From the sequence record MT446412.1: 64,000 nt of DNA; one strand, given 5' to 3'. How positions within the stretch are numbered: the first letter of the stretch is position 1; the number at the start of each line of letters is the position of its first letter. Below, one piece after another: positions 1-64,000 of the stretch. This DNA comes from Escherichia virus TH41. Made by a program: the position numbers and the translations under genes. The notes beneath the pieces are model-generated. The model was not told the origin of the DNA and ran no database searches. It saw only the letters and a program-made list of their open reading frames with translations.

Positions 1-55
1 ATCAAAAGCTCTTAAAGCATTGGCCAACAAATTATATCTTGAGGTGCAACCGTGA
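1..55 (+). CDS. 3' end of an upstream CDS truncated by the window edge
   Basis: Frame-2 reading frame open from position 2 to TGA at 53-55; no start codon inside the window. Confidence 0.3.
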   Translation, partial: SKALKALANKLYLEVQP

Positions 56-315
56 GACTTTATGATTTTAATGAAGCGGGGCTTGAACATATCCGCGAAT
101 GTGATGTGGTTGACGACGATAATCAACCGAATACTATTAAGTATTGGTTTGAAGCTATCACTGACCGGGAAACTGGTCAACTTATCAAAGTCTATGTAGT
201 CACCGATTGGGCCGTAGAATTTAGCTTTAATGTAATGGAAGATGATACTCCAGAGACATTAATCCATATGGCTGAATCATGTATCAAGGATGCTTATTAT
301 GATGAAAATGTATAA
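52..315 (+). CDS. hypothetical protein (87 aa, GTG start)
   Basis: ORF with GAGGTG Shine-Dalgarno 7 nt upstream of GTG; sits upstream of gene 46. Confidence 0.45.
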   Translation: MRLYDFNEAGLEHIRECDVVDDDNQPNTIKYWFEAITDRETGQLIKVYVVTDWAVEFSFNVMEDDTPETLIHMAESCIKDAYYDENV

Positions 316-514
316 ACATGATTTTCATATTGGCGATGGCTGGTTCGGTAATGTAGAATGGGACGTGGATGGTTCTTGGTATACCGGAACTATGTATGTC
401 ACTTCTGAATATTCTGAAGGTGTTTCATGGGCCATGGAACTTGACGACGTGTTTGCTTCTTCCGAAGAAATGCTAGAATATGCTGAACAAACAATTCGTG
501 AGAACAATACATGA
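308..514 (+). CDS. hypothetical protein (about 68 aa)
   Basis: ORF 290..514, probable ATG at 308; stop overlaps gene 46 start (translational coupling). Confidence 0.45.
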   Translation: MYKHDFHIGDGWFGNVEWDVDGSWYTGTMYVTSEYSEGVSWAMELDDVFASSEEMLEYAEQTIRENNT

Positions 515-2193
515 AAACGTTTAAGTTAAAGAAAGTAACGTATAAAAATATTATGTCGGTAGGCCAGCAACCTATTACAATCCAACTTGATAAGGTCCAA
601 AAGACCTTAGTCACCGGTAAAAATGGCGCTGGGAAATCTACGTTCCTTGAAGCTGTTACATTTGCTCTGTTTGGTAAGCCTTTTCGTGATGTTAAGAAAG
701 GGCAATTAATTAACTCAAGTAACAAGAAAGACCTTTTGGTCGAACTGTGGATGGAATATGATGGAAAAGAATACTATATCAAACGCGGGCAAAAACCCAA
801 TGTTTTTGAAATCTCTTGTGGCGGTAAACGTCTTGATGAATCTGCCAGCAGTAAAGACTTCCAAGCGGAATTTGAACAGCTCATCGGAATGTCCTATGCA
901 AGCTTCAAACAAATTGTCGTACTCGGCACAGCTGGATATACCCCTTTTATGGGCCTATCCACTCCTGCAAGAAGAAAACTCGTCGAAGACCTTTTAGAGG
1001 TTTCTGTACTGGCCGATATGGATAAGCTGAACAAATCTCTTATCCGCGAAGTCAATAGTCAAATCCAGGTGCTGGATGTGCAGCATGATGGTATTGTTCA
1101 ACAGATTAAAATCTATCAGGACAACGAAGACCGTCAAAGAAAATTATCAGGTGATAATCTGTTGCGGCTGCAAACGATGTATGATGAACTTGCCACAGAA
1201 GCACGTGGAATCAAAACGACTATCGAAGAAGCAACGACAAGACTGACCGAGATAATCTTGGGAGAAGACCCTGAGCATGAACTCACGAAGTTAAAGCAAG
1301 AATCATTCCTGATTAAGTCGAAGATAGACGATTACCGAAAGGTTGTTGGTCTGTACGAGAAAGGTGGTTGTTGTCAGACTTGTGCCAGCCAGTTGCATCC
1401 AGGAGACCCTATTGTCGCCAGGATTGAGTCAAAGATTGAAGAATGTAATGTATCAGCTGATAACCATAAAGCTCGCCAGAACGCTGTTCAGGAGCAATTT
1501 GATGCGTATTCTGCTGCAAGACAAAAACAACGTACAATAGCTCAAGACATTCAAACTAAGAAACAAACCTTAGTTCAGACTGTCGAAAAAGCTAAAAAGG
1601 TTAAAGCATTAATCGAGCAAGCTAAGTCAGAATTCATTGACCATGCGGCAGACATTAAAATGCTTCAAGACCAGCTTGATAAAATAGTCAAACAGAAATC
1701 CGACCTTGTGATGGAAAAATATCAACGTGGTATCCTAACGGATATGTTGAAAGATTCCGGTATCAAAGGTGCGATTATTAAGAAATATATTCCTATCTTT
1801 AATAAGCAGATAAATGCTTACCTTAAAGTTATGGAAGCTGATTATAGTTTTACGTTAGATGAAGAGTTCAACGAAACGATTAAATCTCGTGGACGTGAAG
1901 ACTTCAGCTATGCATCATTTAGCCAGGGTGAAAAAGCTCGTATCGATATTGCATTGCTGTTTACATGGCGTGATATTGCTGCGAAAGTATCTGGTGTTAA
2001 TATTAACACCTTGATTCTGGACGAAGTTTTCGATTCAGCTACTGATGTAGAGGGGGTTAAAGCAATTGCTACCATCCTGAACAAATTGGAAGACACCAAC
2101 ATCTTTATTATCAGTCACCGAGACCATGACCCGGAAGCATACGGGCAACATCTCCAGATGAAAAAAGTTGGTCGATTCACTGTTATGGAATAA
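511..2193 (+). CDS. 46: recombination endonuclease ATPase subunit gp46 (Rad50/SbcC-like)
   Basis: 560 aa, same length as T4 gp46; Walker A GKNGAGKST, long coiled-coil centre, C-terminal LILDEVFDSATD Walker B/D-loop. Confidence 0.93.
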   Translation: MKTFKLKKVTYKNIMSVGQQPITIQLDKVQKTLVTGKNGAGKSTFLEAVTFALFGKPFRDVKKGQLINSSNKKDLLVELWMEYDGKEYYIKRGQKPNVFEISCGGKRLDESASSKDFQAEFEQLIGMSYASFKQIVVLGTAGYTPFMGLSTPARRKLVEDLLEVSVLADMDKLNKSLIREVNSQIQVLDVQHDGIVQQIKIYQDNEDRQRKLSGDNLLRLQTMYDELATEARGIKTTIEEATTRLTEIILGEDPEHELTKLKQESFLIKSKIDDYRKVVGLYEKGGCCQTCASQLHPGDPIVARIESKIEECNVSADNHKARQNAVQEQFDAYSAARQKQRTIAQDIQTKKQTLVQTVEKAKKVKALIEQAKSEFIDHAADIKMLQDQLDKIVKQKSDLVMEKYQRGILTDMLKDSGIKGAIIKKYIPIFNKQINAYLKVMEADYSFTLDEEFNETIKSRGREDFSYASFSQGEKARIDIALLFTWRDIAAKVSGVNINTLILDEVFDSATDVEGVKAIATILNKLEDTNIFIISHRDHDPEAYGQHLQMKKVGRFTVME

Positions 2194-2217
2194 TGCTTTA
2201 AACAAGGATGTTATAAT
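2192..2217 (+). promoter_or_regulatory. candidate MotA-dependent middle promoter
   Basis: aaTGCTTtA MotA-box-like motif, 11-nt spacer, TATAAT; coordinates +/-2. Confidence 0.4.
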
Positions 2218-2227
2218 AGAGGCTATT

Positions 2228-2419
2228 ATGGCTGACTTCTTAACCGGGCAGCATTTACTGGCTGTCCCTGAAATTAAACGGTATGTGTTAGTTAATACCT
2301 TTTCGAAAGATGAACACCTTGTTACTGAACGTGACTTACAAAACGCTTTCGGTGAAGAATATGTTAAAATAATCGCGAACAGACACAAAGCCTGGTTCGC
2401 ATATGAATACTTTGATTAA
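2228..2419 (+). CDS. hypothetical protein (63 aa; T4 45.2 position)
   Basis: ORF 2168..2419 with ATG at 2228; small ORF between 46 and 45 as in T4. Confidence 0.5.
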   Translation: MADFLTGQHLLAVPEIKRYVLVNTFSKDEHLVTERDLQNAFGEEYVKIIANRHKAWFAYEYFD

Positions 2420-2443
2420 TTGATAATGAATAGAGAGAATATT

Positions 2444-2851
2444 ATGAACAACGTAACTGCTAAAGATATCCAAGTTAAAACCATCCGCACCGACGCCAAC
2501 CCACATAACCAAAACCGCATCCGCAAATCCTGGGTCCTGGCATGTGATGAAGCATCTGCTACCCGTCTGCAGTCTCTGCCGCAAGAAATTAAATTCATGC
2601 TGTACGGTGTGATTGATACTGATGTATCTGATAAGTGGATTGAACTGATGCGTAATCACTACAACGATTCACTGGCTGCTGGTGCTAAACTGGTTATCGA
2701 CCGTGACGGTTCCGAACGTCTTGAAGATGATTATTGTGTTAACTCTGACGACCATCTGGTGCAAGCTGGTTCTATTATTGCTGCGCAACTTCCAGAGTAT
2801 ATTGAATCTCTTCCGGAAGCTATCCGCAAACAAATGGCAGTTGTTGCTTAA
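2444..2851 (+). CDS. hypothetical protein, RpbA-like by position (135 aa)
   Basis: ORF 2420..2851, ATG at 2444; directly upstream of gene 45 where T4 has rpbA; sequence identity not verified. Confidence 0.4.
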   Translation: MNNVTAKDIQVKTIRTDANPHNQNRIRKSWVLACDEASATRLQSLPQEIKFMLYGVIDTDVSDKWIELMRNHYNDSLAAGAKLVIDRDGSERLEDDYCVNSDDHLVQAGSIIAAQLPEYIESLPEAIRKQMAVVA

Positions 2852-2878
2852 TTTTTGATTTGAATAAAAGGTAATTAA

Positions 2879-3574
2879 ATGAAATTCTCTAAAGACACTA
2901 TCGCAGTTCTGAAAAACTTCACCTCCATTTACTCTGGCATTATGCTTAAGCCGGGTAATACCATCCTGACTCGTTCTGTAACCGGAGCGTCATATGGTGA
3001 ATCTGAAATCAATGATACAATCGACTTTGAAGCTGCAATTTATGACCTGAACGGCTTCTTAAGTATCCTGGGTCTGGTAACTGACCAAGCTGAAGTATCT
3101 CTGGCTGAAGATGCATCGAATATCATTATCAAAGACCAACGTTCAACGATTCACTGGCCTGCAGCTGACCCGAGCACTATCGTGTTCCCTGCTAAGAAGA
3201 TTCCTTTCCCGGTAGCTAAGGTTATCTTCGACCTGAAAGGTAGTGACCTGCAGCAGCTTCTGCGTGTGGCTGGTGGGTTGTCTCTGGATACTTTTGCAAT
3301 CACCAACAAAGACGGTAAGATTGTTATCCATGGTTATAACCAGCTCGAAGATAAAGAATTAGCACGCCCATTGTATTCCCTGGTGTGTGGCGATTACGAA
3401 GGCGATGCAGCGTTTAAATTTATCATTAACAAACTGAACATGAAAATGATTCCGGCTGATTACCGTGTTATGCTTTGGGCGAAAGATGATAAATTTGCTA
3501 CGAAGTTTGAAGGCACACAAGCAAGCTATGTGATTGCAATGGAACAAGGCTCTAGCCACGAATTCCAAGATTAA
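2879..3574 (+). CDS. 45: sliding clamp gp45
   Basis: 231 aa; N-terminus MKFSKDTIAVLKNFTSIYSGIMLK and later blocks closely match T4 gp45. Confidence 0.93.
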   Translation: MKFSKDTIAVLKNFTSIYSGIMLKPGNTILTRSVTGASYGESEINDTIDFEAAIYDLNGFLSILGLVTDQAEVSLAEDASNIIIKDQRSTIHWPAADPSTIVFPAKKIPFPVAKVIFDLKGSDLQQLLRVAGGLSLDTFAITNKDGKIVIHGYNQLEDKELARPLYSLVCGDYEGDAAFKFIINKLNMKMIPADYRVMLWAKDDKFATKFEGTQASYVIAMEQGSSHEFQD

Positions 3575-3577
3575 TAA

Positions 3578-3595
3578 ATGGGGCTTCGGCCCCAT
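3578..3595 (+). other. TTCG-tetraloop hairpin without U-tract (intercistronic 45/44)
   Basis: ATGGGGC-TTCG-GCCCCAT inverted repeat just after gene 45 stop. Confidence 0.4.
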
Positions 3596-3632
3596 GGAGT
3601 ACAAAGTAGAAACTAATATGAGGAAAATAATA

Positions 3633-4610
3633 ATGGCAACAGTAATTAACGGTTTGACAGTCAACGAATCCGACTTCATGTGGGAACAAAAATACCGCCC
3701 AGGTACATTATCAGAGTGTATTCTCCCGGCCCATGATAAAGAAACATTAGAGGCGATTGTTAAAAAAGGTTTGATTCCTAACTTGATTCTGGTCAGTAGT
3801 TCCCCTGGTACTGGTAAGACAACAGTTGCAAAAGCTATGTGTGCAGATACGAATTCTGATATGCTGTTTGTTAACGGCTCCGATTGCCGAATTGACTTTG
3901 TGCGTAATGAATTGACTCGCTTTGCATCATCCAAATCAATCGAAGGTCGCCGCAAGGTAATCGTTATCGATGAGTTTGACCGTGCAGGTCTGGCTGAATC
4001 ACAACGGCACCTCCGTAGCTTTATGGAAGCTTATTCGAGTAACTGTTCAATCATTATGACCGCGAACAATATTGATGGCATCATCACTCCGTTGCAGTCT
4101 CGTTGTCGCGTCATTAAGTTCGGTGAAGCAACTCCGGCTGACCAGACTACCATGATGAAAGAGATGATTCATCGTGCAGTTGCGGTATGTAAAAATGAAG
4201 GCGTTGAAATCGAAGACCTGAAAGTTGTTGCTGCTCTGGTTAAGCATAACTTCCCGGACCTGCGTAAGACAATTAACGAGCTTGACCGTTACTCTGCAAA
4301 GGGTGTTATCGATTCTGGTATTCTGAGTATCGTGACAAACAATCGCACGCCAATTGATGATGTGATTGATGCCCTTAAGGACCGTAATTTTAAAGTTCTC
4401 CGTGGTCTGGCTCCTAAGCATGCAAATGATTATTCAAGCTTCATTGCAAAGCTGGCTGATGAAATGTATGGCAAACTGACTGGTGCAAGTATCATCCGCA
4501 TGTATGAGATTGTAGGTGAGAATAATCAGTATCATGGCATTGCGGCCAATACCGAAGTTCACTTGACTTATCTGTTTGCTCAACTGGCTGGGGAAATGAA
4601 ATGGCTGTAA
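3633..4610 (+). CDS. 44: clamp loader large subunit gp44
   Basis: ATG at 3633 after AGGAAAA RBS; P-loop SPGTGKTT; AAA+ clamp-loader blocks near-identical to T4 gp44. Confidence 0.93.
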   Translation: MATVINGLTVNESDFMWEQKYRPGTLSECILPAHDKETLEAIVKKGLIPNLILVSSSPGTGKTTVAKAMCADTNSDMLFVNGSDCRIDFVRNELTRFASSKSIEGRRKVIVIDEFDRAGLAESQRHLRSFMEAYSSNCSIIMTANNIDGIITPLQSRCRVIKFGEATPADQTTMMKEMIHRAVAVCKNEGVEIEDLKVVAALVKHNFPDLRKTINELDRYSAKGVIDSGILSIVTNNRTPIDDVIDALKDRNFKVLRGLAPKHANDYSSFIAKLADEMYGKLTGASIIRMYEIVGENNQYHGIAANTEVHLTYLFAQLAGEMKWL

Positions 4611-5179
4611 GTCTCTTTGATGATGACGTTCAATTAAACGAACATGAGGTTGCGTGGAAATCACGCGACTTTAACAAAATTCAGGAATTGTCCGATTCAT
4701 ACAAAGAGAAAGCAGAAAATGAATTGTTCGCGATTCTTAACGACATAACCGTTAGCAAAAAACCACGGAACCTGATTCAATCGGAAAACTACAATAAATT
4801 CTGGCTGGATAACGCATTGAGTCAACATGTTGATTGCATCATGCAGGTGAACGTGATGAACTTAATCGGTTCCGGGTTAACAGACCAGCAGCATTATAAT
4901 TATTTGCTGCATGCAGTTCCGCAAGGTAAGCGTTACGGCAAATGGGCGAAGGCTGAACCGGATGTAGTCAACGTCCAGCTTGTGCTCAAGCTTTTAATGA
5001 AATATTATACAATTAATGCAGATGATGCTTTGATGTATATGGAAACATTGAAAGTCAAAGGTAGTCTTAAAGATGTTTTGAAAAAGACAAAAGGTCTGGT
5101 AACGGATGAATTCTTAAAGACCGTTACCAGTAATGTGAAAGAACAAAAAGAAATTAAAAAACAAATATTGGAATGGTAA
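4601..5179 (+). CDS. 62: clamp loader small subunit gp62
   Basis: 192 aa, start overlaps gp44 stop; size and position as T4 gp62. Confidence 0.85.
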   Translation: MAVSLFDDDVQLNEHEVAWKSRDFNKIQELSDSYKEKAENELFAILNDITVSKKPRNLIQSENYNKFWLDNALSQHVDCIMQVNVMNLIGSGLTDQQHYNYLLHAVPQGKRYGKWAKAEPDVVNVQLVLKLLMKYYTINADDALMYMETLKVKGSLKDVLKKTKGLVTDEFLKTVTSNVKEQKEIKKQILEW

Positions 5180-5180
5180 A

Positions 5181-5549
5181 ATGATTGAAATTACATTAAA
5201 GCAACCTGAAGACTTCCTGAAAGTTAAAGAAACTCTGACCCGTATGGGCATCGCAAATAATAAAGACCGTGTGCTGTACCAGAGCTGCCACATCCTCCAA
5301 AAGCAAGGTCGTTATTATATTGTTCACTTCAAAGAAATGCTGCGCATGGATGGTCGTCAGGTTGATATTGACGGTGAAGACTATCAGCGCCGTGATTCCA
5401 TCGCCCAACTGCTTGAAGACTGGGGCTTAATCGCTATCAAAGAAGAAGAGCATAATGAATTGTTCGCAGTAACAAATAACTTCCGTGTTATTTCATTCAA
5501 ACAAAAAGACGACTGGAAGCTCGTAGCCAAATATACAATTGGTAATTGA
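5181..5549 (+). CDS. regA: translational repressor RegA
   Basis: 122 aa; MIEITLK..VLYQSCHILQK..FRVISFKQK..KYTIGN matches T4 RegA. Confidence 0.93.
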   Translation: MIEITLKQPEDFLKVKETLTRMGIANNKDRVLYQSCHILQKQGRYYIVHFKEMLRMDGRQVDIDGEDYQRRDSIAQLLEDWGLIAIKEEEHNELFAVTNNFRVISFKQKDDWKLVAKYTIGN

Positions 5550-5550
5550 T

Positions 5551-5766
5551 ATGAAGCATGAAATTGAAACATGTGAACGCCTTAAAGAAGTATATGGACT
5601 TTCCCCAACTCAAACTATTTTTGACCTTTCCGAAGAACTTCAAATAGAATTTCAAAAGGAACTCAATAAATTATTGCATCCTGGACAGAGAGTCTTCCAG
5701 GCTATGGTTAGAACTAAAGATGAAAATGGTAATCCGACCATCGAACGTCGTACAATAGAAATTTAA
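5551..5766 (+). CDS. hypothetical protein (71 aa)
   Basis: ORF 5539..5766 with ATG at 5551 directly after regA stop. Confidence 0.5.
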   Translation: MKHEIETCERLKEVYGLSPTQTIFDLSEELQIEFQKELNKLLHPGQRVFQAMVRTKDENGNPTIERRTIEI

Positions 5767-5771
5767 AGCAA

Positions 5772-5790
5772 AGGGACTTCGGTCCCTTTT
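5772..5790 (+). terminator. intrinsic terminator (TTCG tetraloop)
   Basis: GGGAC-TTCG-GTCCC followed by TTTT; a TATAAT follows at about 5795. Confidence 0.7.
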
Positions 5791-5851
5791 GTAGTATAAT
5801 AGCGTCAAGTCATAAAACAAAAGTCAATCACTCGACTATAAAGGAAATCAA

Positions 5852-8566
5852 ATGCAAGAATTTTATTTAACTATCGAACAAATCGGTGACAACCTACTCG
5901 AACGATATATTGACAAGAATGGTCATGAACGTGTTCGTGAAATCCCTTATGCTCCATGCTTGTTTATGCACGCCCGCGAAGACCAAGCTGCAAAGTATAC
6001 AGACATCTATAATAAAGGTTGTGTGAAAAAAGAATTCGATTCCATGCGTGATGCATCCCAGTGGATGAAGCGAATGAATGACATGGGTCTCGAAGCTATG
6101 GGTATGGACGACTTTAAACTCGCATACTTGTCCGACCGTTACCCACACGAAATCAAATATGATTCAAGTAAAATCCGTGTTGCTAACTTCGATATCGAGG
6201 TGACATCTCCTGATGGGTTCCCTGAACCGTCTGAAGCACGTCACCCTATTGACGCCCTGACGCACTATGATTCGGTAGACGATAAATTCTATGTCTTTGA
6301 CCTTTTGGGCTCACCATACGCCACTGTGGAGCAATGGTCTATTGATATTGCTGCTAAGCTGCAGGAAGACGGTGGTGATGAAGTCCCGGAAGAAATCCTG
6401 GAAAAAATTGTTTATATGGCTTTCGATTCAGAAGAAGAAATGCTCCAGCAGTATTTGGTATTCTGGAACGAGAAAACTCCGGTTATGTTAACTGGTTGGA
6501 ACATCGAGAAGTTTGATATTCCATATATCTACAACCGCCTTAAAAATGTATTTGGTGAAGCTACAGCAAAACGTCTGAGCCCACATCGTCGTACAAAAGT
6601 TAAGGTCATTAACAACGGCTTTGGCGAAGAACAAGAAATCATTCAGATTCTGGGTATCTCTGTTCTGGATTATCTGGACCTGTATAAAAAGTTCAGCTTC
6701 ACAAACCAACCGTCTTATTCGTTGGATTATGTTGCGGAATCTGAACTGGGTGTTGGTAAACTCCCGTATGATGGCCCGATTTCTAAACTGCGCGAATCAA
6801 ATCACCAGCGGTATATTTCTTATAACATCATCGACGTTTATCGTGTTGTGCAGATTGACCGTAAGCGACAGTTTATTAACCTGAGTCAGTCAATGGGTTA
6901 TTACGCAAAAATGCAGATTCAGTCTGTATTCAGCCCAATCAAAACTTGGGATGCGATTATCTTTAACAGCTTGAAGACTCAAAACAAAGTTATTCCGGAA
7001 ACCAAATCGCATGTTCGCCAATCGTTCCCTGGTGCATTTGTTAAGGAACCTATTCCGAACGCATACAAATATGTAATGAGCTGTGACTTAACATCTCTGT
7101 ATCCGAGCATCATCCGACAGATTAACATCAGTCCAGAAACGATTGCCGGGTCATTTGCGCCAGCCCAGATGTATGAATACATCGCAGGAACTGCTGACCG
7201 TCCATCTGATACATTTAGTTGTGCTCCAAATGGTATGATGTATTTTAAAGATGTTGCGGGTATTATTCCGACAGAAGTCACCAAGGTGTTTAATCAGCGT
7301 AAAGAGCACAAAGGCTATATGCTTGCGGCTCAACGTAATGGTGAACTGATTAAGGAAGCTCTGCGTAATCCAGGAACTGGCACAACCGAACCAGAAGTTG
7401 ATTATCGTCATGACTTTGATGACAATATGAAAACGGCCCTGCATGGTCTGAATCAAACAGTCCTAAATGGTATGCTGTACAAAGCGCAGATGGAAGAAGT
7501 TGCAGGCATGACCGCACAGATTAACCGTAAACTGCTTATCAACAGTTGTTATGGCGCTCTGGGTAATATCTGGTTCCGTTACTTTGACCTGCGAAATGCA
7601 ACCGCGATTACATCTTTCGGACAACTTGCACTGCAGTGGATTGAGCGTAAAGTTAACGAATACTTCGATAGTGTTTGTGGTACAAGCGGTGAAACTTATG
7701 TGTTCTATGGCGATACTGACTCCATTTATATCCAGTGCGATAACCTGATTAAAAAGGTTGGTGGCGAATCTAAATTCCGCGATACAAACCACCTGGTTGA
7801 CTTCATGGACAAGTTTGCGAAAGACCGTCTGGAACCGGCAATCGATAAAGCTTTCCGTGAGCTGGCTGAATACATGAACAACAAACAGCACCTTATGTTT
7901 ATGGACCGTGAGGCGATTGCATGTCCTCCGCTGGGTTCGAAGGGTGTGGGTGGATTCTGGACGGCGAAGAAGCGTTATGCGTTGAACGTGTACGATATGG
8001 AAGGCACACGTTATGCTGTTCCAAAATTGAAAATCATGGGTCTGGAAACTCAAAAGTCGAGTACTCCAAAGGCATGTCAGAAAGCTCTGAAAGAATGCAT
8101 CCGCCGTATGCTGCAAGAAGGTGAAGAATCTCTGCAGACATACTTCAAGGAATTCAATAAGGAATTTAATGAGCTTAACTACATGACCATCGCAGGGGTA
8201 TCATCGGTTAACAACATCCAGAAATATAATGAAGGTGGTTTCCCTGGATTTAAGTGCCCGGCTCATATCAAAGGTGTGCTTGCATATATGCGTGCAACTA
8301 AAGGTCTGAAGACTGTTCCGCAAATCATGGAAGGGGAAAAGGTGTATGTACTTCCTCTTAAAGTCGGCAACCCATTTGGTGAAACCGTGATTGCATGGCC
8401 ATCAGGGATTGAACTCCCGATTGAAATTCGTGACCAAGTCTTGCAGTGGATGGACTACAACACACTGTTCCAGAAGACTTTTGTCAAACCGTTAACAGGT
8501 TTCTCTGAAGCTGCAAAGGTTGATTACGAAAAGAAAGCAACTCTTTTTGATATGTTTGACTTTTAA
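5852..8566 (+). CDS. 43: DNA polymerase gp43 (family B)
   Basis: 904 aa; exonuclease and polymerase motifs (FDIE, YGDTDS); C-terminal clamp-binding tail TLFDMFDF. Confidence 0.95.
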   Translation: MQEFYLTIEQIGDNLLERYIDKNGHERVREIPYAPCLFMHAREDQAAKYTDIYNKGCVKKEFDSMRDASQWMKRMNDMGLEAMGMDDFKLAYLSDRYPHEIKYDSSKIRVANFDIEVTSPDGFPEPSEARHPIDALTHYDSVDDKFYVFDLLGSPYATVEQWSIDIAAKLQEDGGDEVPEEILEKIVYMAFDSEEEMLQQYLVFWNEKTPVMLTGWNIEKFDIPYIYNRLKNVFGEATAKRLSPHRRTKVKVINNGFGEEQEIIQILGISVLDYLDLYKKFSFTNQPSYSLDYVAESELGVGKLPYDGPISKLRESNHQRYISYNIIDVYRVVQIDRKRQFINLSQSMGYYAKMQIQSVFSPIKTWDAIIFNSLKTQNKVIPETKSHVRQSFPGAFVKEPIPNAYKYVMSCDLTSLYPSIIRQINISPETIAGSFAPAQMYEYIAGTADRPSDTFSCAPNGMMYFKDVAGIIPTEVTKVFNQRKEHKGYMLAAQRNGELIKEALRNPGTGTTEPEVDYRHDFDDNMKTALHGLNQTVLNGMLYKAQMEEVAGMTAQINRKLLINSCYGALGNIWFRYFDLRNATAITSFGQLALQWIERKVNEYFDSVCGTSGETYVFYGDTDSIYIQCDNLIKKVGGESKFRDTNHLVDFMDKFAKDRLEPAIDKAFRELAEYMNNKQHLMFMDREAIACPPLGSKGVGGFWTAKKRYALNVYDMEGTRYAVPKLKIMGLETQKSSTPKACQKALKECIRRMLQEGEESLQTYFKEFNKEFNELNYMTIAGVSSVNNIQKYNEGGFPGFKCPAHIKGVLAYMRATKGLKTVPQIMEGEKVYVLPLKVGNPFGETVIAWPSGIELPIEIRDQVLQWMDYNTLFQKTFVKPLTGFSEAAKVDYEKKATLFDMFDF

Positions 8567-8568
8567 GT

Positions 8569-8598
8569 GTTTACAACGGCAATGGATTGCCGTATGAT
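8569..8598 (+). promoter_or_regulatory. early promoter (cassette type) with spacer hairpin
   Basis: GTTTACA -35, 8-bp inverted repeat ACGGCAAT/ATTGCCGT in the spacer, TATGAT -10; leader CATCAACTGATGA before the imm ATG. Confidence 0.55.
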
Positions 8599-8635
8599 TA
8601 CCCCATCAACTGATGAATAACTTGAGGATATTAAA

Positions 8636-8878
8636 ATGGAAACATTAATTGCGGGTACTGTTGTTCTTGGTGCAGGTTCTTTCTTCCTGGCTGCACTGGC
8701 ATATTTTCTGCCGTGGATTATCGCGCTACTGCGTGGAACCAAAAGTAATTGCGGAATCTTCTTTGTTAACCTCCTGTTAGGTTGGACAATGGTCGGATGG
8801 TTTATTGCATTTATCTGGGCACTCGTTGCTGAACGTAAATCAAACGCACAAGTAATTATCATCAAGGAATCAAAATGA
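8636..8878 (+). CDS. imm: superinfection immunity membrane protein Imm-like
   Basis: 80 aa, two TM helices, YFLPWIIALLRG...LLGWT.VGWFIAFIWAL; T4 imm position downstream of 43. Confidence 0.55.
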   Translation: METLIAGTVVLGAGSFFLAALAYFLPWIIALLRGTKSNCGIFFVNLLLGWTMVGWFIAFIWALVAERKSNAQVIIIKESK

Positions 8879-9018
8879 AGATAATTACAATTATTGTATT
8901 GATTGCATTTTTTAGTATGTCAATCTATTGGGCAATAATGACTCCACATATGATTCCAACTTTAATTTTGGGTTGGGTATTTTTGGGGCTCCAAGCCCGC
9001 TATGAATGTTTTAATTAG
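8875..9018 (+). CDS. small hydrophobic protein (47 aa)
   Basis: ATGA overlap with imm stop; MKIITIIVLIAFF... single TM; below the ORF-track size cutoff. Confidence 0.3.
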   Translation: MKIITIIVLIAFFSMSIYWAIMTPHMIPTLILGWVFLGLQARYECFN

Positions 9019-9026
9019 GAAGCAAA

Positions 9027-9530
9027 ATGAAAAAGTTAGCTATCGCAGCTGTTATGCTGCTATCTGGTTGTGCTTACCAGGGTGATGTTGTTAATGCCAA
9101 CGAGATTGGTAAAGCGCGAATTGCTGCAGACCGTCAGGTGCATAATGGTTCCTTTGATTTCAAAGGTGGTACTGGACTTATCTACAAACGCGACAACAAT
9201 CAATGTGGAAACAACTGCGCGAAATATGCTCAACAAGAAATTGAGTACAAACGCGAGCAAGCTGCGAAGCATGACGAAATCATTGCCAAGCTGGAAGCAG
9301 AAACCAAGCGACAAAATGACCTGGACACTGTTAACCAGATTTCACAGGTCTGCATGTCATACATCAATATGCAGATAAACATCATGCGCGCAGAAGCTTA
9401 TCAGGCAGCGGAGATGGGTTCTCCAAAAGCTAATGAGTACCGCGATATGTATCAGCGTTCTGCTCAAAACCGTCTGAGCTATATTAATAAATGTGTAGCT
9501 AAAGAGAAAGCACGCCAAGGTATTAACTGA
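9027..9530 (+). CDS. putative lipoprotein (167 aa)
   Basis: Signal peptide with lipobox LLSGC; coiled-coil-rich; occupies the slot between imm and uvsX. Confidence 0.6.
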   Translation: MKKLAIAAVMLLSGCAYQGDVVNANEIGKARIAADRQVHNGSFDFKGGTGLIYKRDNNQCGNNCAKYAQQEIEYKREQAAKHDEIIAKLEAETKRQNDLDTVNQISQVCMSYINMQINIMRAEAYQAAEMGSPKANEYRDMYQRSAQNRLSYINKCVAKEKARQGIN

Positions 9531-9637
9531 TGTTATTATTACTTCTGATTGTTGTAACAGTAATTGGTTTGCTGCTATTAGAAAAGCGTAATAAGCATTT
9601 GGCTGAAGAAAACTGGAAATGTGGTAACGTTTACTGA
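9530..9637 (+). CDS. tiny membrane peptide (35 aa)
   Basis: ATG overlaps lipoprotein stop; MLLLLLIVVTVIGLLLL...; speculative. Confidence 0.25.
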   Translation: MLLLLLIVVTVIGLLLLEKRNKHLAEENWKCGNVY

Positions 9638-9721
9638 GTTAATTGCTCTAAAAATACAGTGATATAATTATCCTATCTTAAACCTGTGAGAAAAATATAA
9701 TGGTGCCTATGGAAAAAATGA

Positions 9722-10900
9722 ATGTCTATTGCAGATTTGAAATCCCGTTTGATTAAAGCTTCTACATCCAAAATGACTGCGACTCTTACCAAGTCCAAGT
9801 TCTTTAATGATAAAGATGTAGTTCGTACAAAAATCCCGATGCTGAACATTGCAATCAGCGGTGCACTAGATGGTGGTATGCAGTCAGGTTTGACTATTTT
9901 TGCTGGTCCGTCAAAACACTTTAAATCCAATATGGGTTTAACGATGGTCTCTGCATATATGAACAAATACCCCGATGCAATCTGTTTGTTCTATGATTCA
10001 GAATTTGGTATCACAGAAGCATATCTTCGTGCAATGAAAGTTGACCCGGAACGTGTTATCCATACACCAATCCAGTCGGTTGAACAATTGAAAGTTGATA
10101 TGGTTAACCAGCTTGAAGCAATTGAGCGTGGTGAAAAAGTCATTATCTTTATTGACTCAATCGGTAACATGGCGTCGAAAAAAGAAACAGAAGATGCGAT
10201 GAACGAAAAAGTTGTTGGCGATATGACTCGTGCTAAATCCCTGAAATCTCTGTTCCGTATTGTTACCCCATATTTTAGTATCAAGGATATTCCTTGTGTC
10301 GCGGTTAACCATACAATTGAGACGATTGAGATGTACAGCAAAACCGTTATGACCGGTGGCACAGGTGTTATGTATTCCGCAGACACCGTATTCATTATCG
10401 GCAAACGCCAGATTAAAGAAACTGGTAAAGAACTTGAAGGCTTCCAATTTGTTCTGAACGCCGAAAAATCTCGTATGGTCAAAGAGAAAAGTAAATTCTT
10501 CATTGATGTAAAATTCGATGGGGGTATTGACCCGTATTCTGGCCTGCTTGATATGGCAATGGAAATCGGATTTGTGGTGAAACCAAAAGTTGGTTGGTAT
10601 AACCGTGAATATCTTGATGTTGAGACCGGCGAAATGGTCCGCGAAGAAAAATCATGGCGCGCAAAAGATACTAACTGCACCGAATTCTGGGGTCCGCTGT
10701 TCAAGCACGAACCTTTCCGTGATGCAATTAAACGCCATTACCAACTGGGTGCAATCGATAGCAATGCTGTTGTTGATGCTGAAGTTGATGCGCTTATTGC
10801 CTCCAAGGTTGAAAAATACTCTGCTCCTGAAGGTAAGACAAAACCGTCCGCTGCAGATATCGAAAACGATTTAGATATGATGGAAGACCTTGATGAATGA
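9722..10900 (+). CDS. uvsX: RecA-like recombinase UvsX
   Basis: 392 aa; Walker A GPSKHFKS; near-collinear match to T4 UvsX. Confidence 0.95.
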   Translation: MSIADLKSRLIKASTSKMTATLTKSKFFNDKDVVRTKIPMLNIAISGALDGGMQSGLTIFAGPSKHFKSNMGLTMVSAYMNKYPDAICLFYDSEFGITEAYLRAMKVDPERVIHTPIQSVEQLKVDMVNQLEAIERGEKVIIFIDSIGNMASKKETEDAMNEKVVGDMTRAKSLKSLFRIVTPYFSIKDIPCVAVNHTIETIEMYSKTVMTGGTGVMYSADTVFIIGKRQIKETGKELEGFQFVLNAEKSRMVKEKSKFFIDVKFDGGIDPYSGLLDMAMEIGFVVKPKVGWYNREYLDVETGEMVREEKSWRAKDTNCTEFWGPLFKHEPFRDAIKRHYQLGAIDSNAVVDAEVDALIASKVEKYSAPEGKTKPSAADIENDLDMMEDLDE

Positions 10901-11234
10901 TATCGATTTATCTGATTTAGATAATTTCGAGAAAGATGCGGAGGGAGCTAAGGCTCCTTCTGTACCTTACTACGAAAAAAGTTTGGAGATTATCCGGCAA
11001 TCCATGGGAACCGTACGACAGGAAATTCTGTTATCACTCCCTGATGGGTCCAGTCACATTGTGTACGTAACCGGAATTAAAATTGAACCATCTGGAAAAG
11101 TTTCAGTTGATTTCGGCACCCCTTCTGAAGACCGCAAAGCGGAGCTTGCAGTGCATGTAGAAAAGTGTGTTACAATGCAAATACAAGATGAAATTGATAA
11201 GATTAAAATGAAAAAGAGGTGGTGGAAGTGGTAG
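10890..11234 (+). CDS. gp40-like protein (114 aa)
   Basis: Size and position between uvsX and 41 as T4 gene 40; sequence not independently recognised. Confidence 0.45.
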   Translation: MMNDIDLSDLDNFEKDAEGAKAPSVPYYEKSLEIIRQSMGTVRQEILLSLPDGSSHIVYVTGIKIEPSGKVSVDFGTPSEDRKAELAVHVEKCVTMQIQDEIDKIKMKKRWWKW

Positions 11235-12658
11235 AAACTATTTTATCCCAGCTACTCTTTAACAAGGAATATTTTGTTAAAGTCTGGCCATATCTGAATA
11301 ACACATATTTTGAAAAGGGTCCAGCAAAGACCCTTTTTAATACGATTAACGAACACGTAAAAGAATATCAAGCGGTACCAACTAAGACTGCACTTGATAT
11401 CGCGCTCGACAGTTCTGACCTTTCTGAAGTCGAATATGAAGGCACAAAGAAACTCTTAGGAGTCCTGGCCGATACTCCAGAAGACCAGGAATGGTTGGTT
11501 AAAGAAACCGAGAAGTATGTACAGAAGTCTGCGATGTTCAATGCCACATCCAGGATTATCGAAATCCAGAGCAATGCCGAACTTCCGAAAGATAAACGTG
11601 ATAAACGAATCCCGGATATTGGTGCTATCCCTGACATCATGCGCGATGCATTGTCTATCTGTTTTGACTCTGCTCTGGGCCATGACTGGTTAAACGATTA
11701 CGAAGCTCGATTCCAGACTTATCTGAACAAATCGAAGAAGGTTCCGTTCCGTATTAACATCCTGAATAAAATCACGAAGGGCGGGGTTGAGTACGGTACA
11801 GAGAACGTTTTACTGGCCGGGACGAACGTCGGCAAATCCCTTGGACTTTGTTCGCTGGCGGCTGACTATCTTCAGACTGGTCATAATGTGCTTTATATAA
11901 GCATGGAAATGGCTGAAGAAGTATGTGCCAAACGTATTGATGCCAACTTGCTGGATGTGTCTCTGGATGATATTGATGAAGGTCATGTGTCATGGGCGGA
12001 ATACAAAAGTAAGATGGAAAAATGGCGTGCAGCCGGGACCCTTGGGACTCTGAAGATAAAACAATATCCAACTGGCGGTGCTCATGCGGATACCTTCCGT
12101 GCATTGCTGAATGAATACAAACTGAAGCAAGGGTTTGTGCCGGATGTGATTATTGTTGACTACCTGGCAATCTGTGCAAGCTCAAGACTGAAAACGTTTA
12201 CCGAAAACAGTTACGGCCTGATTAAGATGGTTGCAGAAGAACTTCGTGGTCTGGCGGTCGAGAAAAATGTGGTCCTGTGGACTGCAGCGCAGACAACCAG
12301 GGGTGCGAACGTTGCAGCTGAGATTGATATGGCTGACATCGCTGAATCTTTTGGTATTGCTCACACGGCCGACTTTATGTTGGGTGTTGTTGAGACCGAA
12401 GAATTCGCTCAAATGGGACTACAGTTAATCAAACAGCTTAAGTCTCGTTACGGCGATAAGAACTACTATAATAAATTCAAGATGGGTGTTAAGAAAGGTA
12501 ATCAGCGCTGGTACGAGGTTGATGATGATTCAGCTCCTAAACAAGGCCCTACGGTTAAAGAAGCCACTGGTGAGATGAATCGCCAGGCTGAAATGAATAG
12601 ACAAACCAGGGTCAACAGGAGCGACCTGGACGACCTTGCTGCTCAAATGAAATTCTAA
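11219..12658 (+). CDS. 41: replicative DNA helicase gp41 (DnaB family)
   Basis: Walker A GTNVGKS, DnaB-like blocks matching T4 gp41; start probably GTG at 11228 (M-V-E-T-I-L) overlapping gp40 stop. Confidence 0.93.
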   Translation: MVEVVETILSQLLFNKEYFVKVWPYLNNTYFEKGPAKTLFNTINEHVKEYQAVPTKTALDIALDSSDLSEVEYEGTKKLLGVLADTPEDQEWLVKETEKYVQKSAMFNATSRIIEIQSNAELPKDKRDKRIPDIGAIPDIMRDALSICFDSALGHDWLNDYEARFQTYLNKSKKVPFRINILNKITKGGVEYGTENVLLAGTNVGKSLGLCSLAADYLQTGHNVLYISMEMAEEVCAKRIDANLLDVSLDDIDEGHVSWAEYKSKMEKWRAAGTLGTLKIKQYPTGGAHADTFRALLNEYKLKQGFVPDVIIVDYLAICASSRLKTFTENSYGLIKMVAEELRGLAVEKNVVLWTAAQTTRGANVAAEIDMADIAESFGIAHTADFMLGVVETEEFAQMGLQLIKQLKSRYGDKNYYNKFKMGVKKGNQRWYEVDDDSAPKQGPTVKEATGEMNRQAEMNRQTRVNRSDLDDLAAQMKF

Positions 12659-12677
12659 AGACCTTCGGGTCTTTTTC
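12658..12677 (+). terminator. intrinsic terminator (TTCG tetraloop)
   Basis: AGACC-TTCG-GGTCT followed by TTTTT right after gene 41 stop. Confidence 0.65.
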
Positions 12678-12685
12678 ATTTAGAG

Positions 12686-12715
12686 GTTTACAACACCATA
12701 AAAAGGGTGTACTAT
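12686..12715 (+). promoter_or_regulatory. early promoter cassette
   Basis: GTTTACA, spacer hairpin ACACC..GGTGT, TACTAT; leader CATCAACTACTGATGAGG. Confidence 0.5.
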
Positions 12716-12746
12716 TATCCCATCAACTACTGATGAGGATAATAAA

Positions 12747-12995
12747 ATGTTATTAGTTAATGTGCAGTACCAGTTCAAATCTGAAGAAGCTCTCCAAAAG
12801 TATGCTGATATTTGTGAGCATAATAAAAGAACAGCTGCCATTGTTGGTCTGAAGCCTTTTAAAATTTTGGATTGCTCCTTGAACAGAGCAAGACGCTGGT
12901 GTAGTGTTGCCTGTCATGCTTCAGTTGAAGGGAATGATTATTTTTTCATTACTTTCAATGCACAAGATTTTCATTTAATTAATGAATTAAAATAG
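12747..12995 (+). CDS. hypothetical protein (82 aa)
   Basis: ORF with RBS, preceded by cassette promoter and leader. Confidence 0.55.
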   Translation: MLLVNVQYQFKSEEALQKYADICEHNKRTAAIVGLKPFKILDCSLNRARRWCSVACHASVEGNDYFFITFNAQDFHLINELK

Positions 12996-13024
12996 TGTAC
13001 AAGCCCCTTGTCTTAGGACATAAT
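12995..13024 (+). promoter_or_regulatory. early promoter cassette
   Basis: GTGTACA, 17 nt, CATAAT; leader CCATACTGAGTT. Confidence 0.6.
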
Positions 13025-13073
13025 GATTCCATACTGAGTTACACAATAAACCAACTGTTAAAAGGAAAACCAT

Positions 13074-13376
13074 ATGTTTAATCAAACCGATATGAACCGT
13101 TACTATTTTGGTCAGTTCGCTCGCCGTGATGAAAACTGTGCTGCTCTTATCGCATCAGGCATTCAAACTGGTAAATTAATAAAGCTCAAAAGCGATGTTC
13201 AACCTTCATCTGTTCGCAGCTCTCTTCGTGAGTATCTGCTTGCAGGCGGGGCAGTATATGTTATCGCTGAACCTTTTGTTAACGTGTGCGACGATTACAC
13301 AATTAGTGTGACTGTTATGCACCCAACTACTGGGAAAATTCGTTGTCTGACTATGCACAACTATGAGTTGGCGTAA
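13074..13376 (+). CDS. hypothetical protein (100 aa)
   Basis: ORF following the cassette promoter. Confidence 0.55.
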   Translation: MFNQTDMNRYYFGQFARRDENCAALIASGIQTGKLIKLKSDVQPSSVRSSLREYLLAGGAVYVIAEPFVNVCDDYTISVTVMHPTTGKIRCLTMHNYELA

Positions 13377-13383
13377 GTGAATA

Positions 13384-13406
13384 AAGGGGCTTACAGCCCC
13401 TTTTTC
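13384..13406 (+). terminator. intrinsic terminator fused to a -10/leader
   Basis: GGGGCT-TAC-AGCCCC followed by TTTTT, then TATAAT and leader CTATCAACTACTGGAG. Confidence 0.65.
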
Positions 13407-13444
13407 TTATGTTATAATGACTCTATCAACTACTGGAGAATAAA

Positions 13445-13762
13445 ATGAAAACCATTGATTGCAAGGCAGAATACAAAGTTTATTATCATGGGTCAAGTTC
13501 TAATGCTGGAATCCAAAATATGCTTTGTCCTCCTGATGCAACTGGTGTTCTGTCAGAAGTTGGGCGTAAGAAAAATTTAGGGCGTGTGTTTTTTACTGAA
13601 GATATTGGTTTGGCGCGTATCTATGCAGGAAGAGCAGCTCGCTCATATGGAGGAGAACCCCGTCTTTATCGTGTGATTGCACCTGTTGACGTGGTTTGTT
13701 TAAATGATACTAAAGGCGCAACAGTTTATCACGCTGACTGGGCCTTCTGTGAGGAAATCTAA
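13445..13762 (+). CDS. hypothetical protein with PARP/diphtheria-toxin-like H-G-S motif (105 aa)
   Basis: YYHGSSSNAGIQNM then GRVFFTEDIGLARIYAG pattern; see findings. Confidence 0.55.
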   Translation: MKTIDCKAEYKVYYHGSSSNAGIQNMLCPPDATGVLSEVGRKKNLGRVFFTEDIGLARIYAGRAARSYGGEPRLYRVIAPVDVVCLNDTKGATVYHADWAFCEEI

Positions 13763-13966
13763 ATGTATAAATTAGAGAACGTAGTATTTATTGGTTGGTT
13801 TGAAAATGGTAATATGTTTACCAAAGAAACCGCGCTGGATGTCAGTGACAAAAATATGATTGAATGGGTTACAGTGCAGTATGCGGAAGTGAATAATGCG
13901 CTGGTTAAAGCCTTTGTTAATGACAATAAAGTTTTTGAATATGATGCCCGCATTGAGGAAATCTAA
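13763..13966 (+). CDS. hypothetical protein (67 aa)
   Basis: ORF abutting the previous stop; shares NALVKAFVND block with the next ORF. Confidence 0.5.
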   Translation: MYKLENVVFIGWFENGNMFTKETALDVSDKNMIEWVTVQYAEVNNALVKAFVNDNKVFEYDARIEEI

Positions 13967-14308
13967 ATGACTTTTAATCCAGAAGACCGCGTAAAAGTAA
14001 CAATCAAAGTGAGTGCCGTTGGCGTTCCATCTTTTGAGCGCTCAAGTATGTTCCATCCCGCAGGTATTCACTGGTATGTTCAGAAGACTGCTGATAACTA
14101 TAATGCGCTTGTTGAAGCTTTTGTTGATGGCGAGCTAATCCATAAAGTAGACATGCGTAAGGGCACTGCATTGCGTAATCTTATCTTGACCGTTGAAGCT
14201 CAACTGGTAAATGAAGAAATCTGCCTTACTGATATTGAAGCAGCTCTTCATATTGCACGTGCTGAATATTACAAATTGACTGGTTTTTCAGTTGAAGGTG
14301 AAAAATAA
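13967..14308 (+). CDS. hypothetical protein (113 aa)
   Basis: ORF; NALVEAFVDG block paralogous to the previous ORF. Confidence 0.55.
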   Translation: MTFNPEDRVKVTIKVSAVGVPSFERSSMFHPAGIHWYVQKTADNYNALVEAFVDGELIHKVDMRKGTALRNLILTVEAQLVNEEICLTDIEAALHIARAEYYKLTGFSVEGEK

Positions 14309-14338
14309 GTGTACATCAAAGGGGTAATGCAGTATATT
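14309..14338 (+). promoter_or_regulatory. early promoter cassette
   Basis: GTGTACA, 17 nt, TATATT; leader CTATCAACTACTGAGGAG. Confidence 0.6.
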
Positions 14339-14366
14339 ATCCCTATCAACTACTGAGGAGATTGAA

Positions 14367-14660
14367 ATGAAAAAGTTATTAATCGCAGCAATTCTTACCG
14401 TAGCATCATGTGGTACAGCCCCAGTTACTGCTGGGCTTGATAAAGACCTTTGTGAGTGGTCCATGACTGCGGACCAGACTGATGTTGAACACCAGATTTA
14501 TGCTGACATCATGAACATTACTAAACGTGACCACCCAGATATGGTTAAAGAAGTATCTGACCAACTGGCTTCTGGTGACGTTATGCAGTATAACTATGTT
14601 CTGTATTGCGATGCTTCATTTGACAACAGCAAGATTGTTCAATGGGTTACAGGTGAATAA
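14367..14660 (+). CDS. putative lipoprotein (97 aa)
   Basis: Signal peptide with lipobox TVASC. Confidence 0.55.
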   Translation: MKKLLIAAILTVASCGTAPVTAGLDKDLCEWSMTADQTDVEHQIYADIMNITKRDHPDMVKEVSDQLASGDVMQYNYVLYCDASFDNSKIVQWVTGE

Positions 14661-14661
14661 A

Positions 14662-15102
14662 ATGATTAACAGAAATTTAGTTATCAAAAAACTTCGTTGT
14701 AAAAATCAAAATGCACAAGCATACAGGATGTTTTGGAGCGACGAACCCATTCAATACCTGGGTTATTTTCTTGTTGATAGTGATAATAGAATTACGTTTG
14801 CTCATAAACTTCTTAACAAAGAATTAAACCATTGGCAAGAACTTATTGCGGTCAAGTCTAAATTATTTTCGCGCAATACAATGCACCAATTGGTTTATTT
14901 TTTCGCTGACGGTATTCCTGACAAGGTTGAGTTTGATGGGTTTGAATTTAAAGACATCACCCCTGATAATGAATTGAATGACAGTATTGTTAATATGGGT
15001 ATCCCGGGTAAGTACATCAAAAACAGTCTTTTGAAACTTCTGGAAACCCCTGTATATTCAGTTGACGACCAGATTTTTAATGCCTTCATGAAGCGAGATT
15101 AG
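14662..15102 (+). CDS. hypothetical protein (146 aa) with C-terminal DDQIFNAFMKRD tail
   Basis: ATG at 14662 (track ORF 14527 is a GTG-extended version overlapping the lipoprotein); tail shared with next ORF. Confidence 0.55.
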   Translation: MINRNLVIKKLRCKNQNAQAYRMFWSDEPIQYLGYFLVDSDNRITFAHKLLNKELNHWQELIAVKSKLFSRNTMHQLVYFFADGIPDKVEFDGFEFKDITPDNELNDSIVNMGIPGKYIKNSLLKLLETPVYSVDDQIFNAFMKRD

Positions 15103-15103
15103 T

Positions 15104-15463
15104 ATGAGTTATTATAATTTTCTGAATTTTGAACTGGCGAGCAATAATGATGGTAATGCTCATTATGAATTTCGTGAGCCACGGTTTAATCAAGCGATTG
15201 GTTATATTATCGTCAAAGATGATGTTATCATAAAGGCTCGCTCATTTATGGTAATGAATGGACCTTATGAAGATACTCGCGGCTATCCATTTGATAAAAA
15301 GAATGTGCGCGATTGTGCAGCATGGATAACCGGAAACCCCGAAATTGGGGTCATGATATCTACTGAAGCGAATGACATTCTGGAAGGGGTTTGGGCCAAA
15401 GCTCAAGAATCGTCTATTGCTATTGACGACCAGATTTTTAATGCCTTCATGAAACGAGGTTAA
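15104..15463 (+). CDS. hypothetical protein (119 aa) with C-terminal DDQIFNAFMKRG tail
   Basis: ORF; last about 36 nt nearly identical to the 3' end of the preceding gene. Confidence 0.55.
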   Translation: MSYYNFLNFELASNNDGNAHYEFREPRFNQAIGYIIVKDDVIIKARSFMVMNGPYEDTRGYPFDKKNVRDCAAWITGNPEIGVMISTEANDILEGVWAKAQESSIAIDDQIFNAFMKRG

Positions 15464-15464
15464 T

Positions 15465-15686
15465 ATGTTTGTTTTAACTCAATTTTCTAAAGCAACATAT
15501 AGCTACTCTTGTCAATGGGAAGTCTTCATTGATACACCGTCTCCCAAGTATGGAGTTTTCGGACGAGTAACTACACAAGCTTATGTTGCGCGACCAACCA
15601 AACGTCAGATTCGTAAGCTTAAAAAGGCGCATCGCCAACTGATTAAAAGAAGGGAACAATATGAGTGCAATGTGTACGGGCTCTAA
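15465..15686 (+). CDS. hypothetical protein (73 aa, basic C-terminus)
   Basis: ORF starting 2 nt after the previous stop. Confidence 0.45.
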   Translation: MFVLTQFSKATYSYSCQWEVFIDTPSPKYGVFGRVTTQAYVARPTKRQIRKLKKAHRQLIKRREQYECNVYGL

Positions 15687-15852
15687 GATTTCCGTATTCG
15701 AGATTTTTGAAGAATATGAAATCGTGTCGCAAGACCAAGAAGCAATCCATGTTATCGCTGATGATGGTGTTACCTGGATTATTCCGTTGTATCATGAAGA
15801 CACTTATGAAGTGACTGATGCAAATGGTGATAAAGCTGTCTTCGTTGTATAA
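15661..15852 (+). CDS. hypothetical acidic protein (63 aa)
   Basis: ORF overlapping the previous ORF end. Confidence 0.45.
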   Translation: MSAMCTGSKISVFEIFEEYEIVSQDQEAIHVIADDGVTWIIPLYHEDTYEVTDANGDKAVFVV

Positions 15853-15855
15853 ATA
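15848..15855 (+). promoter_or_regulatory. late-promoter-like TATAAATA box
   Basis: Exact TATAAATA 17 nt upstream of a small ORF ATG; overlaps the preceding stop codon. Confidence 0.4.
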
Positions 15856-15871
15856 GCGGAAAGGGGGTGTT

Positions 15872-16039
15872 ATGAAAACATTCAAAGATTTTATCAACGA
15901 AAATATGGTTGCCGGTGATGCAGGTGGAAATCCAACTAATATCGCAACAGGTACCACTTCCGGGGCAGTTGTCAATAAAGGCCCTGAACAAATCCCATCA
16001 AAAAAGCGTAAGAACAAAGACGATAAACCTACAGTATAA
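15872..16039 (+). CDS. small hypothetical protein (55 aa)
   Basis: ATG after GGGGGTG RBS; MKTFKDFINEN...KKRKNKDDKPTV; below the ORF-track size cutoff. Confidence 0.35.
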   Translation: MKTFKDFINENMVAGDAGGNPTNIATGTTSGAVVNKGPEQIPSKKRKNKDDKPTV

Positions 16040-16071
16040 TGGTCCTCCGGGGCCATTGAAATGAGGAAACT

Positions 16072-17100
16072 ATGTCATATATTGATAAAGAATTTGCGGT
16101 TAGAGCTTTATCGTATCAACCACGTTATAGAGAAGTCACCGGGAGCACATTTAAAGCAAACTGTCGTTGCAAGGTTTGTGGGGACTCCCAGAAAGATTCA
16201 CACAAGGCTCGATTCTGGGCGTATACTAATCCGGCTGATGGCGCGGTTTACGTGAAATGTTTTAACTGTGACTACTCCACGCATATAAGCAAATACATAA
16301 AAGAGTTTGAGCCGGATTTACACTGGGAATATATGGTTGAGAAGTATAAGGAGAATGCCTTTGGCAGACAACGTAATGAAGTTGCCGAAACTCCGAAAGA
16401 ACCAGAAAAAACTCCGGTTATCGAAGAGCTTGCTTTTTGTGAAAGACTCGATACTTTACCAGAAGCGCATCCTATAATTAAGTATGTAAAAAGTCGGTGT
16501 ATTCCTAGCAATGTTTGGAACCGGTTATGGTTTACAAACAAATGGCCTGCATTAGTTAACTCCGTTAATCCTGGGACGTATAAGAATGAAACGAATGAAC
16601 CACGCTTGGTTATTCCTATCTTCAACGGCAAAAAAGAAATCGAATCTTTCCAAGGACGAGCTCTTCGCAAAGATGCACCACAAAAATATATCACAATCAA
16701 AGCTCACCCAGAAGCTTCCAAAGTCTATGGTGTAGACAAGATTGATGAGCGCAAGCGCGTGTGGGTAATGGAAGGTCCGATTGATAGTTTGTTTATCCCT
16801 AACAGCATTGCGATAACTGGTGGAACATTGTCATTGGAAGCCGTTCCTTATCCAGAAACCAGAGTATGGGTAATGGACAACGAACCAAGACATCCGGATA
16901 CGATTAAACGTATGAAGAAGCTCGTTGAAGCTGGCGAAGCTGTTATGTTCTGGGACAATGCACCATGGCATACGAAAGACATAAATGAGATGGTTAAATC
17001 AGAAGGAGCAACCCCTGAACAAATCGAATCATATATGGCTGATAACGTTGCCCAAGGATTGATGGCGAGAATGCGACTTTCGAAGTACGCAAAAGTTTAG
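16072..17100 (+). CDS. 61: DNA primase gp61
   Basis: 342 aa as in T4; N-terminal zinc ribbon CRCKVCGDS...CFNCDYS plus TOPRIM-like core. Confidence 0.93.
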   Translation: MSYIDKEFAVRALSYQPRYREVTGSTFKANCRCKVCGDSQKDSHKARFWAYTNPADGAVYVKCFNCDYSTHISKYIKEFEPDLHWEYMVEKYKENAFGRQRNEVAETPKEPEKTPVIEELAFCERLDTLPEAHPIIKYVKSRCIPSNVWNRLWFTNKWPALVNSVNPGTYKNETNEPRLVIPIFNGKKEIESFQGRALRKDAPQKYITIKAHPEASKVYGVDKIDERKRVWVMEGPIDSLFIPNSIAITGGTLSLEAVPYPETRVWVMDNEPRHPDTIKRMKKLVEAGEAVMFWDNAPWHTKDINEMVKSEGATPEQIESYMADNVAQGLMARMRLSKYAKV

Positions 17101-17297
17101 GAAGGGATTCCGGTAAAGTAACCAATAATAGAATGGATATGTTCCATTGTGACCTGAGGTAAGTGCACCCCTTGTGTTGCGGCGATGGGTACAACCAGTA
17201 AGTTCCACAGGAAAACATCAAGAGCTAAAAAGCCCATGATGAGCTTCTTGTCTTTCTTACTGGTTAATTTCCAAATCTGATAGAATAATGTTCCCAT
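17097..17297 (-). CDS. small membrane protein (66 aa), paralog A
   Basis: Antisense ORF convergent on gene 61; GGTGG RBS; TM segment FLWNLLVVPIAATQGVHLP. Confidence 0.5.
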   Translation of the reverse strand: MGTLFYQIWKLTSKKDKKLIMGFLALDVFLWNLLVVPIAATQGVHLPQVTMEHIHSIIGYFTGIPS

Positions 17298-17305
17298 AGT
17301 TCCAC

Positions 17306-17503
17306 CTATATAAGGCCGATTAATGCCAGTGAAACATCTACAACTGATTCGAGCGCGACGACTGGTAATATAACACCATGTGCCAATGCAATAGGGGCAA
17401 CAATGAAATTCCAGAGTAGAACTAAACAGAGTACCGAAAGGACCAGAATCGTTCGCTTACGACTGCCTTTGATGGCTTGAATTAGACTAGATAGTTTTAG
17501 CAT
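17306..17503 (-). CDS. small membrane protein (65 aa), paralog B
   Basis: Strong AAGGAGGA RBS 7 nt upstream; TM segment LLWNFIVAPIALAHGVILP paralogous to the neighbour. Confidence 0.5.
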   Translation of the reverse strand: MLKLSSLIQAIKGSRKRTILVLSVLCLVLLWNFIVAPIALAHGVILPVVALESVVDVSLALIGLI

Positions 17504-17523
17504 ACATCCTCCTTTCTTGTATT

Positions 17524-17549
17524 TATGCTTTAAACCAATACGATATAAT
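17524..17549 (+). promoter_or_regulatory. candidate MotA-dependent middle promoter for gene 56
   Basis: taTGCTTtA, 11-nt spacer, TATAAT. Confidence 0.45.
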
Positions 17550-17587
17550 TAACATACAAACAACATGAATTGATAAGGAAAAATATA

Positions 17588-18106
17588 ATGGCACATTTTA
17601 ACGAATGTTCTCAACTGATTGCTGGTGTTGATAAAGCTCAAGGCGCTTATGATAATGCAATTTTTGAAGGCACTGACCCACTGCAAATTATGCTTGATAT
17701 GCAGAAATCGTTGCAGGTTCGTCTGGCTAAAGAAAAACCAGAATATAACGAACATCCTGATAACCTGGCGACTGCTGGTGAAGTTGTTACCTGGCTCCGC
17801 AACCAGAAAGATTATATTGATGATGAATTCCGTGAACTGATTACTGCATTAGGTGGCATGTCCAATGGCGAGAAAGCTGCCTCGGCCGTATGGAAGCCTT
17901 GGAAAGCACAACATGGCGAAATGCAGCAAACCCTAATTAATGATTTATCTCCTGAAGACCAGCTCGAAATTAAATTTGAGATGATTGATATCCTGCACTT
18001 TGTTCTGAATATGTTCCATGGCCTTGGACTGACTGCAGAAGAAATCTTTAAATTGTATTACCTGAAAAATGCTGAGAACTTTGCTCGTCAAGACCGAGGT
18101 TATTAA
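17588..18106 (+). CDS. 56: dCTP pyrophosphatase gp56 (MazG-like)
   Basis: ATG at 17588; MAHFNEC N-terminus and later blocks match T4 gp56. Confidence 0.85.
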   Translation: MAHFNECSQLIAGVDKAQGAYDNAIFEGTDPLQIMLDMQKSLQVRLAKEKPEYNEHPDNLATAGEVVTWLRNQKDYIDDEFRELITALGGMSNGEKAASAVWKPWKAQHGEMQQTLINDLSPEDQLEIKFEMIDILHFVLNMFHGLGLTAEEIFKLYYLKNAENFARQDRGY

Positions 18107-18387
18107 TGGCTCGTTTAAATAAACGTCAGCTTAAGAAAGCTCGCAAGAAATATATTAACGATATAATTGAAAATGTTAATACCGAAATCTTCGTAGAACT
18201 CTTATCTAATCAACTAAAACATTTATCTAAACATGAAATTGATATGAATACTGAAAATGCTAAAAATGTAATTGAAACTCATAATGCTTTTGCTAATGCA
18301 ACAGCAGAATGGATGGCGAATCCTACTGCTGAAAATCTAGCTAAAATGACTGAAGCCAATAAAGCAGTTCAAGCCATCAAATTGTAA
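18106..18387 (+). CDS. hypothetical protein (93 aa)
   Basis: ORF overlapping gp56 stop. Confidence 0.5.
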   Translation: MARLNKRQLKKARKKYINDIIENVNTEIFVELLSNQLKHLSKHEIDMNTENAKNVIETHNAFANATAEWMANPTAENLAKMTEANKAVQAIKL

Positions 18388-18389
18388 GT

Positions 18390-18397
18390 TATAAATA
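18390..18397 (+). promoter_or_regulatory. late promoter TATAAATA upstream of soc
   Basis: Exact TATAAATA about 30 nt upstream of the soc ATG. Confidence 0.5.
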
Positions 18398-18428
18398 CAC
18401 CTGTAATTAAACAACAAAGGAGTTAATT

Positions 18429-18662
18429 ATGGGTGGTTTCGTTAATATCAAAACCTTTACGCATCCAGCTGGTGAAGGTAAAGAAGTTAAAGGTGTTGAA
18501 GTATCTGTTCCGTTTGAAATCTATTCAAATGAGCACCGTATTGCCAATGCTCATTATCAGACTTTTCCTTCCGAAAAGGCCGCTTATGTCACCGTAGCGT
18601 CTAGTGCAGCTGATTGGCGAACTAAGAACGCGGCGATGTTTACGCCTACCCCAGTAGTTTAA
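18429..18662 (+). CDS. soc: small outer capsid protein Soc
   Basis: 77 aa; GFVNIKTF...HYQTFPSEKAAY blocks match T4 Soc; late promoter upstream. Confidence 0.7.
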   Translation: MGGFVNIKTFTHPAGEGKEVKGVEVSVPFEIYSNEHRIANAHYQTFPSEKAAYVTVASSAADWRTKNAAMFTPTPVV

Positions 18663-18665
18663 TTA

Positions 18666-18690
18666 TAGGGAACCTTCGGGTTCCCTTTTT
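18666..18690 (+). terminator. intrinsic terminator (TTCG tetraloop)
   Basis: GGGAACC-TTCG-GGTTCCC followed by TTTTT. Confidence 0.7.
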
Positions 18691-18738
18691 GCTTTTAATA
18701 GAAGCGGTATAATTATTTCAATTACAGAGGAGAATACT

Positions 18739-18936
18739 ATGTTAAACCGTTGGATTAAACCAAATAAAACTTTAGATGAAGTTATTGCCCATGATGTCCA
18801 TTTTAAGTATGGTCTGGGTGTGTTTGATGAGGTTGTCGTACATTCATTCATGATGCACGATGATGATTCTTTAGAATTCAATATTGAAATCCGTTGTGAT
18901 GATGGTAAAGTTGAATTTAAACGAGGTTTTCTATGA
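18739..18936 (+). CDS. hypothetical protein (65 aa)
   Basis: ORF with AGGAGA RBS. Confidence 0.45.
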   Translation: MLNRWIKPNKTLDEVIAHDVHFKYGLGVFDEVVVHSFMMHDDDSLEFNIEIRCDDGKVEFKRGFL

Positions 18937-19274
18937 TTAGTTGGCTCAAGAATTTATTCAAGACCAAACCGAATGAAGGTGTGGTTCCCGTTAGCCTACC
19001 GGATGTTAAGCTAAGAGAATATGTTTACATGGGCGATGGCATGATGGAAGAAGTGGTCAAATCAAAATCAAAAGACCTATATTCTACAATGTCAGAAGAA
19101 GACTTACAAAAACGTTTAACTCGACTGCAAGAACAAAGAGCTCAAGCCCAAAGCAGTATCGATACTACTTCGATTGTGGTTACCGCTGCTGCAGTTAGTT
19201 CGTGGACTGGTGATTCGTCTTATTCCTCCTATGATTCAGGAAGCTGCGATTCGTCTTCCAGCTCGTGTGATTAA
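18933..19274 (+). CDS. hypothetical protein (113 aa) with Ser/Cys-rich C-terminal tail
   Basis: ORF; C-terminus SSWTGDSSYSSYDSGSCDSSSSSCD. Confidence 0.5.
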   Translation: MISWLKNLFKTKPNEGVVPVSLPDVKLREYVYMGDGMMEEVVKSKSKDLYSTMSEEDLQKRLTRLQEQRAQAQSSIDTTSIVVTAAAVSSWTGDSSYSSYDSGSCDSSSSSCD

Positions 19275-19469
19275 ATGAGAATTACAAGTTGGCTTAAAGA
19301 TTGGTTGGTTACTCCAGGGATTGATGATTCCTGGGTGGCCAGAGCCGAGGAAGAAATGCAGCGCGAAGCTGAAGAATGGGCTGCTACAGGGCTTAAAGCT
19401 ATGCAGGAAAAGAAGACCGAACGAGCTGCGCTTAAACTGATGCGTGATATCTACGGAGATAAATCATGA
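19275..19469 (+). CDS. hypothetical protein (64 aa)
   Basis: ORF immediately downstream. Confidence 0.45.
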
Positions 19470-19611
19470 CACAAGAAGAAGCTGAACGCCGGGCAAAAGA
19501 AGCACTGGATTTGCTTTTGAAAATTGGCAGTAAAATGATGGAAGAAAATGAAAAGTACATCAAGGAAAATAAAGTTCCTGATGGTCCATTAGTTGGTAAG
19601 AGGAAAACATT

Positions 19612-20100
19612 ATGAAAGTATATGAATTAGAATTCTATGTCCGTGATTCTGCTGGGCAAACACGACCTTACGATGCAACAGCCTGTCTTATCTTTGCATA
19701 TAATGGCATGGATTCGGTTACTGAGTTGGAAACAAAATTAATGAACCTGACGATGCCAGAAAACGTTATGCTGAAGGTATTTCATAGAAAAAACGTTAAT
19801 GTGGCTGAAGGGTGTCCGTTTACTGTTTCCGAAGCTCTGCATATCAAAGGCTATCGTCACCCGGACCCATATGCAGAAGGTACTGCGGATATTTTCTATA
19901 AAGATAGAGATAAAATGGCCACTGAACGTCTCCAAGGTCGCACATATCTGATTTCCACTACCGACGACCTTGCTGAAGTTGAACGTCAGATTTGGAAGCA
20001 CTTTGATATCGGCTTGCGCTTTACTTTAACAGAAGAAGCTATTCAAGATACTAAAATGCGTGCTCGTATGTATGGTTACGGTCCTATCGGTGGCTACTAA
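19612..20100 (+). CDS. hypothetical protein (162 aa; T4 mrh position)
   Basis: Size and position between soc and the ADP-ribosyltransferase genes as T4 mrh; sequence not independently recognised. Confidence 0.5.
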
Positions 20101-20275
20101 TGGATTTATTTGAACTTTTTGAAGAGCCTAAAGCTCCTACGGAAGCCCGTGTGGACCTAGTTGACGAACTTGATGCGATTATACAGAAGCATGGTTTTAG
20201 TCTCCCAATGGAAGTTCTACGCGACCTGGCCTCATATTACGACGACCCACCTCCATGGGCACCATGGGTGAAACG

Positions 20276-20509
20276 ATGAACTGGTTAACAAATATCCCCA
20301 CATCGGCGCTGGATATCGACCGTAAACACGCTCATAAGGAAATTGAGCAACAAAAAATTAATCGCTTACAAAGGATTAAGACTGAATCCAAGACAATTAA
20401 AGCCGAACGCCCGACAGAATCGAAAAGTTCTTACTCATCATATCAATCTCCGATTGGCATGGCCGCAGACATTGCAGTCTTTGGCGTCCCACTTGGAGTA
20501 TTTAAGTAG
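20276..20509 (+). CDS. hypothetical protein (77 aa)
   Basis: ORF 20255..20509 with ATG at 20276. Confidence 0.45.
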   Translation: MNWLTNIPTSALDIDRKHAHKEIEQQKINRLQRIKTESKTIKAERPTESKSSYSSYQSPIGMAADIAVFGVPLGVFK

Positions 20510-20565
20510 TTTACTTACTCCCCTCCTAATGACATAATGGTCTTTCTTACAACAGAGAGGCCATT

Positions 20566-21126
20566 ATGAACATCATCAAATCTGATACCGAACCCAACCA
20601 GTTAAAATTTAATGAAATGGAGATAGCTTCATTATTTGAATGCCGCGCATCAAAGGTTGATAAGACCTTACATTCAAACATCAACTCAATCATCAAGTCA
20701 AGGTTGTCTATACCTGATACAGTCTTGTATCGTGGGGTAACCCAGCAAGAGATTGATTTGTTAGATGAAGCAAAAGAATCAATGCAACCTTTTGAATTTG
20801 GAAGGATAACCTCCTTTACAGAAGACTATGGTATTGCCAGGGATTTTGCTGCAATGGAATATGTGTCAAGGACTATCATCAGATTGAATCATACAAAAGC
20901 TTTTTGTTATCATGATGCGATGCGCAAAATCGCGCTTGACGTTCCACTGGAATTCTTCAATACAGCCTCTGGTTCCGAACAGGCAGCAACGTTAAGGCGT
21001 GAAGAATACATGGACATGATTGATTCTGAGCTTGAATGGTTTGTTCCAGTTGACCAGAAATTCGTGATAGTTGATGCTGGATTTGTTGATGATTATTATG
21101 TTCTTGACTGTGTACAAGAGCAATAA
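20566..21126 (+). CDS. mono-ADP-ribosyltransferase, ModA/ModB family (first copy)
   Basis: R-S-E motif set: LYRG, TSFT, ELEWFVP; 186 aa; T4 modB position. Confidence 0.6.
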   Translation: MNIIKSDTEPNQLKFNEMEIASLFECRASKVDKTLHSNINSIIKSRLSIPDTVLYRGVTQQEIDLLDEAKESMQPFEFGRITSFTEDYGIARDFAAMEYVSRTIIRLNHTKAFCYHDAMRKIALDVPLEFFNTASGSEQAATLRREEYMDMIDSELEWFVPVDQKFVIVDAGFVDDYYVLDCVQEQ

Positions 21127-21170
21127 GACACGTTAAGATGTTCCTATCAACTACTGATGAGGATAATAAA

Positions 21171-21785
21171 ATGCTGTACACTGATGACGTTTTGAATGGA
21201 ATTATTGACATTGCCGCTTCTAGTGAGTCTTTTCGTAACCAATGTCAAGCGGAGATTGATGCTCTTTATACAGATAATGAACAATCAGTACTCTGGCAGT
21301 GTATGGAAAATAAACCCGACCTGATTCAAGAAGACTTAACCAGGATTATCCGCAACAATCTGAATACTGCACCACCTGCGGCATTGTTCCGTGGTATATC
21401 AAAGAAAACTATGGAATACCTGGAAGATTTCAGATATGTTGGTGCAACGATTGAGTTCAATCGTGTGATGAGTTTTTCCAGGGACTGGCAGGTTGCAAGA
21501 AATTTCGCATCATACAGTTTCTATGGCACAAGGAATATTTTCTGCATAAACAATGCACCATATGCGTATAACTATCAGGAAGCAATCTTTAAAATGATTT
21601 GTGGCGCTCCTCCTGAAGAGTTCAATGGTGCATATCCAGAAGCAACCAGGAAGTCAAACTTACACCTGGTTAATGATGAGGATGAGTTTATGTTTCCCGC
21701 TGGGACTACGCTTCGCGTAGACTTGATTGAGACACACCCATTGAATAACCTTTATACTGTTTGGCATTTGACTGTTTTGAACTAA
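21171..21785 (+). CDS. mono-ADP-ribosyltransferase, ModA/ModB family (second copy)
   Basis: LFRG, SFSRD, DEDEFMFP; ATG at 21171 after leader CTATCAACTACTGATGAGG; 204 aa. Confidence 0.6.
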   Translation: MLYTDDVLNGIIDIAASSESFRNQCQAEIDALYTDNEQSVLWQCMENKPDLIQEDLTRIIRNNLNTAPPAALFRGISKKTMEYLEDFRYVGATIEFNRVMSFSRDWQVARNFASYSFYGTRNIFCINNAPYAYNYQEAIFKMICGAPPEEFNGAYPEATRKSNLHLVNDEDEFMFPAGTTLRVDLIETHPLNNLYTVWHLTVLN

Positions 21786-21844
21786 CTAAAGACCTTAGAA
21801 CCATTATACACAGTAAAAATAAAAGCGTTAAAGGCGAAAAAGTA

Positions 21845-21873
21845 GTGTACACACCCAATGGATGGTGTATAAT
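21845..21873 (+). promoter_or_regulatory. early promoter cassette
   Basis: GTGTACA, 16 nt, TATAAT inside ATGGAT..ATCCAT inverted repeat; leader CCATACTGAGTT. Confidence 0.6.
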
Positions 21874-21920
21874 GAATCCATACTGAGTTGCCAAATCGTC
21901 CGTAAGATGAGAAAAATATC

Positions 21921-22667
21921 ATGACTTTATCAAAAACCAAAACGTTGAAAGTTAAACGTCGTCTGGAACACACTCAAGCTTCCGCTAAACGCCGCGGTAA
22001 AGACTTTAACCTGGATTTTGATTATCTGGTTAATATTCTTGACCAAAAAGTTTGTGCTTATTCTGGTGAGACATTTAATAACTCTATTGAAGGTGAGAAG
22101 TTATCATTAGAGCGTTTTAACAATGATATTGGTTATATCAAGGGTAATGTTATTCCTGTTAAAAAGAAATACAATACCATGCGTTCTGATTGGTCCTTGG
22201 ATGAGCTTAAACAACGTCGCGATGATGTTGCTGTAAAAATTGCTCGCCCCTCTGCCAAGAAGATTGAAAAGTTAAATCTGACTTCAGAGAAATGGGAACA
22301 GATTAAAAAGTCATATACTCATATCAAGAACATCCAGCACAAACGTGATAATCGCGTTAAGCATTATGCTCAAATGAGTAAATCAGAGCAGTCCAAAGAA
22401 AACCAATTAAAAATGGTTGCTCTGAAGGCTCGCATTGATGGTTCCCGTGTTGCGGAAGGACATGAGCTTACTAAATTGAATGTCCTGCTCAAAGGTAATG
22501 ACTGGAAAGTTACCAAGAAATTAACTGATGCTGAAACGCTTTTTGATTGCTATGATAAAATCATTCAAGGTCTTGAGCGTTTTGAGAAGATTGGTTTTAT
22601 TGGTAAATTAAAACTGAAACGTGGTCTGCCTTTGAACGCGTCAATTTTTAAACTGATTAGAGGTTAA
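21921..22667 (+). CDS. hypothetical lysine-rich protein (248 aa; T4 srd position)
   Basis: Position downstream of the ART genes and upstream of dda; size close to T4 Srd. Confidence 0.4.
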   Translation: MTLSKTKTLKVKRRLEHTQASAKRRGKDFNLDFDYLVNILDQKVCAYSGETFNNSIEGEKLSLERFNNDIGYIKGNVIPVKKKYNTMRSDWSLDELKQRRDDVAVKIARPSAKKIEKLNLTSEKWEQIKKSYTHIKNIQHKRDNRVKHYAQMSKSEQSKENQLKMVALKARIDGSRVAEGHELTKLNVLLKGNDWKVTKKLTDAETLFDCYDKIIQGLERFEKIGFIGKLKLKRGLPLNASIFKLIRG

Positions 22668-22671
22668 TGTG

Positions 22672-22968
22672 ATGTACTACGCATATGTGCTGGTTCACAA
22701 AGATAAAGATGGTTTTGAACGCCCATTGGAGTATGATGGAAAGGTTACCTTATACACCACAAAACCGGGCGCAGAGTATGAACTTGCCAACTATTTATAT
22801 ACTACAAACCGCTATTTACGCATGGGACGTATTGAAACACGGTATACTCCCAGAAAATGGTGGTTTGATAAGCGGGAAACAAAAACTGTTTTTCCTACTG
22901 AAGAACACGCACGAGAATTGAAATTAGTTTTAGATACTTTATATGTTAAGCGAGTAAAATTGGCATGA
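22672..22968 (+). CDS. hypothetical protein (about 98 aa; T4 dda.1 position)
   Basis: ORF 22669..22968; ATG at 22672. Confidence 0.5.
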   Translation: MYYAYVLVHKDKDGFERPLEYDGKVTLYTTKPGAEYELANYLYTTNRYLRMGRIETRYTPRKWWFDKRETKTVFPTEEHARELKLVLDTLYVKRVKLA

Positions 22969-24293
22969 TTAAATTTGAAGACTTGAACACAGGACAAAAA
23001 GAAGCTTTTGATTATATCACTGAAGCTATTCAGCGACGTTCAGGGGAATGTATCACTCTGAATGGTCCAGCTGGTACAGGTAAGACCACTCTGACAAAAT
23101 TTGTCATTGACCATCTAGTGCGTAATGGAGTTATGGGAATTGTGCTTGCTGCGCCAACTCACCAGGCGAAAAAAGTTTTATCTAAATTGTCTGGTCAAAC
23201 CGCGAATACAATCCATAGTATCCTGAAGATTAACCCGACCACATATGAAGACCAAAACGTTTTTGAACAACGCGAAATGCCTGACATGTCAAAATGCAAT
23301 GTTCTGGTTTGTGATGAAGCAAGTATGTATGACGGGTCTCTGTTTAAGATTATTCTTAACTCTGTTCCTGAATGGTGTACTATTCTTGGGATTGGTGATA
23401 TGCACCAGCTGCAGCCAGTTGACCCAGGAAGCACACAACAAAAGATAAGCCCATTCTTTACGCATCCTAAGTTCAAACAGATTCATCTGACTGAGGTCAT
23501 GCGAAGCAATGCTCCTATCATTGAAGTGGCGACAGAAATTCGTAATGGTGGTTGGTTCCGTGACTGTATGTATGATGGTCATGGTGTACAGGGTTTCACC
23601 TCACAAACCGCTTTAAAGGATTTCATGATAAACTATTTCAGTATTGTAAAAGATGCTGATATGTTGATGGAAAACAGGATGTATGCGTACACGAATAAAT
23701 CAGTTGAAAAACTGAACAATATTATTCGTCGCAAGCTCTATGAAACGGATAAAGCATTTTTACCGTATGAAGTCCTGGTTATGCAAGAGCCACACATGAA
23801 AGAGCTGGAATTTGAAGGCAAGAAATTCAGCGAAACCATTTTTAATAATGGTCAGTTGGTTCGCATCAAGGATTGCAAATACACTTCCACCATTCTCCGT
23901 TGTAAAGGCGAATCGCACCAGTTAGTGATTAATTACTGGGACCTGGAAGTTGAGTCAATTGATGAAGATGAAGAATATCAGGTTGACCGCATTAAAGTTT
24001 TACCAGAAGACCAGCAACCAAAATTCCAGGCATATCTGGCTAAAGTTGCTGACACATACAAACAGATGAAAGCCGCTGGTAAACGTCCGGAGTGGAAAGA
24101 CTTCTGGAAAGCTCGCCGGACCTTCTTGAAAGTTCGTGCTCTTCCGGTCAGTACAATTCACAAGGCCCAGGGCGTTTCAGTGGACAAAGCATTCATCTAT
24201 ACTCCATGCATCCATATGGCCGAAGCTTCATTAGCGAGCCAGTTGGCTTATGTAGGAATCACACGAGCGAGGTACGACGCATATTATGTATAA
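22965..24293 (+). CDS. dda: DNA helicase Dda (SF1)
   Basis: 442 aa; Walker A GPAGTGKTT, Walker B VLVCDEASM; size of T4 Dda. Confidence 0.9.
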   Translation: MIKFEDLNTGQKEAFDYITEAIQRRSGECITLNGPAGTGKTTLTKFVIDHLVRNGVMGIVLAAPTHQAKKVLSKLSGQTANTIHSILKINPTTYEDQNVFEQREMPDMSKCNVLVCDEASMYDGSLFKIILNSVPEWCTILGIGDMHQLQPVDPGSTQQKISPFFTHPKFKQIHLTEVMRSNAPIIEVATEIRNGGWFRDCMYDGHGVQGFTSQTALKDFMINYFSIVKDADMLMENRMYAYTNKSVEKLNNIIRRKLYETDKAFLPYEVLVMQEPHMKELEFEGKKFSETIFNNGQLVRIKDCKYTSTILRCKGESHQLVINYWDLEVESIDEDEEYQVDRIKVLPEDQQPKFQAYLAKVADTYKQMKAAGKRPEWKDFWKARRTFLKVRALPVSTIHKAQGVSVDKAFIYTPCIHMAEASLASQLAYVGITRARYDAYYV

Positions 24294-24531
24294 AGTACAT
24301 AAAGAAGATTTAGATACTCTTATCTATGGTATTCAGGACGCGGTTGAATTTTTCGAAGATAATCCGACTATCGTCGTGCAGGGTAATTACGTTTTACTGG
24401 AACTGAATCTTATTCGGAAACGTATGGCCGCGATTGAATATTTTAACAATGAAGAGCCAGGGATTTTTATCTCCGACTATGTTGCTGGTGAAATTCAGAA
24501 ATTAAAAGAGATGTGCGATGGTTGCTGGTGA
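24286..24531 (+). CDS. hypothetical protein (81 aa)
   Basis: ORF whose 3' end lies in the tandem 40-bp duplication. Confidence 0.5.
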   Translation: MYKVHKEDLDTLIYGIQDAVEFFEDNPTIVVQGNYVLLELNLIRKRMAAIEYFNNEEPGIFISDYVAGEIQKLKEMCDGCW

Positions 24532-24560
24532 AATTCAAAAATTAAAAGAGATGTGCGATG
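24481..24560 (+). repeat. perfect tandem duplication, 2 x 40 bp with 1 mismatch
   Basis: GTTGCTGGTGAAATTCA(G/A)AAATTAAAAGAGATGTGCGATG repeated head-to-tail; second copy ends in the dexA start codon. Confidence 0.9.
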
Positions 24561-25241
24561 ATTGATGCTATTATTGACTTTGAAACTCTGGGAAACGGCT
24601 CGAAGGGAGCCGTTATTGACCTGGCTCTGATTACATTCGAATCTGACCCTGCTATTGTGGAATCATTCGAAACCCTGGTTAATCGCGGCAAACGTATCAA
24701 GTTTAGCCTTGAATACCAAAAAGGTAAGCGTCTGTTCGATACAACAACCATGAGTTGGTGGAAAAAGCAATCAGCAGAAGCCCGTGTTAACTTGGCTCCT
24801 TCTGCGCAAGATGTTGATACTCTGACCGGTATCCAACAGGCAATTGATTATCTGAATGGTAATGGAATTAACAAATACGAAAGCCTTATGTGGTGTCGTG
24901 GAATGTCTTTTGACTTCCCGTTGTTTGTTGACCTTATCCGTGACCTACAGCGCAATGAGGGTATTCCCGAGCGTGAATTGAATACATATGGCCTGGAGCC
25001 GGTTGTATTCTGGAACCAGCGAGATATCAGGACAGCAATCGAAGCCCTATCACTCGTCCGTAAGATGTGTGAAACTCCATTACCAAAGGGGGCTTTAGAT
25101 GGATTTGTGGCGCATGATTCGGTGCATGACTGCGCGAAAGATATTTTGATGCTTAAGTATGCCCAGCGCTATGCTCTTGGTTTGGATGAAGTTCCTTCCG
25201 AAGAAGATGCAGACCCGTTATCTTTACCGAAAAAACGATAA
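24558..25241 (+). CDS. dexA: exonuclease A DexA
   Basis: 227 aa as in T4; DEDDh-like N-terminus IIDFETLG. Confidence 0.8.
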   Translation: MIDAIIDFETLGNGSKGAVIDLALITFESDPAIVESFETLVNRGKRIKFSLEYQKGKRLFDTTTMSWWKKQSAEARVNLAPSAQDVDTLTGIQQAIDYLNGNGINKYESLMWCRGMSFDFPLFVDLIRDLQRNEGIPERELNTYGLEPVVFWNQRDIRTAIEALSLVRKMCETPLPKGALDGFVAHDSVHDCAKDILMLKYAQRYALGLDEVPSEEDADPLSLPKKR

Positions 25242-25247
25242 AAAGTA

Positions 25248-25277
25248 GTGTACAAGGCCAATGGAAAGAGACATAAT
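25248..25277 (+). promoter_or_regulatory. early promoter cassette
   Basis: GTGTACA, 17 nt, CATAAT; stem-loop CTCATCA-actac-TGATGAG in leader. Confidence 0.6.
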
Positions 25278-25308
25278 CATCTCATCAACTACTGATGAGG
25301 ATAACAAA

Positions 25309-25566
25309 ATGATTACTTCTTTTGAAATTGGCCAACAATATGAAATGTCTGCTTTTCAAGCTGCTGAAGCAGGTCTGACTGAAGCGTTTGAATGTGCATT
25401 TACAAATATTCGTGGTAAAATCTTTACTGTCAATAAAATTGCGGTATATGATAAAGAAACAGACATGAACAAAGGCATCTACTTGAACGTGTCAAACGCA
25501 AAAGGCCGTCGTGAAATTATGGTTGTACAACCTAACCAACTGGCGATGTTCAATAAGGTTACATAA
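25309..25566 (+). CDS. hypothetical protein (85 aa)
   Basis: ATG at 25309 right after the leader. Confidence 0.5.
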   Translation: MITSFEIGQQYEMSAFQAAEAGLTEAFECAFTNIRGKIFTVNKIAVYDKETDMNKGIYLNVSNAKGRREIMVVQPNQLAMFNKVT

Positions 25567-26321
25567 TGAAACCAGAATTTATTGACTTTGATGTTGTAAG
25601 CATGTATGTTCGCCCAATTAAACCATTAAAACTTGAGAAACAAAATATGACTATTGAAATTAACAAAACTTATCAACTGATTGAACCTATTATTCAAAAC
25701 GCAGCTATGGTTTCTGGGTATAATACTCTGACTGATGCTTTAGGCGAAGGTGAATTTATTGTTGAAACTTTTGTAAAAAGTAACTGGTTTGATAAAGCAT
25801 ATATTTTGCATGCACGTCGCCTTGATACAAATGAAGTAGAAAAAATTATGGTTTATGAAGCTGAGATTGAACTCTTCAAAGAAGTTGAAGAAACTCCCAT
25901 CAAAGTTGGTAAAACCTATCAGCTTATTGAAGATGCCAGTCAGTTTGGAAAGACTGTTGCAATGCATGCCGGGTGGCGGGTACTGAAAGGTATTTTTGGA
26001 TTTGCTCCATTTACCGTTAAAACAGTTAAGTACCACAATCACCAAAGCATCTTTGAATTTACTGCGGTCAATGAATCAGGTGACAATCTTGAAGCTATCC
26101 TTTATCCGCGTGAATCTGTACTGCTGGAAGAAGTTAGCGAGCTTGGCGACCCTATTGACTTGCTATGTAAACCAGTTCAAATCAAACGCCCATTTAACAG
26201 TTCCATTTGTGGTTGGGTAACAGACCAGTGGATTGAAGATGGTGTTGAACTCCTGAACGTTGTTCATTGTGGTAGTTTTACTGTTGTACCACGTTCCATG
26301 GTTGTTGAAATTTTTAATTAA
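25566..26321 (+). CDS. hypothetical protein (251 aa) with internal repeat
   Basis: Internal duplication (INKTYQLIEP / VGKTYQLIED) and C-terminal domain shared with the ORF at 26398. Confidence 0.55.
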   Translation: MKPEFIDFDVVSMYVRPIKPLKLEKQNMTIEINKTYQLIEPIIQNAAMVSGYNTLTDALGEGEFIVETFVKSNWFDKAYILHARRLDTNEVEKIMVYEAEIELFKEVEETPIKVGKTYQLIEDASQFGKTVAMHAGWRVLKGIFGFAPFTVKTVKYHNHQSIFEFTAVNESGDNLEAILYPRESVLLEEVSELGDPIDLLCKPVQIKRPFNSSICGWVTDQWIEDGVELLNVVHCGSFTVVPRSMVVEIFN

Positions 26322-26325
26322 ATTT

Positions 26326-26355
26326 GTGTACAAACTCGTGGGGCCAGAGTATAAT
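26326..26355 (+). promoter_or_regulatory. early promoter cassette
   Basis: GTGTACA, 17 nt, TATAAT flanked by GGGGCCA..TGGTCCC imperfect inverted repeat. Confidence 0.6.
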
Positions 26356-26397
26356 GGTCCCACTGGAGAATAAACTTATTAATCAAGAGAGAAAATT

Positions 26398-26889
26398 ATG
26401 AAAGTTGAAGCTGGTGATATTGTACGCGTTTCTAAAGAATCTCGTTCTAAAGCTGCTGGTCGTTTTGTTGAGGTTGTGGGTCTTCGCACTAATTTAGTAG
26501 GTGGAATTAAAGAAGTTAAAGTGCGTATTATTCCTAAAAATGGCCAGACTGAAACTCAATTGGCTTATGTACATCCTAAATTCCTGGAATCAACTGAATT
26601 TACTGGATATATCGCTCCTGTGGTTGAAGAAGTTGAAACCATTGACCAGTCTCATGTTGGGGTTGATTTTAAATGGAAATTAGGTAAAGGTGTCTTTTTC
26701 GTTTCACCTAAACCGTTTGAATACAATTGCAAGTATGGTCCGACTTATGAAACCACTAGCATGTCTGGTTATATCACAGACCAGTGGGTTGAAGAAGGGG
26801 TTAAACTGTATAATATTGTGTTCCTTGGAACCTTTAAGGTTGTTCCTGAAAGTTTTATCGTTGAGTATGCTGATATTCATTTTGCCTAA
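26398..26889 (+). CDS. hypothetical protein (163 aa), paralog of the C-terminal domain of 25566..26321
   Basis: Shared block ITDQWVEEGVKLYNIVFLGTFKVVPESFIVE. Confidence 0.55.
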   Translation: MKVEAGDIVRVSKESRSKAAGRFVEVVGLRTNLVGGIKEVKVRIIPKNGQTETQLAYVHPKFLESTEFTGYIAPVVEEVETIDQSHVGVDFKWKLGKGVFFVSPKPFEYNCKYGPTYETTSMSGYITDQWVEEGVKLYNIVFLGTFKVVPESFIVEYADIHFA

Positions 26890-26939
26890 ATTATAAAATA
26901 ATGATAGGGTAATTTTGCCCTATCAATGAGGAGAATATT

Positions 26940-27170
26940 ATGTTTAATGAAGATTGCGTGACCACTTCCCTGACCGCTGAAGAGTTCTGGGAAACCGCTG
27001 AAAGTGATAAAGTGATTGTTAAGAAAAACATCAATGAATTTCTTTGCACCACTGATATCATTTATGTGTATGCGTATGAAGGCGCGGAATTACCTAGCTA
27101 TGCACTGTTCCGTGAAGAATCAGAAGATGGCACAGATTTTTGGAAGGAGACTTATCATGTTGAAATTTGA
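26940..27170 (+). CDS. hypothetical protein (76 aa)
   Basis: ORF with GAGGAGA RBS. Confidence 0.5.
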   Translation: MFNEDCVTTSLTAEEFWETAESDKVIVKKNINEFLCTTDIIYVYAYEGAELPSYALFREESEDGTDFWKETYHVEI

Positions 27171-27531
27171 AACTGATAAATGGTATTATTTTAAAGATAA
27201 TGTTGCTGAAAGCAGATTTCGTTTGTTATGCTCTGATAATGATAATATAGCTGATGCTATAATCAATGGTGAAGGATTTAGACCAGTCGGAATTGAAGGT
27301 GGTGATGTATATCGGATAGAATTTTCGACCGGTGGAATAGAGAGAATATTCATAAAGGAAGATGAGCGTCGTTTCTTTGAAGAAGAAAAAGATGACGATA
27401 CTGAAGACGAATGCGAAGACGCTGATGAAGCATTTGAACCAAGCGAATTCCCTTTGACTAAAATCACCATTTCTAATAACTCTGAAGCCTGGACCGTTTA
27501 CCAGATGTTGAAAGCACACTTTAAGGAATAA
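27157..27531 (+). CDS. hypothetical acidic protein (124 aa)
   Basis: ORF 27016..27531 with ATG at 27157; acidic C-terminal half. Confidence 0.5.
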   Translation: MLKFETDKWYYFKDNVAESRFRLLCSDNDNIADAIINGEGFRPVGIEGGDVYRIEFSTGGIERIFIKEDERRFFEEEKDDDTEDECEDADEAFEPSEFPLTKITISNNSEAWTVYQMLKAHFKE

Positions 27532-27532
27532 C

Positions 27533-27709
27533 ATGCCACTTTATGATTACAAATGCCAATCCAATGACTGCGCGAAAGAATACGAAAAAATCAAGAAAAT
27601 CTCTGAAAGAGATAATGATGTTTGCCCTGATTGCCATCGGCTGGCTGTTCGGTTAGTCTCGGCTCCTAAACATGTTAATGGCGGTTTTTACGACCTGCTG
27701 ACTAAGTGA
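27533..27709 (+). CDS. small zinc-ribbon protein (58 aa)
   Basis: MPLYDYKCQSNDC...CPDCH; two Cys pairs in FmdB-like arrangement; below the ORF-track cutoff. Confidence 0.4.
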   Translation: MPLYDYKCQSNDCAKEYEKIKKISERDNDVCPDCHRLAVRLVSAPKHVNGGFYDLLTK

Positions 27710-27715
27710 GGAATT

Positions 27716-27976
27716 ATGAAATACATTAATCGTTCTATTGCAGCACTGGTACTGGCGGTTTCATTGGCTGGTTGTACTGATGCAGATAATGCCATTCGTG
27801 TATTAGATGCAAACGGCTATGAGCAAATCCAAATCACCGGATATAATTGGTTCTCTTGCGGTAAAGATGATTTTCAACACACAGGTTTTACAGCCGTGGG
27901 CCCAACTGGTAAGAAAGTTGAAGGAACCGTTTGTTCTGGATTGCTGTTTAAGAATTCAACCATCCGATTCGAATGA
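27716..27976 (+). CDS. putative lipoprotein (86 aa)
   Basis: Signal peptide with lipobox LAGC. Confidence 0.55.
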   Translation: MKYINRSIAALVLAVSLAGCTDADNAIRVLDANGYEQIQITGYNWFSCGKDDFQHTGFTAVGPTGKKVEGTVCSGLLFKNSTIRFE

Positions 27977-27983
27977 GGATATT

Positions 27984-28382
27984 ATGTTTAAAATTGGAAA
28001 GAGTTATTGCATTAAAGATTTAGATGGCTTCCTTAAACATGTCGGTATGCCTGGTAGCATTTTGAACCAACAAGGAACCTCTATCATTGATTTGGTTACT
28101 ACCAAAGAGTTTTCAGTCACTAAGATGGAAGCAAATGTTGTTACGGAATTTAGTACTATAGATGGAACTGGATTTTCTTTCCATAGTCGTAATGGAACCG
28201 GTCTTATTTTTGGTGATGAATTTAAATATTTTGAAGAAGTCCCGGAATGTGATTCTGAAATAACCGAACAGGAATCAAAAGAGGATATCGTTGTTACCGG
28301 CGGCGATGTTATTATTACGGTTAAAACTGAAGCCGGCCGTCTACAAGCTATTAAAATGTTAGAGCAGCTTCGATTCAAATAA
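27984..28382 (+). CDS. hypothetical protein (132 aa)
   Basis: ORF 27807..28382 with ATG at 27984 after GAGGA RBS. Confidence 0.5.
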   Translation: MFKIGKSYCIKDLDGFLKHVGMPGSILNQQGTSIIDLVTTKEFSVTKMEANVVTEFSTIDGTGFSFHSRNGTGLIFGDEFKYFEEVPECDSEITEQESKEDIVVTGGDVIITVKTEAGRLQAIKMLEQLRFK

Positions 28383-28383
28383 A

Positions 28384-28401
28384 AGGCCTTCGGGCCTTTT
28401 T
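28384..28401 (+). terminator. intrinsic terminator (TTCG tetraloop)
   Basis: AGGCC-TTCG-GGCCT followed by TTTTT. Confidence 0.65.
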
Positions 28402-28425
28402 GCTTTAAAATATGTGACTTATAAT
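28399..28425 (+). promoter_or_regulatory. candidate MotA-dependent middle promoter for gene 39
   Basis: ttTGCTTtA, 12-nt spacer, TATAAT. Confidence 0.45.
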
Positions 28426-28447
28426 ACCTCCATACACAAGAGGAAAG

Positions 28448-30280
28448 ATGATGATTAATAATGAAATTAAAGTACTCTCGGACGTCGAGCATATCAAAAA
28501 ACGTTCCGGGATGTATATTGGTTCCAGTTCAAATGAAGCGCATGAGCGATTCTTGTTTGGTGAATATAAGTCTGTAAGCTATGTTCCTGGTATTGTAAAA
28601 CTGATTGATGAAATTATCGATAACTCTGTTGATGAAGCAATTCGCACCAGTTTTAAATTTGCCAATAAAATTGATGTTCAAATTAAAGATAATCAGATTT
28701 CGGTTTCTGATAATGGTCGTGGTATTCCTCAAGCAATGGTTACAGACCAAAACGGTGAACAAATCCCTGGCCCTGTTGCAGCATGGACTATTCCAAAAGC
28801 CGGTGGCAACTTCGGTGATGATGCTGAACGTAAAACTGGCGGGATGAATGGTGTCGGGTCTTCTCTGACCAATATTTTCTCTGTATTGTTCACCGGGATT
28901 ACCTCTGATGGAGCAAACGAAATTACTGTTAACTGCTCCAACGGTATGGAAAACAAAGGTTGGTCCACCAAGAAATCTAAGGGCAAAGGTACAACTGTTA
29001 TATTTGTTCCAGATTTTAGTCACTTTGAAGAAAATAGTCTGTCCCAGATTTATCTGGATATTACATTGGACCGTTTACAGACTCTCGCGGTTGTTTATCC
29101 GGATATTCAGTTCACCTTTAATGGTAAAAAGGTTGATGGTAATTTCAAGAAGTTCTCCAAGCAATTCGGAACCGAAGTTGTTATCCAGGAAACTGATACA
29201 GTATCAATGGCTTTTACGACCAGCCCGGATGGTTTCCGTCAGTTGACTTATGTCAACAACATTCATACAAAGAATGGCGGACACCACGTTGAATGTGTTA
29301 TGGATGATATCTGTGAACACCTTCAGCCTGCGATTAAGCGCAAATATAAAGGCATCGAGGTGACCAAGGCACGAGTTAAAGAATGCCTCACCATGCTTAT
29401 GTTCATCCGCGATATGAGCAACATGCGATTTGATTCCCAGACCAAGGAGCGATTGACTTCTCCGGCTGGTGAAATTCGAAATCACATTAAGATTGATGCT
29501 AAGAAAATCGCACAAGCTATTCTGAAAAATGAACCGCTGATTATGCCGATTGTTGAAGCTGCATTGGCTCGTAAATTGGCTGCAGAGAAAGCAGCAGAGA
29601 CCAAGGCGAATAAGAAAGCTTCGAAGGCCAAGGTGCAGAAACACATCAAGGCAAACGAATGGGGCAATGATAAGCTGGAAACGACTCTATTCCTGACCGA
29701 AGGGGATTCTGCAACTGGTCCATTTATCAAGGTTCGCGACCGTGAATTGCAAGGTGCTTATCCATTACGTGGTAAGTTTAAAAACACATGGGGTCTGAAA
29801 GCTGTTGAAGTTATGAAGAACGCTGAAGCCTTTGATGTGTGTGCAATTACTGGGTTAACGATTGGACAACCGGCCGAGAATATGAATTACCGAAACATTG
29901 CTATCATGACAGATGCGGATGTGGATGGTGTCGGTAGTATCTATCCATCGTTATTGGCGTTTTTCAGTAACTGGCCAGAGTTGTTCCATGAAGGACGAAT
30001 TCGCTTTGTGAAAACACCTGTTATTATTGCACAGCTCAAAGATAAACAAGAATGGTTCTATTCTCTTCCTGACTATGAAGAAGCTAAGGATAAACTTCCG
30101 AAGCACACCATCCGATATATCAAGGGGCTTGGTTCTCTGGAAGATTCCGAGTACAAACGCGTATTGCTCGAACCGGTATTCGAAGTTGTTCAATTGCCCG
30201 ACAACTGGAAAGAACTGTTCGAAATGCTATTCGGTAAAGATTCCCAGCAGCGTAAAGACTGGATGAATGCGACGCTATAA
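28448..30280 (+). CDS. 39: DNA topoisomerase II large subunit gp39 (GyrB-like), uninterrupted
   Basis: 610 aa; GHKL ATPase and TOPRIM blocks collinear with T-even gp39; no separate gene 60. Confidence 0.93.
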   Translation: MMINNEIKVLSDVEHIKKRSGMYIGSSSNEAHERFLFGEYKSVSYVPGIVKLIDEIIDNSVDEAIRTSFKFANKIDVQIKDNQISVSDNGRGIPQAMVTDQNGEQIPGPVAAWTIPKAGGNFGDDAERKTGGMNGVGSSLTNIFSVLFTGITSDGANEITVNCSNGMENKGWSTKKSKGKGTTVIFVPDFSHFEENSLSQIYLDITLDRLQTLAVVYPDIQFTFNGKKVDGNFKKFSKQFGTEVVIQETDTVSMAFTTSPDGFRQLTYVNNIHTKNGGHHVECVMDDICEHLQPAIKRKYKGIEVTKARVKECLTMLMFIRDMSNMRFDSQTKERLTSPAGEIRNHIKIDAKKIAQAILKNEPLIMPIVEAALARKLAAEKAAETKANKKASKAKVQKHIKANEWGNDKLETTLFLTEGDSATGPFIKVRDRELQGAYPLRGKFKNTWGLKAVEVMKNAEAFDVCAITGLTIGQPAENMNYRNIAIMTDADVDGVGSIYPSLLAFFSNWPELFHEGRIRFVKTPVIIAQLKDKQEWFYSLPDYEEAKDKLPKHTIRYIKGLGSLEDSEYKRVLLEPVFEVVQLPDNWKELFEMLFGKDSQQRKDWMNATL

Positions 30281-30283
30281 ATA
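30276..30283 (+). promoter_or_regulatory. late-promoter-like TATAAATA box
   Basis: Exact TATAAATA overlapping the gp39 stop, about 40 nt upstream of a small ORF. Confidence 0.35.
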
Positions 30284-30286
30284 GAT

Positions 30287-30306
30287 ACGGGAGAATATTC
30301 TCCCGT
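30287..30306. other. perfect 20-nt palindrome
   Basis: ACGGGAGAATATTCTCCCGT is fully self-complementary. Confidence 0.5.
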
Positions 30307-30322
30307 CTTATAGGAGAAGTCC

Positions 30323-30475
30323 ATGAAAAAGTGGTGGGTTACGTTGTCAAATGGCGAATACGGTTATCTGTGGGCCGATACTAAACCCCTGTTTGCATCC
30401 TTTGTCACCATTATGTGCGAGACCTGGGATGGTGAATACTATACCGCGTATGGGCAAGTCTATAAAGTTGAGTAG
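30323..30475 (+). CDS. small hypothetical protein (50 aa)
   Basis: ATG after GGAGAAG RBS; MKKWWVTLSNGEYGYLW...; followed by terminator. Confidence 0.35.
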   Translation: MKKWWVTLSNGEYGYLWADTKPLFASFVTIMCETWDGEYYTAYGQVYKVE

Positions 30476-30478
30476 CCA

Positions 30479-30501
30479 AAAGGACCTTCGGGTCCTTTTT
30501 T
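30479..30501 (+). terminator. intrinsic terminator (TTCG tetraloop)
   Basis: AGGACC-TTCG-GGTCCT followed by TTTTTT. Confidence 0.7.
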
Positions 30502-30551
30502 ATTATGTACAAGCCATAAAAATTGCGTTAAGATGTCCTTGAGGTGAAAAT

Positions 30552-30836
30552 ATGATTATGTCTGACGGAAGTTTAGTTAATCTACAGAATGTTGCTCGTT
30601 GTATTATGGAAGCAGGCCTGAGGAAGGTGCAGGAGCTCCCAGATAGCGACAGGAAGCGAAGTTACTTGTTGGCTGTAAGAGCATCAGCCATGAGCATTAA
30701 GGCTGGCCAGAAGGTTCCTGAGGAGCGAATTGAAGCACTCCTTGCATTGATATACCATGGCCAAGAACATAAAGCTACCATGCGTAGTATGAGAAAAATA
30801 TTACAGGAGATTGGAAATGACGAACTTCAAAGTTAA
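30552..30836 (+). CDS. hypothetical protein (94 aa)
   Basis: ORF with GAGGTGA RBS. Confidence 0.5.
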   Translation: MIMSDGSLVNLQNVARCIMEAGLRKVQELPDSDRKRSYLLAVRASAMSIKAGQKVPEERIEALLALIYHGQEHKATMRSMRKILQEIGNDELQS

Positions 30837-31020
30837 TATGGAACTGTTTGATAAGGCTATCCATAAAGAGTACCGTGTTATCCAACGATTTTTTGATATA
30901 AGAGAAGCTGAAGAGTTTAAAGAACGCTTCAAAGAAATCCGTATTAAAATAGCTTCAGACACCGCAACAAAGGATGAACTTCTTGAAGTTGCAGAATTAA
31001 TCAAACGTAACATAAAGTGA
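30817..31020 (+). CDS. hypothetical protein (67 aa; T4 rIIA.1 position)
   Basis: ORF 30811..31020; ATG at 30817 after GGAGA. Confidence 0.45.
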   Translation: MTNFKVNMELFDKAIHKEYRVIQRFFDIREAEEFKERFKEIRIKIASDTATKDELLEVAELIKRNIK

Positions 31021-31027
31021 GAAAAAC

Positions 31028-33262
31028 ATGATTTTAGAAACTGAAAAGGAAACAATCCTTGGTAATGGTGCCAAGGCATCAGCATTCACAATCCAGGCAT
31101 CTCCAAAGGTGTTTAAGATTCTGACCAGCGACCTTTATACAAACAAGGTGCGTGCGGTTGTTCGTGAGCTGATTACCAATATGATTGATGCTCATATGCT
31201 CAATGGTTGTCAGGATAAATTCATTGTGCAAGCTCCTGGTGAACTGGACCCACGTTTTGTATGCCGTGACTTTGGTCCGGGTATGAGTGATTTCCAGATT
31301 CGTGGTGATGAAAATACCCCAGGTCTGTATAACAGTTTCTTTGCATCATCCAAGGCTGAATCCAACGATTTTATTGGCGGCTTTGGTCTGGGCTCTAAAT
31401 CTCCGTTCAGTTATACAGAGACGTTTAGCCTGATTTCATATCACGATGGTCAAGTTAATGGTTATGTCGCTTATATGGACGGCGATGGCCCACAGATTAA
31501 ACCAACCTTTAGCGAACCAATGAAACCTGGTGACCGCACGGGGATTGAAGTTGTTGTCCCGGTTGATAGTAATGATTTTGGTAAGTTCCGCTACGAGATT
31601 GCATATATCATGCGTCCATTTGCTGGACTGGCTGAAGTGCAAGGCGTAAGCGAAATTGAATACTTCCCGGAATTTGATGATTATTATGCTCCAGAGCGTA
31701 TTAATTATAGCAGCCCAGAACGTTATGGTCTTTATGCAATTTACGGTGGAATTGTTTATCCAATTGCCGACGGTTATACAAAGAAAACCTGGATGACTGC
31801 CAAAAACGATGTTGTCTTTATTAAGTTCCCGATGGGTTCGTTGGATATTGCACCTTCTCGCGAAGCATTATCACTGGATAAACGTACGGTCGCAAATATC
31901 GTTGAACGTATTGAATCCCTTGATAAGAAAGTCATGGAAGATGATTGTAAGAAATGGCAGGAATCAGAATGTATCCGCCACACGTATCGCGAATTACAGA
32001 GTCTGAGTTATGAAGCTCGTAATTTTCTGAAAGCTCGTAATGCTGAAACGAAATTTACGAAATCGCAATTGACCTTTAACCAGATGTATGAAATGTTCGA
32101 GCTGGACAAAGACCTTATTAATGCCGGGGTTGTCTATGATATCTATAGCACTACCCGTCTGAAACGTCTGCGTAACTCAAGCTCGAACACGAATACTGCA
32201 AGTCTGACGAGCATGTTTGGTATTCAGAATAATACCTTGAACATTGTTATTGACGATGCTAAAGGGCGAATTGCGATGATTCGTGGTATCAGTTCAATGC
32301 TATATGACACCAGCGCGAAAGCCAAAAAGCTCAAAGCATCTGGTAAAGTCCCGACTGTACAAGGTAGTAGTCTATTGTTCGTTGACCCAACCAGCGAAAT
32401 TCAAACACGTCTGATGGTTCAACTTCAAGAACGATTTAAAGGCGATACAGTTAATATCTATCGTACGTCTGAACTGACCGCCCTTGTAAAAGACTGGATT
32501 CCGGTTGCTGACCCGAAAGCGCGCGTTAAGTCAAAGACTCCATCATTGATTCGTTGGACTAAAACTAATGGCAAATGGCAGTCTGTTGAAGAATTTACAT
32601 GTGCAGCTGATGCAGAGGAAATCGATGGTTATGCTGTATTCATTAACCGCAGTAGCATTTCCCCGTTGAATCAAGAATATGGCACCACGACCTTCGGGAC
32701 CCAGACATTGTGTAAACTGGCAAACCTGTTGGAAATCAATGAATTCTGTGTTATTCGTCCACAGCTTCAGAAAAAGATTACCAAGCTGGCGCAGTGTGAT
32801 TGTCTGATTGAAGCTGCAGTCAATCGTTATGTGGAATTGATTGATGCGGTTGATGCGGACCAGTACATTGCCGCTTCAAGCCGTTCGCGTTATTATATTC
32901 CTATCCTGTCTGAATATGCAGAACTGAATTTTATGTTCAAGTATTTTTATGCAAAAGATGTTCAGAAAGATGTGAATACTGACTATGCCGAATTAATGCA
33001 GTTCAATAAGTTCTTTGCTTATAACGCATATAACAGTGGAACAGTTGATAAGACCATGCAGGAAACTCTGGTCCTTTGTAATAAGATTTATGACGACCTG
33101 ACCAAAAACGCTTCGGTAACAAGCGATAAAATGGTTTTTGAATTTGAAAAGAATCACCCGATTGTTTCACACTTTTTATATAACCGTAACGCCATGTCAA
33201 CTGAACAAGTACAGAACGTTGCTCAAATCATGAAGGCCGTGGAAGCGGCCAATAAGGAATAA
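31028..33262 (+). CDS. rIIA: rIIA protein
   Basis: 744 aa; N-terminal GHKL-ATPase-like region; size and position as T4 rIIA. Confidence 0.9.
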   Translation: MILETEKETILGNGAKASAFTIQASPKVFKILTSDLYTNKVRAVVRELITNMIDAHMLNGCQDKFIVQAPGELDPRFVCRDFGPGMSDFQIRGDENTPGLYNSFFASSKAESNDFIGGFGLGSKSPFSYTETFSLISYHDGQVNGYVAYMDGDGPQIKPTFSEPMKPGDRTGIEVVVPVDSNDFGKFRYEIAYIMRPFAGLAEVQGVSEIEYFPEFDDYYAPERINYSSPERYGLYAIYGGIVYPIADGYTKKTWMTAKNDVVFIKFPMGSLDIAPSREALSLDKRTVANIVERIESLDKKVMEDDCKKWQESECIRHTYRELQSLSYEARNFLKARNAETKFTKSQLTFNQMYEMFELDKDLINAGVVYDIYSTTRLKRLRNSSSNTNTASLTSMFGIQNNTLNIVIDDAKGRIAMIRGISSMLYDTSAKAKKLKASGKVPTVQGSSLLFVDPTSEIQTRLMVQLQERFKGDTVNIYRTSELTALVKDWIPVADPKARVKSKTPSLIRWTKTNGKWQSVEEFTCAADAEEIDGYAVFINRSSISPLNQEYGTTTFGTQTLCKLANLLEINEFCVIRPQLQKKITKLAQCDCLIEAAVNRYVELIDAVDADQYIAASSRSRYYIPILSEYAELNFMFKYFYAKDVQKDVNTDYAELMQFNKFFAYNAYNSGTVDKTMQETLVLCNKIYDDLTKNASVTSDKMVFEFEKNHPIVSHFLYNRNAMSTEQVQNVAQIMKAVEAANKE

Positions 33263-33263
33263 T

Positions 33264-34238
33264 ATGTTTAATATCAAATGTATGTCTAAAGCCGAACAAG
33301 CTGATGTGGTCCAGATGTATTCAACGGGCAATTATACCCAGCCTGAATTGGCAGAATATTTTGCTGTGTCCGTTGACACCATTCGTCGCGTTTTGAAAAA
33401 TGATAAAGAATCAAAATTAGCTAAAACCATTTCTGCATCACTGAAAGCCGCTGTCGGGGTGGCGATTAATGCTCCGGTGACAGTAACGGTTGAAGTCCCG
33501 GTTGTTGAAGATACAATCGGCGGTAGCCGTCCAGAAATCGTATGGAACGCCTCAAGCAAATTCGTTTCCATCACTGAAGGTCGTACAGTCTGGAACGCAA
33601 CAAAAGACCATAAACACTTTGATGATATTATTCAGGCACTCAAAGAATCTCGTTTTGATGATGCTATCGAGTTTATCTCAATCAAAGCTGCAGTACAAAA
33701 ATATGTGAAAGGTGATGTGCGTATTGAAGGTGGTAGTTTGTTCTATCAGGGAATTGAACTGCGCTCTGGCCTGGTTACTCGTATCATTGATTCAATGCAA
33801 AATGGCGAAGACTTTGAATTCTATCTACCGTTCCTTGAGAATCTCCTTGAGAACCCGAGTGAGAAAGCCGTACAGCGTTTGTTTGACTTCCTGGTTGCGA
33901 ACGATATCGAAATCACCGAAGACGGCCATTTCATCGCATGGAAAATGGTTCGTGCAACTTACAAAGATTGTCACTCAAACACATTCGACAACAGCCCTGG
34001 TCAATATGTTAAAATGCCGCGCTCTCGTGTGAATGATAATGACGAACAGACCTGTTCAACCGGGTTGCATGTTTGCTCTAAAGGCTATATCGGAAGTGGT
34101 TTTGGTCATGGTGATGGACGCATCGTATCCTGTAAAGTTCACCCGCGTGATGTTGTAAGTATCCCGGTTGATTATAACGATTCCAAAATGCGGGTCTGTG
34201 GTTACCTGGTTCTTGATGATGTAACTGAACAATTCTAA
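33264..34238 (+). CDS. rIIB: rIIB protein
   Basis: 324 aa starting 1 nt after rIIA stop; size and position as T4 rIIB. Confidence 0.85.
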   Translation: MFNIKCMSKAEQADVVQMYSTGNYTQPELAEYFAVSVDTIRRVLKNDKESKLAKTISASLKAAVGVAINAPVTVTVEVPVVEDTIGGSRPEIVWNASSKFVSITEGRTVWNATKDHKHFDDIIQALKESRFDDAIEFISIKAAVQKYVKGDVRIEGGSLFYQGIELRSGLVTRIIDSMQNGEDFEFYLPFLENLLENPSEKAVQRLFDFLVANDIEITEDGHFIAWKMVRATYKDCHSNTFDNSPGQYVKMPRSRVNDNDEQTCSTGLHVCSKGYIGSGFGHGDGRIVSCKVHPRDVVSIPVDYNDSKMRVCGYLVLDDVTEQF

Positions 34239-34244
34239 ATTAAT

Positions 34245-34260
34245 CGGGGCTTCGGCCCCT
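34245..34260 (+). other. TTCG-tetraloop hairpin without U-tract
   Basis: GGGGC-TTCG-GCCCC after rIIB stop. Confidence 0.4.
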
Positions 34261-34271
34261 AATGAGGCTTT

Positions 34272-34469
34272 ATGTTAGGTTTCCAAGCACGTGTAGTTGA
34301 AGAACATGACCAGCTGGTTTTGAAAATCAATGCTCTTGAAGAATTTATTAAGGGCGGTGTTTTTGAAACTCTCGATGCTCGTCAACAAGGTCTTTTGATT
34401 GCCCAGTTAGATGCGATGGGCGCATATGCTCATATTCTGGCAACTCGTATCTCTTATTTTGGTGAATAA
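34272..34469 (+). CDS. hypothetical protein (65 aa)
   Basis: ORF. Confidence 0.5.
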   Translation: MLGFQARVVEEHDQLVLKINALEEFIKGGVFETLDARQQGLLIAQLDAMGAYAHILATRISYFGE

Positions 34470-34472
34470 ATT

Positions 34473-34793
34473 ATGATTAACTATATGAACGTTGGCGATG
34501 AATCTATTAATGAAATTCGGTTGCATGGTAATCATGTTGCGGATATTGTTTATTGTGTTGATTGTCATTATGCTTCTACAAAGTCAACTGGCCGGTTATA
34601 TGCGAGAGACATCATTCTTGCAACGAAAGAAGAACTTCGTAGTCTGGACCATTCTACTCTAGCCGAAAGTGCCAGAATTTATTATGGCGTCGTTCATGTA
34701 GACAAAGTTTATATTGGCAGTGATTATCAAGAGCAAGCTGAGCAAAATTCTTTGGATATTGTCGAAAAATCCGATATGTATTTTAAAGGATGA
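34473..34793 (+). CDS. hypothetical protein (106 aa)
   Basis: ORF. Confidence 0.5.
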   Translation: MINYMNVGDESINEIRLHGNHVADIVYCVDCHYASTKSTGRLYARDIILATKEELRSLDHSTLAESARIYYGVVHVDKVYIGSDYQEQAEQNSLDIVEKSDMYFKG

Positions 34794-34797
34794 GCTG

Positions 34798-35391
34798 ATG
34801 ATTCAGAAGAGTAAAACATGGGAGCATCTGAAAAAGATGCCCTCCTTTCTTTATACAAAGGAAGACTTAACCCCCGAATCCCTGCAAAAGATTGTAGATA
34901 CAGCCAGGTATTCATTGCGTAAAGACCCGGGTCAGGACCGTGAGCAAGTCATGCAAAGATGTATGGTGGCTACAATGGCTGAACAAGCTATTGCTAAATG
35001 GACTTCAGGTTTTTTATGTGGCGGTGATGAAGATTACGATAATCCTTATTCCTTTGCATTTGATGTAGTTTCGAAGGAAGGGGTAAGAATCGAAGTCAAG
35101 ACTCATCAGTCTGGTTCCAAATGGATATCCGTACATACTGGTCACCAGGGTGATTATCCACATGGTTACGGGGTTAATCTTGGCCCTTTTATGCAGCACA
35201 AGCTTGCTGACCTTATGATTATGTTTAATGTAAAAGAGACTCTCAAAGGTTATAGATTTAAACCAAAATTCCTTGCTGGGCCTGGTGCTTTCGTTCCTGA
35301 GTCTGGTCTTGTGCAGAAATCACAAGGGGATGGCTGGTACCTCCGTTCTTGTTCAGAAGAAAAATTTCCCTATCACCGGTTTACAAGCTGA
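34798..35391 (+). CDS. hypothetical protein with PD-(D/E)xK-like nuclease motif (about 197 aa)
   Basis: ORF 34714..35391 with ATG at 34798; FAFDVV...IEVKT resembles D...E-x-K; in the region where T4 has denB. Confidence 0.5.
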   Translation: MIQKSKTWEHLKKMPSFLYTKEDLTPESLQKIVDTARYSLRKDPGQDREQVMQRCMVATMAEQAIAKWTSGFLCGGDEDYDNPYSFAFDVVSKEGVRIEVKTHQSGSKWISVHTGHQGDYPHGYGVNLGPFMQHKLADLMIMFNVKETLKGYRFKPKFLAGPGAFVPESGLVQKSQGDGWYLRSCSEEKFPYHRFTS

Positions 35392-35403
35392 ACCAACTGT
35401 GTA

Positions 35404-35437
35404 ATAATGTCCTCATACCAACAAATGAGGACATTAT
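35404..35437 (+). promoter_or_regulatory. 13-bp stem-loop sequestering the RBS of the downstream ORF
   Basis: TAATGTCCTCAT-accaacaa-ATGAGGACATTA perfect stem; GAGGA Shine-Dalgarno lies in the 3' arm, ATG at 35439. Confidence 0.6.
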
Positions 35438-35438
35438 C

Positions 35439-35714
35439 ATGGAACACGTTACTACTCACAACATCAAACAAATTCTTATCCAAGCACTCAAAAACAACAA
35501 CATCAATTTTCCAACCCATGAAATTTTTGATGTAGCATTCAACGAAGTCCAGGGTCAAGTTGCATATTATGACGTTATCGTTTATCTTTCAGAATTTGAA
35601 GTCTACCACCTGACTGAAATTGCTTTCTATCTCTATCGTGGGACTGCAGATTTTACTGGGGTCGTGAATGCAGTTGGCGCATATAAAGAAGTTAAAGAAC
35701 AAATGCACAATTAA
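35439..35714 (+). CDS. hypothetical protein (91 aa)
   Basis: ORF 35349..35714 with ATG at 35439. Confidence 0.5.
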   Translation: MEHVTTHNIKQILIQALKNNNINFPTHEIFDVAFNEVQGQVAYYDVIVYLSEFEVYHLTEIAFYLYRGTADFTGVVNAVGAYKEVKEQMHN

Positions 35715-35724
35715 TTAAAAAGTA

Positions 35725-35754
35725 GTGTACATCAGTATGGAGTCTATGTATAAT
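35725..35754 (+). promoter_or_regulatory. early promoter cassette
   Basis: GTGTACA, 17 nt, TATAAT; leader CCATACTGAGTT. Confidence 0.6.
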
Positions 35755-35788
35755 GATTCCATACTGAGTTACCAAACTGGAGAATAAA

Positions 35789-35944
35789 ATGAAACCTGCT
35801 CAATATGCAATGACTTTATACCTTGAAGTTAATGGCGATATTACTGAATTTTTTAAATTAATGCAACAGCGCGGAAAAAGTTTTGCAGTTACTGAGCGTC
35901 AATTTTACGCTTGCCGTAAAAATACATACAATCGTTATGCGTGA
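35789..35944 (+). CDS. small hypothetical protein (51 aa)
   Basis: ATG after GGAGAA RBS directly after the cassette leader. Confidence 0.35.
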   Translation: MKPAQYAMTLYLEVNGDITEFFKLMQQRGKSFAVTERQFYACRKNTYNRYA

Positions 35945-35954
35945 GGAAAACAGA

Positions 35955-36221
35955 ATGGATATTAAATTATACTACGCCAAACACAAAGTTACAGGTATGG
36001 TTGTTGCTGCTATGTATGATGCGTCAGGTGATGGTGATGATATTACTACAGAATTGTCTCTTTCTGAATGTAAATTTCTTCGCCCGCTAGTTGCCTCAAA
36101 GCGTGATTTAAAAAAGCTTATTGATGGAAAACTGGATAATGTTGATGGCATAGATATTCTTTATGACCTTCGCACCGCATTGCACAGGGGTCTGATTGAA
36201 ATAAAAGAGGTGATATTTTGA
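35955..36221 (+). CDS. hypothetical protein (88 aa)
   Basis: ORF 35883..36221 with ATG at 35955. Confidence 0.5.
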   Translation: MDIKLYYAKHKVTGMVVAAMYDASGDGDDITTELSLSECKFLRPLVASKRDLKKLIDGKLDNVDGIDILYDLRTALHRGLIEIKEVIF

Positions 36222-36311
36222 GCAGCAAAACCTGGTGTCTTATCTGGATGTTGTGTATCCCAGTAATTTGCGTTTGTTTTAGTTTATTATTAATGAAACT
36301 TGCATAAAAGA

Positions 36312-36340
36312 GTGTACATCTCCGGTGGTTGTAGTATAAT
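36312..36340 (+). promoter_or_regulatory. early promoter cassette
   Basis: GTGTACA, 16 nt, TATAAT; leader CTATCAACTACTGGAG. Confidence 0.55.
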
Positions 36341-36360
36341 GAACCTATCAACTACTGGAG

Positions 36361-36483
36361 ATGATTATGAAAAAGTTACTTAAAGCCATTTGGAACATGT
36401 TTGTACTGTTTGTTGTCCTGAGCATTTTCCCAATTGTTTTTATGATTGACCATGTACGCGTTTACTTTAACTATTTCTTTTGA
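36361..36483 (+). CDS. small membrane peptide (40 aa)
   Basis: ATG after the leader; MIMKKLLKAIWNMFVLFVVLSIFPIVF. Confidence 0.3.
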   Translation: MIMKKLLKAIWNMFVLFVVLSIFPIVFMIDHVRVYFNYFF

Positions 36484-36493
36484 GGATAATATT

Positions 36494-36700
36494 ATGAATT
36501 ACAATTCACAATTTCAGAAATCTAATCGTCGCTTTGACTTTATGTTCAAGTTTATTGTGGCAATGATTATCCTGATTTTCATTGGTGCCATTGCAATGAT
36601 TGGTTTCCAGCTCTGGATTGCTGCTGAAGTGTTCACACAAATCCAGGATAATGGTTTGAAGTCTGTTGTTGATGTAATTTGGAATGGTGCTAAGCAATGA
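36494..36700 (+). CDS. small membrane protein (68 aa)
   Basis: ORF 36446..36700 with ATG at 36494 after GAGGA. Confidence 0.45.
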   Translation: MNYNSQFQKSNRRFDFMFKFIVAMIILIFIGAIAMIGFQLWIAAEVFTQIQDNGLKSVVDVIWNGAKQ

Positions 36701-36942
36701 AACTTTTTAAAGACATTGCAGTTGGTGAAAAATTTGTCCTGGGTAATGGTCAACAACTGATTCGCATTTCGCCTTTAATGGATAACAGTGAGCGCCCTGT
36801 GCGTACTGAAAACTGTTTGGATTATCCTTTTTATCAGAAACGTTTTGCAATTGAAAATAATACTGAGTGCTTCACAGTTGATGAACTGATGGAATCATCA
36901 GAAGAAGTTGACTTGTGGGATGGCGCGGTAGATGTAGAATAG
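36697..36942 (+). CDS. hypothetical protein (81 aa)
   Basis: ORF overlapping the previous stop. Confidence 0.5.
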   Translation: MKLFKDIAVGEKFVLGNGQQLIRISPLMDNSERPVRTENCLDYPFYQKRFAIENNTECFTVDELMESSEEVDLWDGAVDVE

Positions 36943-36971
36943 TGTACAAACTCATGGGAGCAGAGTATAAT
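36942..36971 (+). promoter_or_regulatory. early promoter cassette
   Basis: GTGTACA, 17 nt, TATAAT. Confidence 0.6.
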
Positions 36972-37009
36972 GTTCCCGTGGATAATAAAATTTAATTGAG
37001 GAAAATATT

Positions 37010-37354
37010 ATGTCTAAAGTATTTTTTGGTAATCGCAACATTATGTTCTTTAAACAGATTAGCATATCAGAAGCATTTGATTTAAGTTATTCAGGTGGTA
37101 CAAAAGCTGTTAACCTTAAAAATTTGATGTCTGCAGAATTTGCATTCTATCAGGACCCTGAAACTGGTTTCTATAAATTTATTAAGTTCCGCATGACTAT
37201 GGACCGCGATTATCGCGATGTTTATTATACAAGTTATGAAAGTGTTGTGAATGCAATTCGTGAAGCTTATGGGTTGGATTCGTTGTCTCTTGACCGTCTG
37301 TATAATGCAAGCCTTTACACCAGTGGATTTATTTTAGAACAACTACAAAAATAG
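37010..37354 (+). CDS. hypothetical protein (114 aa)
   Basis: ORF after the cassette. Confidence 0.55.
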   Translation: MSKVFFGNRNIMFFKQISISEAFDLSYSGGTKAVNLKNLMSAEFAFYQDPETGFYKFIKFRMTMDRDYRDVYYTSYESVVNAIREAYGLDSLSLDRLYNASLYTSGFILEQLQK

Positions 37355-37383
37355 TGTACAAACTCTTGGGGTCAGAGTATAAT
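37354..37383 (+). promoter_or_regulatory. early promoter cassette with -10 inside a perfect hairpin
   Basis: GTGTACA, 17 nt, TATAAT; GGGGTCA-gagtataa-TGACCCC 7-bp inverted repeat (37368-37389). Confidence 0.6.
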
Positions 37384-37427
37384 GACCCCACTGGAGCACA
37401 AAACTTTAACTTACTGAGGAAATTAAT

Positions 37428-37877
37428 ATGACTACTTACATGACCCGTCGTGACGTACTGAATGCTGGTGCTACCACTGTTGCTTATATCCATAATGGTA
37501 ATTATGTTGCCGGTCGCCCAACTAAAGAAGCTATCGCTCAACCAGGTTTTTATTTCGTGGTTAAAGGTGAAGGCGAATCACGTATTGTTGCTGCACGTTT
37601 TTATGTTGGTAACCAACGTTCACAACAAGGGTTTGACACTGTATTAAGTCACATCCGCAAACAACGTTCACAATTGTCTCGCACAATGGCGAACAATGGT
37701 GTTATCTATGAAGTCCTGTTTGTTCCAGTTTCTAAAATGAAACCCCTGACAACTGGTTATGGTAAAGGTCAAATTGCGATGGCGTTCACTCGCTCACATA
37801 GTTCTGATTGCCAGACCCTTTCAGAAATGAATCGCATGCTTGCTGATAACTTTAAATTCATTCTGCAGAGCTATTAA
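37428..37877 (+). CDS. Ndd-like protein (149 aa)
   Basis: Size and position (between rIIB and 52) as T4 nucleoid-disruption protein Ndd; recalled similarity, not verified. Confidence 0.5.
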
Positions 37878-37878
37878 T

Positions 37879-38052
37879 ATGAGACATTTCTTTACAATGG
37901 GTTACCTATTTGTTTTAGCCCTATTTGTTATTACAGGAGCCTTTATAGCCTTTGGTGCTCCATTTAATGATAAAGTTGCTGTTACTATGTGCTTTAGTGG
38001 TGGGTATATCTGTTTTGAACGCTTATGCAAAATGTGTGGTATATATGAGTAA
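37879..38052 (+). CDS. small membrane protein (57 aa)
   Basis: ORF 37840..38052 with ATG at 37879. Confidence 0.4.
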
Positions 38053-38132
38053 TTTCCATAACGAACATGTGATGCAATGGCATCGTCATAATCTGAAATT
38101 AACCGGCGTCTTCGGACGTCCTTGAGGAAAAT

Positions 38133-38288
38133 ATGAATAAATTTGTTCATGGTGTAGCTTTTTTCTGCTGGTCATTTTTATTTGTTGGAACATTAATAAC
38201 TGGTGAAACTTCAGTATTTCTGCAGTCAACAGCTCAAGGTGTATTAGCAGTTTTATCACTATTTAAATTATTGGATAAAAATGATTAA
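38133..38288 (+). CDS. small membrane protein (51 aa; T4 ac position)
   Basis: ATG after GAGGAAA RBS; MNKFVHGVAFFCWSFLFVGTL... Confidence 0.4.
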   Translation: MNKFVHGVAFFCWSFLFVGTLITGETSVFLQSTAQGVLAVLSLFKLLDKND

Positions 38289-38421
38289 GAAAATCCTGGG
38301 CTACTCGTTAGCCCTTGCTGCCTTATTGGTGGCGCTGTATTATGGAGTTGTATTTGCATTAGTGCAGGTTGTGCTTTTTATTTCTGATGCTATAATGGCA
38401 GTACATTCGTTAATCTGGTAA
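38281..38421 (+). CDS. small membrane peptide (46 aa)
   Basis: Overlaps the previous stop; MIKKILGYSLALAALLVALYYGVVFALV. Confidence 0.3.
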   Translation: MIKKILGYSLALAALLVALYYGVVFALVQVVLFISDAIMAVHSLIW

Positions 38422-38429
38422 GGTGATAT

Positions 38430-39809
38430 ATGTCTGACGTTTTAAGTATGATGTCCAAACAGTTCAGTGATTCTATGGGGACCCTTAACCCACGCAGTCT
38501 AAAAGACATTATTGACGTGGAAGCATTGTCATATGCTATCTACACTGTGGAAGGTCGTGCCATTCCAAACATGATTGATGGTTTTAAACCAGTTCACAGA
38601 TTTGTTATGGCGAGAGCATTAGACCTGGCTCGTGGTGATAAGAATAAATTCCATAAGGTTGCATCCATTGCAGGTGGCGTAGCTGATTATGGTTATCACC
38701 ATGGCGAAGCATCAGCGGAAGAAGCAACTTCTGGTTTGGTCGCAACATATAAAAATGAATATCCTATGTTTGATGGGCAAGGTAACTTTGGTTCCAGAAT
38801 GGTTCCAGAAGCATCATCAGCTCGTTATGTATTCGCAAGGGTTTCAAAGAACTTTTACAACTTGTTTAAGGATACAGAATATGCTCCGGTCCATCCTGAT
38901 GAAGAACATAAGCCTCCTGCTTTTTATCTTCCTGTTATTCCTACTGTATTACTTAACGCCACTTCTGGGATTGCTGTTGGCTTCGCTACTGATATCCTTC
39001 CTCATTCGTTCCAGGACGTCAAGGAAGCTGTTAAAGCTATCGTGGAAGGTCGTGAGCCGGTTGCTCCGAAAGTAAAATATCCAGAATTCCGTGGTAAAGT
39101 TGTTGAGCTGGAAGAGCCTGGTAAGTATGAACTTCACGGCACATACAAAATGACCTCAAGGACTCAAATGGAAATTACTGAAATCCCGGTCCAATGGAAC
39201 CTGGAAAAATATACAAGTAAAATCCTGGACCCACTGGAAGAGAAAGGTTTTATCACCTGGAAAGATAACTGCGGCGAGCATGGTTTTGGGTTTAAGATTA
39301 AATTCCGCAAAGAATACAAGTTGGATGGCACTGAAGAAGAGAATCATGAGAAAATCATGAAAGACTTTGGTCTGATTGAGAAACTCTCCCAGAACTTAAC
39401 TGTGCTTAATCACAAAGGCAAATTAGCTGAATACACCAACACGCTTGACCTGATTCGCGATTTCGTTGATGTCCGTAAGACCTATGTTCAAGTGCGAATT
39501 GACAGTAAGATTAAAGAAACTGAAGCGGCATTTAAACTGGCCCGGGCAAAAGTCTTCTTTATTAAAGAAGTGATTGATGGTAAGGTTGTTATCCAGGGGA
39601 AACCTCGTAAGAAGTTGATTGAGGAACTCCAGGCGAGTGAAATATATGGCGATTATGCAGAGAAGTTAGTGGCGATGAACATCTACCATATGACCTCTGA
39701 TGAAGCCAAGAAGCTTGCAGACGAAGCAAAGGCTAAGAAAGCTGAGCATGAGTACTGGAAGACAACTGATGTTAAAACTGAATACCTTAATGATTTGGAG
39801 GCTCTATGA
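38430..39809 (+). CDS. 52: DNA topoisomerase II medium subunit gp52 (GyrA-like)
   Basis: 459 aa; breakage-reunion domain blocks; size and position as T4 gp52. Confidence 0.93.
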   Translation: MSDVLSMMSKQFSDSMGTLNPRSLKDIIDVEALSYAIYTVEGRAIPNMIDGFKPVHRFVMARALDLARGDKNKFHKVASIAGGVADYGYHHGEASAEEATSGLVATYKNEYPMFDGQGNFGSRMVPEASSARYVFARVSKNFYNLFKDTEYAPVHPDEEHKPPAFYLPVIPTVLLNATSGIAVGFATDILPHSFQDVKEAVKAIVEGREPVAPKVKYPEFRGKVVELEEPGKYELHGTYKMTSRTQMEITEIPVQWNLEKYTSKILDPLEEKGFITWKDNCGEHGFGFKIKFRKEYKLDGTEEENHEKIMKDFGLIEKLSQNLTVLNHKGKLAEYTNTLDLIRDFVDVRKTYVQVRIDSKIKETEAAFKLARAKVFFIKEVIDGKVVIQGKPRKKLIEELQASEIYGDYAEKLVAMNIYHMTSDEAKKLADEAKAKKAEHEYWKTTDVKTEYLNDLEAL

Positions 39810-39901
39810 GTTTTGGAGTTGAGTTTGCATTGCTTTGTATTTTTGCGGCAATCGCAGGTGTGATTGTTGGTATGTTTATTGGCAATAAGATAGATAAAGA
39901 C

Positions 39902-39926
39902 TAGGACCCTTCGGGGTCCTTTTTAT
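39902..39926 (+). terminator. intrinsic terminator (TTCG tetraloop)
   Basis: AGGACCC-TTCG-GGGTCCT followed by TTTTT. Confidence 0.7.
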
Positions 39927-39938
39927 TTTAAAAAAGTA

Positions 39939-39968
39939 GTGTACAAGTCCCTTGACCTGATGCATAAT
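39939..39968 (+). promoter_or_regulatory. early promoter cassette
   Basis: GTGTACA, 17 nt, CATAAT; leader CCATACTGAGTT. Confidence 0.6.
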
Positions 39969-40017
39969 GATTCCATACTGAGTTACACAATGAATCACAA
40001 AAACTTTGGAGAATAAA

Positions 40018-40233
40018 ATGTTTACTGCACAACAGAATGAAGGTCAAGAATACATTAACGCTAAATTCAAATCTAATAAAGAAGCTTGCTATTACTACTT
40101 TGACATGTTCAAACTGGCAAACTCTAAAGAAGAACGTAAACAAGCGATTGATGTGATTGTTTCTACTTCCCATATGAAACGTACTGTGGTACAATCATAT
40201 GCATCAAATTATATGAAATCTATTAAGGGATAA
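40018..40233 (+). CDS. hypothetical protein (71 aa)
   Basis: ORF 40006..40233 with ATG at 40018. Confidence 0.5.
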   Translation: MFTAQQNEGQEYINAKFKSNKEACYYYFDMFKLANSKEERKQAIDVIVSTSHMKRTVVQSYASNYMKSIKG

Positions 40234-40235
40234 TT

Positions 40236-40844
40236 GTGAACAAGTTAAATTATATCGTTAAATGCTCCCAGAATGCTCTACATGAGACTGATGTTAATGC
40301 TCTGGTGTTTGTATACAAAAACAACTTCGTGCGTCCTGAGGTTGTTTTAGGCCAGCAGAACACGTCAATTGATAGCGTGCAGACATTGTTGAATAACAAC
40401 TATGTTGAAGCTTCTGGTGATGGTTTGATGGTTACAGAAAAAGGTGTTGACCTTATTCTGGATGCAGCTGAACTTTGGGCAAATGAAAATAATCCTGACC
40501 TTCTGGAAGTGAAGAAGACAAGAACAAAACGCGGTGTGACTGATGAAATGGAAGCGACTGCAGAATATATCAAAGAGCAATTGTTGTCTATTGGTATTGA
40601 CTTTAAGAGCATTTCAGAAGACCGCAGCAATCTGATTGTGAAGTTCAAGCGTGTCAAGACATTAAAACAGATTGATGTTCGTCGTGATGGTCAGATTCGC
40701 GTGCATGCGTATAATACTGAACAAAAGATAGTAAAACAGTTTACAGACGTGGGATTTAGCGTTAAAGTAGGTGGATTGAATACCTACATTGACAATCATA
40801 TGTCAACTGAAAACATTCAACATGTTATTAACATCTTAAAGTGA
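40236..40844 (+). CDS. motA: middle-transcription activator MotA
   Basis: 202 aa, GTG start; ASGDGLMVTEKGVDLI and C-terminal QFTDVGFSVKVGG blocks resemble T4 MotA. Confidence 0.75.
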   Translation: MNKLNYIVKCSQNALHETDVNALVFVYKNNFVRPEVVLGQQNTSIDSVQTLLNNNYVEASGDGLMVTEKGVDLILDAAELWANENNPDLLEVKKTRTKRGVTDEMEATAEYIKEQLLSIGIDFKSISEDRSNLIVKFKRVKTLKQIDVRRDGQIRVHAYNTEQKIVKQFTDVGFSVKVGGLNTYIDNHMSTENIQHVINILK

Positions 40845-40851
40845 GGAAATT

Positions 40852-41184
40852 ATGAATAAGCTGAATATTGTTAATGAATTGCGTGCTTGTGTAGAACCCA
40901 CTCAAGAGGGTTGGGATGTTTGGTATCATGGCGCTTACCTTGGGACTATTGTCAAGGTCAAAGCTGGTCAGTATCTTATCCATCGCCAGGATGATGCAGT
41001 AGCTCCATTTGGTGCTCGCAAGAACTTCATGGCGGCGATTGGTGCCTTTGTTCCAGCAGCATATGAAGTCTATAAAGCTGACTATAAAGAATACCTGGAA
41101 TCACAACCAGTTATTCGCTCAATTGGTGTTAATAAAGCTCAACAGAAAAGTCTGTGGCAACGTGTTAAAGGTTGGTTCAAATGA
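40852..41184 (+). CDS. hypothetical protein (110 aa)
   Basis: ORF. Confidence 0.5.
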   Translation: MNKLNIVNELRACVEPTQEGWDVWYHGAYLGTIVKVKAGQYLIHRQDDAVAPFGARKNFMAAIGAFVPAAYEVYKADYKEYLESQPVIRSIGVNKAQQKSLWQRVKGWFK

Positions 41185-41519
41185 TTCCTATGGAACTAAA
41201 TTGGGATGGCGAAGGTCATTCCCTTAAATTGATTGAAGAACAACGTAACGCTTGGGATGAGCGCTGTGCCCTGGTGAATGGTATTAAGAAAACTTATCAA
41301 CTTAACCTCCAGATTGATAATGTTACTCTTGAATTTGGTATGCAGCTATTGCGATTTCTTGAGCTTATTTTTACGGAAAAAGTGAATATAACTTCGTATG
41401 GCGAAGGCAAAACAGTTGATATTAAATTATCATCCTATTATAAAGGTGATTTAATTGAAACCGCCGCTAAAATTCAAGAATTCGCTAAAGATAACGGTTA
41501 TAAGGTGATTTTCAAATGA
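41172..41519 (+). CDS. hypothetical protein (115 aa)
   Basis: ORF. Confidence 0.5.
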
Positions 41520-42127
41520 ATCCATTAAAAGGTAAAGCGTTATCCTTTAAAGACCGTATGGCCTTGTTAGATAAAGCTCTTTCTCGGGAGACTCCTGAAA
41601 GTCTCGCTGCTAAATTACATGCATACGGTGATTACACCGAATATAATGAAGAAGGTAATTGTGAAATGAATCCGTTTATCACTCGTTTAGAAATGTTACC
41701 AGCACCAGAATCGCGTGAAACCCCCAAAAGCCTCGCTGAAAAATTTAAAGCACATGGATACACATGCGATGAAAAAGATATTCTGGAAGAAGTCCCAGAA
41801 ATCTGTTGGCAGATTGCACATTGGAATAACAATGAAAAATATCAGCGACGGATTGTATGTGCCGCCAACCGATTTAAGTTAAAAGATGGTGGGACTCTGG
41901 TTATTCCTGGTGCCAGACATTATTCCAAGGATATGGCAGAAGTGCTTGACCAAGTAAGTGATAAACTTGTGTCAGACCATGTTTGTGGTGTTAATCAAGG
42001 ATTCATTGACCAGTACAGCAATTACTGGACCCGCGAAGAAGCAATGATTATTGCGACTTATGCAAATCAAGTGCGTATTGAACGTGGCGGTAGTGAAAAA
42101 GAACTTTATTCAGAGGACCTTTATTAA
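41516..42127 (+). CDS. hypothetical protein (203 aa) with internal tandem repeat
   Basis: [16 protein letters not shown] / [16 protein letters not shown] repeated N-terminally. Confidence 0.5.
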
Positions 42128-42405
42128 TGAACCTTAAACAACTCCAGATTGATGCAATCGAAACCCATATCAATCATATCAAACGTCTGAACACTATGAT
42201 GGAAGACAACTGGGGAACTTATGTTAACCAGCCGGCTTGGGATGCTTTAGACCATGAATATATAAAGGATATTAGTGATAACACGTATAGAGTTAGAGAA
42301 GGTCTGAAACCCTTCCTACGTGATATGTATATTGCAACTAATAAAGAAATTATCAGTTCTCTTGAATATCAATTAAGGAAATTGCATGAACAATCTGGTA
42401 GCTAA
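42127..42405 (+). CDS. hypothetical protein (92 aa)
   Basis: ORF. Confidence 0.5.
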   Translation: MNLKQLQIDAIETHINHIKRLNTMMEDNWGTYVNQPAWDALDHEYIKDISDNTYRVREGLKPFLRDMYIATNKEIISSLEYQLRKLHEQSGS

Positions 42406-42717
42406 GCACGATTTCAATAAGGCGTCTGTCCATAAGGACAAGAAGAAAACCAAAATGCAGTCCAAACGTAAGCAGAAGCACAAAGGGAATCATTATGAGC
42501 CATAACTTAGAGAACACCATCACCGGTCAACGTACGCACGAGCAGGCTTGCTTTGAGGAATTCCTTGGAGCTGATTTTAAGTTCCAGGAACCAGTTGAAC
42601 AGATGTATCAGGAATATGTTGTACAGATGGAAAATCATGTGTACAACCCAGAGGAATAATAGTATAATACCCTTACTGAATAATTGAATGTCTTATTGAA
42701 TACTTGAGTAAATTAAA

Positions 42718-42993
42718 ATGACTAAATTTGAAATCGTTTCTGAAATTGTTACTATAACTTCAATTTTGATTAAAACCGACCGGGAAGATATTACGATGAA
42801 GCGCGATGTGTTTATCGCGTTTTTGAATGAGTTGGGATTGAGAAATGAGAATGGGAATGAGTTAAACAATGTATCGTTTAACAAGTTGTTTAAAAGTTTA
42901 TCTGAAGATGAAATTGAACAAATTATTGAACAATTTAACGAAGGATTCGAAGATATACACCGTTATCTTATGATGTATACCTCCGGATTCTAA
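42718..42993 (+). CDS. asiA: anti-sigma-70 factor AsiA
   Basis: 91 aa; ITSILIK..REDI..FIAFLNE..QFNEGFEDIHRYLMMYT matches T4 AsiA. Confidence 0.85.
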   Translation: MTKFEIVSEIVTITSILIKTDREDITMKRDVFIAFLNELGLRNENGNELNNVSFNKLFKSLSEDEIEQIIEQFNEGFEDIHRYLMMYTSGF

Positions 42994-43643
42994 CGTGTAC
43001 GCCCAAGCGTACGACCTGCTTGTCCACACATAGAAGAAAGCCTATCAAAACCAAGGTCGGGTTTTTGCTTATACCAGTACAGTGAGACTGTGCCTGCATA
43101 AACGTTTTCCAAATTAAAGAATGGGCAGCTGAACATATATGTGAAGCTGCTTTTTTTCTTTGTTGGTAAGAATACAGATTCCACACTGGATTCAAAATAA
43201 TTACCATTAACCCCCGCCAAATATTCCGCTGAAGTCTTATCTATTGGAAACCCACCTAAATTTTTTTCGTCGACTGTATCAGGCAATATCCCCTCGTAAC
43301 CCACCATATCCACAAAGTAGTTAAGGTTAGTTGGCCTAAAAGAATATATTGCTGTAAAGTCTGCCCCACTTGACGAGTGGACTATCTGGATTTGCTCGAT
43401 AGCTGCAATTTTAAATCTGTTATCCTGGTCTTGCCTTATCATTTCAGTGTATGAGGCATATGAAGCATCCCTGTACGCATCTAAAAGTGCATCACCTTTA
43501 TACCAGATTACCGCCATTAAAAATAATAGAACAATAACTAGTACCCGGGAAAAAACAACTTTCCCGGTCGCATTATCTTTAAAAATTCTATCAAGAAGTC
43601 CAAAAAGTAGGTCGGGTATTGATATTCCTACTTTTGGTTCCAT
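42990..43643 (-). CDS. t: holin T
   Basis: 217 aa; LLFGLLDRIFKDNATGKV, single TM and large periplasmic domain blocks match T4 holin. Confidence 0.9.
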   Translation of the reverse strand: MEPKVGISIPDLLFGLLDRIFKDNATGKVVFSRVLVIVLLFLMAVIWYKGDALLDAYRDASYASYTEMIRQDQDNRFKIAAIEQIQIVHSSSGADFTAIYSFRPTNLNYFVDMVGYEGILPDTVDEKNLGGFPIDKTSAEYLAGVNGNYFESSVESVFLPTKKKSSFTYMFSCPFFNLENVYAGTVSLYWYKQKPDLGFDRLSSMCGQAGRTLGRTR

Positions 43644-43662
43644 ACTTTTCTCCTTTAAAGAT

Positions 43663-43670
43663 ATTTATAG
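43663..43670 (-). promoter_or_regulatory. late promoter TATAAATA for t
   Basis: TATTTATA on + strand, 20 nt upstream of the t start. Confidence 0.5.
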
Positions 43671-43680
43671 CGCTTATGTA

Positions 43681-44460
43681 CTATAACCATGAGCCGTAAA
43701 TTGTGCCTGTAGCACCCCATGATGGGGAGGAACCGAATACTGCTCTACCAGGAGCACCACCACCCGACCTGGATAAGTTATTACCCCATCCATTGCCACC
43801 AGCGCCTCCAGCATCACCGCCATTGCCACCGCCAAATTGGCTTGCATTACCACCGCCACCTGGACCATCATAACTAGCATTGCCGCCTGGCCAATTAACA
43901 CCACCGCCGCCGAGACCAAATGGTCTGCCGCCACCGCCACCTGCTGTAGCATTTGCAGGCCAACTATTCTGTAATGATGCGGCACCGCCGCCACCACCAC
44001 CGGAGGCTATCACACCATAATTCCAAATGCGAAGTCGTCCACCAATATCATTTTGGATTACGTCACCACCATTAGTGCCCGGGCTTCCATTTACTGTACC
44101 GTTGCCACCTCGGCCCCACATATGAACACCACCATGAATATTCAAAGTAACATATTCGTTAGGGGTATCACCGTACATAAAGAACAACGGAACATCTTTA
44201 GTATATGATACTAAGTTGCCTGTGATATTAAACACTATAGGAGCACCGCCGGCTTCAAAGCAACGGTCTCTAAACCATTGCCCGTTAAAGTTGTGGTCCG
44301 CACCAAGTGTGTGAATAATCTCACGGGACCGACCAGCAAATTGCGACATTGATACCGGTAGTCCCAATCTTAACTGTCCAGCCGCTGCAGACATCCATCG
44401 CTGGCCTGTTTCAGCCACTGCTGATGTTCCAATCCAACCAGGAATTCCTACTACTGCCAT
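43681..44460 (-). CDS. 38: long-tail-fibre tip adhesin gp38 (T2 type, glycine-rich)
   Basis: 259 aa; conserved N-terminus [15 protein letters not shown]...[19 protein letters not shown] and C-terminal polyglycine tracts. Confidence 0.8.
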
Positions 44461-44470
44461 AAAAACCTCC

Positions 44471-44486
44471 AGGGCCCGAAGGCCCT
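44471..44486 (-). other. TTCG-tetraloop hairpin between genes 37 and 38
   Basis: On - strand AGGGCC-TTCG-GGCCCT then GGAGG and TTTTT before the gp38 ATG. Confidence 0.4.
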
Positions 44487-44489
44487 TTC

Positions 44490-47400
44490 TTATAATAATG
44501 ATTTAATTAATGCTTTCAACTCAGCAATTTCAGATTTCAATTCCTTGATTTCGTCAGTATGCTCGTTGATAGTAGCAGTATTTAAACCGATAATACCGTT
44601 ATAGTTTAAACGAAGTAAGCCGGTCTCTTTATCTTCAGTCACAAGTTCAGGCAATACTTCTTGAACTTCCTGAGCAATTAAACCAGCAGACGGTTTAACT
44701 TCATCTGTGACAGAGTTTTTAAGCAGATAAGTATAACCGCCTAAGAGTTTAGATTTCTCTTGGGCATTTTCTATAAGCTTAATTTCTGACTTACAGCGAA
44801 TATCAGAACGGATATAAACGTCGTTAACATCGATGTTGTCACGAACATACATACCGGCGTTAACGTTTAGAAACTTATTTTGCTCGGTCGTAATACCGCC
44901 AGCTTCCCAGAAAAATACACTCTGCGCATTAGCATACGCGCCTAGACTACCATCACCTCTAGTAGCAAGACCTGTATCGTTATCGCCAATAGCAATAGAA
45001 GCATTTGGTAATGAACATGATGTACCAATGCCCATTCGAGACGCAGCATTCAAAGCATTAGGGGCGGTTAAGGTGCCGTCGGCGCCAAAAACGTATATCG
45101 CATTAGGATGGCTTGCATCGCCGCTTTCAGCAGAACCCACACGAATAACAGCAGAACCCCAGGTAGCCGCTCCACCTAATCGAATAATACCGAAGTCTGC
45201 TTTAGTAGAATATCCTTCAGTAGCTAGAGTGCTTTTTCCTTTGATAATTGGCATATAACTATCTTTAGGAACGGATTCACCAAAGTCAACGAAATAAGGA
45301 GCTTCTGTTTGCCATTGGTTTCCGTAACCATGACCTTGAGTATTAACCCATGCTCGACCGTTAACATACATGCGATAATAATTCATTTGCATTGCCAGAC
45401 CAGCACCAGAAAGGTCTACGTTGAATTCACCGTTATTGGTGATATACAGGCCACAGTTAGTAGCATAGCTGTAAAGGCCTATTCCATTATCGCTGCCACC
45501 TTTACCGACATACCAGTTGCCGGTACCATTTACATCAGAACGGATATGTGAACTATTACCTGTAGTTGTTCTTAATACTAAAGCATCACCAGGGGCTTCT
45601 ATTGTCAGCTTGCCTGTCATTGTATCGCCTTCTTTAGCAACACGAGTAGCAATGGCATCGCGAATATTAGTTACATCGCCTGCTGAAGTAAACGTTTTCC
45701 AAATATCGGACCAGATATTACCATTTCGGGCAATAGTAGCTTCACCACCACCAACCTGCACGTTATCGGGGAAGTTAACTGTACCATCGGCATTAAATCT
45801 TGAGGTATGACCTTCGGTCCCGTCTTCTTTAAGATGGTGTAAAACAAAAGTCCCGGAATTAATTTCAGTACCTAAAGACCAAACAGCTTTTCCTTGTAAG
45901 AATTTCTGCTTAACAATAGGATAATATTTACTTACTGCGGCATCATCAATTTCTTGGAAAATAGGAGCTGCTTGTGCATATTGAATATCGTAACCGCCTG
46001 CACCAGCCCCATGACCAACAAATTTAATATAGCCGTTTGCTGCGAACGTATTGTAACTTGATTGTAAATCTGGAATAGTAACTTTACCAGTATCTAAAGC
46101 CATACTAAATGGGCGAAGTGGACCGATATCACCGCCCTGTCCTTCACCAAACGCTGTAGGAATAATATGAAGACTTCCTTCTGAGCGACGGAAAATAGCA
46201 CCGTAATCGTCGTTCCAAATTCTAAGGGCATTAACAGCATTACCTGCAATTTCACCATGTGCGCTGATTGTACCATCAAATGTAGCATTTTTTACTACGG
46301 TCAGGTTTTCATTAACAATCTGGGAGCCATTTAGAACCGATTCGACTTTACCAGCAGTTGTTCGTTGAATATATTGCATCCAGCTAGTAGCATCAGATAT
46401 TTCCATTACGTTTTTGCGAGTACCGTCTACAGTGGTAAAAGTATCGCCCCAAACGCGTATATTCATATTATCGACAGAGCTTTGACCAGACGTATAGCTA
46501 CTAAACAGTAAGGTTGAAGCATTACTGCGGCCGTCGATATTAATTAAACCGCCAATCACATCGATATTACCCGGAGTAACCAACAAACCACCCGTGGTGT
46601 TAATGTTTGTAGTGCCTTTACCACGAAAATAGTGGTGATATGCTCCACCTTGATAATATCCTAAAAGAGTTTGTCCATCACCGAAGGCATTATTATCATG
46701 ATAAGTAACAACGGTACCAAGCGCATAGTTTTCTGTCGGCGGCGTAGTTAAATCGTTACCGTTTACAGAATAACCCATGACCATTTTTCTAAGGCTTACA
46801 GTTGATTCAGGGCTGTAAAGGAAAGTTCTCGTACCATTGTTTACTGCATAGAAATAACCATCTTGGTACCATTTTAACCCGGTGTCATTATCACCAAGAG
46901 CAATAGAACCCTTACCTAAGGCTGAATATGTCATAGGCCCTGATTCCATACCCACTGCAATCGAATGTCCAGCTTGAAAACCACCTGAATAAGCAAAAGA
47001 TAACATATAATCAGTAGGGGTTGAACCAGAATACCAACTGATACCGTTATTTTCACAAATTTCATGGAGCATTGCGGCGGCTGCATCAGTACGCACAACA
47101 CGTAAATTATTTTTATCTGTGTTAGAATTATTATTTGCTAATGAATAGATATCATAATCACCAGCTTTCTTACCATTTGTAATAACTTTATCAGTCAGAA
47201 TTTGTGGGGATGAAATAGATTTCCATGCTGATACTTCAGGTGAAGTAAATTGACCATTGCCTGAAAACGCGTAAGTGCTTTCGCTACCAGCGGCATAATC
47301 TTGCACTCGTATATTAACTACCTGAGTTGTCAAACCCGCATTGTTAGGAGAAAAGATAATACCGCGTTCGCGTGATGCACCATCAAAAAAACGAAGATGC

Positions 47401-47756
47401 GAAGTCGATGCACTCTTAGAAATAAGTTCACCACCTTCAGTCATTATCTGACCCGCGGCAATAATATCGCGAGCTACACGAGCAATGCCGGTTAAATTAA
47501 AATCACCAGTTTGGGTAAAAGTACCATTCAGGGTATAATCACCAGTTTGATTGTAATTACCGTTATGAATAACATTACCATCAATATTACCGCCTTTGGC
47601 AAAACCAAGGTCGATAATGGCGCCGGTGTCATCTTTAGTAAAAAGTAAGCGGTCTTTCAGGTTGATAGCCAGTTCACCTTCAGCAAGAACTGTTGGCGCC
47701 GGACGAACGCCGGCAACCTTACTTCTTTTAAATTGTATTTGTTTTAAAGTAGCCAT
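44490..47756 (-). CDS. 37: long tail fibre distal subunit gp37 with C-terminal intramolecular chaperone domain
   Basis: 1088 aa fibrous ORF between 36 and 38; last about 105 aa [14 protein letters not shown]...coiled coil resemble autoproteolytic chaperone modules. Confidence 0.85.
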
Positions 47757-47764
47757 AATGCCTC

Positions 47765-48412
47765 TTAATAATATCCAAAATCTTGTACGGAGTCTTTAAG
47801 AACGATTTGGTCAAAACGAGGCACATGGGCCGGGTCTGATGCTGGGTTCCTAGAGAAGAAATTAGGTGCTGACAAGTTACCTGTCATTGTTTGCAATGTA
47901 CTATTATTTAGTTCTACCTGTTGCTGGTTAGTTACATTACCAAGACCAACTTGAGCTTTTGACGGAGTATTCCCTGGAGAAAATACACGACCTGTTTCAT
48001 CATAAATTTGTCGAGCTAACGTATCACCCATAACAGTAAGACGTTTTGCTCCTGTCGTAGTATCAGGGTCAAAAATAACAAATGGTGTTCCCGTTTCAGT
48101 CTCAAATCCGAATGGTCCTTTAATACGGAAAGATGCTGTAAATGGTGTTCCGCCTGTTCTTGCTCCTAACTTAATCCCGTAACCATTTGAATCGTTAAAT
48201 GTCAGACCCTGTTCGAAATACACATTTGCTTTATAATTACCACCCAGAGCTTTAGAAACAAAATCGTTATCGACTGCTTGTGGCTTGTTATATTCGGAAT
48301 AAATTTTATAAGTTTTGAAATATAAGTCATTACTGACTGGTGTTAATGGGAAATTACCCTGGTGCCAGAGGACCGAACCTCCGGCTGTTGAGCCTAGTTT
48401 TAAATCTGCCAT
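47765..48412 (-). CDS. 36: long tail fibre subunit gp36
   Basis: 215 aa; position between 35 and 37; late promoter upstream. Confidence 0.75.
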   Translation of the reverse strand: MADLKLGSTAGGSVLWHQGNFPLTPVSNDLYFKTYKIYSEYNKPQAVDNDFVSKALGGNYKANVYFEQGLTFNDSNGYGIKLGARTGGTPFTASFRIKGPFGFETETGTPFVIFDPDTTTGAKRLTVMGDTLARQIYDETGRVFSPGNTPSKAQVGLGNVTNQQQVELNNSTLQTMTGNLSAPNFFSRNPASDPAHVPRFDQIVLKDSVQDFGYY

Positions 48413-48447
48413 TTATAAGTCCTCTTCAACCGGCATATGATATTTTG

Positions 48448-48455
48448 TATTTATA
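48448..48455 (-). promoter_or_regulatory. late promoter TATAAATA for gene 36
   Basis: TATTTATA on + strand about 36 nt upstream of the gp36 start. Confidence 0.45.
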
Positions 48456-48458
48456 ACG

Positions 48459-48480
48459 AAAAAAGGACTCCGAAGAGTCC
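48459..48480 (-). terminator. intrinsic terminator after gene 35
   Basis: On - strand GGACTC-TTCG-GAGTCC followed by TTTTTT; overlaps the gp35 stop. Confidence 0.6.
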
Positions 48481-49610
48481 TATTGTTTTTCTCGTAGTTC
48501 GGCTGCGTATATCTTGCCGGCTCTTGGAGCTTGCGCATCCGGGAATGTTACAATTGTATTGCCTGTATTTGTTGCATCGTTTGCATATGACATCCTTATG
48601 CCGTTGACACCAAATTCAGCCGGTTTGAACGCAGAGTCACCTCTGGTTATCTCACCAATAACAATATTGCGTATTGACCCAGTTCCGGTAGCTACAGTTC
48701 TTGATGTTACTACTGTAAAGCCATCAGCTCCTGGCGGAATCTCGACATATCTTTCGAAACTCGCCCAAGCCCCGGCAGGAATGTTTGCTGCGATATCGAT
48801 GTTTGTATTTGATATCGGCGAAGTGCTGGGGCTTTTAAAGAATCGAACCGAAGTCCTTACGGTCCCCGCAGCTTTCAGTGCAGCGTCAAATGACATCTGA
48901 AACTTCAAGTAAAGCACATCCAAAGGTAAAAGGTTATAGGTGTCCATAGGAGTCACCAGGTCCTCTGTGGGGAACCTTTTAATTGTGGTTGATGTTCCAT
49001 CACCTGTTGATGAATACGTGCTCTCGTCTTCCGTTATGCGTACAGGATAGCCTGTTGCTCCTATATCACTAAAGGTATCATAAATGACTTCAAGCGGAGT
49101 CGAAACATCCTCAACTAACTTCCCGTCATTATACTTAACATGCTCCGAAACAATTACATTCCGGCCGGTTATGTAAAAAGCCGAGTACGATGTATCAACT
49201 TTATCAATCAGCCATTTATCTGGGAATGCTCTTGAACCACATTTACGGAACCAATCAATTAATGGCTGTGATGCGTTTAGTTTCCCTGAAGAAATAAAAG
49301 CAATCAATCTTCCGGCTGGAACAGATTCCACAAAGGTGATTAATGCCTGACTGATTGCATCATGTGTGCTAGTTAATGAATAGTTTTTCGTGTTAACAAT
49401 TTTATTCGTAGTTGTATCAATTTCCAATAGAGTCAGACCATTACCAAAAGTAGTTGGTCCAATTCGTTCATCCTGAAATTTGATATACGATTTCACCGTG
49501 GAAAGAGTACAGCTCCCTGCTATACTCATTTTAAATTTAACGGCATTATTTTCTGATATAACTGGCGTTTGGACGTATCCTTGTCCAAACTCTGCCATAA
49601 ATTTTTCCAT
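48480..49610 (-). CDS. 35: long tail fibre hinge subunit gp35
   Basis: 376 aa; position and size as T4 gp35. Confidence 0.7.
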   Translation of the reverse strand: MEKFMAEFGQGYVQTPVISENNAVKFKMSIAGSCTLSTVKSYIKFQDERIGPTTFGNGLTLLEIDTTTNKIVNTKNYSLTSTHDAISQALITFVESVPAGRLIAFISSGKLNASQPLIDWFRKCGSRAFPDKWLIDKVDTSYSAFYITGRNVIVSEHVKYNDGKLVEDVSTPLEVIYDTFSDIGATGYPVRITEDESTYSSTGDGTSTTIKRFPTEDLVTPMDTYNLLPLDVLYLKFQMSFDAALKAAGTVRTSVRFFKSPSTSPISNTNIDIAANIPAGAWASFERYVEIPPGADGFTVVTSRTVATGTGSIRNIVIGEITRGDSAFKPAEFGVNGIRMSYANDATNTGNTIVTFPDAQAPRAGKIYAAELREKQ

Positions 49611-49618
49611 ATTACCTC

Positions 49619-52600
49619 TTATTCAATCCATTCAAACTTAACGGATTTAGTGGTCGGGTCTGGGATGATACGCACGTTACCGATACGCAACCAATCAAGA
49701 ATGGTTAAGTTCCCCATCGTTGTGTTGTCAGCCGGTAATGCGCCAACATCCTCTGCAGACGGAGGGTTATCCGCGGTATAAACCATTGCGAAAGTCGTCC
49801 ATGCTGATTTATTTTTCTGCCATGTACGAGTATAACGAATAGTACCACCGTTCAATCCAGTTGGATAACAAACCCAATCTTGATAGCACGAATCCAGCGT
49901 ATTACCAAACTGAGTCAATGTACCAGGATATTTAATTTGTTTATCACGAACTGAATAGTCAAACCAGGTTCCGCGCAGTTTCTGTCCGGAGCTACCTAAT
50001 ACTTCATCACCGAGTGTACCATCATCAGTACGATAACGAATAGCGGGCGAGGCAAAAGTTCCGTTTTCAGTTAACCAACCAGAAGCATTCCAAACTTCAT
50101 CAGTTACCCCAGCAGGTTTAGTTTGAACCGTATCAATGTTTACTTGACGTTTTAACTTCATTGTCCAATAACCAGGGAACTGGCTATAAGTCGGTTCATC
50201 ATTGATATCGACAGACCAGAAACCAACAGTATCCGCAGTCGGAGCTTGTGCGATAAGACTTGGTTTCGTACCGAATACACGGACCGGAGCATTCACACGG
50301 AGCACACCAGACATTGTATCACCGGCTTGGTTAACAAAGTTTCTATCTACAATCTCAACAGCGTTTTTCTCGGTCAGGACTTTAAATGCGCCGCCACCAT
50401 TTGCTATGATATTGCCAGCATCAAGAGTTTTAAGCACTAAATTCTGCGAGTTATCACCCAGAGCCAGAGTTGCACCAGAAGCTTCACCCGTTGTGGTTGC
50501 GATAGTACGACCATTTAGAACGTAATTATTTTTGGCTTGAACATCATTTCCGGCGCTAAGGTTGTTCAATACAGCAGCATTACCCGAGGCGGTGTTTAAT
50601 GTCAATACGTTAGTCGTATCGCCAATAGTCATTGTCGTTCCGGTGGAAGGAGCGGTGATTTTCCACTTGTTAGTTCCGTTAACAACATTCACAGTTCCGA
50701 ACGTCGAAGTGCCAGCCGTTACATCAGTAAACACTGCAGTGCTCGTCGATACAACCGGAGCAGATATATTTGTCTGTTTAGTAAGAGTTAACACACCTTC
50801 AACAGTCTGAGCAATATCACGACGAATAAACTGGGTCGAATCAAGGTTATCCAGTTTTTCAGCATTAACAGCCATCGCATTTATCGGTAAGAAGTTTTGC
50901 AATACGCGGTTTAATTCGTAAGGCGAAACTGCATAACCAGATTTTGAATAGCTAACCAGTTTACTTGGGTCCGGAGTATACACACCATTTGCATATGTAA
51001 ATCCTGCACCAGTCGTTGTAGTTGCGGCCGAAGTAGCTGTACCAGAAGATAAACGAACAAATCCACGTAGGGTTTCAGATGCTTCCCAGGTTGTTTCCGT
51101 TTGGGCAATATATTTCAGCGCCGACGGACTGATGGCCAAGACTTTTGATGTGCCTGCTGTTGCTTCTGCGTTTGTCGCGATGCGAACAATACCTTCGGCA
51201 TTTTCAGTGGCTTTTTTCGACATCAATTTAAGCGGAGTAACGATTGTTTTATCGTCAGTGCCGGTATTGACTTCACCCTGAGTTGCTAATCTTGCCGTAC
51301 CACGTTGAGTCTCATTTGCTTCAAGAATATTCAGGCTATAATGGTCCCAGAGCGTCCCTGTTTCTACTAAACCACTTAATGCATTAACAGAAGTGCGAGC
51401 AGTATTATTAAATCTAGTTTTAATTTTTAATGGAGTTGAGATACGAGTATCATCAGTTCCAGTATCAAATTCTGATTGCGTAGCAATCTCGGCTATGCCG
51501 GTTAACGTTTCTGATGCTTTACGGTCATTTAACGTTTTAGGAGTCACAGCTCTGGTATAATCAGTTCCTGCATCTGTTTCCACCTGAGTAGCAATCTCGA
51601 TTAAACCGATACGGGAATCAAGAGCAGTTTTGCGATGCAACATTTCTGGAGTAACGACTGCGTTTGCCCATCCAGATTGAGAAGTACCAGCAATTACTTC
51701 ACTTTCAACCGCAAGAATAACCGCACCTTGTTGGGTGTAAGTAGCTTTATACTGGTCAAGAGCTTTCGGAGAAACAACCAGATTAACCGTATTTTTATTA
51801 TAAACGTTTGTACCATTTAATTCACGCGAAGCAGCAGGAGTTGTACCGGTTGTTGAAACGTAAGTTACAATACCAGATAGCGATTCTGAGCCCTGGCGCG
51901 CTTGCAGTTTCTTCGGAGTGATAATTGTGGTATCATCTACACCTGCATCAGTTTCTTGCTGTGTGGCGAGTTCTGCGAGCCCACGTCTCGTTTCTGTTGC
52001 CGTACGTTCATTGAGTTTTTTCGGAGAAATAATTACATCATCAACAAATGCAAAATCACTGTTCTGATTTACTTGAGCAGTCGTTGCGATTCTGGCAATA
52101 CCTCGTTGGTTCTCTTTAGCAACACGGTTGGCCAAAGTCTGAGGGGTAATTGCAAGTTCTTTCTCTGGGTTATTTTCATGGTCAACGTTTGCCTGAGTCT
52201 GGTTTGCCAGAGCAATAACACCAAGACGTGCGCGCGTGGAATCATTTAATGAGTCAACTCGTTCAACAGTCGGAACGTTTTGAGCAACAACCCAATAACT
52301 TGTTCCAGACACTGTATCTTCTGCATATGATAATTCAATAACCGGAGTATAACTGATGTTGCCATTAAAGGTCAATGAATCAACCAACACCCAAGTTGTA
52401 TCCGGTGGATACTCGGAACGTTTAGGGAATTGTAGCAATTTAATGTCAGATGCAATCTTATCGCCAACAGCAGCTCTTATATTAACAGTCTGCGATTTAC
52501 GGAGATAGTTCAATGCAATTTTAACAATATCACCTTGTAAAACATTAGTTGGTAAATCGATATTAATCGTTGCTGGAGTTGAGTTATCTTCACCAAATAC

Positions 52601-53575
52601 AATGATACTTTCGTTTGGTAAAAGTTTAACGCTGTCACGAATAACGCGCAGACGAGTTTTAAAATCGCCATCCCAAACATACCAGAGTTTTTCGGCAGCA
52701 TTATAAACGAAGAAACCATCACCTGTAGTACGGAATTCCATTTGATGCTGACCAGCTTTACCAAGACTAGAACTGGTGTCAAAGGTTTCAACCATCAGGT
52801 GGAACGTTGGTCCCATGCCATCGATATCAACAGATTTGACAATATCACCCTGGTTTGCATACTTAGGAAGAATGAAAGTAATCGGTGCACCAGTTGTATA
52901 ACGACGCATAATAAAGTCGCCAGCTTGTGCATGGAAACGACCTGTCGATGGTTCTACTCTGATGCCACGTTCTTCGTTGCCAGCTTCCCAAAATTGCCAT
53001 AAGCGGTTTGAAAAGATAAGCATGTTATAAGAGAATGGTTTGGTAATTAAAATTTCCGGATACTGATTACCAAAGCGAACAATCTTTTGGTTACCTGCCC
53101 CTGGTACGTTGCTTGACTGGATTTTAATTTCATTGTAACCAACATTCCCACCGATATCTTTAATAACGATGGTATCACCATCAACCGGGTTTGGAGGCAA
53201 TGTAAATGTGGTAAAGCTTGCAGCAGAGTCGACGGCGATAAATTCGCCCGAGTTAAGCTGACGAGTTGGAGATGCAACAGTTTCCCATTTAGGGTCAGTA
53301 CGAGTTGCTAACCAATACTGAGGGGTAAATTCTCCGGCAGGAGCCGCGATATCACGTTGAGCAACCCAAATACGGTTATCGTTAATAACTACAAAGTTCT
53401 TTTTGTATCCGCGTGTTGCATCATATTGTTGAACTGTGTTTTCTTCTATAAAGAAATCTACGTTAACGCCGTCTGATAAAACTGAGTAATCAGCTTTTGC
53501 GACATTAATGACTTTCTCACCAGCAGCGTCGAGACCGGATGTTGCTCTGAATGCTGGTTTTAAAATATCGGCCAT
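49619..53575 (-). CDS. 34: long tail fibre proximal subunit gp34
   Basis: 1318 aa repetitive fibrous protein; first gene of the fibre operon. Confidence 0.85.
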   Translation of the reverse strand: MADILKPAFRATSGLDAAGEKVINVAKADYSVLSDGVNVDFFIEENTVQQYDATRGYKKNFVVINDNRIWVAQRDIAAPAGEFTPQYWLATRTDPKWETVASPTRQLNSGEFIAVDSAASFTTFTLPPNPVDGDTIVIKDIGGNVGYNEIKIQSSNVPGAGNQKIVRFGNQYPEILITKPFSYNMLIFSNRLWQFWEAGNEERGIRVEPSTGRFHAQAGDFIMRRYTTGAPITFILPKYANQGDIVKSVDIDGMGPTFHLMVETFDTSSSLGKAGQHQMEFRTTGDGFFVYNAAEKLWYVWDGDFKTRLRVIRDSVKLLPNESIIVFGEDNSTPATINIDLPTNVLQGDIVKIALNYLRKSQTVNIRAAVGDKIASDIKLLQFPKRSEYPPDTTWVLVDSLTFNGNISYTPVIELSYAEDTVSGTSYWVVAQNVPTVERVDSLNDSTRARLGVIALANQTQANVDHENNPEKELAITPQTLANRVAKENQRGIARIATTAQVNQNSDFAFVDDVIISPKKLNERTATETRRGLAELATQQETDAGVDDTTIITPKKLQARQGSESLSGIVTYVSTTGTTPAASRELNGTNVYNKNTVNLVVSPKALDQYKATYTQQGAVILAVESEVIAGTSQSGWANAVVTPEMLHRKTALDSRIGLIEIATQVETDAGTDYTRAVTPKTLNDRKASETLTGIAEIATQSEFDTGTDDTRISTPLKIKTRFNNTARTSVNALSGLVETGTLWDHYSLNILEANETQRGTARLATQGEVNTGTDDKTIVTPLKLMSKKATENAEGIVRIATNAEATAGTSKVLAISPSALKYIAQTETTWEASETLRGFVRLSSGTATSAATTTTGAGFTYANGVYTPDPSKLVSYSKSGYAVSPYELNRVLQNFLPINAMAVNAEKLDNLDSTQFIRRDIAQTVEGVLTLTKQTNISAPVVSTSTAVFTDVTAGTSTFGTVNVVNGTNKWKITAPSTGTTMTIGDTTNVLTLNTASGNAAVLNNLSAGNDVQAKNNYVLNGRTIATTTGEASGATLALGDNSQNLVLKTLDAGNIIANGGGAFKVLTEKNAVEIVDRNFVNQAGDTMSGVLRVNAPVRVFGTKPSLIAQAPTADTVGFWSVDINDEPTYSQFPGYWTMKLKRQVNIDTVQTKPAGVTDEVWNASGWLTENGTFASPAIRYRTDDGTLGDEVLGSSGQKLRGTWFDYSVRDKQIKYPGTLTQFGNTLDSCYQDWVCYPTGLNGGTIRYTRTWQKNKSAWTTFAMVYTADNPPSAEDVGALPADNTTMGNLTILDWLRIGNVRIIPDPTTKSVKFEWIE

Positions 53576-53606
53576 GTGCTTTATCCTTATTGATTTGGTA
53601 TATGTG

Positions 53607-53614
53607 TATTTATA
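53607..53614 (-). promoter_or_regulatory. late promoter TATAAATA for gene 34
   Basis: TATTTATA on + strand about 32 nt upstream of the gp34 start. Confidence 0.5.
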
Positions 53615-53641
53615 TTGCTTTAAAAATTTTATGCTAATATA
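53614..53641 (+). promoter_or_regulatory. candidate MotA-dependent middle promoter for rnh
   Basis: atTGCTTtA, 13-nt spacer, TAATAT; divergent from the gene 34 late promoter. Confidence 0.4.
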
Positions 53642-53671
53642 ATCGAGTCAACTAATTGAACAGAGGTTCAT

Positions 53672-54616
53672 ATGAATTTAGATTTTTTACTCCCTGAAGA
53701 AGACCGTCAAAAAGATGGTTTTCAGTTACTCGATTTTAGTCAGCTCATCATGGCTGCAGCCTTCCAGGAATTCGGCAAAGACGCAGGCTTTCCGAAGGTA
53801 ACAACTGCAATGACCAGGCACCTGGTTCTGAACTCTATCCGAAAAAATATTGTGCAGTTCAAGAAGCTCGGTTATAAGATTCCGATTATTTGTGTTGATA
53901 ACTCTAAGAATGGCTATTGGCGTCGGACTAAATCTTATTATTATAAGAAAAACCGTGCGAAAGCTCGTGAAGAGTCTCAATTCGATTGGGAAGGTCTACA
54001 TGCGGCCATGCACATCATCATCGATGAAATGGAAAAACATATGCCTTACATCGTGATGAATATGGATAAAGTCGAGGCTGATGACCATATTGCAGTATTA
54101 ACGAAGTTGCTAACTGGACTCGGACATCCGGTTATGATTGTTTCTTCGGATGGTGACTTTACACAGTTGCATAAATTCCCTGGGGTGAAACAATGGTCCC
54201 CGATGCAGAAAAAATATGTCAAAACTAAATCAGGCGATGCCCTTATGGATTGCGTGACAAAGGTTGTTAAAGGTGACAAAAAAGATAACGTGTCGAGCAT
54301 CAAAGTTCGTGGTGATTTTTATTACACTCACGAAGAAGGTGAACGCACTCCACCGACCCGTGCAGCCGAGCTTGAACAAATTGCGCTCAACTATTACGAC
54401 CATGACGTGCTGAAAACGCTTTTAACAGAAGAGCAATATAATAGATTCTGTGAAAACCAATTGTTGATTGATATGGACTTTATCCCAACGGAAATATCCG
54501 CTTCAATCTTAGAACGATATAATAACTACGTTATCCCAGCCAAAAGTAAAGTTTATCCTTACTTTGTTAAGTCTGGTCTGTCTAAACTAACTGCAAACAT
54601 TGCTGAATTTTATTAA
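53672..54616 (+). CDS. rnh: RNase H (5'-3' exonuclease / flap endonuclease)
   Basis: 314 aa; conserved acidic blocks (IICVDNSKNGYWRR, SSDGDFTQLH) as T4 RNase H. Confidence 0.85.
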   Translation: MNLDFLLPEEDRQKDGFQLLDFSQLIMAAAFQEFGKDAGFPKVTTAMTRHLVLNSIRKNIVQFKKLGYKIPIICVDNSKNGYWRRTKSYYYKKNRAKAREESQFDWEGLHAAMHIIIDEMEKHMPYIVMNMDKVEADDHIAVLTKLLTGLGHPVMIVSSDGDFTQLHKFPGVKQWSPMQKKYVKTKSGDALMDCVTKVVKGDKKDNVSSIKVRGDFYYTHEEGERTPPTRAAELEQIALNYYDHDVLKTLLTEEQYNRFCENQLLIDMDFIPTEISASILERYNNYVIPAKSKVYPYFVKSGLSKLTANIAEFY

Positions 54617-54624
54617 GGTATATT

Positions 54625-54894
54625 ATGAAAGAGAAAAAAGTGAAAGTTGAATTTTGTCCTGATACTCATGGTGCTGAACTGGCCAAGCTGATTAAAGCTG
54701 CTTCCGATACCAAATTAAAAATGGAAGCATATGCAGACGAAATTAAAGACCTTAAAGACAAGGCAAAAACTGAATTAGGTGTTGACGGTAAGATGTTCAA
54801 TACACAGCTCGGCCTGTATCATAAAGGCACTCGTGAGCGTTTTGAAGATGAAAAAACCGAAGCTGTGGAGCTCTATGATGTCCTCTTTAGTTAA
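54625..54894 (+). CDS. dsbA: DsbA-like dsDNA-binding late-transcription protein
   Basis: 89 aa as in T4 DsbA; position between rnh and 33. Confidence 0.6.
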   Translation: MKEKKVKVEFCPDTHGAELAKLIKAASDTKLKMEAYADEIKDLKDKAKTELGVDGKMFNTQLGLYHKGTRERFEDEKTEAVELYDVLFS

Positions 54895-55168
54895 TTTTGA
54901 TACACAGAAAACTGAATCGCCTTCCGGGGCGATTAGTAAGCAGCAAAACGGGCTTGATATTGAAGCCATGGTCGAGACAACTGAAATGTCTTATCTGGAA
55001 GCTGCGACTGCCTGGTTGGAAGAACGTGGAATTCCTGAAGGCAATTTTGCGCGATATATCCCTGCGGGAATCGTCGATAAGATTATGAATGAAGCATATG
55101 ATGATAACTTGCTTCGTCCGAGTATGTCTCGTACACAGAAAACTAATACGCTGGACTTTTTGTTATGA
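54875..55168 (+). CDS. 33: late transcription co-activator gp33
   Basis: ORF 54779..55168 with ATG at 54875 overlapping dsbA end; C-terminal TLDFLL tail; position before 59. Confidence 0.5.
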   Translation: MMSSLVNFDTQKTESPSGAISKQQNGLDIEAMVETTEMSYLEAATAWLEERGIPEGNFARYIPAGIVDKIMNEAYDDNLLRPSMSRTQKTNTLDFLL

Positions 55169-55833
55169 TTACGATTCGCATGCCTCCAAATAACAACCGA
55201 TATATAAATGGTAAATCAGTATACCAACTGTACTTATCCATCAAACAGCATTTTTCGGGTCGTTATGATATTATCAAATATAACTGGACCATGCGAATCT
55301 CCGATAGTGCTTATCAAAAACGTCGCGATAAGTATTTTTTCGAAAAGCTTAGCGATAAGTACACTCTCAAAGAATTAACGTTAATATTCATGTCAAACCT
55401 GGTTGCGAACCAGGATGCATGGATAGGCGATATAAGTGATGCCGATGCTCTGATATTTTATAGAGAATACATTGGTAGACTTAAAAGAATTAGACAAGTA
55501 TACGAAGATGATATAAAGAACATCTATTACTTCAGTAAGAAAGTCGAAGTCAAATCGCTCCAAGAGATTTTCGAGTATAATACTAAAGTGAACACAAGTT
55601 ATATTTTCAAACTTCTCCAATCGAATGTTATCTCATTTGAAACGTTTTGTTTGCTTGATTCATTTTTAGGTATTATAAATAAACATGATGAACAGACTAA
55701 CGACTTGGTTTGGGAAAAGTATTCAACCAAACTAAATGCCTATAAGAAAATCTTAAATATAGATTCTCTTGAAGCTCGTAAATTGTTCATCGAGACCGTT
55801 AAAAACTGTCAAATAACGCTTCAATCACTTTGA
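55165..55833 (+). CDS. 59: helicase loader gp59
   Basis: 222 aa; YNWTMRISDSAYQKRRDKYFFEKLSDKY...LVANQDAWIGDISDADA matches T4 gp59. Confidence 0.9.
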   Translation: MITIRMPPNNNRYINGKSVYQLYLSIKQHFSGRYDIIKYNWTMRISDSAYQKRRDKYFFEKLSDKYTLKELTLIFMSNLVANQDAWIGDISDADALIFYREYIGRLKRIRQVYEDDIKNIYYFSKKVEVKSLQEIFEYNTKVNTSYIFKLLQSNVISFETFCLLDSFLGIINKHDEQTNDLVWEKYSTKLNAYKKILNIDSLEARKLFIETVKNCQITLQSL

Positions 55834-55893
55834 AGTATAATTAATACGTAATCAAAACAACTGCTAAAAATCAAATAATCTAAGGAAAATCAT

Positions 55894-56805
55894 ATGTCTA
55901 TGTTTAAACGTAAAAACCCTGCTGACCTGGCTGCTTCCCTTAACGCTCTGAAAGGTGGTGCTGGTTTCTCTTCTGACGATAAAAAAGAATGGAAACTGAA
56001 AGATACTGATGGTGTCGGCTCTGCGGTTATTCGTTTCCTGCCTTCTAAGAATGAAGAAAATCCATCTCCGTTCATCAAGCTCGTTAACCACGGCTTTAAA
56101 AACGCGGGTCAATGGTATATTGAAAACTGTACTTCTACTCACGGTGATTATGAAAACTGTCCTGTGTGTGCGTACATGAATAAGAATGACCTGTACAATA
56201 CAAACGAATCCGAATATCGTAAACTGAAGCGTAATACTTCTTACTGGGCTAACATCCTGGTCATTAAAGACCCTGCTGTTCCGTCTAATGAAGGTCAAGT
56301 ATTCAAATACCGCTTCGGCAAGAAAATCATGGACAAAATCAACCAGATGGTTGAAGTCGATGTTGACATGGGTGAAACTGCTATCGATGTAACTTGTCCG
56401 TTTGAAGGTGCGAACTTCGTACTGAAATCTAAAATGGTTTCCGGTTATAAAAACTACGATGATTCCAAATTCATGAACCAGTCTGAAATCGCTGGTATCA
56501 ATGATGAAGCATTCCAGAAAAAACTTTGGGACGAAATGTCTGACCTGAATGAATTGCTGGTATTTAAATCTCTTGAAGAGAATCAGAAGAAATTCTCTAA
56601 AGTAATGGGTACGGCTGCTCTCGGTGGTGCTGCTTCTAAAGCTGCTGCGCAAGCCGATAAACTGGGCGCTGACCTGGACGATTTTGATAAAGATATGGAA
56701 GACTTCACTTCCAGCAAACCTGCTAAGTCTGAACGCACTGCGACTGCTCCAAGCACTCCAGAGCCTTCTGATGATGGTCTTGACGACCTTCTGGCTGGCC
56801 TTTAA
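55894..56805 (+). CDS. 32: ssDNA-binding protein gp32
   Basis: 303 aa; zinc site [10 protein letters not shown]; acidic C-terminal tail; collinear with T4 gp32 (start may be the second ATG at 55900). Confidence 0.95.
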
Positions 56806-56809
56806 TATA

Positions 56810-56834
56810 AGGGGACCTTCGGGTCCCTTTTTTA
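56810..56834 (+). terminator. intrinsic terminator (TTCG tetraloop)
   Basis: GGGACC-TTCG-GGTCCC followed by TTTTTT. Confidence 0.7.
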
Positions 56835-56847
56835 TTTTCAAAAAGTA

Positions 56848-56877
56848 GTGTACAAGTCCCTTGAGCTAAGGCATAAT
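56848..56877 (+). promoter_or_regulatory. early promoter cassette
   Basis: GTGTACA, 17 nt, CATAAT; leader CATCAACTACTGA. Confidence 0.6.
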
Positions 56878-56915
56878 GATTCCATCAACTACTGATAACA
56901 ACTGAGGAAATAAAA

Positions 56916-57278
56916 ATGGAAATCGGCAAAAAATATGAGTTCAATCCACATCGTATTAAATCTTTCATTGATATTAGTTCATCGAATGCTAGTATGGTTG
57001 ACATCATCCAAGAAAATGGCGGTTGGTTTGAAGTTAAATCAATATCAAGTGCAGACGGCTATGATTATGTAACCGAAATCATTTGTGCTAATGGTGCAAT
57101 CTATAATGATGATGGCATGGGTGATGATTATTTTGAACTTAGTGAAGAAGAGTTTTATTGCTTCCGTGAATACTCTAGTTATACAAAAACACCTTCAGGG
57201 GCGGTTTCTATTAATTGTGTTGTAGATGTTAATAACGTCGACCAAATCATTGAACTTCTACAAAAAGCTTTCAAATAG
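56916..57278 (+). CDS. hypothetical acidic protein (120 aa)
   Basis: ORF; paralogous to 57628..57996. Confidence 0.55.
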   Translation: MEIGKKYEFNPHRIKSFIDISSSNASMVDIIQENGGWFEVKSISSADGYDYVTEIICANGAIYNDDGMGDDYFELSEEEFYCFREYSSYTKTPSGAVSINCVVDVNNVDQIIELLQKAFK

Positions 57279-57280
57279 CA

Positions 57281-57310
57281 GTTTACAACGGGTCTATGAT
57301 TATGTTATTA
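57281..57310 (+). promoter_or_regulatory. early promoter cassette
   Basis: GTTTACA; GGTCTAT..ATAGACC inverted repeat around an AT-rich -10; leader CTATCAACTACATGAGG. Confidence 0.5.
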
Positions 57311-57340
57311 TAGACCTATCAACTACATGAGGAAAATAAA

Positions 57341-57568
57341 ATGGCTAAGGTTAATATTGATATCGTTGATTTTGAATACACTTACGAAGTTATTCGTAAT
57401 CGGTATCCTTCTTTGTGTATGACTTACATTAAAGATACTGAAGTCTTTGGTATTCAAATTGAAGTCCAAGGTCCTCTTGAAGATATTACCCGCTTTATGC
57501 AAAATGAATATTGTGACGGTATGTACCCAGAAGACGCTGAATTTTATATGGGTTTGATTCAAGCTTAG
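57341..57568 (+). CDS. hypothetical protein (75 aa)
   Basis: ORF. Confidence 0.5.
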
Positions 57569-57602
57569 TATACAAACCAACTGGAACATGATAATATGTT
57601 CC
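57568..57602 (+). promoter_or_regulatory. early promoter cassette with -10 in hairpin loop
   Basis: GTATACA; GGAACAT-gataat-ATGTTCC perfect inverted repeat (57583-57602). Confidence 0.5.
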
Positions 57603-57627
57603 CTCAATTGAATATGAGGAAATTAAA

Positions 57628-57996
57628 ATGATGGAAACTGGTAAATTTTACGTATTAGACCCTGCTGCCAAAAAACAATTCATCGCTGGTAGTCCTGATG
57701 ACAATTCGCGTATGATTAAGTTGATGGAACAACATGGTAGTTCCTTCAAAGTCCTGGACATGTGCTTTATTGATGGCGATTATTTTGTTGAAAAAGTTGA
57801 AATGAAAGATGGCACCATCCTGGATAGTATGGATGGTGCTGATGAGTACTTTGAACTCGCTGAATGGGAATTCCGTCACTTCATAGAAGTAGATGGTGAT
57901 GCTCCTGATGTTGATACCCAAACCATTCATGTGCAAGTCAATCACAAAAATGCAGCAGAAGTCATTGCACTGATTAAAGCAACTTTTGGGGTCTAA
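57628..57996 (+). CDS. hypothetical acidic protein (122 aa)
   Basis: ORF; paralogous to 56916..57278. Confidence 0.55.
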   Translation: MMETGKFYVLDPAAKKQFIAGSPDDNSRMIKLMEQHGSSFKVLDMCFIDGDYFVEKVEMKDGTILDSMDGADEYFELAEWEFRHFIEVDGDAPDVDTQTIHVQVNHKNAAEVIALIKATFGV

Positions 57997-58252
57997 CATG
58001 ACTAAAGATGATTTCCTGGATGCAGTAGAAAAAGCAAGCGAACAGTTTGAAGTAATGGGTGTACGAGTTCATAAAGACAGAAATTATGGTCTGGATGTTC
58101 AAACATACTCATTATGGCTTGTTGGTGAGCACAGTCTTGCAACCAATCTGGTGATGGGTATGGATGTTCATCCTTTATTAGTTAAGTTCAGAAGTATGGA
58201 AAAAGCCACCAAGGAAATGATTAAACTTGGCAAATGGCTTGATAAAATTTAA
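57986..58252 (+). CDS. hypothetical protein (88 aa)
   Basis: ORF. Confidence 0.5.
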   Translation: MGSNMTKDDFLDAVEKASEQFEVMGVRVHKDRNYGLDVQTYSLWLVGEHSLATNLVMGMDVHPLLVKFRSMEKATKEMIKLGKWLDKI

Positions 58253-58258
58253 AAAGTA

Positions 58259-58288
58259 GTGTACAACCAAATGGGGCTATGACATAAT
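58259..58288 (+). promoter_or_regulatory. early promoter cassette
   Basis: GTGTACA, 17 nt, CATAAT; leader CCATACTGAGTT. Confidence 0.6.
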
Positions 58289-58329
58289 GGTCCCATACTG
58301 AGTTAACAACTAAAACCCTGGAGAATAAA

Positions 58330-58569
58330 ATGAAATTACAACGTGAGAGCATCAAAGATTCAGAAGTTAAAGGCAAATGGTACTTCACAATCCAGGGTAA
58401 CAATCCAGAAGCTCTGGAAAAAGCTGAAGAAACTTTATGCGCGATGGGTTGGAAAGATGAGTGCGATGGTTGCCCTCTTTATGAAGATGGTAGCTCATCT
58501 GGTTTCTGGATTCACCACTCTGACGTTGACCAATTTAAAGCTGACTGGAAAGTTGCTAAGAAAGCGTGA
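58330..58569 (+). CDS. hypothetical protein (79 aa)
   Basis: ORF after the cassette. Confidence 0.5.
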   Translation: MKLQRESIKDSEVKGKWYFTIQGNNPEALEKAEETLCAMGWKDECDGCPLYEDGSSSGFWIHHSDVDQFKADWKVAKKA

Positions 58570-58579
58570 GGAAAATATA

Positions 58580-60355
<1,776 letters not shown>

Positions 60356-60356
<1 letters not shown>

Positions 60357-60553
60357 TGAATATTCGTATAGTAAACAATAGATACGGCACCAATGAGGTG
60401 CTGTTTGAAAAAATGAACATAAGTCTCGATGAACTGCCTAAAGAGAAAACAACGATTTTTGTCCAGGGTAAAGAACTTTATGTTATGCGTGTTATTAAAT
60501 CGTATGAATATGATGATTTCAATCGGTCTATCTGGTTTATTGTCGAGGTATAA
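60356..60553 (+). CDS. hypothetical protein (65 aa)
   Basis: ORF overlapping td stop. Confidence 0.45.
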
Positions 60554-60614
60554 TGAAAATTCAAATTGCCGGTATTTTATTTCTGGCCGTAATGGTCGGG
60601 CTTAACTTCCTACT

Positions 60615-60914
60615 ATGAAAGCCTGTCGGGTTGTTAACAAATATCAATCCGACTTTGATGTGAATATTCAACGGGGTACCATGTGGGGAAATCCATATAA
60701 AGATGGTACCCGAGAAGAAAACATAAAGAACTTTAAAGAATATTTCATAGCAAAGATTAAATCGGGTGAAATCAAAAGAGAACATCTTGAAACTCTCCGC
60801 GGAATGCGATTAGCCTGCACATGCAAACCGAAGTCATGTCATGGCGACGTTATCGCTCTGGTCGTTAACAAACTTTTCAAAGACACCTTTTCGCTCGAGG
60901 ATTTGGGTACATAA
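60615..60914 (+). CDS. hypothetical Cys-containing protein (99 aa)
   Basis: ORF; GNPYKDG and CTCKPKSCHGD motifs. Confidence 0.5.
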   Translation: MKACRVVNKYQSDFDVNIQRGTMWGNPYKDGTREENIKNFKEYFIAKIKSGEIKREHLETLRGMRLACTCKPKSCHGDVIALVVNKLFKDTFSLEDLGT

Positions 60915-60973
60915 ATACGATTCCGCTTCAGGGCACTGTGATATAATTATTTAAAATTTAATGAGAGGAAATT

Positions 60974-61219
60974 ATGAATTTACGATTTAAACGCCAGTCA
61001 GGCGAAGTCATTTTTGAAATGCCACAATTTACCGAACAGGATTTACCTGCACCAAATTCTTATATCACTATTGACGGAATCAAATTTCTGGCCAAACGAC
61101 ATGAACGTGTCTACTGTCATGATTCAGCCGGTGATGTCCAGTCATATTTTGACATCACTGTCCAGTCAGAAGAAGAATATAATGATGAAATGACTTCGGA
61201 ACTACCAGAGACAATTTAA
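60974..61219 (+). CDS. hypothetical protein (81 aa)
   Basis: ORF with GAGAGGAAA RBS. Confidence 0.5.
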   Translation: MNLRFKRQSGEVIFEMPQFTEQDLPAPNSYITIDGIKFLAKRHERVYCHDSAGDVQSYFDITVQSEEEYNDEMTSELPETI

Positions 61220-61252
61220 GGTTCCCAACCCTTTTGAACTATAGAGGAAAAC

Positions 61253-63508
61253 ATGCAAGTACAAAAAAGTAGTGGTGTATCCCAAGATTTTGATGGCCAG
61301 AAAATTATTAAAGTTCTTTCTTGGTCATGTGAAGGAACCAATATCGACCCATACGAATTATACGAAACAATCAAACCACATCTGCGCGATGGCATGACTA
61401 CTCGCGATATTCAGACGGTTATCATCAAAGTGTCTGCTGGGCTTATCTCGGTTGAAGAACCAGATTACCAATATGTTGCAGCCAAAGCTACGATGTTTGC
61501 TCTGCGTAAAGATGTTTACGGACAATTTGAGCCGCGTTCTTTTATTGACCAGATTTCTTATTGTGTTAATGAAGGCAAATACGACCCGGAGCTGTTGTCA
61601 AGCTACTCCGCCGAAGAGATTACTTATCTGGAATCTCGTATCAAACACGAACGTGATTTTGACTTGACTTATGCAGGCGCGATGCAGCTTAAAGAAAAAT
61701 ACCTGGTTAAAGATAAAACCACTGGGAAAATCTACGAGACTCCGCAATTCGCTATCATGGCTATCGGCATGGCACTGCACCAGGATGAACCAACGGACCG
61801 CCTGAAGCACGTTTGCCGTTTTTATGATGCAGTATCCACCCGACAGGTTTCGTTGCCCACACCTATCATGGCGGGCGCCAGAACACCTACCAGGCAGTTC
61901 AGTTCATGTGTGGTTATCGAAGCGGCTGACTCCCTGAAGTCAATTAATAAGACTGCTAATTCAATCATCGAATATATCAGTAAGCGTGCAGGTATCGGTA
62001 TCAACGTTGGCATGATTCGTGCTGAAGGTTCGAAAATCGGTATGGGCGAAGTCAAGCATACTGGTGTTATTCCGTTCTGGAAACATTTCCAAACGGCTGT
62101 TAAATCATGTTCACAAGGTGGAATCCGTGGCGGCGCTGCTACTGCTTATTATCCTATTTGGCATTTGGAAGTTGAAAATTTACTCGTTCTGAAGAACAAC
62201 AAGGGCGTTGAAGAAAACCGCATCAGACATATGGACTATGGTGTCCAGCTGAATAACCTGATGATGGAACGACTGGCTAAGAATGATTACATCACTCTGT
62301 TTAGTCCACACGAAGCTGGCGGTGAATTGTATTATTCATATTTTGATAACCCGGATAAATTCCGCGAGTTATATGAAGCCTTAGAAAAAGACCCGACAGT
62401 TCGCAAGAAACGTATCAAAGCAAAAGATGTATTTGAATTATTCATGACCGAACGTTCCGGTACGGCCAGGGTTTATCCGCAGTTCGTCGATAACGTGAAT
62501 GACTACACTCCGTTCATCCGTGACAAGGCTCCGATTCGTCAATCAAACCTTTGCTGCGAAATTGCAATCCCGACTACTGATGTGAACAGCGAAGACGCTG
62601 AAATCGGATTGTGCACATTGTCCGCATTTGTTCTGGATAGTTTTGACTGGCAGGACCAAGATAAGATTAATGAACTGGCCGAAGTTCAAGTTCGGGCTCT
62701 TGACAACCTGTTGGACTATCAGGGTTATCCGGTTAAAGAAGCTCTGAAAGCCAAAAAACGCCGCAACCTGGGTGTTGGGGTTACTAACTATGCTGCATGG
62801 TTGGCAAGCAATTTCGCTTCCTACGCTGATGCAAACGATTTAACGCATGAACTGTTTGAGAGATTACAATATGGCCTTATCCGTGCATCAATCAAGCTCG
62901 CCAAAGAAAAAGGACCTTGCGAATATTATTCAGACACTCGTTGGGCTCGAGGCGAATTACCTATCGACTGGTACAATAAAAAGATTGACCAAATCGCAGC
63001 TCCAAACTACGTTTGTGACTGGGCGCAGTTGCGGGAAGACCTGGTTGAACATGGCATCCGTAATAGCACATTATCAGCACTTATGCCTTGTGAGTCATCT
63101 TCCCAAGTTTCTAACAGTACAAACGGTATCGAACCTCCGCGTGGACCAGTCTCTATTAAAGAGTCAAAAGAGGGTTCCTTTAATCAAGTCGTGCCCAATA
63201 TTGAGCACAATAAAGGATTGTACGATTACGCATGGGTGCTAGCTAAGCAAGGTAACAAACCTTATCTGACACAAGTCGCGATTATGCTGAAATGGGTATG
63301 TCAATCAGCTTCAGCGAATACATATTATGACCCGCAGAATTATCCGAAAGGAAAAGTTCCGATGTCTGTTATGCTTGACGACCTGATGTACTTCTGGTAT
63401 TTTGGTGGAAAAAACCTTTATTATCATAACACTCGAGATGGTTCCGGAACAGACGATTACGAAATCGAAGCTCCTAAAGCAGAAGACTGCTCCGCCTGTA
63501 AACTTTGA
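61253..63508 (+). CDS. nrdA: ribonucleotide reductase large subunit NrdA (class Ia)
   Basis: 751 aa; ATP-cone N-terminus, active-site NLCCEI, C-terminal CSAC. Confidence 0.93.
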   Translation: MQVQKSSGVSQDFDGQKIIKVLSWSCEGTNIDPYELYETIKPHLRDGMTTRDIQTVIIKVSAGLISVEEPDYQYVAAKATMFALRKDVYGQFEPRSFIDQISYCVNEGKYDPELLSSYSAEEITYLESRIKHERDFDLTYAGAMQLKEKYLVKDKTTGKIYETPQFAIMAIGMALHQDEPTDRLKHVCRFYDAVSTRQVSLPTPIMAGARTPTRQFSSCVVIEAADSLKSINKTANSIIEYISKRAGIGINVGMIRAEGSKIGMGEVKHTGVIPFWKHFQTAVKSCSQGGIRGGAATAYYPIWHLEVENLLVLKNNKGVEENRIRHMDYGVQLNNLMMERLAKNDYITLFSPHEAGGELYYSYFDNPDKFRELYEALEKDPTVRKKRIKAKDVFELFMTERSGTARVYPQFVDNVNDYTPFIRDKAPIRQSNLCCEIAIPTTDVNSEDAEIGLCTLSAFVLDSFDWQDQDKINELAEVQVRALDNLLDYQGYPVKEALKAKKRRNLGVGVTNYAAWLASNFASYADANDLTHELFERLQYGLIRASIKLAKEKGPCEYYSDTRWARGELPIDWYNKKIDQIAAPNYVCDWAQLREDLVEHGIRNSTLSALMPCESSSQVSNSTNGIEPPRGPVSIKESKEGSFNQVVPNIEHNKGLYDYAWVLAKQGNKPYLTQVAIMLKWVCQSASANTYYDPQNYPKGKVPMSVMLDDLMYFWYFGGKNLYYHNTRDGSGTDDYEIEAPKAEDCSACKL

Positions 63509-63546
63509 TATAATTATGCTCATGGATGAGCTATTGAGGAAATAAA

Positions 63547-64000
63547 ATGAGTACAGTTTTTAATACCACTCCAGTGGATGTTTTAGCCGAGCCGATGTTC
63601 TTCGGTTCTGGATTGGGGATTGCACGTTATGATATCCAGCGCCATAAAGTTTTCGAAGAATTAACAGAAAAGCAATTATCATTCTTCTGGCGACCTGAGG
63701 AAGTCAACCTGATGATGGATGGAGCTCAATTTAATAAGCTTCCTGAACATCAACAAAATATTTTTACCAACAACCTGAAATACCAATCACTTCTGGATAG
63801 TATCCAGGGTCGTGCTCCAGCTGCAGCATTAGCCGCATTAGTTTCTGACCCGAGTCTTGATACATGGATTCAGACCTGGACATTCAGCGAGACAATTCAC
63901 TCTCGTTCTTATACGCACATCATGCGAAATCTCTATACGGACCCGGCGAAGGTATTCGACGAAATCCTGTTAGATGATGCAATCATGAAGCGCGCAGAAT
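63547..64000 (+). CDS. nrdB: ribonucleotide reductase small subunit NrdB (5' part, runs off window)
   Basis: ATG at 63547 after GAGGAAA; frame open to window end; di-iron ligand block (FSETIHSRSYTH). Confidence 0.85.
   Translation, partial: MSTVFNTTPVDVLAEPMFFGSGLGIARYDIQRHKVFEELTEKQLSFFWRPEEVNLMMDGAQFNKLPEHQQNIFTNNLKYQSLLDSIQGRAPAAALAALVSDPSLDTWIQTWTFSETIHSRSYTHIMRNLYTDPAKVFDEILLDDAIMKRAE

What the first reader, a model, noticed from the sequence alone, without database searches (positions are those of the whole stretch)
37354..37389. The -10 element is embedded in a perfect inverted repeat in several cassettes
At 37368-37389 GGGGTCA-gagtataa-TGACCCC places TATAAT in the loop and 3' arm of a 7-bp stem. 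The same design occurs at 57583-57602 (GGAACAT-gataat-ATGTTCC), 21858-21881 (ATGGAT..ATCCAT) and 26344-26362, and a spacer hairpin sits at 8576-8593. The recurrence suggests function, for example a protein-binding dyad or structure in the nascent leader, rather than chance.
Basis: seen in the sequence. Interest (0 to 1): 0.45.

Follow-up and report, generated by a model that had tools for sequence, protein, structure and literature searches.

The report
Known promoter-hairpin cassettes (PeSLs)
The inverted repeats that enclose the -10 boxes are real and under selection, but they are the already described "promoter-early stem-loop" (PeSL) cassettes of T4-type phages, seen here in a VR7-like coliphage, so this is a new example of a known element and not a new kind of signal.

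Summary
The window is a T4-type coliphage of the VR7/VR20 group (Gaprivervirus; 98.5% identical to phage UPEC01). The "cassettes" are its sigma-70 early promoters (TGTACA/TTTACA, about 17 nt, TATAAT).

Eight of 21 window cassettes, and 17 of 42 in the complete TH44 genome, have a 7-13 bp stem with its 5' arm in the spacer, the -10 in the loop, and its 3' arm in the discriminator. Complementarity within a promoter far exceeds that between promoters (z = 7.8 on 48 non-redundant cassettes). Orthologous promoters keep the pairing with different sequences. Internal mismatches are almost all G.T on the coding strand. One cited example (21858-21881) is no better than chance.

The design is already published. 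PeSLs (Arbiol 2010; Comeau 2014) include subclasses with the stem-loop overlapping the -10 or lying between -35 and -10. RB49 PeSLs fetched here have the same geometry.

A hairpin in the promoter's own leader is impossible, because transcription should start at the end of the 3' arm.

Most likely the hairpin forms only in RNA read through from the upstream gene and attenuates or stabilises that RNA. This step is inferred, not shown.

The parts
37355..37383 (+). Early promoter of ndd: -35 TGTACA (37355-60), 17-nt spacer, -10 TATAAT (37378-83). The stop codon TAG of the upstream ORF (37352-54) abuts the -35.
   Evidence: ndd assigned by synteny with the VR7 annotation.
37367..37390 (+). -10-spanning stem-loop TGGGGTCA / gagtataa / TGACCCCA (8 bp perfect); no T-run follows (tail CTGGAGCA).
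   Evidence: (RNA -17.7 kcal/mol, z -4.0), (DNA -9.0). The Bp7 ortholog has CGAGAATCA/TGGTTCTCG at the same place.
26338..26363 (+). -10-spanning stem-loop GTGGGGCCA / gagtataa / TGGTCCCAC (one G.T) in the promoter 26327-26355, upstream of a motB-like gene.
   Evidence: (-18.2, z -4.1). Orthologs: TH57 TGGGGTCG/TGACCCCA; Bp7 GAGGGCCA/TGGCTCTC.
36952..36981 (+). -10-spanning stem-loop TCATGGGAGCA / gagtataa / TGTTCCCGTGG (11 bp including G.T pairs) in promoter 36943-36971.
   Evidence: -16.8, z -5.1; the minus strand reaches only -7.1; the TH44 ortholog is a perfect TGGGAGCA/TGCTCCCA.
35732..35767 (+). -10-spanning stem-loop TCAGTATGGAGTC / tatgtataat / GATTCCATACTGA (13 bp, one G.T) in promoter 35726-35754.
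   Evidence: -19.3, z -6.3.
57583..57602 (+). -10-spanning stem-loop GGAACAT(G) / (g)ataa(t) / (T)ATGTTCC in promoter 57569-57595 (TATACA, 15 nt, GATAAT), upstream of an frd.2-like gene.
   Evidence: (-8.0, z -2.7).
57290..57317 (+). -10-spanning stem-loop GGGTCTATGAT / tatgtt / ATTATAGACCT in promoter 57282-57311 (TTTACA, 18 nt, TATTAT), upstream of an frd.3-like gene.
   Evidence: (-13.7, z -3.9); TH40 has AGGTCTAT/ATAGACCT.
58271..58296 (+). -10-spanning stem-loop ATGGGGCTAT / gacata / ATGGTCCCAT in promoter 58260-58288 (TGTACA, 17 nt, CATAAT), upstream of an frd.1-like gene.
   Evidence: -14.6, z -3.4; minus strand -6.3, z +0.3.
14320..14344 (+). -10-spanning stem-loop AGGGGTAATG / cagta / TATTATCCCT in promoter 14310-14338 (TGTACA, 17 nt, TATATT).
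   Evidence: -10.8, z -3.7; the TH40 ortholog is a perfect AGGGATAAT/ATTATCCCT.
21858..21881 (+). Weak inverted repeat ATGGAT / 12 nt / ATCCAT around the -10 of promoter 21846-21873; probably not a functional stem.
   Evidence: -5.3, z +0.14; not conserved in TH57/TH40.
8576..8593 (+). Spacer stem-loop ACGGCAA / tgga / TTGCCGT between -35 (8570-75) and -10 (8593-98): the PeSL subclass 'between -35 and -10'.
   Evidence: (z -1.9). Same placement as RB49 PeSL211/210.
12693..12710 (+). Spacer stem-loop ACACC / ataaaaag / GGTGT in cassette 12687-12718; a TTCG-loop terminator lies just upstream (12657-12674).
13383..13403 (+). Canonical intrinsic terminator AAAGGGGCT / tac / AGCCCCTTT plus T-run that overlaps the -35 (CTTACA) of cassette 13390-13418: the PeSL subclass 'overlapping -35'.
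39903..39920 (+). TTCG-tetraloop terminator AGGACCC / ttcg / GGGTCCT plus T7, just upstream of cassette 39940-39968, which has no -10 stem: the PeSL subclass 'upstream of -35'.
56809..56830 (+). TTCG-tetraloop terminator AAGGGGACC / ttcg / GGTCCCTTT plus T7 after gene 32, just upstream of cassette 56849-56877, which has no -10 stem.
20533..20568 (+). Hairpin running from the -10 into the leader: CATAATGGTCTTTCT / tacaac / AGAGAGGCCATTATG. The 5' arm is the -10 plus discriminator; the 3' arm is the Shine-Dalgarno sequence plus ATG of the next gene.
   Evidence: -19.1 kcal/mol; conserved in TH44/TH57/TH40.
35404..35437 (+). Hairpin running from the -10 into the leader: ATAATGTCCTCAT / accaacaa / ATGAGGACATTAT, burying the Shine-Dalgarno sequence of the next gene.
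   Evidence: -16.6 kcal/mol.

Best explanation
These are PeSL cassettes (promoter-early stem-loops) of a VR7-like T4-type phage, of the published subclass in which the stem-loop overlaps the -10 box.

Each cassette fits into about 45-90 bp of intergenic DNA. It contains the stop codon of the upstream gene, an A/T-rich stretch, a strong sigma-70 early promoter, one stem-loop, and the Shine-Dalgarno sequence and ATG of the next gene.

In the -10-spanning form, the 5' arm lies at about -23 to -15 (end of the spacer). The loop is the -10. The 3' arm is the discriminator, about -7 to +1.

Proposed mechanism:
- Shown here: the stems are real, they are selected for pairing and not for sequence, and they are biased toward pairing on the coding strand.
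- Inferred from sigma-70 geometry: RNA started at the cassette's own promoter begins at the end of the 3' arm and cannot form the hairpin.
- It follows that the hairpin exists only in RNA that reads through from the upstream gene, where it lies 10-17 nt after that gene's stop codon.
- Inferred, not shown: there it acts in cis on the upstream message. It would attenuate or terminate readthrough (as Arbiol et al. reported for one RB49 stem-loop of similar anatomy), protect the 3' end of the upstream message from exonucleases, or both.

Placing the hairpin over the promoter saves space in a tightly packed genome. The repeated cassettes also provide short patches of homology at which gene modules are exchanged.
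For: Identity as a PeSL:
- Arbiol 2010 defines five subclasses by stem-loop position, including 'between -35 and -10' and 'overlapping the -10' (the commonest). It describes polyG/polyC arms and marks G-T pairs. Comeau 2014 extends PeSLs to T4/PST and nt-1/KVP40.
- PeSL-like sequences are noted in JS98, the sister clade.
- RB49 PeSLs fetched here (199/198, 186/185, 226/225, 227/226, 228/227) have the same geometry.
- All five placements occur among the window's 21 cassettes.

Selection for pairing:
- Within- versus between-promoter complementarity: z = 7.8; p = 0.0006 in the window alone.
- Own sequences versus chimeras, folding energy: p = 0.002.
- Ortholog covariation at ndd, motB, 36966 and 14333.
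- Fixed register: 62.5% paired against 30-46% when slid; cells changed on both sides 24 against 16.8 +/- 3.1.

Strand bias:
- Allowing G.T raises z to 9.8, while allowing A.C lowers it to 4.9.
- Mismatches are 9 G.T, 1 A.C and 0 other.
- All five G.T-containing window stems fold 5-10 kcal/mol better on the + strand.

RNA-level role on upstream transcripts:
- No cassette has both a -10-spanning stem and a canonical terminator: 0 of 42 in TH44 and 0 of 21 in the window. Cassettes without a -10 stem often have a UUCG-loop terminator just upstream.
- The RB49 stem-loop reported to cut lacZ expression like rrnB T1 also lacks a T-run.
Against: - No -10-spanning stem is followed by a T-run (1-3 T in 8 nt, against 5-7 for the canonical terminators in the same window). 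Intrinsic termination is therefore not predicted by the standard model.
- The only experimental support is one RB49 stem-loop of the spacer type, tested in a plasmid reporter.
- The G.T versus A.C asymmetry is modest: p = 0.02 against 50:50, and only about 0.1 against a composition-matched background.
- The folding-energy difference between + and - strands over all 48 cassettes is not significant (p = 0.24).
- Mutual exclusion with terminators is only suggestive (Fisher p = 0.06).
- About half of the cassettes have no -10 stem. Some orthologs have lost it or carry an uncompensated mismatch: the 21868 stem in TH57/TH40, and a T.T mismatch in the TH44 copy of 26350.
- Part of the dyad is consensus.
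- No transcription start sites or 3' ends were available for this phage.
Confidence: 0.6

Rival explanations
1. DNA-level control of the cassette's own promoter. The dyad would be an operator for a dimeric phage or host protein, for example the unidentified factor that shuts off early promoters about 3 min after infection. Alternatively, an extruded hairpin or cruciform would present or hide the -10.
For: - The outer part of the dyad is conserved in sequence in about half of the cassettes (tGG ... CCa).
- Hinton 2010 notes unexplained extra consensus in T4 early promoters and an unexplained early shut-off.
- The perfect stems also fold as DNA on both strands (37361-96: -9.0 and -7.7 kcal/mol).
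- Arbiol et al. speculated about a protein that binds GGGG...CCCC.
Against: - The inner arm sequences are not conserved but covary, both between cassettes and between orthologs.
- Mismatches are G.T on the + strand, which become A.C on the other strand. This destroys the minus-strand hairpin that a cruciform would need (36949-84 as DNA: -5.4 against -1.9, z -0.35).
- Only about 40% of early cassettes have the stem, so it cannot be a general shut-off site.
- In an open complex the 5' arm (-23 to -15) stays double-stranded, so the hairpin cannot form there (inference).
- The stem register varies between cassettes.
Confidence: 0.12
2. The stems are kept mainly as recombination substrates. Cassettes would serve as portable homology, and the hairpin as a structure-specific target, for PeSL-mediated excision, insertion and mini-circle formation. 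Any RNA effect would be secondary.
For: - Arbiol 2010 mapped crossovers in or next to the stem-loop and detected mini-circles.
- In the frd region the order of gene modules differs between the window and VR7, and every junction lies at the edge of a cassette (57306, 57590, 58283).
- A 157-163 nt indel starts in the leader of cassette 35749.
- In TH40 the motB cassette is identical over 44 nt to the ndd cassette, which suggests cassette conversion.
- Breakpoints near cassettes: 7 of 36 against 5.3% expected (p = 0.002).
Against: - Against an intergenic-only null the enrichment disappears (2 of 9 against 42%). Most breakpoints (27 of 36) lie at gene boundaries without a cassette.
- Homologous exchange needs shared sequence, yet the stems are the most variable part of the cassette.
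- Selection for pairing, with G.T tolerated on one strand, is not explained by duplex homology.
Confidence: 0.18
3. No function of its own. The complementarity would be a by-product of independent promoter constraints (a G-rich spacer motif and a C-rich discriminator), plus chance and common descent of the cassettes.
For: Column-preserving shuffles in a fixed register still give 59% pairing against 62.5% observed. The 21858-21881 example is at chance level. About half of the cassettes lack a stem.
Against: - Within- versus between-promoter complementarity, z = 7.8.
- Stems of 8-13 bp with z from -3.4 to -6.3.
- Orthologs in another genus have entirely different arms at the same position.
- All 10 stem mismatches are transitions, and 9 of them are G.T.
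- The same design occurs in the distant RB49 lineage.
Confidence: 0.05

Closest known systems
PeSLs (promoter-early stem-loops) of RB49/phi1 (Arbiol et al. 2010, Genome Biol Evol 2:140; PMC2839356)
   Same: An intergenic cassette made of a stop codon, an A/T-rich stretch, a sigma-70-type early promoter, one stem-loop, and the SD/ATG. The stem-loop position is variable, with 'overlapping the -10' and 'between -35 and -10' the commonest. Arms are G-rich and C-rich with G-T pairs, and no T-run follows. Cassettes are repeated many times among small early genes. The geometry was verified directly on RB49 sequence.
   Different: A different lineage (Gaprivervirus, not Krischvirus). The -35 is TGTACA/TTTACA and not TTGACA. 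Arms are less uniformly GGGG/CCCC and often longer (up to 13 bp). In the window, a role in recombination is illustrated by one locus but not shown statistically.
PeSLs of PST/T4 and nt-1/KVP40 (Comeau et al. 2014; PMC4122927)
   Same: T-even-type promoter consensus (TTTACW, 17 nt, TAYWAT) close to the window's. Stem-loops just upstream of the promoter also occur here (12657, 39903, 56809).
   Different: In PST/T4 the stem-loops are described as lying just upstream of the promoter and as AGNA...TCNT. Here 40% of cassettes have the stem across the -10, as in RB49.
Intrinsic (Rho-independent) terminators, including the C(UUCG)G hairpins of T4
   Same: A stable G+C-rich RNA hairpin right after a stop codon. 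Never found together with the canonical terminators in the same cassette.
   Different: No U-run after the stem (1-3 T in 8). The loop is 6-10 nt and is fixed by the -10 sequence, not an optimised tetraloop.
T4 genes e, soc and I-TevI: hairpins containing an internal promoter, so that only long transcripts fold (recalled from the literature, not checked here)
   Same: The logic that a promoter inside an inverted repeat makes the structure specific to readthrough RNA. The window's hairpins that run from the -10 into the leader (20533-20568, 35404-35437) fit this closely, because they bury the SD/ATG.
   Different: The -10-spanning stems end about 35-45 nt before the start codon and do not touch the ribosome-binding site. 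The known cases use late promoters.
Hairpin promoters of phage N4 virion RNA polymerase (recalled)
   Same: A promoter associated with a short DNA hairpin.
   Different: N4 promoters are recognised as an extruded template-strand hairpin by a phage polymerase. Here the promoters are ordinary sigma-70 promoters, and the strand bias points to the non-template/RNA strand.

Membership tests
PeSL (promoter-early stem-loop cassette) | [quoted passage not shown] | tested here: met
   TGTACA, 15-21 nt, TATAAT: 7 matches against 0.13 expected. 21 cassettes found with a profile. Upstream 'aaaaagtag' is visible.
PeSL (promoter-early stem-loop cassette) | A stable stem-loop inside the cassette at one of five positions relative to the promoter (upstream, over the -35, in the spacer, over the -10, downstream) | tested here: met
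   8 over the -10; 2-3 in the spacer; 3 over the -35; 3 upstream; 3 from the -10 into the leader; 2 with none. Fold z-scores. Same geometry in RB49 PeSLs.
PeSL (promoter-early stem-loop cassette) | Fills the intergenic space from the stop codon of the upstream gene to the SD/ATG of the downstream gene | tested here: met
   For example, TAG 37352-54 | TGTACA 37355 ... ATG 37428, and stop 36940-42 | TGTACA 36943 ... ATG 37010.
PeSL (promoter-early stem-loop cassette) | G-rich 5' arm and C-rich 3' arm, with G-T pairs tolerated | tested here: met
   GGGGTCA/TGACCCC, GTGGGGCCA/TGGTCCCAC, ATGGGGCTAT/ATGGTCCCAT and others; mismatches 9 G.T: 1 A.C.
PeSL (promoter-early stem-loop cassette) | Many copies, concentrated in hyperplastic regions among small non-essential early genes | tested here: met
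   21 in 64 kb, all on the early-gene strand. Clusters at 12.7-14.3 kb, 35.4-37.4 kb (ndd region) and 56.9-58.3 kb (frd region); none in the tail-fibre block. 42 in the whole TH44 genome.
PeSL (promoter-early stem-loop cassette) | The stem-loop terminates or attenuates transcription coming from upstream | not testable with these tools
   Only the anatomy can be assessed: no T-run, as for the RB49 stem-loop that Arbiol et al. tested. Never found together with canonical terminators (p = 0.06).
PeSL (promoter-early stem-loop cassette) | Cassettes sit at indel or exchange breakpoints between close relatives | tested here: inconclusive
   7 of 36 breakpoints against 5.3% expected (p = 0.002), but 2 of 9 against 42% with an intergenic null. 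There is a clear local example in the frd region and a possible cassette conversion in TH40.
Intrinsic terminator | G+C-rich hairpin followed directly by a U-run | tested here: not met
   None of the -10-spanning stems is reported by the terminator scan. Their tails have 1-3 T in 8, against 5-7 for 12657, 13383, 39903 and 56809.
Operator / protein-binding dyad | Arm sequence conserved between sites recognised by the same protein; symmetry on duplex DNA | tested here: not met
   The inner arms differ between cassettes and between orthologs while pairing is kept. G.T-only mismatches break the symmetry on the other strand. Only the outer tGG/CCa is conserved.
Curated RNA families (Rfam 15) | Match to a covariance model at the gathering score | tested here: not met
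   No match anywhere in the window.

The most novel reading that the evidence does not exclude
The -10-spanning hairpins could be a distinct class of U-tract-less RNA element that ends or protects each early message exactly at the next promoter. That would be a factor-dependent or structure-only insulator between tandem strong promoters. Alternatively, the conserved tGG...CCa dyad with its covarying core could be the recognition site for the still unidentified system that shuts off T4-type early promoters about 3 min after infection. Neither reading is excluded by the sequence evidence. Neither goes much beyond what the PeSL authors already proposed, unless a new factor is involved.
Probability: 0.08. 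Interest if true: 0.6.

Novelty: new member of a known kind. Interest (0 to 1): 0.22.

Why it matters
This is mainly a clean-up result. A striking sequence pattern that a naive reader might take for a new regulatory dyad is the published PeSL cassette.

What this analysis adds to the published description:
- A statistical demonstration that the stems are selected for pairing (within- versus between-promoter test and ortholog covariation).
- Evidence that selection acts on the coding strand, consistent with an RNA or single-strand role and not with a duplex-DNA dyad.
- The observation that -10-spanning stems and canonical terminators do not occur in the same cassette.
- The extension of the -10-overlapping subclass to the VR7/JS98 lineages, where it makes up about 40% of early cassettes.

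How a hairpin without a U-run would stop or stabilise transcripts remains an open and testable question. These compact promoter-plus-hairpin units could be useful parts for phage engineering.

Tried and rejected
- A scan of IMG/VR for AGTGTACA-N17-TATAAT returned mostly chance matches in unrelated contigs and was not used. Annotated relatives were fetched instead.
- A fixed-register covariation count over all cassettes was only weakly significant, because half of the cassettes lack the stem, the register varies, and the outer pairs are consensus. The register-free within-versus-between test is the appropriate one.
- The + versus - strand folding energy over all 48 cassettes was not significant. 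The asymmetry is visible only in stems that contain mismatches.
- Breakpoint enrichment at cassettes vanished under an intergenic null.
- Rfam gave nothing.
- The supplement of Arbiol 2010 and the T4 genome review (PMC150520) are not held, so the tested stem-loop was reconstructed from RB49 sequence instead.
- Protein searches and structure prediction were not used, because the feature is non-coding.
- An intrinsic-terminator reading was considered and rejected for the -10-spanning stems (no T-run).
- An N4-type hairpin promoter was considered and rejected (ordinary sigma-70 hexamers; wrong strand).
Full report
**What the window is.** Megablast of 35000-40000 finds 262 T4-type phage records. 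The best is Escherichia phage UPEC01 (100% coverage, 98.5% identity), followed by VR20, VR7 and TH44. VR7 and the TH phages are classified as Tevenvirinae, genus Gaprivervirus. Early genes lie on the + strand (rIIB, denB, ndd, gene 52, motA, asiA, rnh, gene 32, frd). A tail-fibre block lies on the - strand at about 43-53.6 kb.

**The observation.** The sequences at the named coordinates are as described, with small corrections:
- The 37368-37389 stem extends to 8 bp (37367-37390).
- The "26344-26362" stem is really 26340-26361, extending to 26338-26363.

TGTACA-N15-21-TATAAT occurs 7 times against 0.13 expected. A looser scan and an nhmmer profile find 21 cassettes in the window, all on the + strand. 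Each has an A/T-rich stretch, TGTACA or TTTACA, a spacer of about 17 nt, a -10, and a conserved start region (..CCAT(C)A(A)CTG..).

**Is the dyad more than chance?** The discriminator is partly consensus. I therefore compared the longest antiparallel complementary run between spacer and discriminator within each promoter with the same measure across promoters.
- Window alone (19 cassettes): permutation p = 0.0006.
- 48 non-redundant cassettes pooled from the window, VR7, Bp7, TH57, TH40 and the whole TH44 genome: own mean 5.27 against cross mean 4.01; 19/48 against 8.1% with at least 6 bp; z = 7.8. Own sequences also fold better than chimeras (p = 0.002).
- Individual folds against dinucleotide shuffles: 35732-70 -19.3 (z -6.3); 36949-84 -16.8 (z -5.1); 26333-68 -18.2 (z -4.1); 37361-96 -17.7 (z -4.0); 57288-325 -13.7 (z -3.9); 14316-52 -10.8 (z -3.7); 58266-302 -14.6 (z -3.4); 57575-610 -8.0 (z -2.7).
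The spacer hairpin at 8576 is marginal (z -1.9). Five cassettes have nothing around the -10.
- A fixed-register count shows 62.5% pairing against 30-46% in slid registers, but 59% in column-preserving shuffles. The outer pairs (tGG/CCa) are therefore class consensus. The cassette-specific signal is in the inner pairs: 24 cells changed on both sides against 16.8 +/- 3.1, reached by 7 of 500 shuffles.

**Orthologs.**
- ndd promoter: TGGGGTCA/TGACCCCA in all Gapriverviruses, but CGAGAATCA/TGGTTCTCG at the same position in Bp7 (Dhakavirus).
- motB cassette: GTGGGGCCA/TGGTCCCAC (window), TGGGGTCG/TGACCCCA (TH57), GAGGGCCA/TGGCTCTC (Bp7).
- 36966 has G.T pairs in the window and is a perfect TGGGAGCA/TGCTCCCA in TH44.
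- 14333 is AGGGGTAA/TTATCCCT in the window and a perfect AGGGATAAT/ATTATCCCT in TH40.
- Counter-examples: the TH44 copy of the motB cassette has a T.T mismatch, and the 21868 stem is lost in TH57/TH40.

**Strand bias.**
- Allowing G.T raises the within-versus-between z to 9.8. Allowing A.C, which is the wobble pair on the other strand, lowers it to 4.9.
- With all mismatch types allowed, the stems contain 9 G.T, 1 A.C and 0 other mismatches, counting Gaprivervirus/Dhakavirus plus RB49. This gives p = 0.02 against 50:50. Against a composition-matched cross-promoter background, the G.T versus A.C contrast is only p of about 0.1, whereas G.T against all other types is p = 0.0014.
- The five window stems with G.T fold 5-10 kcal/mol better on the + strand.
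- This favours pairing on the + strand (RNA or non-template single strand) over a duplex dyad or cruciform, with moderate strength.

**What it is.** Arbiol et al. 2010 described PeSLs in RB49/phi1. These are sigma-70-like early promoters with an A/T-rich upstream region and a stable stem-loop, often polyG...polyC. There are five subclasses by stem-loop position, the commonest being between -35 and -10 or overlapping the -10, and G-T pairs are marked in their figure. They proposed that the stem-loop terminates or attenuates upstream transcription. One stem-loop, PeSL211/210, lowered lacZ expression like rrnB T1. They also proposed that PeSLs mediate modular shuffling through mini-circles. Comeau et al. 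2014 extended this to PST/T4 and nt-1/KVP40, and PeSL-like sequences were noted in JS98.

I fetched the RB49 ORF185-229 region. Its PeSLs 199/198, 186/185, 226/225, 227/226 and 228/227 have exactly the window's geometry. The tested 211/210 stem-loop (AGGGGAT / cacgt / ATCCCCT) is of the spacer type and also lacks a T-run.

The window's 21 cassettes show all five placements, and generally one stem-loop each:
- 8 across the -10.
- Spacer type at 8576 and 12693.
- Over the -35 at 13383, 21099 and 42618.
- UUCG-loop terminators just upstream at 12657, 39903 and 56809.
- Hairpins from the -10 into the leader at 20533, 35404 and 25280.
- None at 13019 and 36335.

**How it most likely works.**
- Shown: the stems exist, are selected for pairing, and are biased to the + strand.
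- Inferred from sigma-70 geometry: the cassette's own RNA starts at the end of the 3' arm, so only readthrough RNA from the upstream gene contains the hairpin, 10-17 nt after that gene's stop codon.
- Supporting: no cassette has both a -10-spanning stem and a canonical terminator (0 of 42 in TH44, Fisher p = 0.06; 0 of 21 in the window).
- Against a simple terminator: the tails have 1-3 T in 8 against 5-7 for true terminators, and the terminator scan reports none of these stems.

I therefore favour attenuation and/or 3'-end protection of the upstream message. The overlap with the promoter would be a space-saving arrangement. The biochemical step remains unproven. Hinton's review confirms that early transcripts extend into downstream genes and that termination between early units matters for timing.

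**Recombination.** Breakpoints between the window and VR7/TH44/TH57/TH40 lie near cassettes more often than expected for the whole region (7 of 36 against 5.3%, p = 0.002). Against an intergenic null they do not (2 of 9 against 42%). There is one clear local case. In the frd region the frd.3 module and the frd.2+ORF254c module are in opposite order in the window and in VR7, and all junctions lie at the edges of cassettes 57306, 57590 and 58283. In TH40 the motB cassette is identical over 44 nt to the ndd cassette.

**Verdict.** The element is a new member (Gaprivervirus) of a known kind (PeSL, -10-overlapping subclass). Interest is low to moderate. The open point is the mechanism of hairpins that lack a U-run.

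Noticed in passing
window 20533-20568; 35404-35437; 25280-25300: Strong hairpins whose 5' arm is the -10 plus discriminator of an early promoter and whose 3' arm is the Shine-Dalgarno sequence and ATG of the next gene (-19.1 and -16.6 kcal/mol), plus a leader hairpin over the SD at 25280-25300. Readthrough RNA would have the ribosome site buried, while RNA from the local promoter would not. This is the logic recalled for T4 e, soc and I-TevI, here with early promoters.
   Followed up: partly
window 12657-12674, 18667-18686, 30478-30499, 39903-39920, 56809-56830: Canonical terminators with C(UUCG)G tetraloops followed by T-runs, the extra-stable hairpin type long known from T4. Three of them sit just upstream of cassettes that lack a -10 stem.
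   Followed up: partly
window 13002-13041, 39946-39985, 56855-56895 (and TH44 L126:47263, L128:13972): Cassettes with a CATAAT -10 carry TTGAC/TTGTC inside the spacer and a conserved CCATACTGAG downstream. The scan reports TTGACC (39952), 16 nt, CATACT (39979), so these may be two overlapping promoters offset by about 12 nt.
   Followed up: no
L125 (TH40) about 11660-11720 versus window 37353-37396: The cassette upstream of the motB-like gene in TH40 is identical over 44 nt to the ndd cassette, while the window's own motB cassette differs at 4 positions. This suggests conversion between cassettes about 11 kb apart.
   Followed up: partly
window 56931-58320 versus L121 (VR7) 23555-24537: The frd.3 module and the frd.2+ORF254c module are in opposite order in the window and in VR7. 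The window also has an extra 120-aa ORF (56916-57278). All junctions lie at cassette edges.
   Followed up: partly
window 42618-42647: Inverted repeat GTTGTACA / 14 nt / TGTACAAC whose 3' arm is the -35 of the asiA promoter, so a reversed copy of the -35 hexamer sits just upstream.
   Followed up: no
window 35791-35954: A stretch of about 160 nt holding a 51-aa ORF is present in the window, TH44 and TH57 but absent from VR7 and TH40. The indel begins in the leader of cassette 35749.
   Followed up: partly
window 37390-37396, 26363-26369 and many leaders: GGAG lies directly after the 3' arm of two stems (ACTGGAG), and GGAGAATAAA-ATG ribosome sites recur. GGAG is recalled as the target of the T4 RegB endoribonuclease, so cleavage there would leave the hairpin at the 3' end of the upstream fragment. 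This is speculative.
   Followed up: no

Follow-up and report, generated by a model that had tools for sequence, protein, structure and literature searches.

The three small open reading frames (ORFs) directly upstream of gene 52 in Escherichia virus TH41 are conserved early genes, all of which had been catalogued before. Together with stp, they fill the accessory slot between ndd and the topoisomerase gene 52, in the order orf57, stp, ac, and 52.1. The window that we analyzed, 64,000 nucleotides of record MT446412.1, comes from a T4-like coliphage of Gaprivervirus with 99.5% identity to phage UPEC01, a near-identical genome already in GenBank. Nothing in this result is out of the ordinary or new, and its weight as a discovery is small: three of the genes (ac, stp, and 52.1) have names in T4, and the 57-aa ORF belongs to an existing PHROG family. 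The analysis does correct the gene model, in that stp is added and a 52-aa frame annotated in UPEC01 is recognized as spurious, standing in for orf57 and stp. The record of the ndd-52 slot may also aid work on what gp52.1 and Ac do and on the current hypothesis that Ac blocks drug efflux.

Conserved small genes between ndd and gene 52

An earlier note on this DNA had described three consecutive ORFs of 57, 51, and 46 aa, each encoding a single hydrophobic helix. All three are present directly 5′ of gene 52 as ATG-initiated frames on the + strand, at 37879-38052, 38133-38288, and 38281-38421, with peak 19-residue Kyte-Doolittle values of 2.34, 1.93, and 2.55, respectively. Their order and coordinates hold, but stp intervenes between the first and the second. 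Similarly, a single helix fits 52.1, which is modeled as one helix, but is too simple for the group: the 57-aa protein and Ac each have two hydrophobic segments. Membrane topology was assigned from hydropathy and low-information AF2 models.

All three ORFs have full-length PHROG matches (E values of 1e-22 to 1.8e-23), and their dN/dS ranges from 0.07 to 0.44, with dS reaching about 0.9. The position of orf57, stp, ac, and 52.1 between ndd and 52 is kept in 17 annotated phages and 26 IMG/VR loci. These comparison loci derive from phages of Escherichia, Klebsiella, Serratia, and other hosts, and the 26 IMG/VR loci were retrieved with 52.1 as the query. Because the ORFs are conserved in full-length family matches, synteny, and dN/dS, we take them to be real; their identity and their status as genuine coding genes are almost certain.

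The first gene, orf57 (37879-38052, + strand), encodes a 57-aa predicted inner-membrane protein of phrog_5941 (family A; E = 1e-22, residues 1-57 of 57). A transmembrane helix at approximately residues 7-25 is followed by a G26-x-P28 loop and then by another short hydrophobic helix, and the F-E-R motif (residues 46-48) is conserved in the family. The AF2 model is of low confidence (pLDDT 61). A tblastn search located orf57 in 248 phage records, always adjoining ndd, and about 10 clusters of 57-61 aa were present among 1.84 billion representatives. A protein homology search returned four near-identical clusters only, one of them mislabeled "sliding clamp" at the source. The dN/dS of orf57 is 0.15-0.44. 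A zinc- or disulfide-binding cysteine motif was considered and rejected, as the cysteines vary across the family.

The gene overlooked in the earlier note, stp (38045-38125, + strand), encodes a soluble peptide of 26 aa. It matches PF08133 with 55.3 bits (cut-off 25) and phrog_6763 with an E value of 2e-19, and it overlaps orf57 by 8 nt (ATGAGTAA). The peptide is not hydrophobic, and its dN/dS is 0-0.21. T4 Stp is an inhibitor of type Ic restriction and an activator of the PrrC anticodon nuclease; its 18 N-terminal residues have been implicated in the interaction with EcoprrI, and loss-of-function mutations cluster at residues 4-14 (PMC3014915). Fifteen of these 18 residues are identical in the window, with differences at positions 12, 13, and 15 (F/W, Y/H, and N/H). 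Because these positions fall within residues 4-14 or just beyond them, activity toward EcoprrI and PrrC is not guaranteed.

Downstream of stp, and preceded by a strong Shine-Dalgarno sequence (GAGGA), lies ac (38133-38288, + strand), which encodes a 51-aa protein that is homologous to T4 Ac and belongs to a divergent allele group. The window protein matches phrog_2501 (family B) at residues 1-49 of 51 with an E value of 2.9e-23, and T4 Ac matches the same profile at 2.2e-25. Identity is 41.5% to T4 Ac and 82% to the "acridine resistance protein" of phage wV7. The protein consists of two hydrophobic helices with a polar loop between them (TGETSVFLQSTAQG), and the conserved loop reads TGETSVFxQAxAQG. 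Residues W13, T20, V28, Q31, and Q35 are invariant in the family alignment, and the dN/dS of ac is 0.15-0.18. Phage Aplg8 carries both Ac alleles in tandem, which suggests that the two are not equivalent.

The last of the small genes, 52.1 (38281-38421, + strand), encodes an almost wholly hydrophobic protein of 46 aa. It matches PF24129 (DUF7396; family D) over residues 1-46 of 46 with 71.8 bits (cut-off 27) and phrog_3595 with an E value of 1.8e-23. This is the most conserved gene of the neighborhood, with 87% identity to T4 compared with 67% for gp52 and 60% for Ndd; its dN/dS is 0.07-0.13 across genera, and G22, L32, F33, D36, I38, S43, and L44 are invariant. The start of 52.1 overlaps the preceding stop in the 19 loci with listed ORF coordinates, and the hmmsearch coordinates of 26 further loci are compatible with such an overlap. 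The gene adjoins gene 52 (stop at 38421, ATG at 38430), an arrangement found in 43 of 43 loci, 26 of which had been retrieved via 52.1. A single-sequence AF2 model shows one helix of 44 residues (2-45) with a pLDDT of 93, a model that does not distinguish between a hairpin and a single span.

Neither the PDB nor NCBIfam added to these assignments: the PDB held no meaningful relatives of Stp, Ac, 52.1, or orf57, and NCBIfam held no family for any of the four.

A predicted early operon

The slot probably forms part of one translationally coupled early operon, ndd-orf57-stp-ac-52.1-52-orf32. A promoter scan and reading of the sequence identified an early-type promoter, TGTACA-N17-TATAAT, at 37355-37383 (+ strand), with a stem-loop (GGGGTCA...TGACCCC) spanning its -10 element. 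Judged by its sequence, this promoter is likely the operon start, and its combination with a stem-loop resembles the PeSL cassettes of T4-like phages (concept: PMC4122927). In the promoter scan, TGTACA-N16/17-TATAAT recurs at 35726, 36313, 36943, and 39940, each time 5′ of a gene. A terminator scan and sequence reading placed an intrinsic terminator, AGGACCC-TTCG-GGGTCCT followed by a T-run, at 39903-39920 (+ strand), where it ends the operon; the next early-type promoter is the one at 39940. A single early transcript would thus extend from the 37355 promoter to the 39903 terminator. Between these two points, the terminator scan gave two weak matches inside 52.1 (38316-38334 on the + strand and 38314-38298 on the − strand) and two further weak matches inside orf32 (39842-39858 and 39846-39869), all within coding sequence. 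An Rfam search of 35000-40500 yielded sub-threshold chance matches only.

The first operon gene is ndd (37428-37877, + strand), which encodes the nucleoid disruption protein (60.5% identical to T4 Ndd) and whose stop is separated from the orf57 ATG by 1 nt. Translation would be handed from gene to gene by stop/start coupling, through TAA-t-ATG at ndd/orf57, ATGAGTAA at orf57/stp, and ATGATTAA at ac/52.1. Gene 52 (38430-39809, + strand) encodes the 459-aa medium subunit of DNA topoisomerase II, 66.7% identical to T4 gp52. Both ndd and gene 52 are annotated in UPEC01, VR7, and VR25; a search for related loci with gp52 returned four close loci only. The start of orf32 (39806-39904, + strand), a 32-aa ORF with a single transmembrane segment, overlaps the gene 52 stop by 4 nt. 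This ORF matches phrog_16377 (E = 1.7e-9), has a peak 19-residue hydropathy (KD19) of 2.80, is annotated in UPEC01 and VR7, and holds the position of T4 motA.1.

Inside the 52.1 coding sequence, a pattern match revealed a candidate MotA-type middle promoter for gene 52, TGCTT-14 nt-TATAAT, at 38372-38396 (+ strand). Its TGCTT is kept in 11 of 12 phages. The 52.1 codons V31 (GTG) and L32 (CTT) show no synonymous variation in 10 phages, whereas other Leu and Val codons vary. The embedded candidate promoter could account, at the DNA level, for part of the conservation of 52.1.

Cassette shuffling around 52.1

Across the sequences compared, micro-proteins of four unrelated families make up a shuffled array between ndd and 52, in which 52.1 is the invariant element. 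Its content varies within one genus: family A is present or absent, and family B, family C, or both may occur. Family C (phrog_9347, the VR7 gp281-like family), which is absent from the window, comprises proteins of 51-55 aa with two transmembrane helices. These proteins are similar in size to Ac and sit directly 5′ of 52.1, often in place of Ac. They often share the terminal ND residues of Ac as well, because overlap with the 52.1 start codon imposes them. Comparison of the Ac and phrog_9347 profiles gave no detectable homology (hhalign probability <1%), and paralogy among families A, B, C, and D was rejected on hhalign probabilities of 0.2-0.8% for the pairs A2/A3, A2/A4, A3/A4, and A5/A2. 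Two simpler rules for the slot also failed. A fixed order A-stp-B-C-D is contradicted by phage TH40, in which C lies 5′ of B. The rule that Ac or phrog_9347 always lies 5′ of 52.1 was true in the first 17 phages, but three IMG/VR loci (L041-L043) contain ndd-A-D-52 only.

Proposed functions and alternative explanations

The T4 counterparts have been surveyed in several published data sets. In T4, the 52.1, ac, and stp transcripts are classed as early, and the corresponding proteins were undetected by mass spectrometry (PMC9697503, Table S2). Knock-down with dCas13d scored 52.1, ac, stp, and ndd as "Not Fit", meaning no fitness effect, and gene 52 as "Fit" (PMC11879866, supplement). Phages carrying a deletion that extends from gp52.1 to rIIB are viable (PMC9712115, Table 1). 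These genes are unmentioned in the HIDEN-SEQ and CRISPRi-ART main texts, and they are present in the CRISPRi-ART supplement only.

Taken as a whole, the observations are best explained, with good confidence, by early genes of the T-even type that occupy the ndd-52 slot and are expressed and act as we propose here. The hydrophobic products would insert in the inner membrane of the host and, judging from the basic residues at positions 2-4, would have cytoplasmic N-termini. Stp would be cytoplasmic and would inhibit type Ic restriction enzymes. By homology with its T4 counterpart, Ac would cause acridines and some other drugs to build up in the infected cell. gp52.1 and orf57 are putative accessory modulators of host inner-membrane complexes, dispensable in laboratory hosts.

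The idea of a repertoire of small membrane effectors, raised in the earlier note, agrees in part with this proposal. It matches descriptions of T4, in which, as the Ac preprint relates with reference to Miller et al., small membrane-targeting early proteins are already described (bioRxiv 10.1101/2025.06.30.662393); it is therefore not a new inference. Because Stp is soluble and its target is a cytoplasmic restriction enzyme, the cluster is not purely one of membrane proteins.

For T4 ac, drug sensitivity is the classical phenotype in the literature. Deletion of ac confers acriflavine resistance, as does G38R, and expression of ac sensitizes E. coli to acriflavine and ampicillin, lowering counts by ~3 logs with acriflavine and ~4 logs with ampicillin; phage titers on drug-free plates were unchanged (bioRxiv 10.1101/2025.06.30.662393). 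By analogy, the chances that the Ac of this phage acts on drug accumulation are about even. The preprint (bioRxiv 10.1101/2025.06.30.662393) hypothesizes that Ac blocks AcrAB-TolC efflux, and older work proposed increased permeability. We hold the published hypothesis of a specific block of the efflux pump only tentatively.

A less probable explanation is that the small membrane proteins are counter-defense or defense-triggering accessory genes kept for particular wild hosts. They might, for example, neutralize membrane-embedded abortive-infection effectors or exclusion systems, and the acridine phenotype of Ac would be incidental to that role. Several features of the locus fit such a role: the neighboring stp has a proven role against restriction and triggers PrrC as well, the slot occurs in all combinations even within one genus, the Ac alleles are highly diverged (41% identity, compared with 60-87% in neighbors), and the T4 homologs are all dispensable on laboratory E. 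coli. Such turnover is typical of host-range and anti-defense loci. However, Ac, gp52.1, and orf57 are not known to affect any defense system, and gp52.1, under strong purifying selection (dN/dS of about 0.1; 87% identity to T4), does not behave like an arms-race gene.

Since 52.1 is invariant and coupled to whichever variable gene precedes it, the data also allow gp52.1 to form the unchanging center of a small complex in the inner membrane, in which the Ac alleles, phrog_9347 proteins, and orf57 serve as interchangeable specificity subunits. We regard this as improbable. Were it true, each variable subunit would target a different envelope machine (e.g., AcrB) or membrane defense, the overlaps would set stoichiometry, and cassette shuffling at microhomologies would tune the phage to its hosts.

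The earlier note suggested expressing the proteins to look for membrane depolarization. That they act as holin-like or type I toxin-like agents of general membrane damage, which depolarize the host early, is very unlikely in our assessment. The ORFs are indeed very short and very hydrophobic, like those of the Hok/TisB type, and are expressed early in T4. Yet the drop in counts under Ac was seen with acriflavine or ampicillin, drug-free phage titers were unchanged, and knock-down in T4 was without fitness effect. Early depolarization would presumably harm a phage that needs host energy for ~25 minutes, and the proteins showed no similarity to PDB chains or to annotated toxin or holin families in Pfam, NCBIfam, and PHROGs.

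Hydrophobicity as evidence for small genes

To measure the background, we took ATG ORFs of 30-70 aa in six frames and counted those with KD19 of at least 1.9. This threshold was passed by 38 of 287 small ORFs in the window (13%), compared with 2.7% in shuffles, and those that pass include out-of-frame ORFs inside ndd; many sit out of frame within real genes. Hydrophobicity alone is weak evidence and, as a criterion, is not above background. In this genome, comparative data should therefore back a small hydrophobic ORF before it is accepted.

It is in this background that one could seek chance hydrophobic frames of AT-rich DNA, or follow the annotation of UPEC01 (GenBank MW233709), in which a 52-aa frame (37967-38125) replaces orf57 and the 26-aa stp and orf57 is absent, but this is scarcely credible, as orf57 is kept at full length (57-61 aa) in the 248 records under the selection noted above, the upstream extension of the stp frame lacks an ATG in JS98 and Shfl2, the stp start directly follows ndd in VR7, VR25, and T4, and Ac and 52.1 match curated families. 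The comparative data rule out chance frames for orf57, ac, and 52.1.

Upstream of ndd, on the + strand, lie further small membrane ORFs: an ndd.6-like ORF (36218-36307; phrog_8851), the homolog of T4 ndd.4 (36361-36483; phrog_3098), and an ndd.3/2a-like ORF (36494-36700; phrog_2401). All three have T4 counterparts and are annotated in UPEC01 and VR25. The ndd.4 homolog and orf32 had been listed in the earlier note, along with ORFs at 8875-9018, which matches phrog_3610, and 9530-9637, which has no family match and occurs in only 11 Gaprivervirus records.

Comparison with T4 and with AcrZ

The slot of the window is close to that of T4. gp52.1 shows no material difference from T4 gp52.1 (NP_049876), which likewise has 46 aa (87% identity), lies 5′ of gene 52, and has an overlapped start. 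Stp has 26 aa in both phages, is 77% identical, and is encoded by the gene preceding ac in both; its upstream neighbor is orf57 here and, directly, ndd in T4. orf57 itself is absent from T4, VR7, and VR25.

The likeness of the middle ORF to T4 ac in size and position, pointed out in the earlier note, was confirmed: T4 Ac (NP_049877) belongs to the same PHROG, has 51 aa, and is encoded between stp and 52.1, with an identical overlap of 8 nt, ATGATTAA, between ac and 52.1. Both proteins have two helices and a polar loop, and the acriflavine-linked glycine is kept, with G36 of the window protein aligning with G38 of T4 Ac. The loops differ, reading TGETSVFLQ in the window and IDASSVFSQ in T4. The allele group of the window is common to wV7, Shfl2, and, more distantly, copy 1 of Aplg8.

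A comparison outside phages is offered by E. coli AcrZ, a 49-aa inner-membrane protein with one transmembrane helix that binds AcrB and has been reported to support the export of some substrates. The Ac family profile matched no chain of the PDB sequence set at E ≤ 1. As that set presumably includes AcrZ-containing AcrB structures, we take the result to mean that Ac does not resemble AcrZ in sequence. The likeness between the two is a functional analogy only: both are small inner-membrane proteins of similar size with a proposed common pump, AcrAB-TolC. Ac has two hydrophobic segments where AcrZ has one transmembrane helix, and Ac is proposed to block export whereas AcrZ reportedly supports that of some substrates.

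Three small ORFs and an overlooked gene upstream of gene 52

Over their full length, positions 37400-38500 of the window are 99.5% identical to Escherichia phage UPEC01 (Straboviridae, Tevenvirinae, Gaprivervirus) in a megablast search of GenBank phages, with weaker matches in 231 T-even-type phages. The annotated genes around the cluster are denB, several ndd.x ORFs, ndd, gene 52, and motA. Everything at the locus is already catalogued: three genes are named in T4, another belongs to a PHROG family, and a near-identical genome has been deposited.

An earlier note had placed ORFs of 57, 51, and 46 aa upstream of gene 52, and all three lie exactly at its coordinates on the plus strand: orf57 (37879-38052), ac (38133-38288), and 52.1 (38281-38421). 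Gene 52 starts at 38430, and its product is 66.7% identical to T4 gp52. Family profiles, substitution patterns, and synteny establish that the three ORFs are real genes. The orf57 product matches phrog_5941 over 57 of 57 positions (E = 1e-22), and the 46-aa product matches phrog_3595 (E = 1.8e-23) and Pfam DUF7396 (71.8 bits, cut-off 27). The middle ORF was correctly guessed to be Ac, as it shares the phrog_2501 profile (E = 2.9e-23) with T4 Ac (E = 2.2e-25). Nei-Gojobori dN/dS ratios against orthologues were 0.15-0.44 for orf57, 0.15-0.18 for ac, 0.07-0.13 across genera for 52.1, and 0-0.21 for stp, a fourth small gene. Ac reached 0.75 only in a comparison of two other phages that are nearly identical and show few changes. 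Values of dS rose to about 0.9; synonymous sites are therefore free to change. Synteny extends to 17 annotated phages and 26 IMG/VR loci, where the same families occupy the ndd-52 interval.

The stp gene (38045-38125, 26 aa) encodes a soluble protein and lies between orf57 and ac. The note's description of the ORFs as consecutive is therefore not strictly correct, and the cluster does not consist purely of membrane proteins. Its product is 77% identical to T4 Stp and matches PF08133 (anticodon nuclease activator; 55.3 bits, cut-off 25) and phrog_6763 (E = 2e-19). T4 Stp inhibits type Ic restriction enzymes (EcoprrI and EcoR124I), thereby unmasking the PrrC anticodon nuclease (PMC3014915).

Each of the three ORFs does contain a strong hydrophobic stretch, with top 19-residue Kyte-Doolittle means of 2.34 (orf57), 1.93 (ac), and 2.55 (52.1), but the single helix proposed for each is doubtful for Ac and orf57, which have two hydrophobic segments. 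Hydrophobicity by itself proves little in this genome of 40% G+C. Among ATG-initiated ORFs of 30-70 aa in six frames, 38 of 287 (13%) had a mean of at least 1.9, compared with 6.9 of 259 in shuffles, and many of the 38 lie out of frame within real genes (e.g., 37462-37647 in ndd).

Further small envelope-directed genes, forming a second group, lie downstream of the DNA polymerase gene (8636-9637). The members are imm (8636-8878), an ORF of 47 aa with two segments (8875-9018; phrog_3610), a 167-aa ORF (9027-9530; phrog_1754) whose N-terminus is lipoprotein-like and ends in Cys15, and a 35-aa ORF (9530-9637) that has no family match and is confined to 11 Gaprivervirus records.

orf57 and its annotation

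When 1.84 billion representative proteins were searched with a profile, the orf57 family formed about ten clusters, all of 57-61 aa. By tblastn it occurs in 248 phage records, chiefly from T4-like phages of Klebsiella and Escherichia, with ndd adjoining the match in every one. The predicted layout is a transmembrane helix, then a G26-x-P28 loop and another short hydrophobic helix, with F46-E47-R48 as a conserved motif; the family alignment showed no conservation of its cysteines, and the AF2 model is of low confidence (pLDDT 61). One family cluster, from Escherichia phage vB_EcoM_ESCO10, is named "sliding clamp" by its source, evidently a mislabel of a 57-aa membrane protein.

The UPEC01 record omits both orf57 and the 26-aa stp and annotates instead a 52-aa CDS (MW233709 66597-66755; window 37967-38125) in an upstream extension of the stp frame. 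Because this extension has no ATG in JS98 or Shfl2, and stp starts directly after ndd in T4, VR7, and VR25, the 52-aa model is regarded as a mis-annotation; the comparative data favor orf57 plus the 26-aa stp.

Signals of a probable operon

The plus strand has an early-type promoter at 37355-37383 (TGTACA-N17-TATAAT). A stem-loop spans its -10 element, and this promoter is similar to the mobile promoter/stem-loop cassettes (PeSL) of T4-like phages. The TGTACA-N16/17-TATAAT motif recurs on this strand at 35726, 36313, 36943, 37355, and 39940, preceding successive small genes. A strong intrinsic terminator lies at 39903-39920, followed by the next TGTACA-type promoter. Between 37355 and 39903 there are four weak terminator-like matches, all in coding sequence: two within 52.1 (one per strand) and two within orf32. 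From these signals we infer a transcription unit of ndd-orf57-stp-ac-52.1-52-orf32.

A single nucleotide separates the ndd stop from the orf57 ATG, orf57 and stp share ATGAGTAA, stp and ac are separated by 7 nt containing GAGGA, ac and 52.1 share ATGATTAA, 52.1 and 52 are separated by 8 nt containing AAGGTGA, and 52 and orf32 share ATGA. Because of the ac/52.1 overlap, Ac and its unrelated replacements in other phages often end in Asn-Asp.

A candidate MotA-type middle promoter of gene 52 (TGCTT, 14 nt, TATAAT; 38372-38396) lies within the 52.1 coding sequence, with the ATG of gene 52 about 35 nt further downstream. Of 12 phages, 11 retain its TGCTT, and the codons this spans, V31 (GTG) and L32 (CTT), have zero synonymous variation in 10 phages, whereas other Leu and Val codons vary. 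This embedded element may add a DNA-level constraint to 52.1.

The ndd-52 interval as a cassette array

In gene content, the interval between ndd and 52 is a cassette array. With A for orf57, B for ac, C for the VR7 gp281-like family (phrog_9347), and D for 52.1, the order is A-stp-B-D in the window and UPEC01; stp-B-D in T4, wV7, and phage 212; stp-C-D in VR7 and VR25; A-stp-C-D in UPEC07; A-stp-C-B-D in TH40; A-stp-B-(remnant)-C-D in JS98; A-C-D in VR5 and CHI14; A-B-C-D in EcS1; A-B-D in Shark_ER15; B-D in KMB38; stp-B-B'-D in Aplg8; and A-D in three IMG/VR loci (L041-L043). All combinations are seen even inside Gaprivervirus. Profile comparison detected no relationship among A, B, C, and D. 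D is found at every locus, 26 of which were retrieved with D as the query.

Relative to VR7, orf57 is present in the window as a precise 166-bp indel bounded by ATATGAG(A/T)(C/A)ATTTC, an imperfect direct repeat whose two copies are supplied by the orf57 and stp start regions (37872-37892 and 38038-38058). Deletion between the copies yields the exact VR7/VR25 junction, with stp directly after ndd. The remnant in JS98 (L025, 1199-1340), a pseudogene between the Ac-like and gp281-like genes, joins the 5' portion of 52.1, now frameshifted, to the 3' portion of a T4-type stp, and the two meet at the microhomology GAGTAAT. It is the trace of an unequal recombination in which an stp-B-D cassette was added to an stp-C-D one.

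Function of the small genes

T4 phages with ac deleted or mutated are acriflavine resistant, and ac expression sensitizes E. coli to acriflavine and ampicillin (bioRxiv 10.1101/2025.06.30.662393). The authors propose that membrane-inserted Ac blocks AcrAB-TolC; an earlier proposal was increased permeability (bioRxiv 10.1101/2025.06.30.662393; cited in PMC13250531). Ac probably increases net drug accumulation, of acridines among others. The T4 genes 52.1, ac, and stp have transcripts classed as early, and mass spectrometry detected none of their proteins (PMC9697503 Table S2). Knock-down with dCas13d scored 52.1, ac, stp, ndd, and motA.1 as "Not Fit" and gene 52 as "Fit" (PMC11879866 supplement), and a deletion spanning gp52.1 to rIIB is viable (PMC9712115).

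An anti-defense or host-range role for the small membrane genes is a reasonable rival explanation, favored by the cassette turnover between ndd and 52 and by stp as a neighbor. That they act as general depolarizing toxins is unlikely. The evidence best supports an early operon with translational coupling, which would encode small inner-membrane accessory proteins together with Stp.

Ac and gp52.1 compared with T4

Comparison with the PDB found no solved structure for Stp, Ac, 52.1, or orf57, and NCBIfam holds no model for any of them. The Ac family profile matched no PDB chain; this chain set presumably includes AcrZ, in which case Ac has no similarity to AcrZ. In Ac, approximately residues 7-23 make up the first hydrophobic helix, followed by a conserved polar loop (TGETSVFxQAxAQG) and a more amphipathic second helix, a layout that agrees with the published two-helix ESMfold model of T4 Ac. 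The window protein shares 41.5% identity with T4 Ac but 82% with the "acridine resistance protein" of Tequatrovirus phages wV7 and BECP11, so Ac falls into diverged allele groups. The preprint survey covered only homologues of 93-100% nucleotide identity (bioRxiv 10.1101/2025.06.30.662393). Some Tequatrovirus phages carry two diverged tandem ac genes, as in Aplg8 (L011, 998-1322), where a window-type allele precedes a T4-type allele. This arrangement suggests that the alleles are not functionally redundant.

The gp52.1 protein is hydrophobic nearly end to end, with invariant G22, L32, F33, D36, I38, S43, and L44. Single-sequence AF2 gives one 44-residue helix (pLDDT 93), a model that does not distinguish a hairpin from a single span. 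The strong constraint on this 46-aa protein contrasts with the laboratory dispensability of the T4 gene. The corresponding T4 region is ordered rIIB-denB-ndd.6...ndd-stp-ac-52.1-52-motA.1-motA, and against this locus (L004) gp52.1 (38281-38421) is 87% identical, above gp52 (67%), Ndd (60%), Ndd.4 (56%), Ac (41%), and MotA (32%).

Follow-up and report, generated by a model that had tools for sequence, protein, structure and literature searches.

Several phage products are substitutes for antitoxins: Dmd of T4 acts against RnlA and LsoA, TifA of T4 acts against ToxN, and phage PhiTE has pseudo-ToxI. In such systems a phage product replaces a labile antitoxin and keeps the defence toxin silent. 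To our knowledge, neither Dmd nor TifA is a homologue of the antitoxin that it replaces.

The PD-T4-9 system, which is identical to CmdTAC, is a defence against T-even phages (Vassallo et al. 2022, PMC9519451; 2024, PMC11618068). CmdT is an ADP-ribosyltransferase modifying mRNA, CmdA is the antitoxin, and CmdC, a chaperone of the SecB-like kind, is the sensor of the T4 capsid protein (PMC9519451; PMC11618068). CmdTAC restricts 10 of the 12 BASEL Tevenvirinae, the exceptions being Bas35 and Bas38 (PMC11618068). Mutants of T4 that escape CmdTAC map to alt.-3, and not to arn.3.

The arn cluster of T2 is one transcription unit, in which arn.3 stands together with arn, a proven counter-defence gene (bioRxiv 10.64898/2026.06.19.733364). 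T4 Arn, an McrBC inhibitor and DNA mimic, shares with Arn.3 the cluster, the transcript and the stem of the name. The functions of arn.1 to arn.4 are given as unknown in the same preprint of June 2026 (bioRxiv 10.64898/2026.06.19.733364), and no paper on arn.3 was found beyond it.

Here we describe the arn.3 gene of Escherichia virus TH41 (MT446412.1), a T4-like phage of the genus Gaprivervirus. The window that was analysed is a stretch of 64,000 nucleotides, and all coordinates refer to it. The N-terminal part of the encoded protein consists of two units in tandem, and the first of them is homologous to a part of CmdA.

Results

The gene (41516-42127) starts with ATG and encodes 203 amino acids followed by a stop codon. 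It is located on the plus strand, as are all features within it that are described below. The gene occupies the motA-asiA interval, between homologues of arn.4 and arn.2, in agreement with the original prediction, which had placed it between motA and asiA in the interval where T4 carries arn. The neighbours on the left are gene 52 (topoisomerase, 38430-39809), motA (40236-40844, Pfam MotA_activ and MotCF), the arn.4 homologue (40852-41184), and, directly upstream, an ORF similar to gp271 of SP18 (41172-41519). On the right are the arn.2 homologue (42127-42405; 38% identity to Arn.2 of RB7, E = 4e-24), asiA (42718-42993, Pfam AsiA), and holin t, gp38 and gp37 (from 42990, minus strand). The stop codon TGA of the upstream ORF and the ATG of the gene overlap in the sequence ATGA, and at the other end the TAA of the gene shares nucleotides with the start codon ATG of the arn.2 homologue. 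Neither a MotA box nor a clear promoter was found immediately upstream of the gene.

The genes in this position are annotated as arn.3 or asiA.4 in RB7, VR5 and VR26, and the synteny is also observed in 12 BASEL phages. The protein matches phrog_839 (E = 3.6e-76), and the precomputed assignment of exactly this protein sequence is PF26092 (T4_Y16D). Judged by synteny and sequence, the gene is the orthologue of T4 arn.3 (asiA.4, UniProt Y16D_BPT4). A protein of Escherichia phage EAWsc9 (XLZ23826.1) is 99.5% identical to it. Searches of Pfam, NCBIfam and PDB sequences with the whole protein produced nothing significant, and thus no homology to a characterised housekeeping protein, which the original prediction had named as the observation that would count against it. 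The family also extends to Vi1-like phages, jumbo phages and siphoviruses, all without hydroxymethylcytosine DNA. No informative context was found in the gene surroundings of two distant family members. The label "anti-restriction nuclease" carried by homologues in GenBank is a case of name drift from the locus name arn.3.

Members of the family normally have 153-162 amino acids and a single N-terminal unit. The protein considered here contains two related N-terminal units of approximately 45 amino acids, both of which open with MNP. The tandem peptide repeat of the original prediction thus stands: the two peptides quoted there are residues 23-38 and 66-81, 43 residues apart (the prediction gave about 40) and identical in 11 of 16 positions. 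The Smith-Waterman score of residues 1-50 against residues 51-100 is 66, versus a mean of 19.7 (sd 3.9, maximum 47) for composition-preserving shuffles, none of which reached 66 (n = 2000). At the DNA level the repeat is seen as two pairs of direct repeats, 41582-41628 and 41711-41757 (47 nt, 70% identical), and 41502-41526 and 41652-41676 (25 nt, 84% identical). The latter pair spans the Shine-Dalgarno box and the ATG, and thus the repeated unit includes the translation start region.

The N-terminal unit occurs in the family as two allelic types, type A in VR5, MX01 and IME281, and type B in T4 and RB7. Copy 1 (residues 1 to approximately 45, 41516-41651) is of type A, with 42 of 46 positions identical to the N-terminus of VR5 Arn.3; its DNA is approximately 93% identical to that of the sister Gaprivervirus UPEC01. 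Copy 2 with the linker (residues 51 to approximately 93, 41666-41794) is of type B, with 39 of 49 positions identical to the N-terminus of RB7 Arn.3. Copy 2 and the C-terminal domain together are collinear with the entire T4-type protein of 153 amino acids, and the T4-type proteins begin exactly at the equivalent of Met51, with MNPF. The protein is similar to T4 Arn.3 in its place between arn.4 and arn.2 and in the C-terminal domain (approximately 80% identity over residues 51-203), and differs from it by 50 extra N-terminal residues with the VR5-type allele of the module, which bring the length to 203 amino acids versus 153-162.

Alignment with the DNA of UPEC01, and a four-way alignment with VR5, VR26 and RB7, demonstrate that the repeat was created by an in-frame insertion of 123 nt (41 codons) at 41652-41774. 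The insertion opens with AAGGTAATTGTGAAATG, which repeats the region around the first start of the gene (AAGGTGATTTTCAAATG), and thus brings a ribosome-binding site for Met51. This candidate internal start (41652-41668) consists of a Shine-Dalgarno-like AAGGTA, a 9-nt spacer, and the ATG of Met51. If used, it could yield a T4-like product of 153 amino acids.

The closest match of the inserted copy outside these genomes is at most 78% identical (Tequatrovirus alleles), whereas the flanks are approximately 93% identical to the sister phages, and no donor with more than 78% identity was found among other phage sequences. Thus the copy was recombined in from an unsampled diverged allele, and did not arise by a recent duplication in place. 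In this small clade, recombination has placed a 123-nt segment with a diverged T4-type allele, in frame, after the VR5-type copy that was already present. The doubled form is present in 4 of the 1,523 phage records with the family, namely EAWsc9, TH40, ECML-359 and pEC-M719-6WT.2, and these four genomes are nearly identical (at least 99%). Copy 1 differs from UPEC01 by approximately five synonymous and four non-synonymous changes, as read from the alignment, which is compatible with purifying selection at very few sites. The locus is mosaic in another respect as well: in other relatives the first approximately 21 residues of the upstream ORF are fused directly before the module (z = 8-15).

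The sequence of CmdA was recovered from the primers in the supplement of PMC11618068. These give the start codons of cmdA as CTT TCC TTT GAA CAA AGA ATG GCC (LSFEQRMA), and 54 nt rebuilt around the start led to three E. coli genomes with the locus. In E. coli N2250 the cmdTAC locus resides in a P2-like prophage, and its products of 192, 77 and 129 amino acids match PD-T4-9_A, PD-T4-9_B and PD-T4-9_C at 4e-97, 3e-38 and 7e-61, respectively. The CmdA sequence is MLSFEQRMALLNKALQQYNPESLYEKLSSYPAYGPT...ELDLAA (77 amino acids). Comparison of eight variants demonstrated that CmdA is best conserved over its first approximately 40 residues.

The CmdA-like helix pair of copy 1 (residues 9-40, 41540-41635) was observed by PADLOC, BLASTP, shuffling, tblastn and AlphaFold2. 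Residues 9-38 match positions 2-31 of the 77 positions of the PADLOC profile PD-T4-9_B (E = 2.5e-10). The match is repeated in seven other type A members of the family (1e-9 to 3e-6), whereas T4-type proteins reach only about 0.01. In BLASTP against CmdA of E. coli N2250, residues 9-40 align with CmdA residues 2-33, the stretch LSFEQRMALLNKALQQYNPESLYEKLSSYPAY, with 19 of 32 positions identical (59%, E = 2e-9). When the window was searched with CmdA by tblastn, the helix pair of copy 1 was the only significant match (E = 1.9e-7). In shuffle tests against five CmdA variants, copy 1 of the window (type A) had 19-21 identities in 29-32 aligned positions (z = 13-16), the T4 type B consensus had 11-17 in 30-46 (z = 7-8), and copy 2 of the window had 10-16 in 30-46 (z = 3-5). 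The homology of the copy 1 module to the conserved N-terminal helix pair of CmdA is secure. No paper reporting it was found in the literature.

The similarity is limited to the helix pair, for which two helices are predicted in both proteins. Arn.3 has neither the chaperone-addiction (ChAD) tail of CmdA, nor its ClpXP degron LAA, nor the conserved segment PAYGPTIVSYEL. In place of the tail it has a folded domain of 110 amino acids, absent from CmdA, and ends with ...YSEDLY. It is encoded in the genome of a lytic T4-like phage, and no CmdT or SecB-like gene adjoins it, the neighbours being the arn.4-like, SP18 gp271-like and arn.2-like genes. A PADLOC scan of the neighbouring ORFs yielded no significant match, and none to components of PD-T4-9. 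Membership of Arn.3 in the CmdA family was rejected, as only the helix pair is common to both, and tail, degron and a CmdT or CmdC neighbour are missing.

Other searches did not lead to CmdA. When the 46-aa module was the query of a homology search, a single fragment was obtained; tblastn against plasmids had no match; the DNA of the module had no match in blastn against E. coli genomes; and a scan of GTDB genomes with a four-sequence alignment gave no confirmed match. In phages, 30 records of Vibrio phages gave a tblastn match to the module. The same module was found within an unrelated protein of 320 amino acids of a Klebsiella Jedunavirus, and thus may be a hairpin of general use. An ISME J paper (PMC12028318) lists "a component of the PD-T4-9 defense system" for Schizotequatrovirus genomes; this component may be the module described here.

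The structure of the protein was modelled by AlphaFold2 with an alignment of 103 sequences. Copy 1 folds into a pair of helices (11-23 and 27-36, pLDDT 88-91), the linker residues 42-63 are modelled as disordered, and copy 2 is a less confident helical unit (helices 55-60, 70-79 and 86-92, pLDDT 60-78). The C-terminal domain (residues approximately 95-203) is predicted with pLDDT 93-98 as a mixture of beta-strands and helices. The model of an ordinary single-module relative gives the same picture (pLDDT 83-85 for the hairpin and 67-76 for the linker). Its pTM is 0.73: the hairpin is well defined in itself, but its docking to the C-terminal domain is not predicted with confidence.

The conserved C-terminal domain (residues approximately 94-203, 41795-42124) is of the mixed alpha/beta type and forms the core of PF26092 (T4_Y16D). 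The residues invariant in the family are all present here: R111, A116, A117, R134, H135, Q161, G162, F163, D165, Y170, R173, Q185 and S199. The family pattern R, AA, RH, QGF.D, Y, R, Q, S..LY is kept, and its invariant polar residues suggest a ligand-binding or catalytic site. The original prediction had described a C-terminal domain containing Cys and His. A domain is indeed predicted there, and it does contain both residues, but not as a metal-binding feature. A zinc-binding Cys/His domain, which would have three or four conserved Cys/His ligands, was rejected, as H135 is invariant and C97 is conserved in at least 90%, but no other Cys or His is conserved and a CxxC-type metal-binding motif is lacking. 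C115 is replaced by S in several members of the family, and C156 is not conserved.

Among 1.84 billion representatives, 2,932 clusters belong to the family of the C-terminal domain at E <= 1e-3. They include many stand-alone proteins of 83-110 amino acids and some fusions with unannotated N-terminal regions; when ten long fusions containing the domain were scanned with Pfam, there was no match. Of the phage records that contain the domain, about half are without the module (805 against 1,523), and thus the domain has a function of its own. It is secure that the domain constitutes a large and uncharacterised family of phage proteins, whose fold is predicted with confidence and has no relative among solved structures. 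A relation to CmdT was considered and rejected, since the probability given by hhalign for the family against CmdT was 0.15%.

The Arn.3 proteins of all twelve BASEL Tevenvirinae were extracted from the genomes, and the EOP values were taken from the source data of PMC11618068. An A-like Arn.3 was found in four phages: Bas35 (EOP 0.85; PADLOC against PD-T4-9_B 3.4e-6), Bas38 (EOP 0.32; 6e-7), Bas36 (EOP 5.3e-6; 5.6e-8) and Bas46 (EOP 3.3e-5; 1.9e-7). The other eight have a type B Arn.3 (PADLOC approximately 0.01, measured for Bas37) and are restricted, with observed values from 5.6e-7 to 1.25e-4. The two phages that escape CmdTAC are thus of the CmdA-like type, and all eight T4-type phages fail to escape; this association of module type and escape is weak (one-sided Fisher test, 6/66 = 0.09), and the relatedness of the phages confounds it. 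Bas36 and Bas46 match PD-T4-9_B better than Bas35 and Bas38 do, yet they are restricted 10^4- to 10^5-fold. The module is thus not sufficient against the CmdTAC of ECOR22, and these two phages rule out the simple expectation that every phage with a CmdA-like module escapes CmdTAC. No residue pattern dividing escapers from non-escapers was found among the BASEL Arn.3 proteins.

Discussion

Taken jointly, the anatomy of Arn.3 in this phage and the homology of its module to CmdA can be regarded as secure (probability about 0.9).

The mechanism that we favour, with low confidence, is antitoxin mimicry. The rest of CmdA is a disordered chaperone-addiction tail ending in the ClpXP degron LAA, and hence, given the published architecture, the helix pair would be the part left for the contact with CmdT. 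Arn.3, with the helix pair and without the tail or the degron, could then be a stable antitoxin-like handle, and its module may bind CmdT-type (or related) toxins after the real antitoxin has been degraded. The C-terminal domain may add a second ligand-binding or catalytic activity. The two alleles, or the two products of 203 and 153 amino acids, might widen the range of toxin variants covered. Such a role would resemble that of the known antitoxin substitutes, with the difference that for Arn.3 the hypothesis starts from homology to the antitoxin itself.

We consider the helix-pair module as a degron-less handle for CmdT-type toxins, with alleles or isoforms widening the coverage, to be a tentative proposal. 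In its favour, the module is homologous to the best conserved part of CmdA, the hairpin is not firmly docked in the model of the single-module relative, the transcript of the arn cluster includes the proven counter-defence gene arn, and both BASEL escapers have the CmdA-like type while all eight T4-type phages are restricted. Against it are the restriction of Bas36 and Bas46, the position of the T4 escape mutations in alt.-3, the module in the Jedunavirus protein, and the C-terminal-domain records without a module, about half of the total. Moreover, the conserved segment that follows the helices in CmdA (PAYGPTIVSYEL) may be the actual neutraliser of CmdT, and it is missing from Arn.3. A more far-reaching version is that Arn.3 might be a piece of CmdA captured by phages that silences CmdT-family toxins, that the module alleles A, B and A+B might mirror the diversity of CmdA and CmdT as the mark of an arms race, and that the PF26092 domain might have a new activity, for example on ADP-ribosylated RNA or NAD-derived ligands. 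This version as a whole seems improbable.

The helix pair may also be a generic structural element, a dimerisation or regulatory hairpin or a lid of the PF26092 domain, with no link to CmdT. The likeness to CmdA would then reflect shuffling of modules among phages and prophage hot spots, the activity would reside in the C-terminal domain (an enzyme or a small-molecule binder), and the duplication would be near-neutral. This reading is plausible at somewhat less than even odds, and we rate it and mimicry as about equally likely. It is consistent with the size of the C-terminal domain family, a huge stand-alone family of 2,932 clusters with invariant polar residues, about half of whose phage records lack the module. 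The occurrence of the module in the unrelated Jedunavirus protein, the mosaic nature of the locus, where other phages have the first residues of the upstream ORF joined to the module, and the restriction of Bas36 and Bas46, which carry the module, point in the same direction. However, the identity of 59-66% over 32 residues to the antitoxin of an anti-T-even system is high for chance, and it falls in the region where CmdA is best conserved. Besides, the pTM of 0.73 gives no sign of a tightly docked intramolecular lid.

As for the duplication, the tandem repeat may be a recombination scar with no selected function. The Met51 start would then produce an ordinary Arn.3 of 153 amino acids, and the upstream 50 codons would be a leftover allele, open by chance or a tolerated extension. 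This explanation, doubtful but worth keeping, is compatible with either mimicry or the generic hairpin. Indeed, the insertion brought a complete start region (AAGGTAATTGTGAAATG as compared to AAGGTGATTTTCAAATG), the equivalent of Met51 is the exact start of the T4-type proteins, and residues 42-63 between the copies are modelled as disordered. Further, only four genomes, almost the same in sequence, have the doubled form, so that there has been no time for selection to be tested. On the other hand, the insertion is exactly 41 codons long and in frame, the first start has a good Shine-Dalgarno box and is translationally coupled through the ATGA overlap, and the substitutions in copy 1 relative to UPEC01 are compatible with purifying selection, with very few sites. 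Since no known allele exceeds 78% identity to the inserted copy, either the arrangement or its donor is not brand new.

Finally, inhibition of McrBC-type restriction or binding to RNA polymerase, the roles suggested in the original prediction, are very unlikely, because nothing but the position in the arn-motA-asiA cluster and the co-transcription with arn in T2 speaks for them, whereas Arn.3 has no similarity to Arn (BLASTP E = 5.2), AsiA or MotA, nothing links it to RNA polymerase, arn.3 is kept in a 64-kb window that has no Arn homologue, and the family reaches Vi1-like phages, jumbo phages and siphoviruses without hydroxymethylcytosine DNA.

The doubled allele on its own is a curiosity; it demonstrates how two alleles of a short binding module can be brought together in tandem by recombination at the 5' end of a gene. 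The PF26092 domain, as a large phage-specific family with a confident predicted fold and no solved relative, is a reasonable target for structural and biochemical studies. If the component of PD-T4-9 listed in phage genomes (PMC12028318) is of the Arn.3 type, it is a false-positive call of a defence system and may instead mark a counter-defence gene. The homology of Arn.3 and CmdA is apparently unreported, and the simplest form of the mimicry hypothesis is already ruled out by the plating data. The hypothesis can be tested quickly with existing reagents, the cmdTAC plasmids and phages Bas35, Bas36, Bas38 and Bas46. The homology to CmdA ties arn.3, one of the many conserved genes of T4 without a function, to a specific and thoroughly studied defence against T-even phages, and thus provides the first testable lead to what this gene does.

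Transcription signals and annotation of the motA-asiA interval

At window positions 39903-39920, after gene 52 and a small ORF at 39806-39904, the sequence AGGACCC-TTCG-GGGTCCT and the T-run behind it form a strong, bidirectional terminator hairpin. Promoter-like hexamers are observed at 39940-39979, and together these signals probably mark the start of the transcription unit that passes through motA and the arn cluster to asiA. The MotA-box-like pattern WWTGCTTNA occurs 31 times in the whole window, compared with 19 +/- 4 expected, and none of 100 shuffles attains this number, as would be expected of a T4-like genome. No copy falls between 39800 and 43100, and thus no middle promoter matching this strict pattern is seen immediately upstream of arn.4 or arn.3.

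The ORF at 42127-42405 (plus strand) encodes a 92-aa homologue of Arn.2 (38% identity, E = 4e-24). Its product has no similarity to Arn, and the nearest GenBank record names it 'anti-restriction nuclease'. A tblastn search of the entire 64-kb window found no Arn homologue (best E = 0.86). This name is a widespread mislabel of arn.2, arn.3 and arn.4 homologues in phage records.

CmdTAC and the escaping phages

A canonical cmdTAC locus was found in a P2-like prophage of E. coli N2250 (L019:1943-3156), flanked by P2 replication and DinI-like genes on one side and by the portal gene on the other. Among 5,426 complete genomes of E. coli, just 3 gave a blastn match to this ECOR22-type system; it is therefore rare in this collection, though it has been termed widely distributed. 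Two BASEL Tevenvirinae, Bas35 (WilhelmHis) and Bas38 (AugustSocin), escape CmdTAC. Neither is the closest relative of the other, and their arn loci differ: Bas35 has an additional 156-nt ORF between arn.3 and arn.4. The ndd gene of Bas38 is split.

Occurrence of the CmdA-like module and shuffling of gene starts

The same CmdA-like helix pair as in Arn.3 lies within a 320-aa phrog_11133 protein of unknown function from the Jedunavirus Klebsiella phage PCCM_KpP_22 (L006:2689-3651). Here it is internal (residues 105-132, PADLOC 2.7e-9) and followed by an acidic, proline-rich region; two ORFs downstream lies an exonuclease gene. The protein is the third known here to host the module and is unrelated to the others.

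Immediately upstream of arn.3, the ORF at 41172-41519 (plus strand, phrog_14178) encodes a 115-aa product starting with [21 protein letters not shown]. Its label in phage EAWsc9, 'sporulation protein YqfC', looks spurious. In other Arn.3 relatives this start peptide of approximately 21 aa is joined immediately N-terminal to the CmdA-like module. The match is strongest in P0021 (14 of 22 positions identical, z = 15), followed by P0045 (z = 10) and P0023 (z = 8). Across the arn cluster, gene 5' ends are undergoing shuffling.
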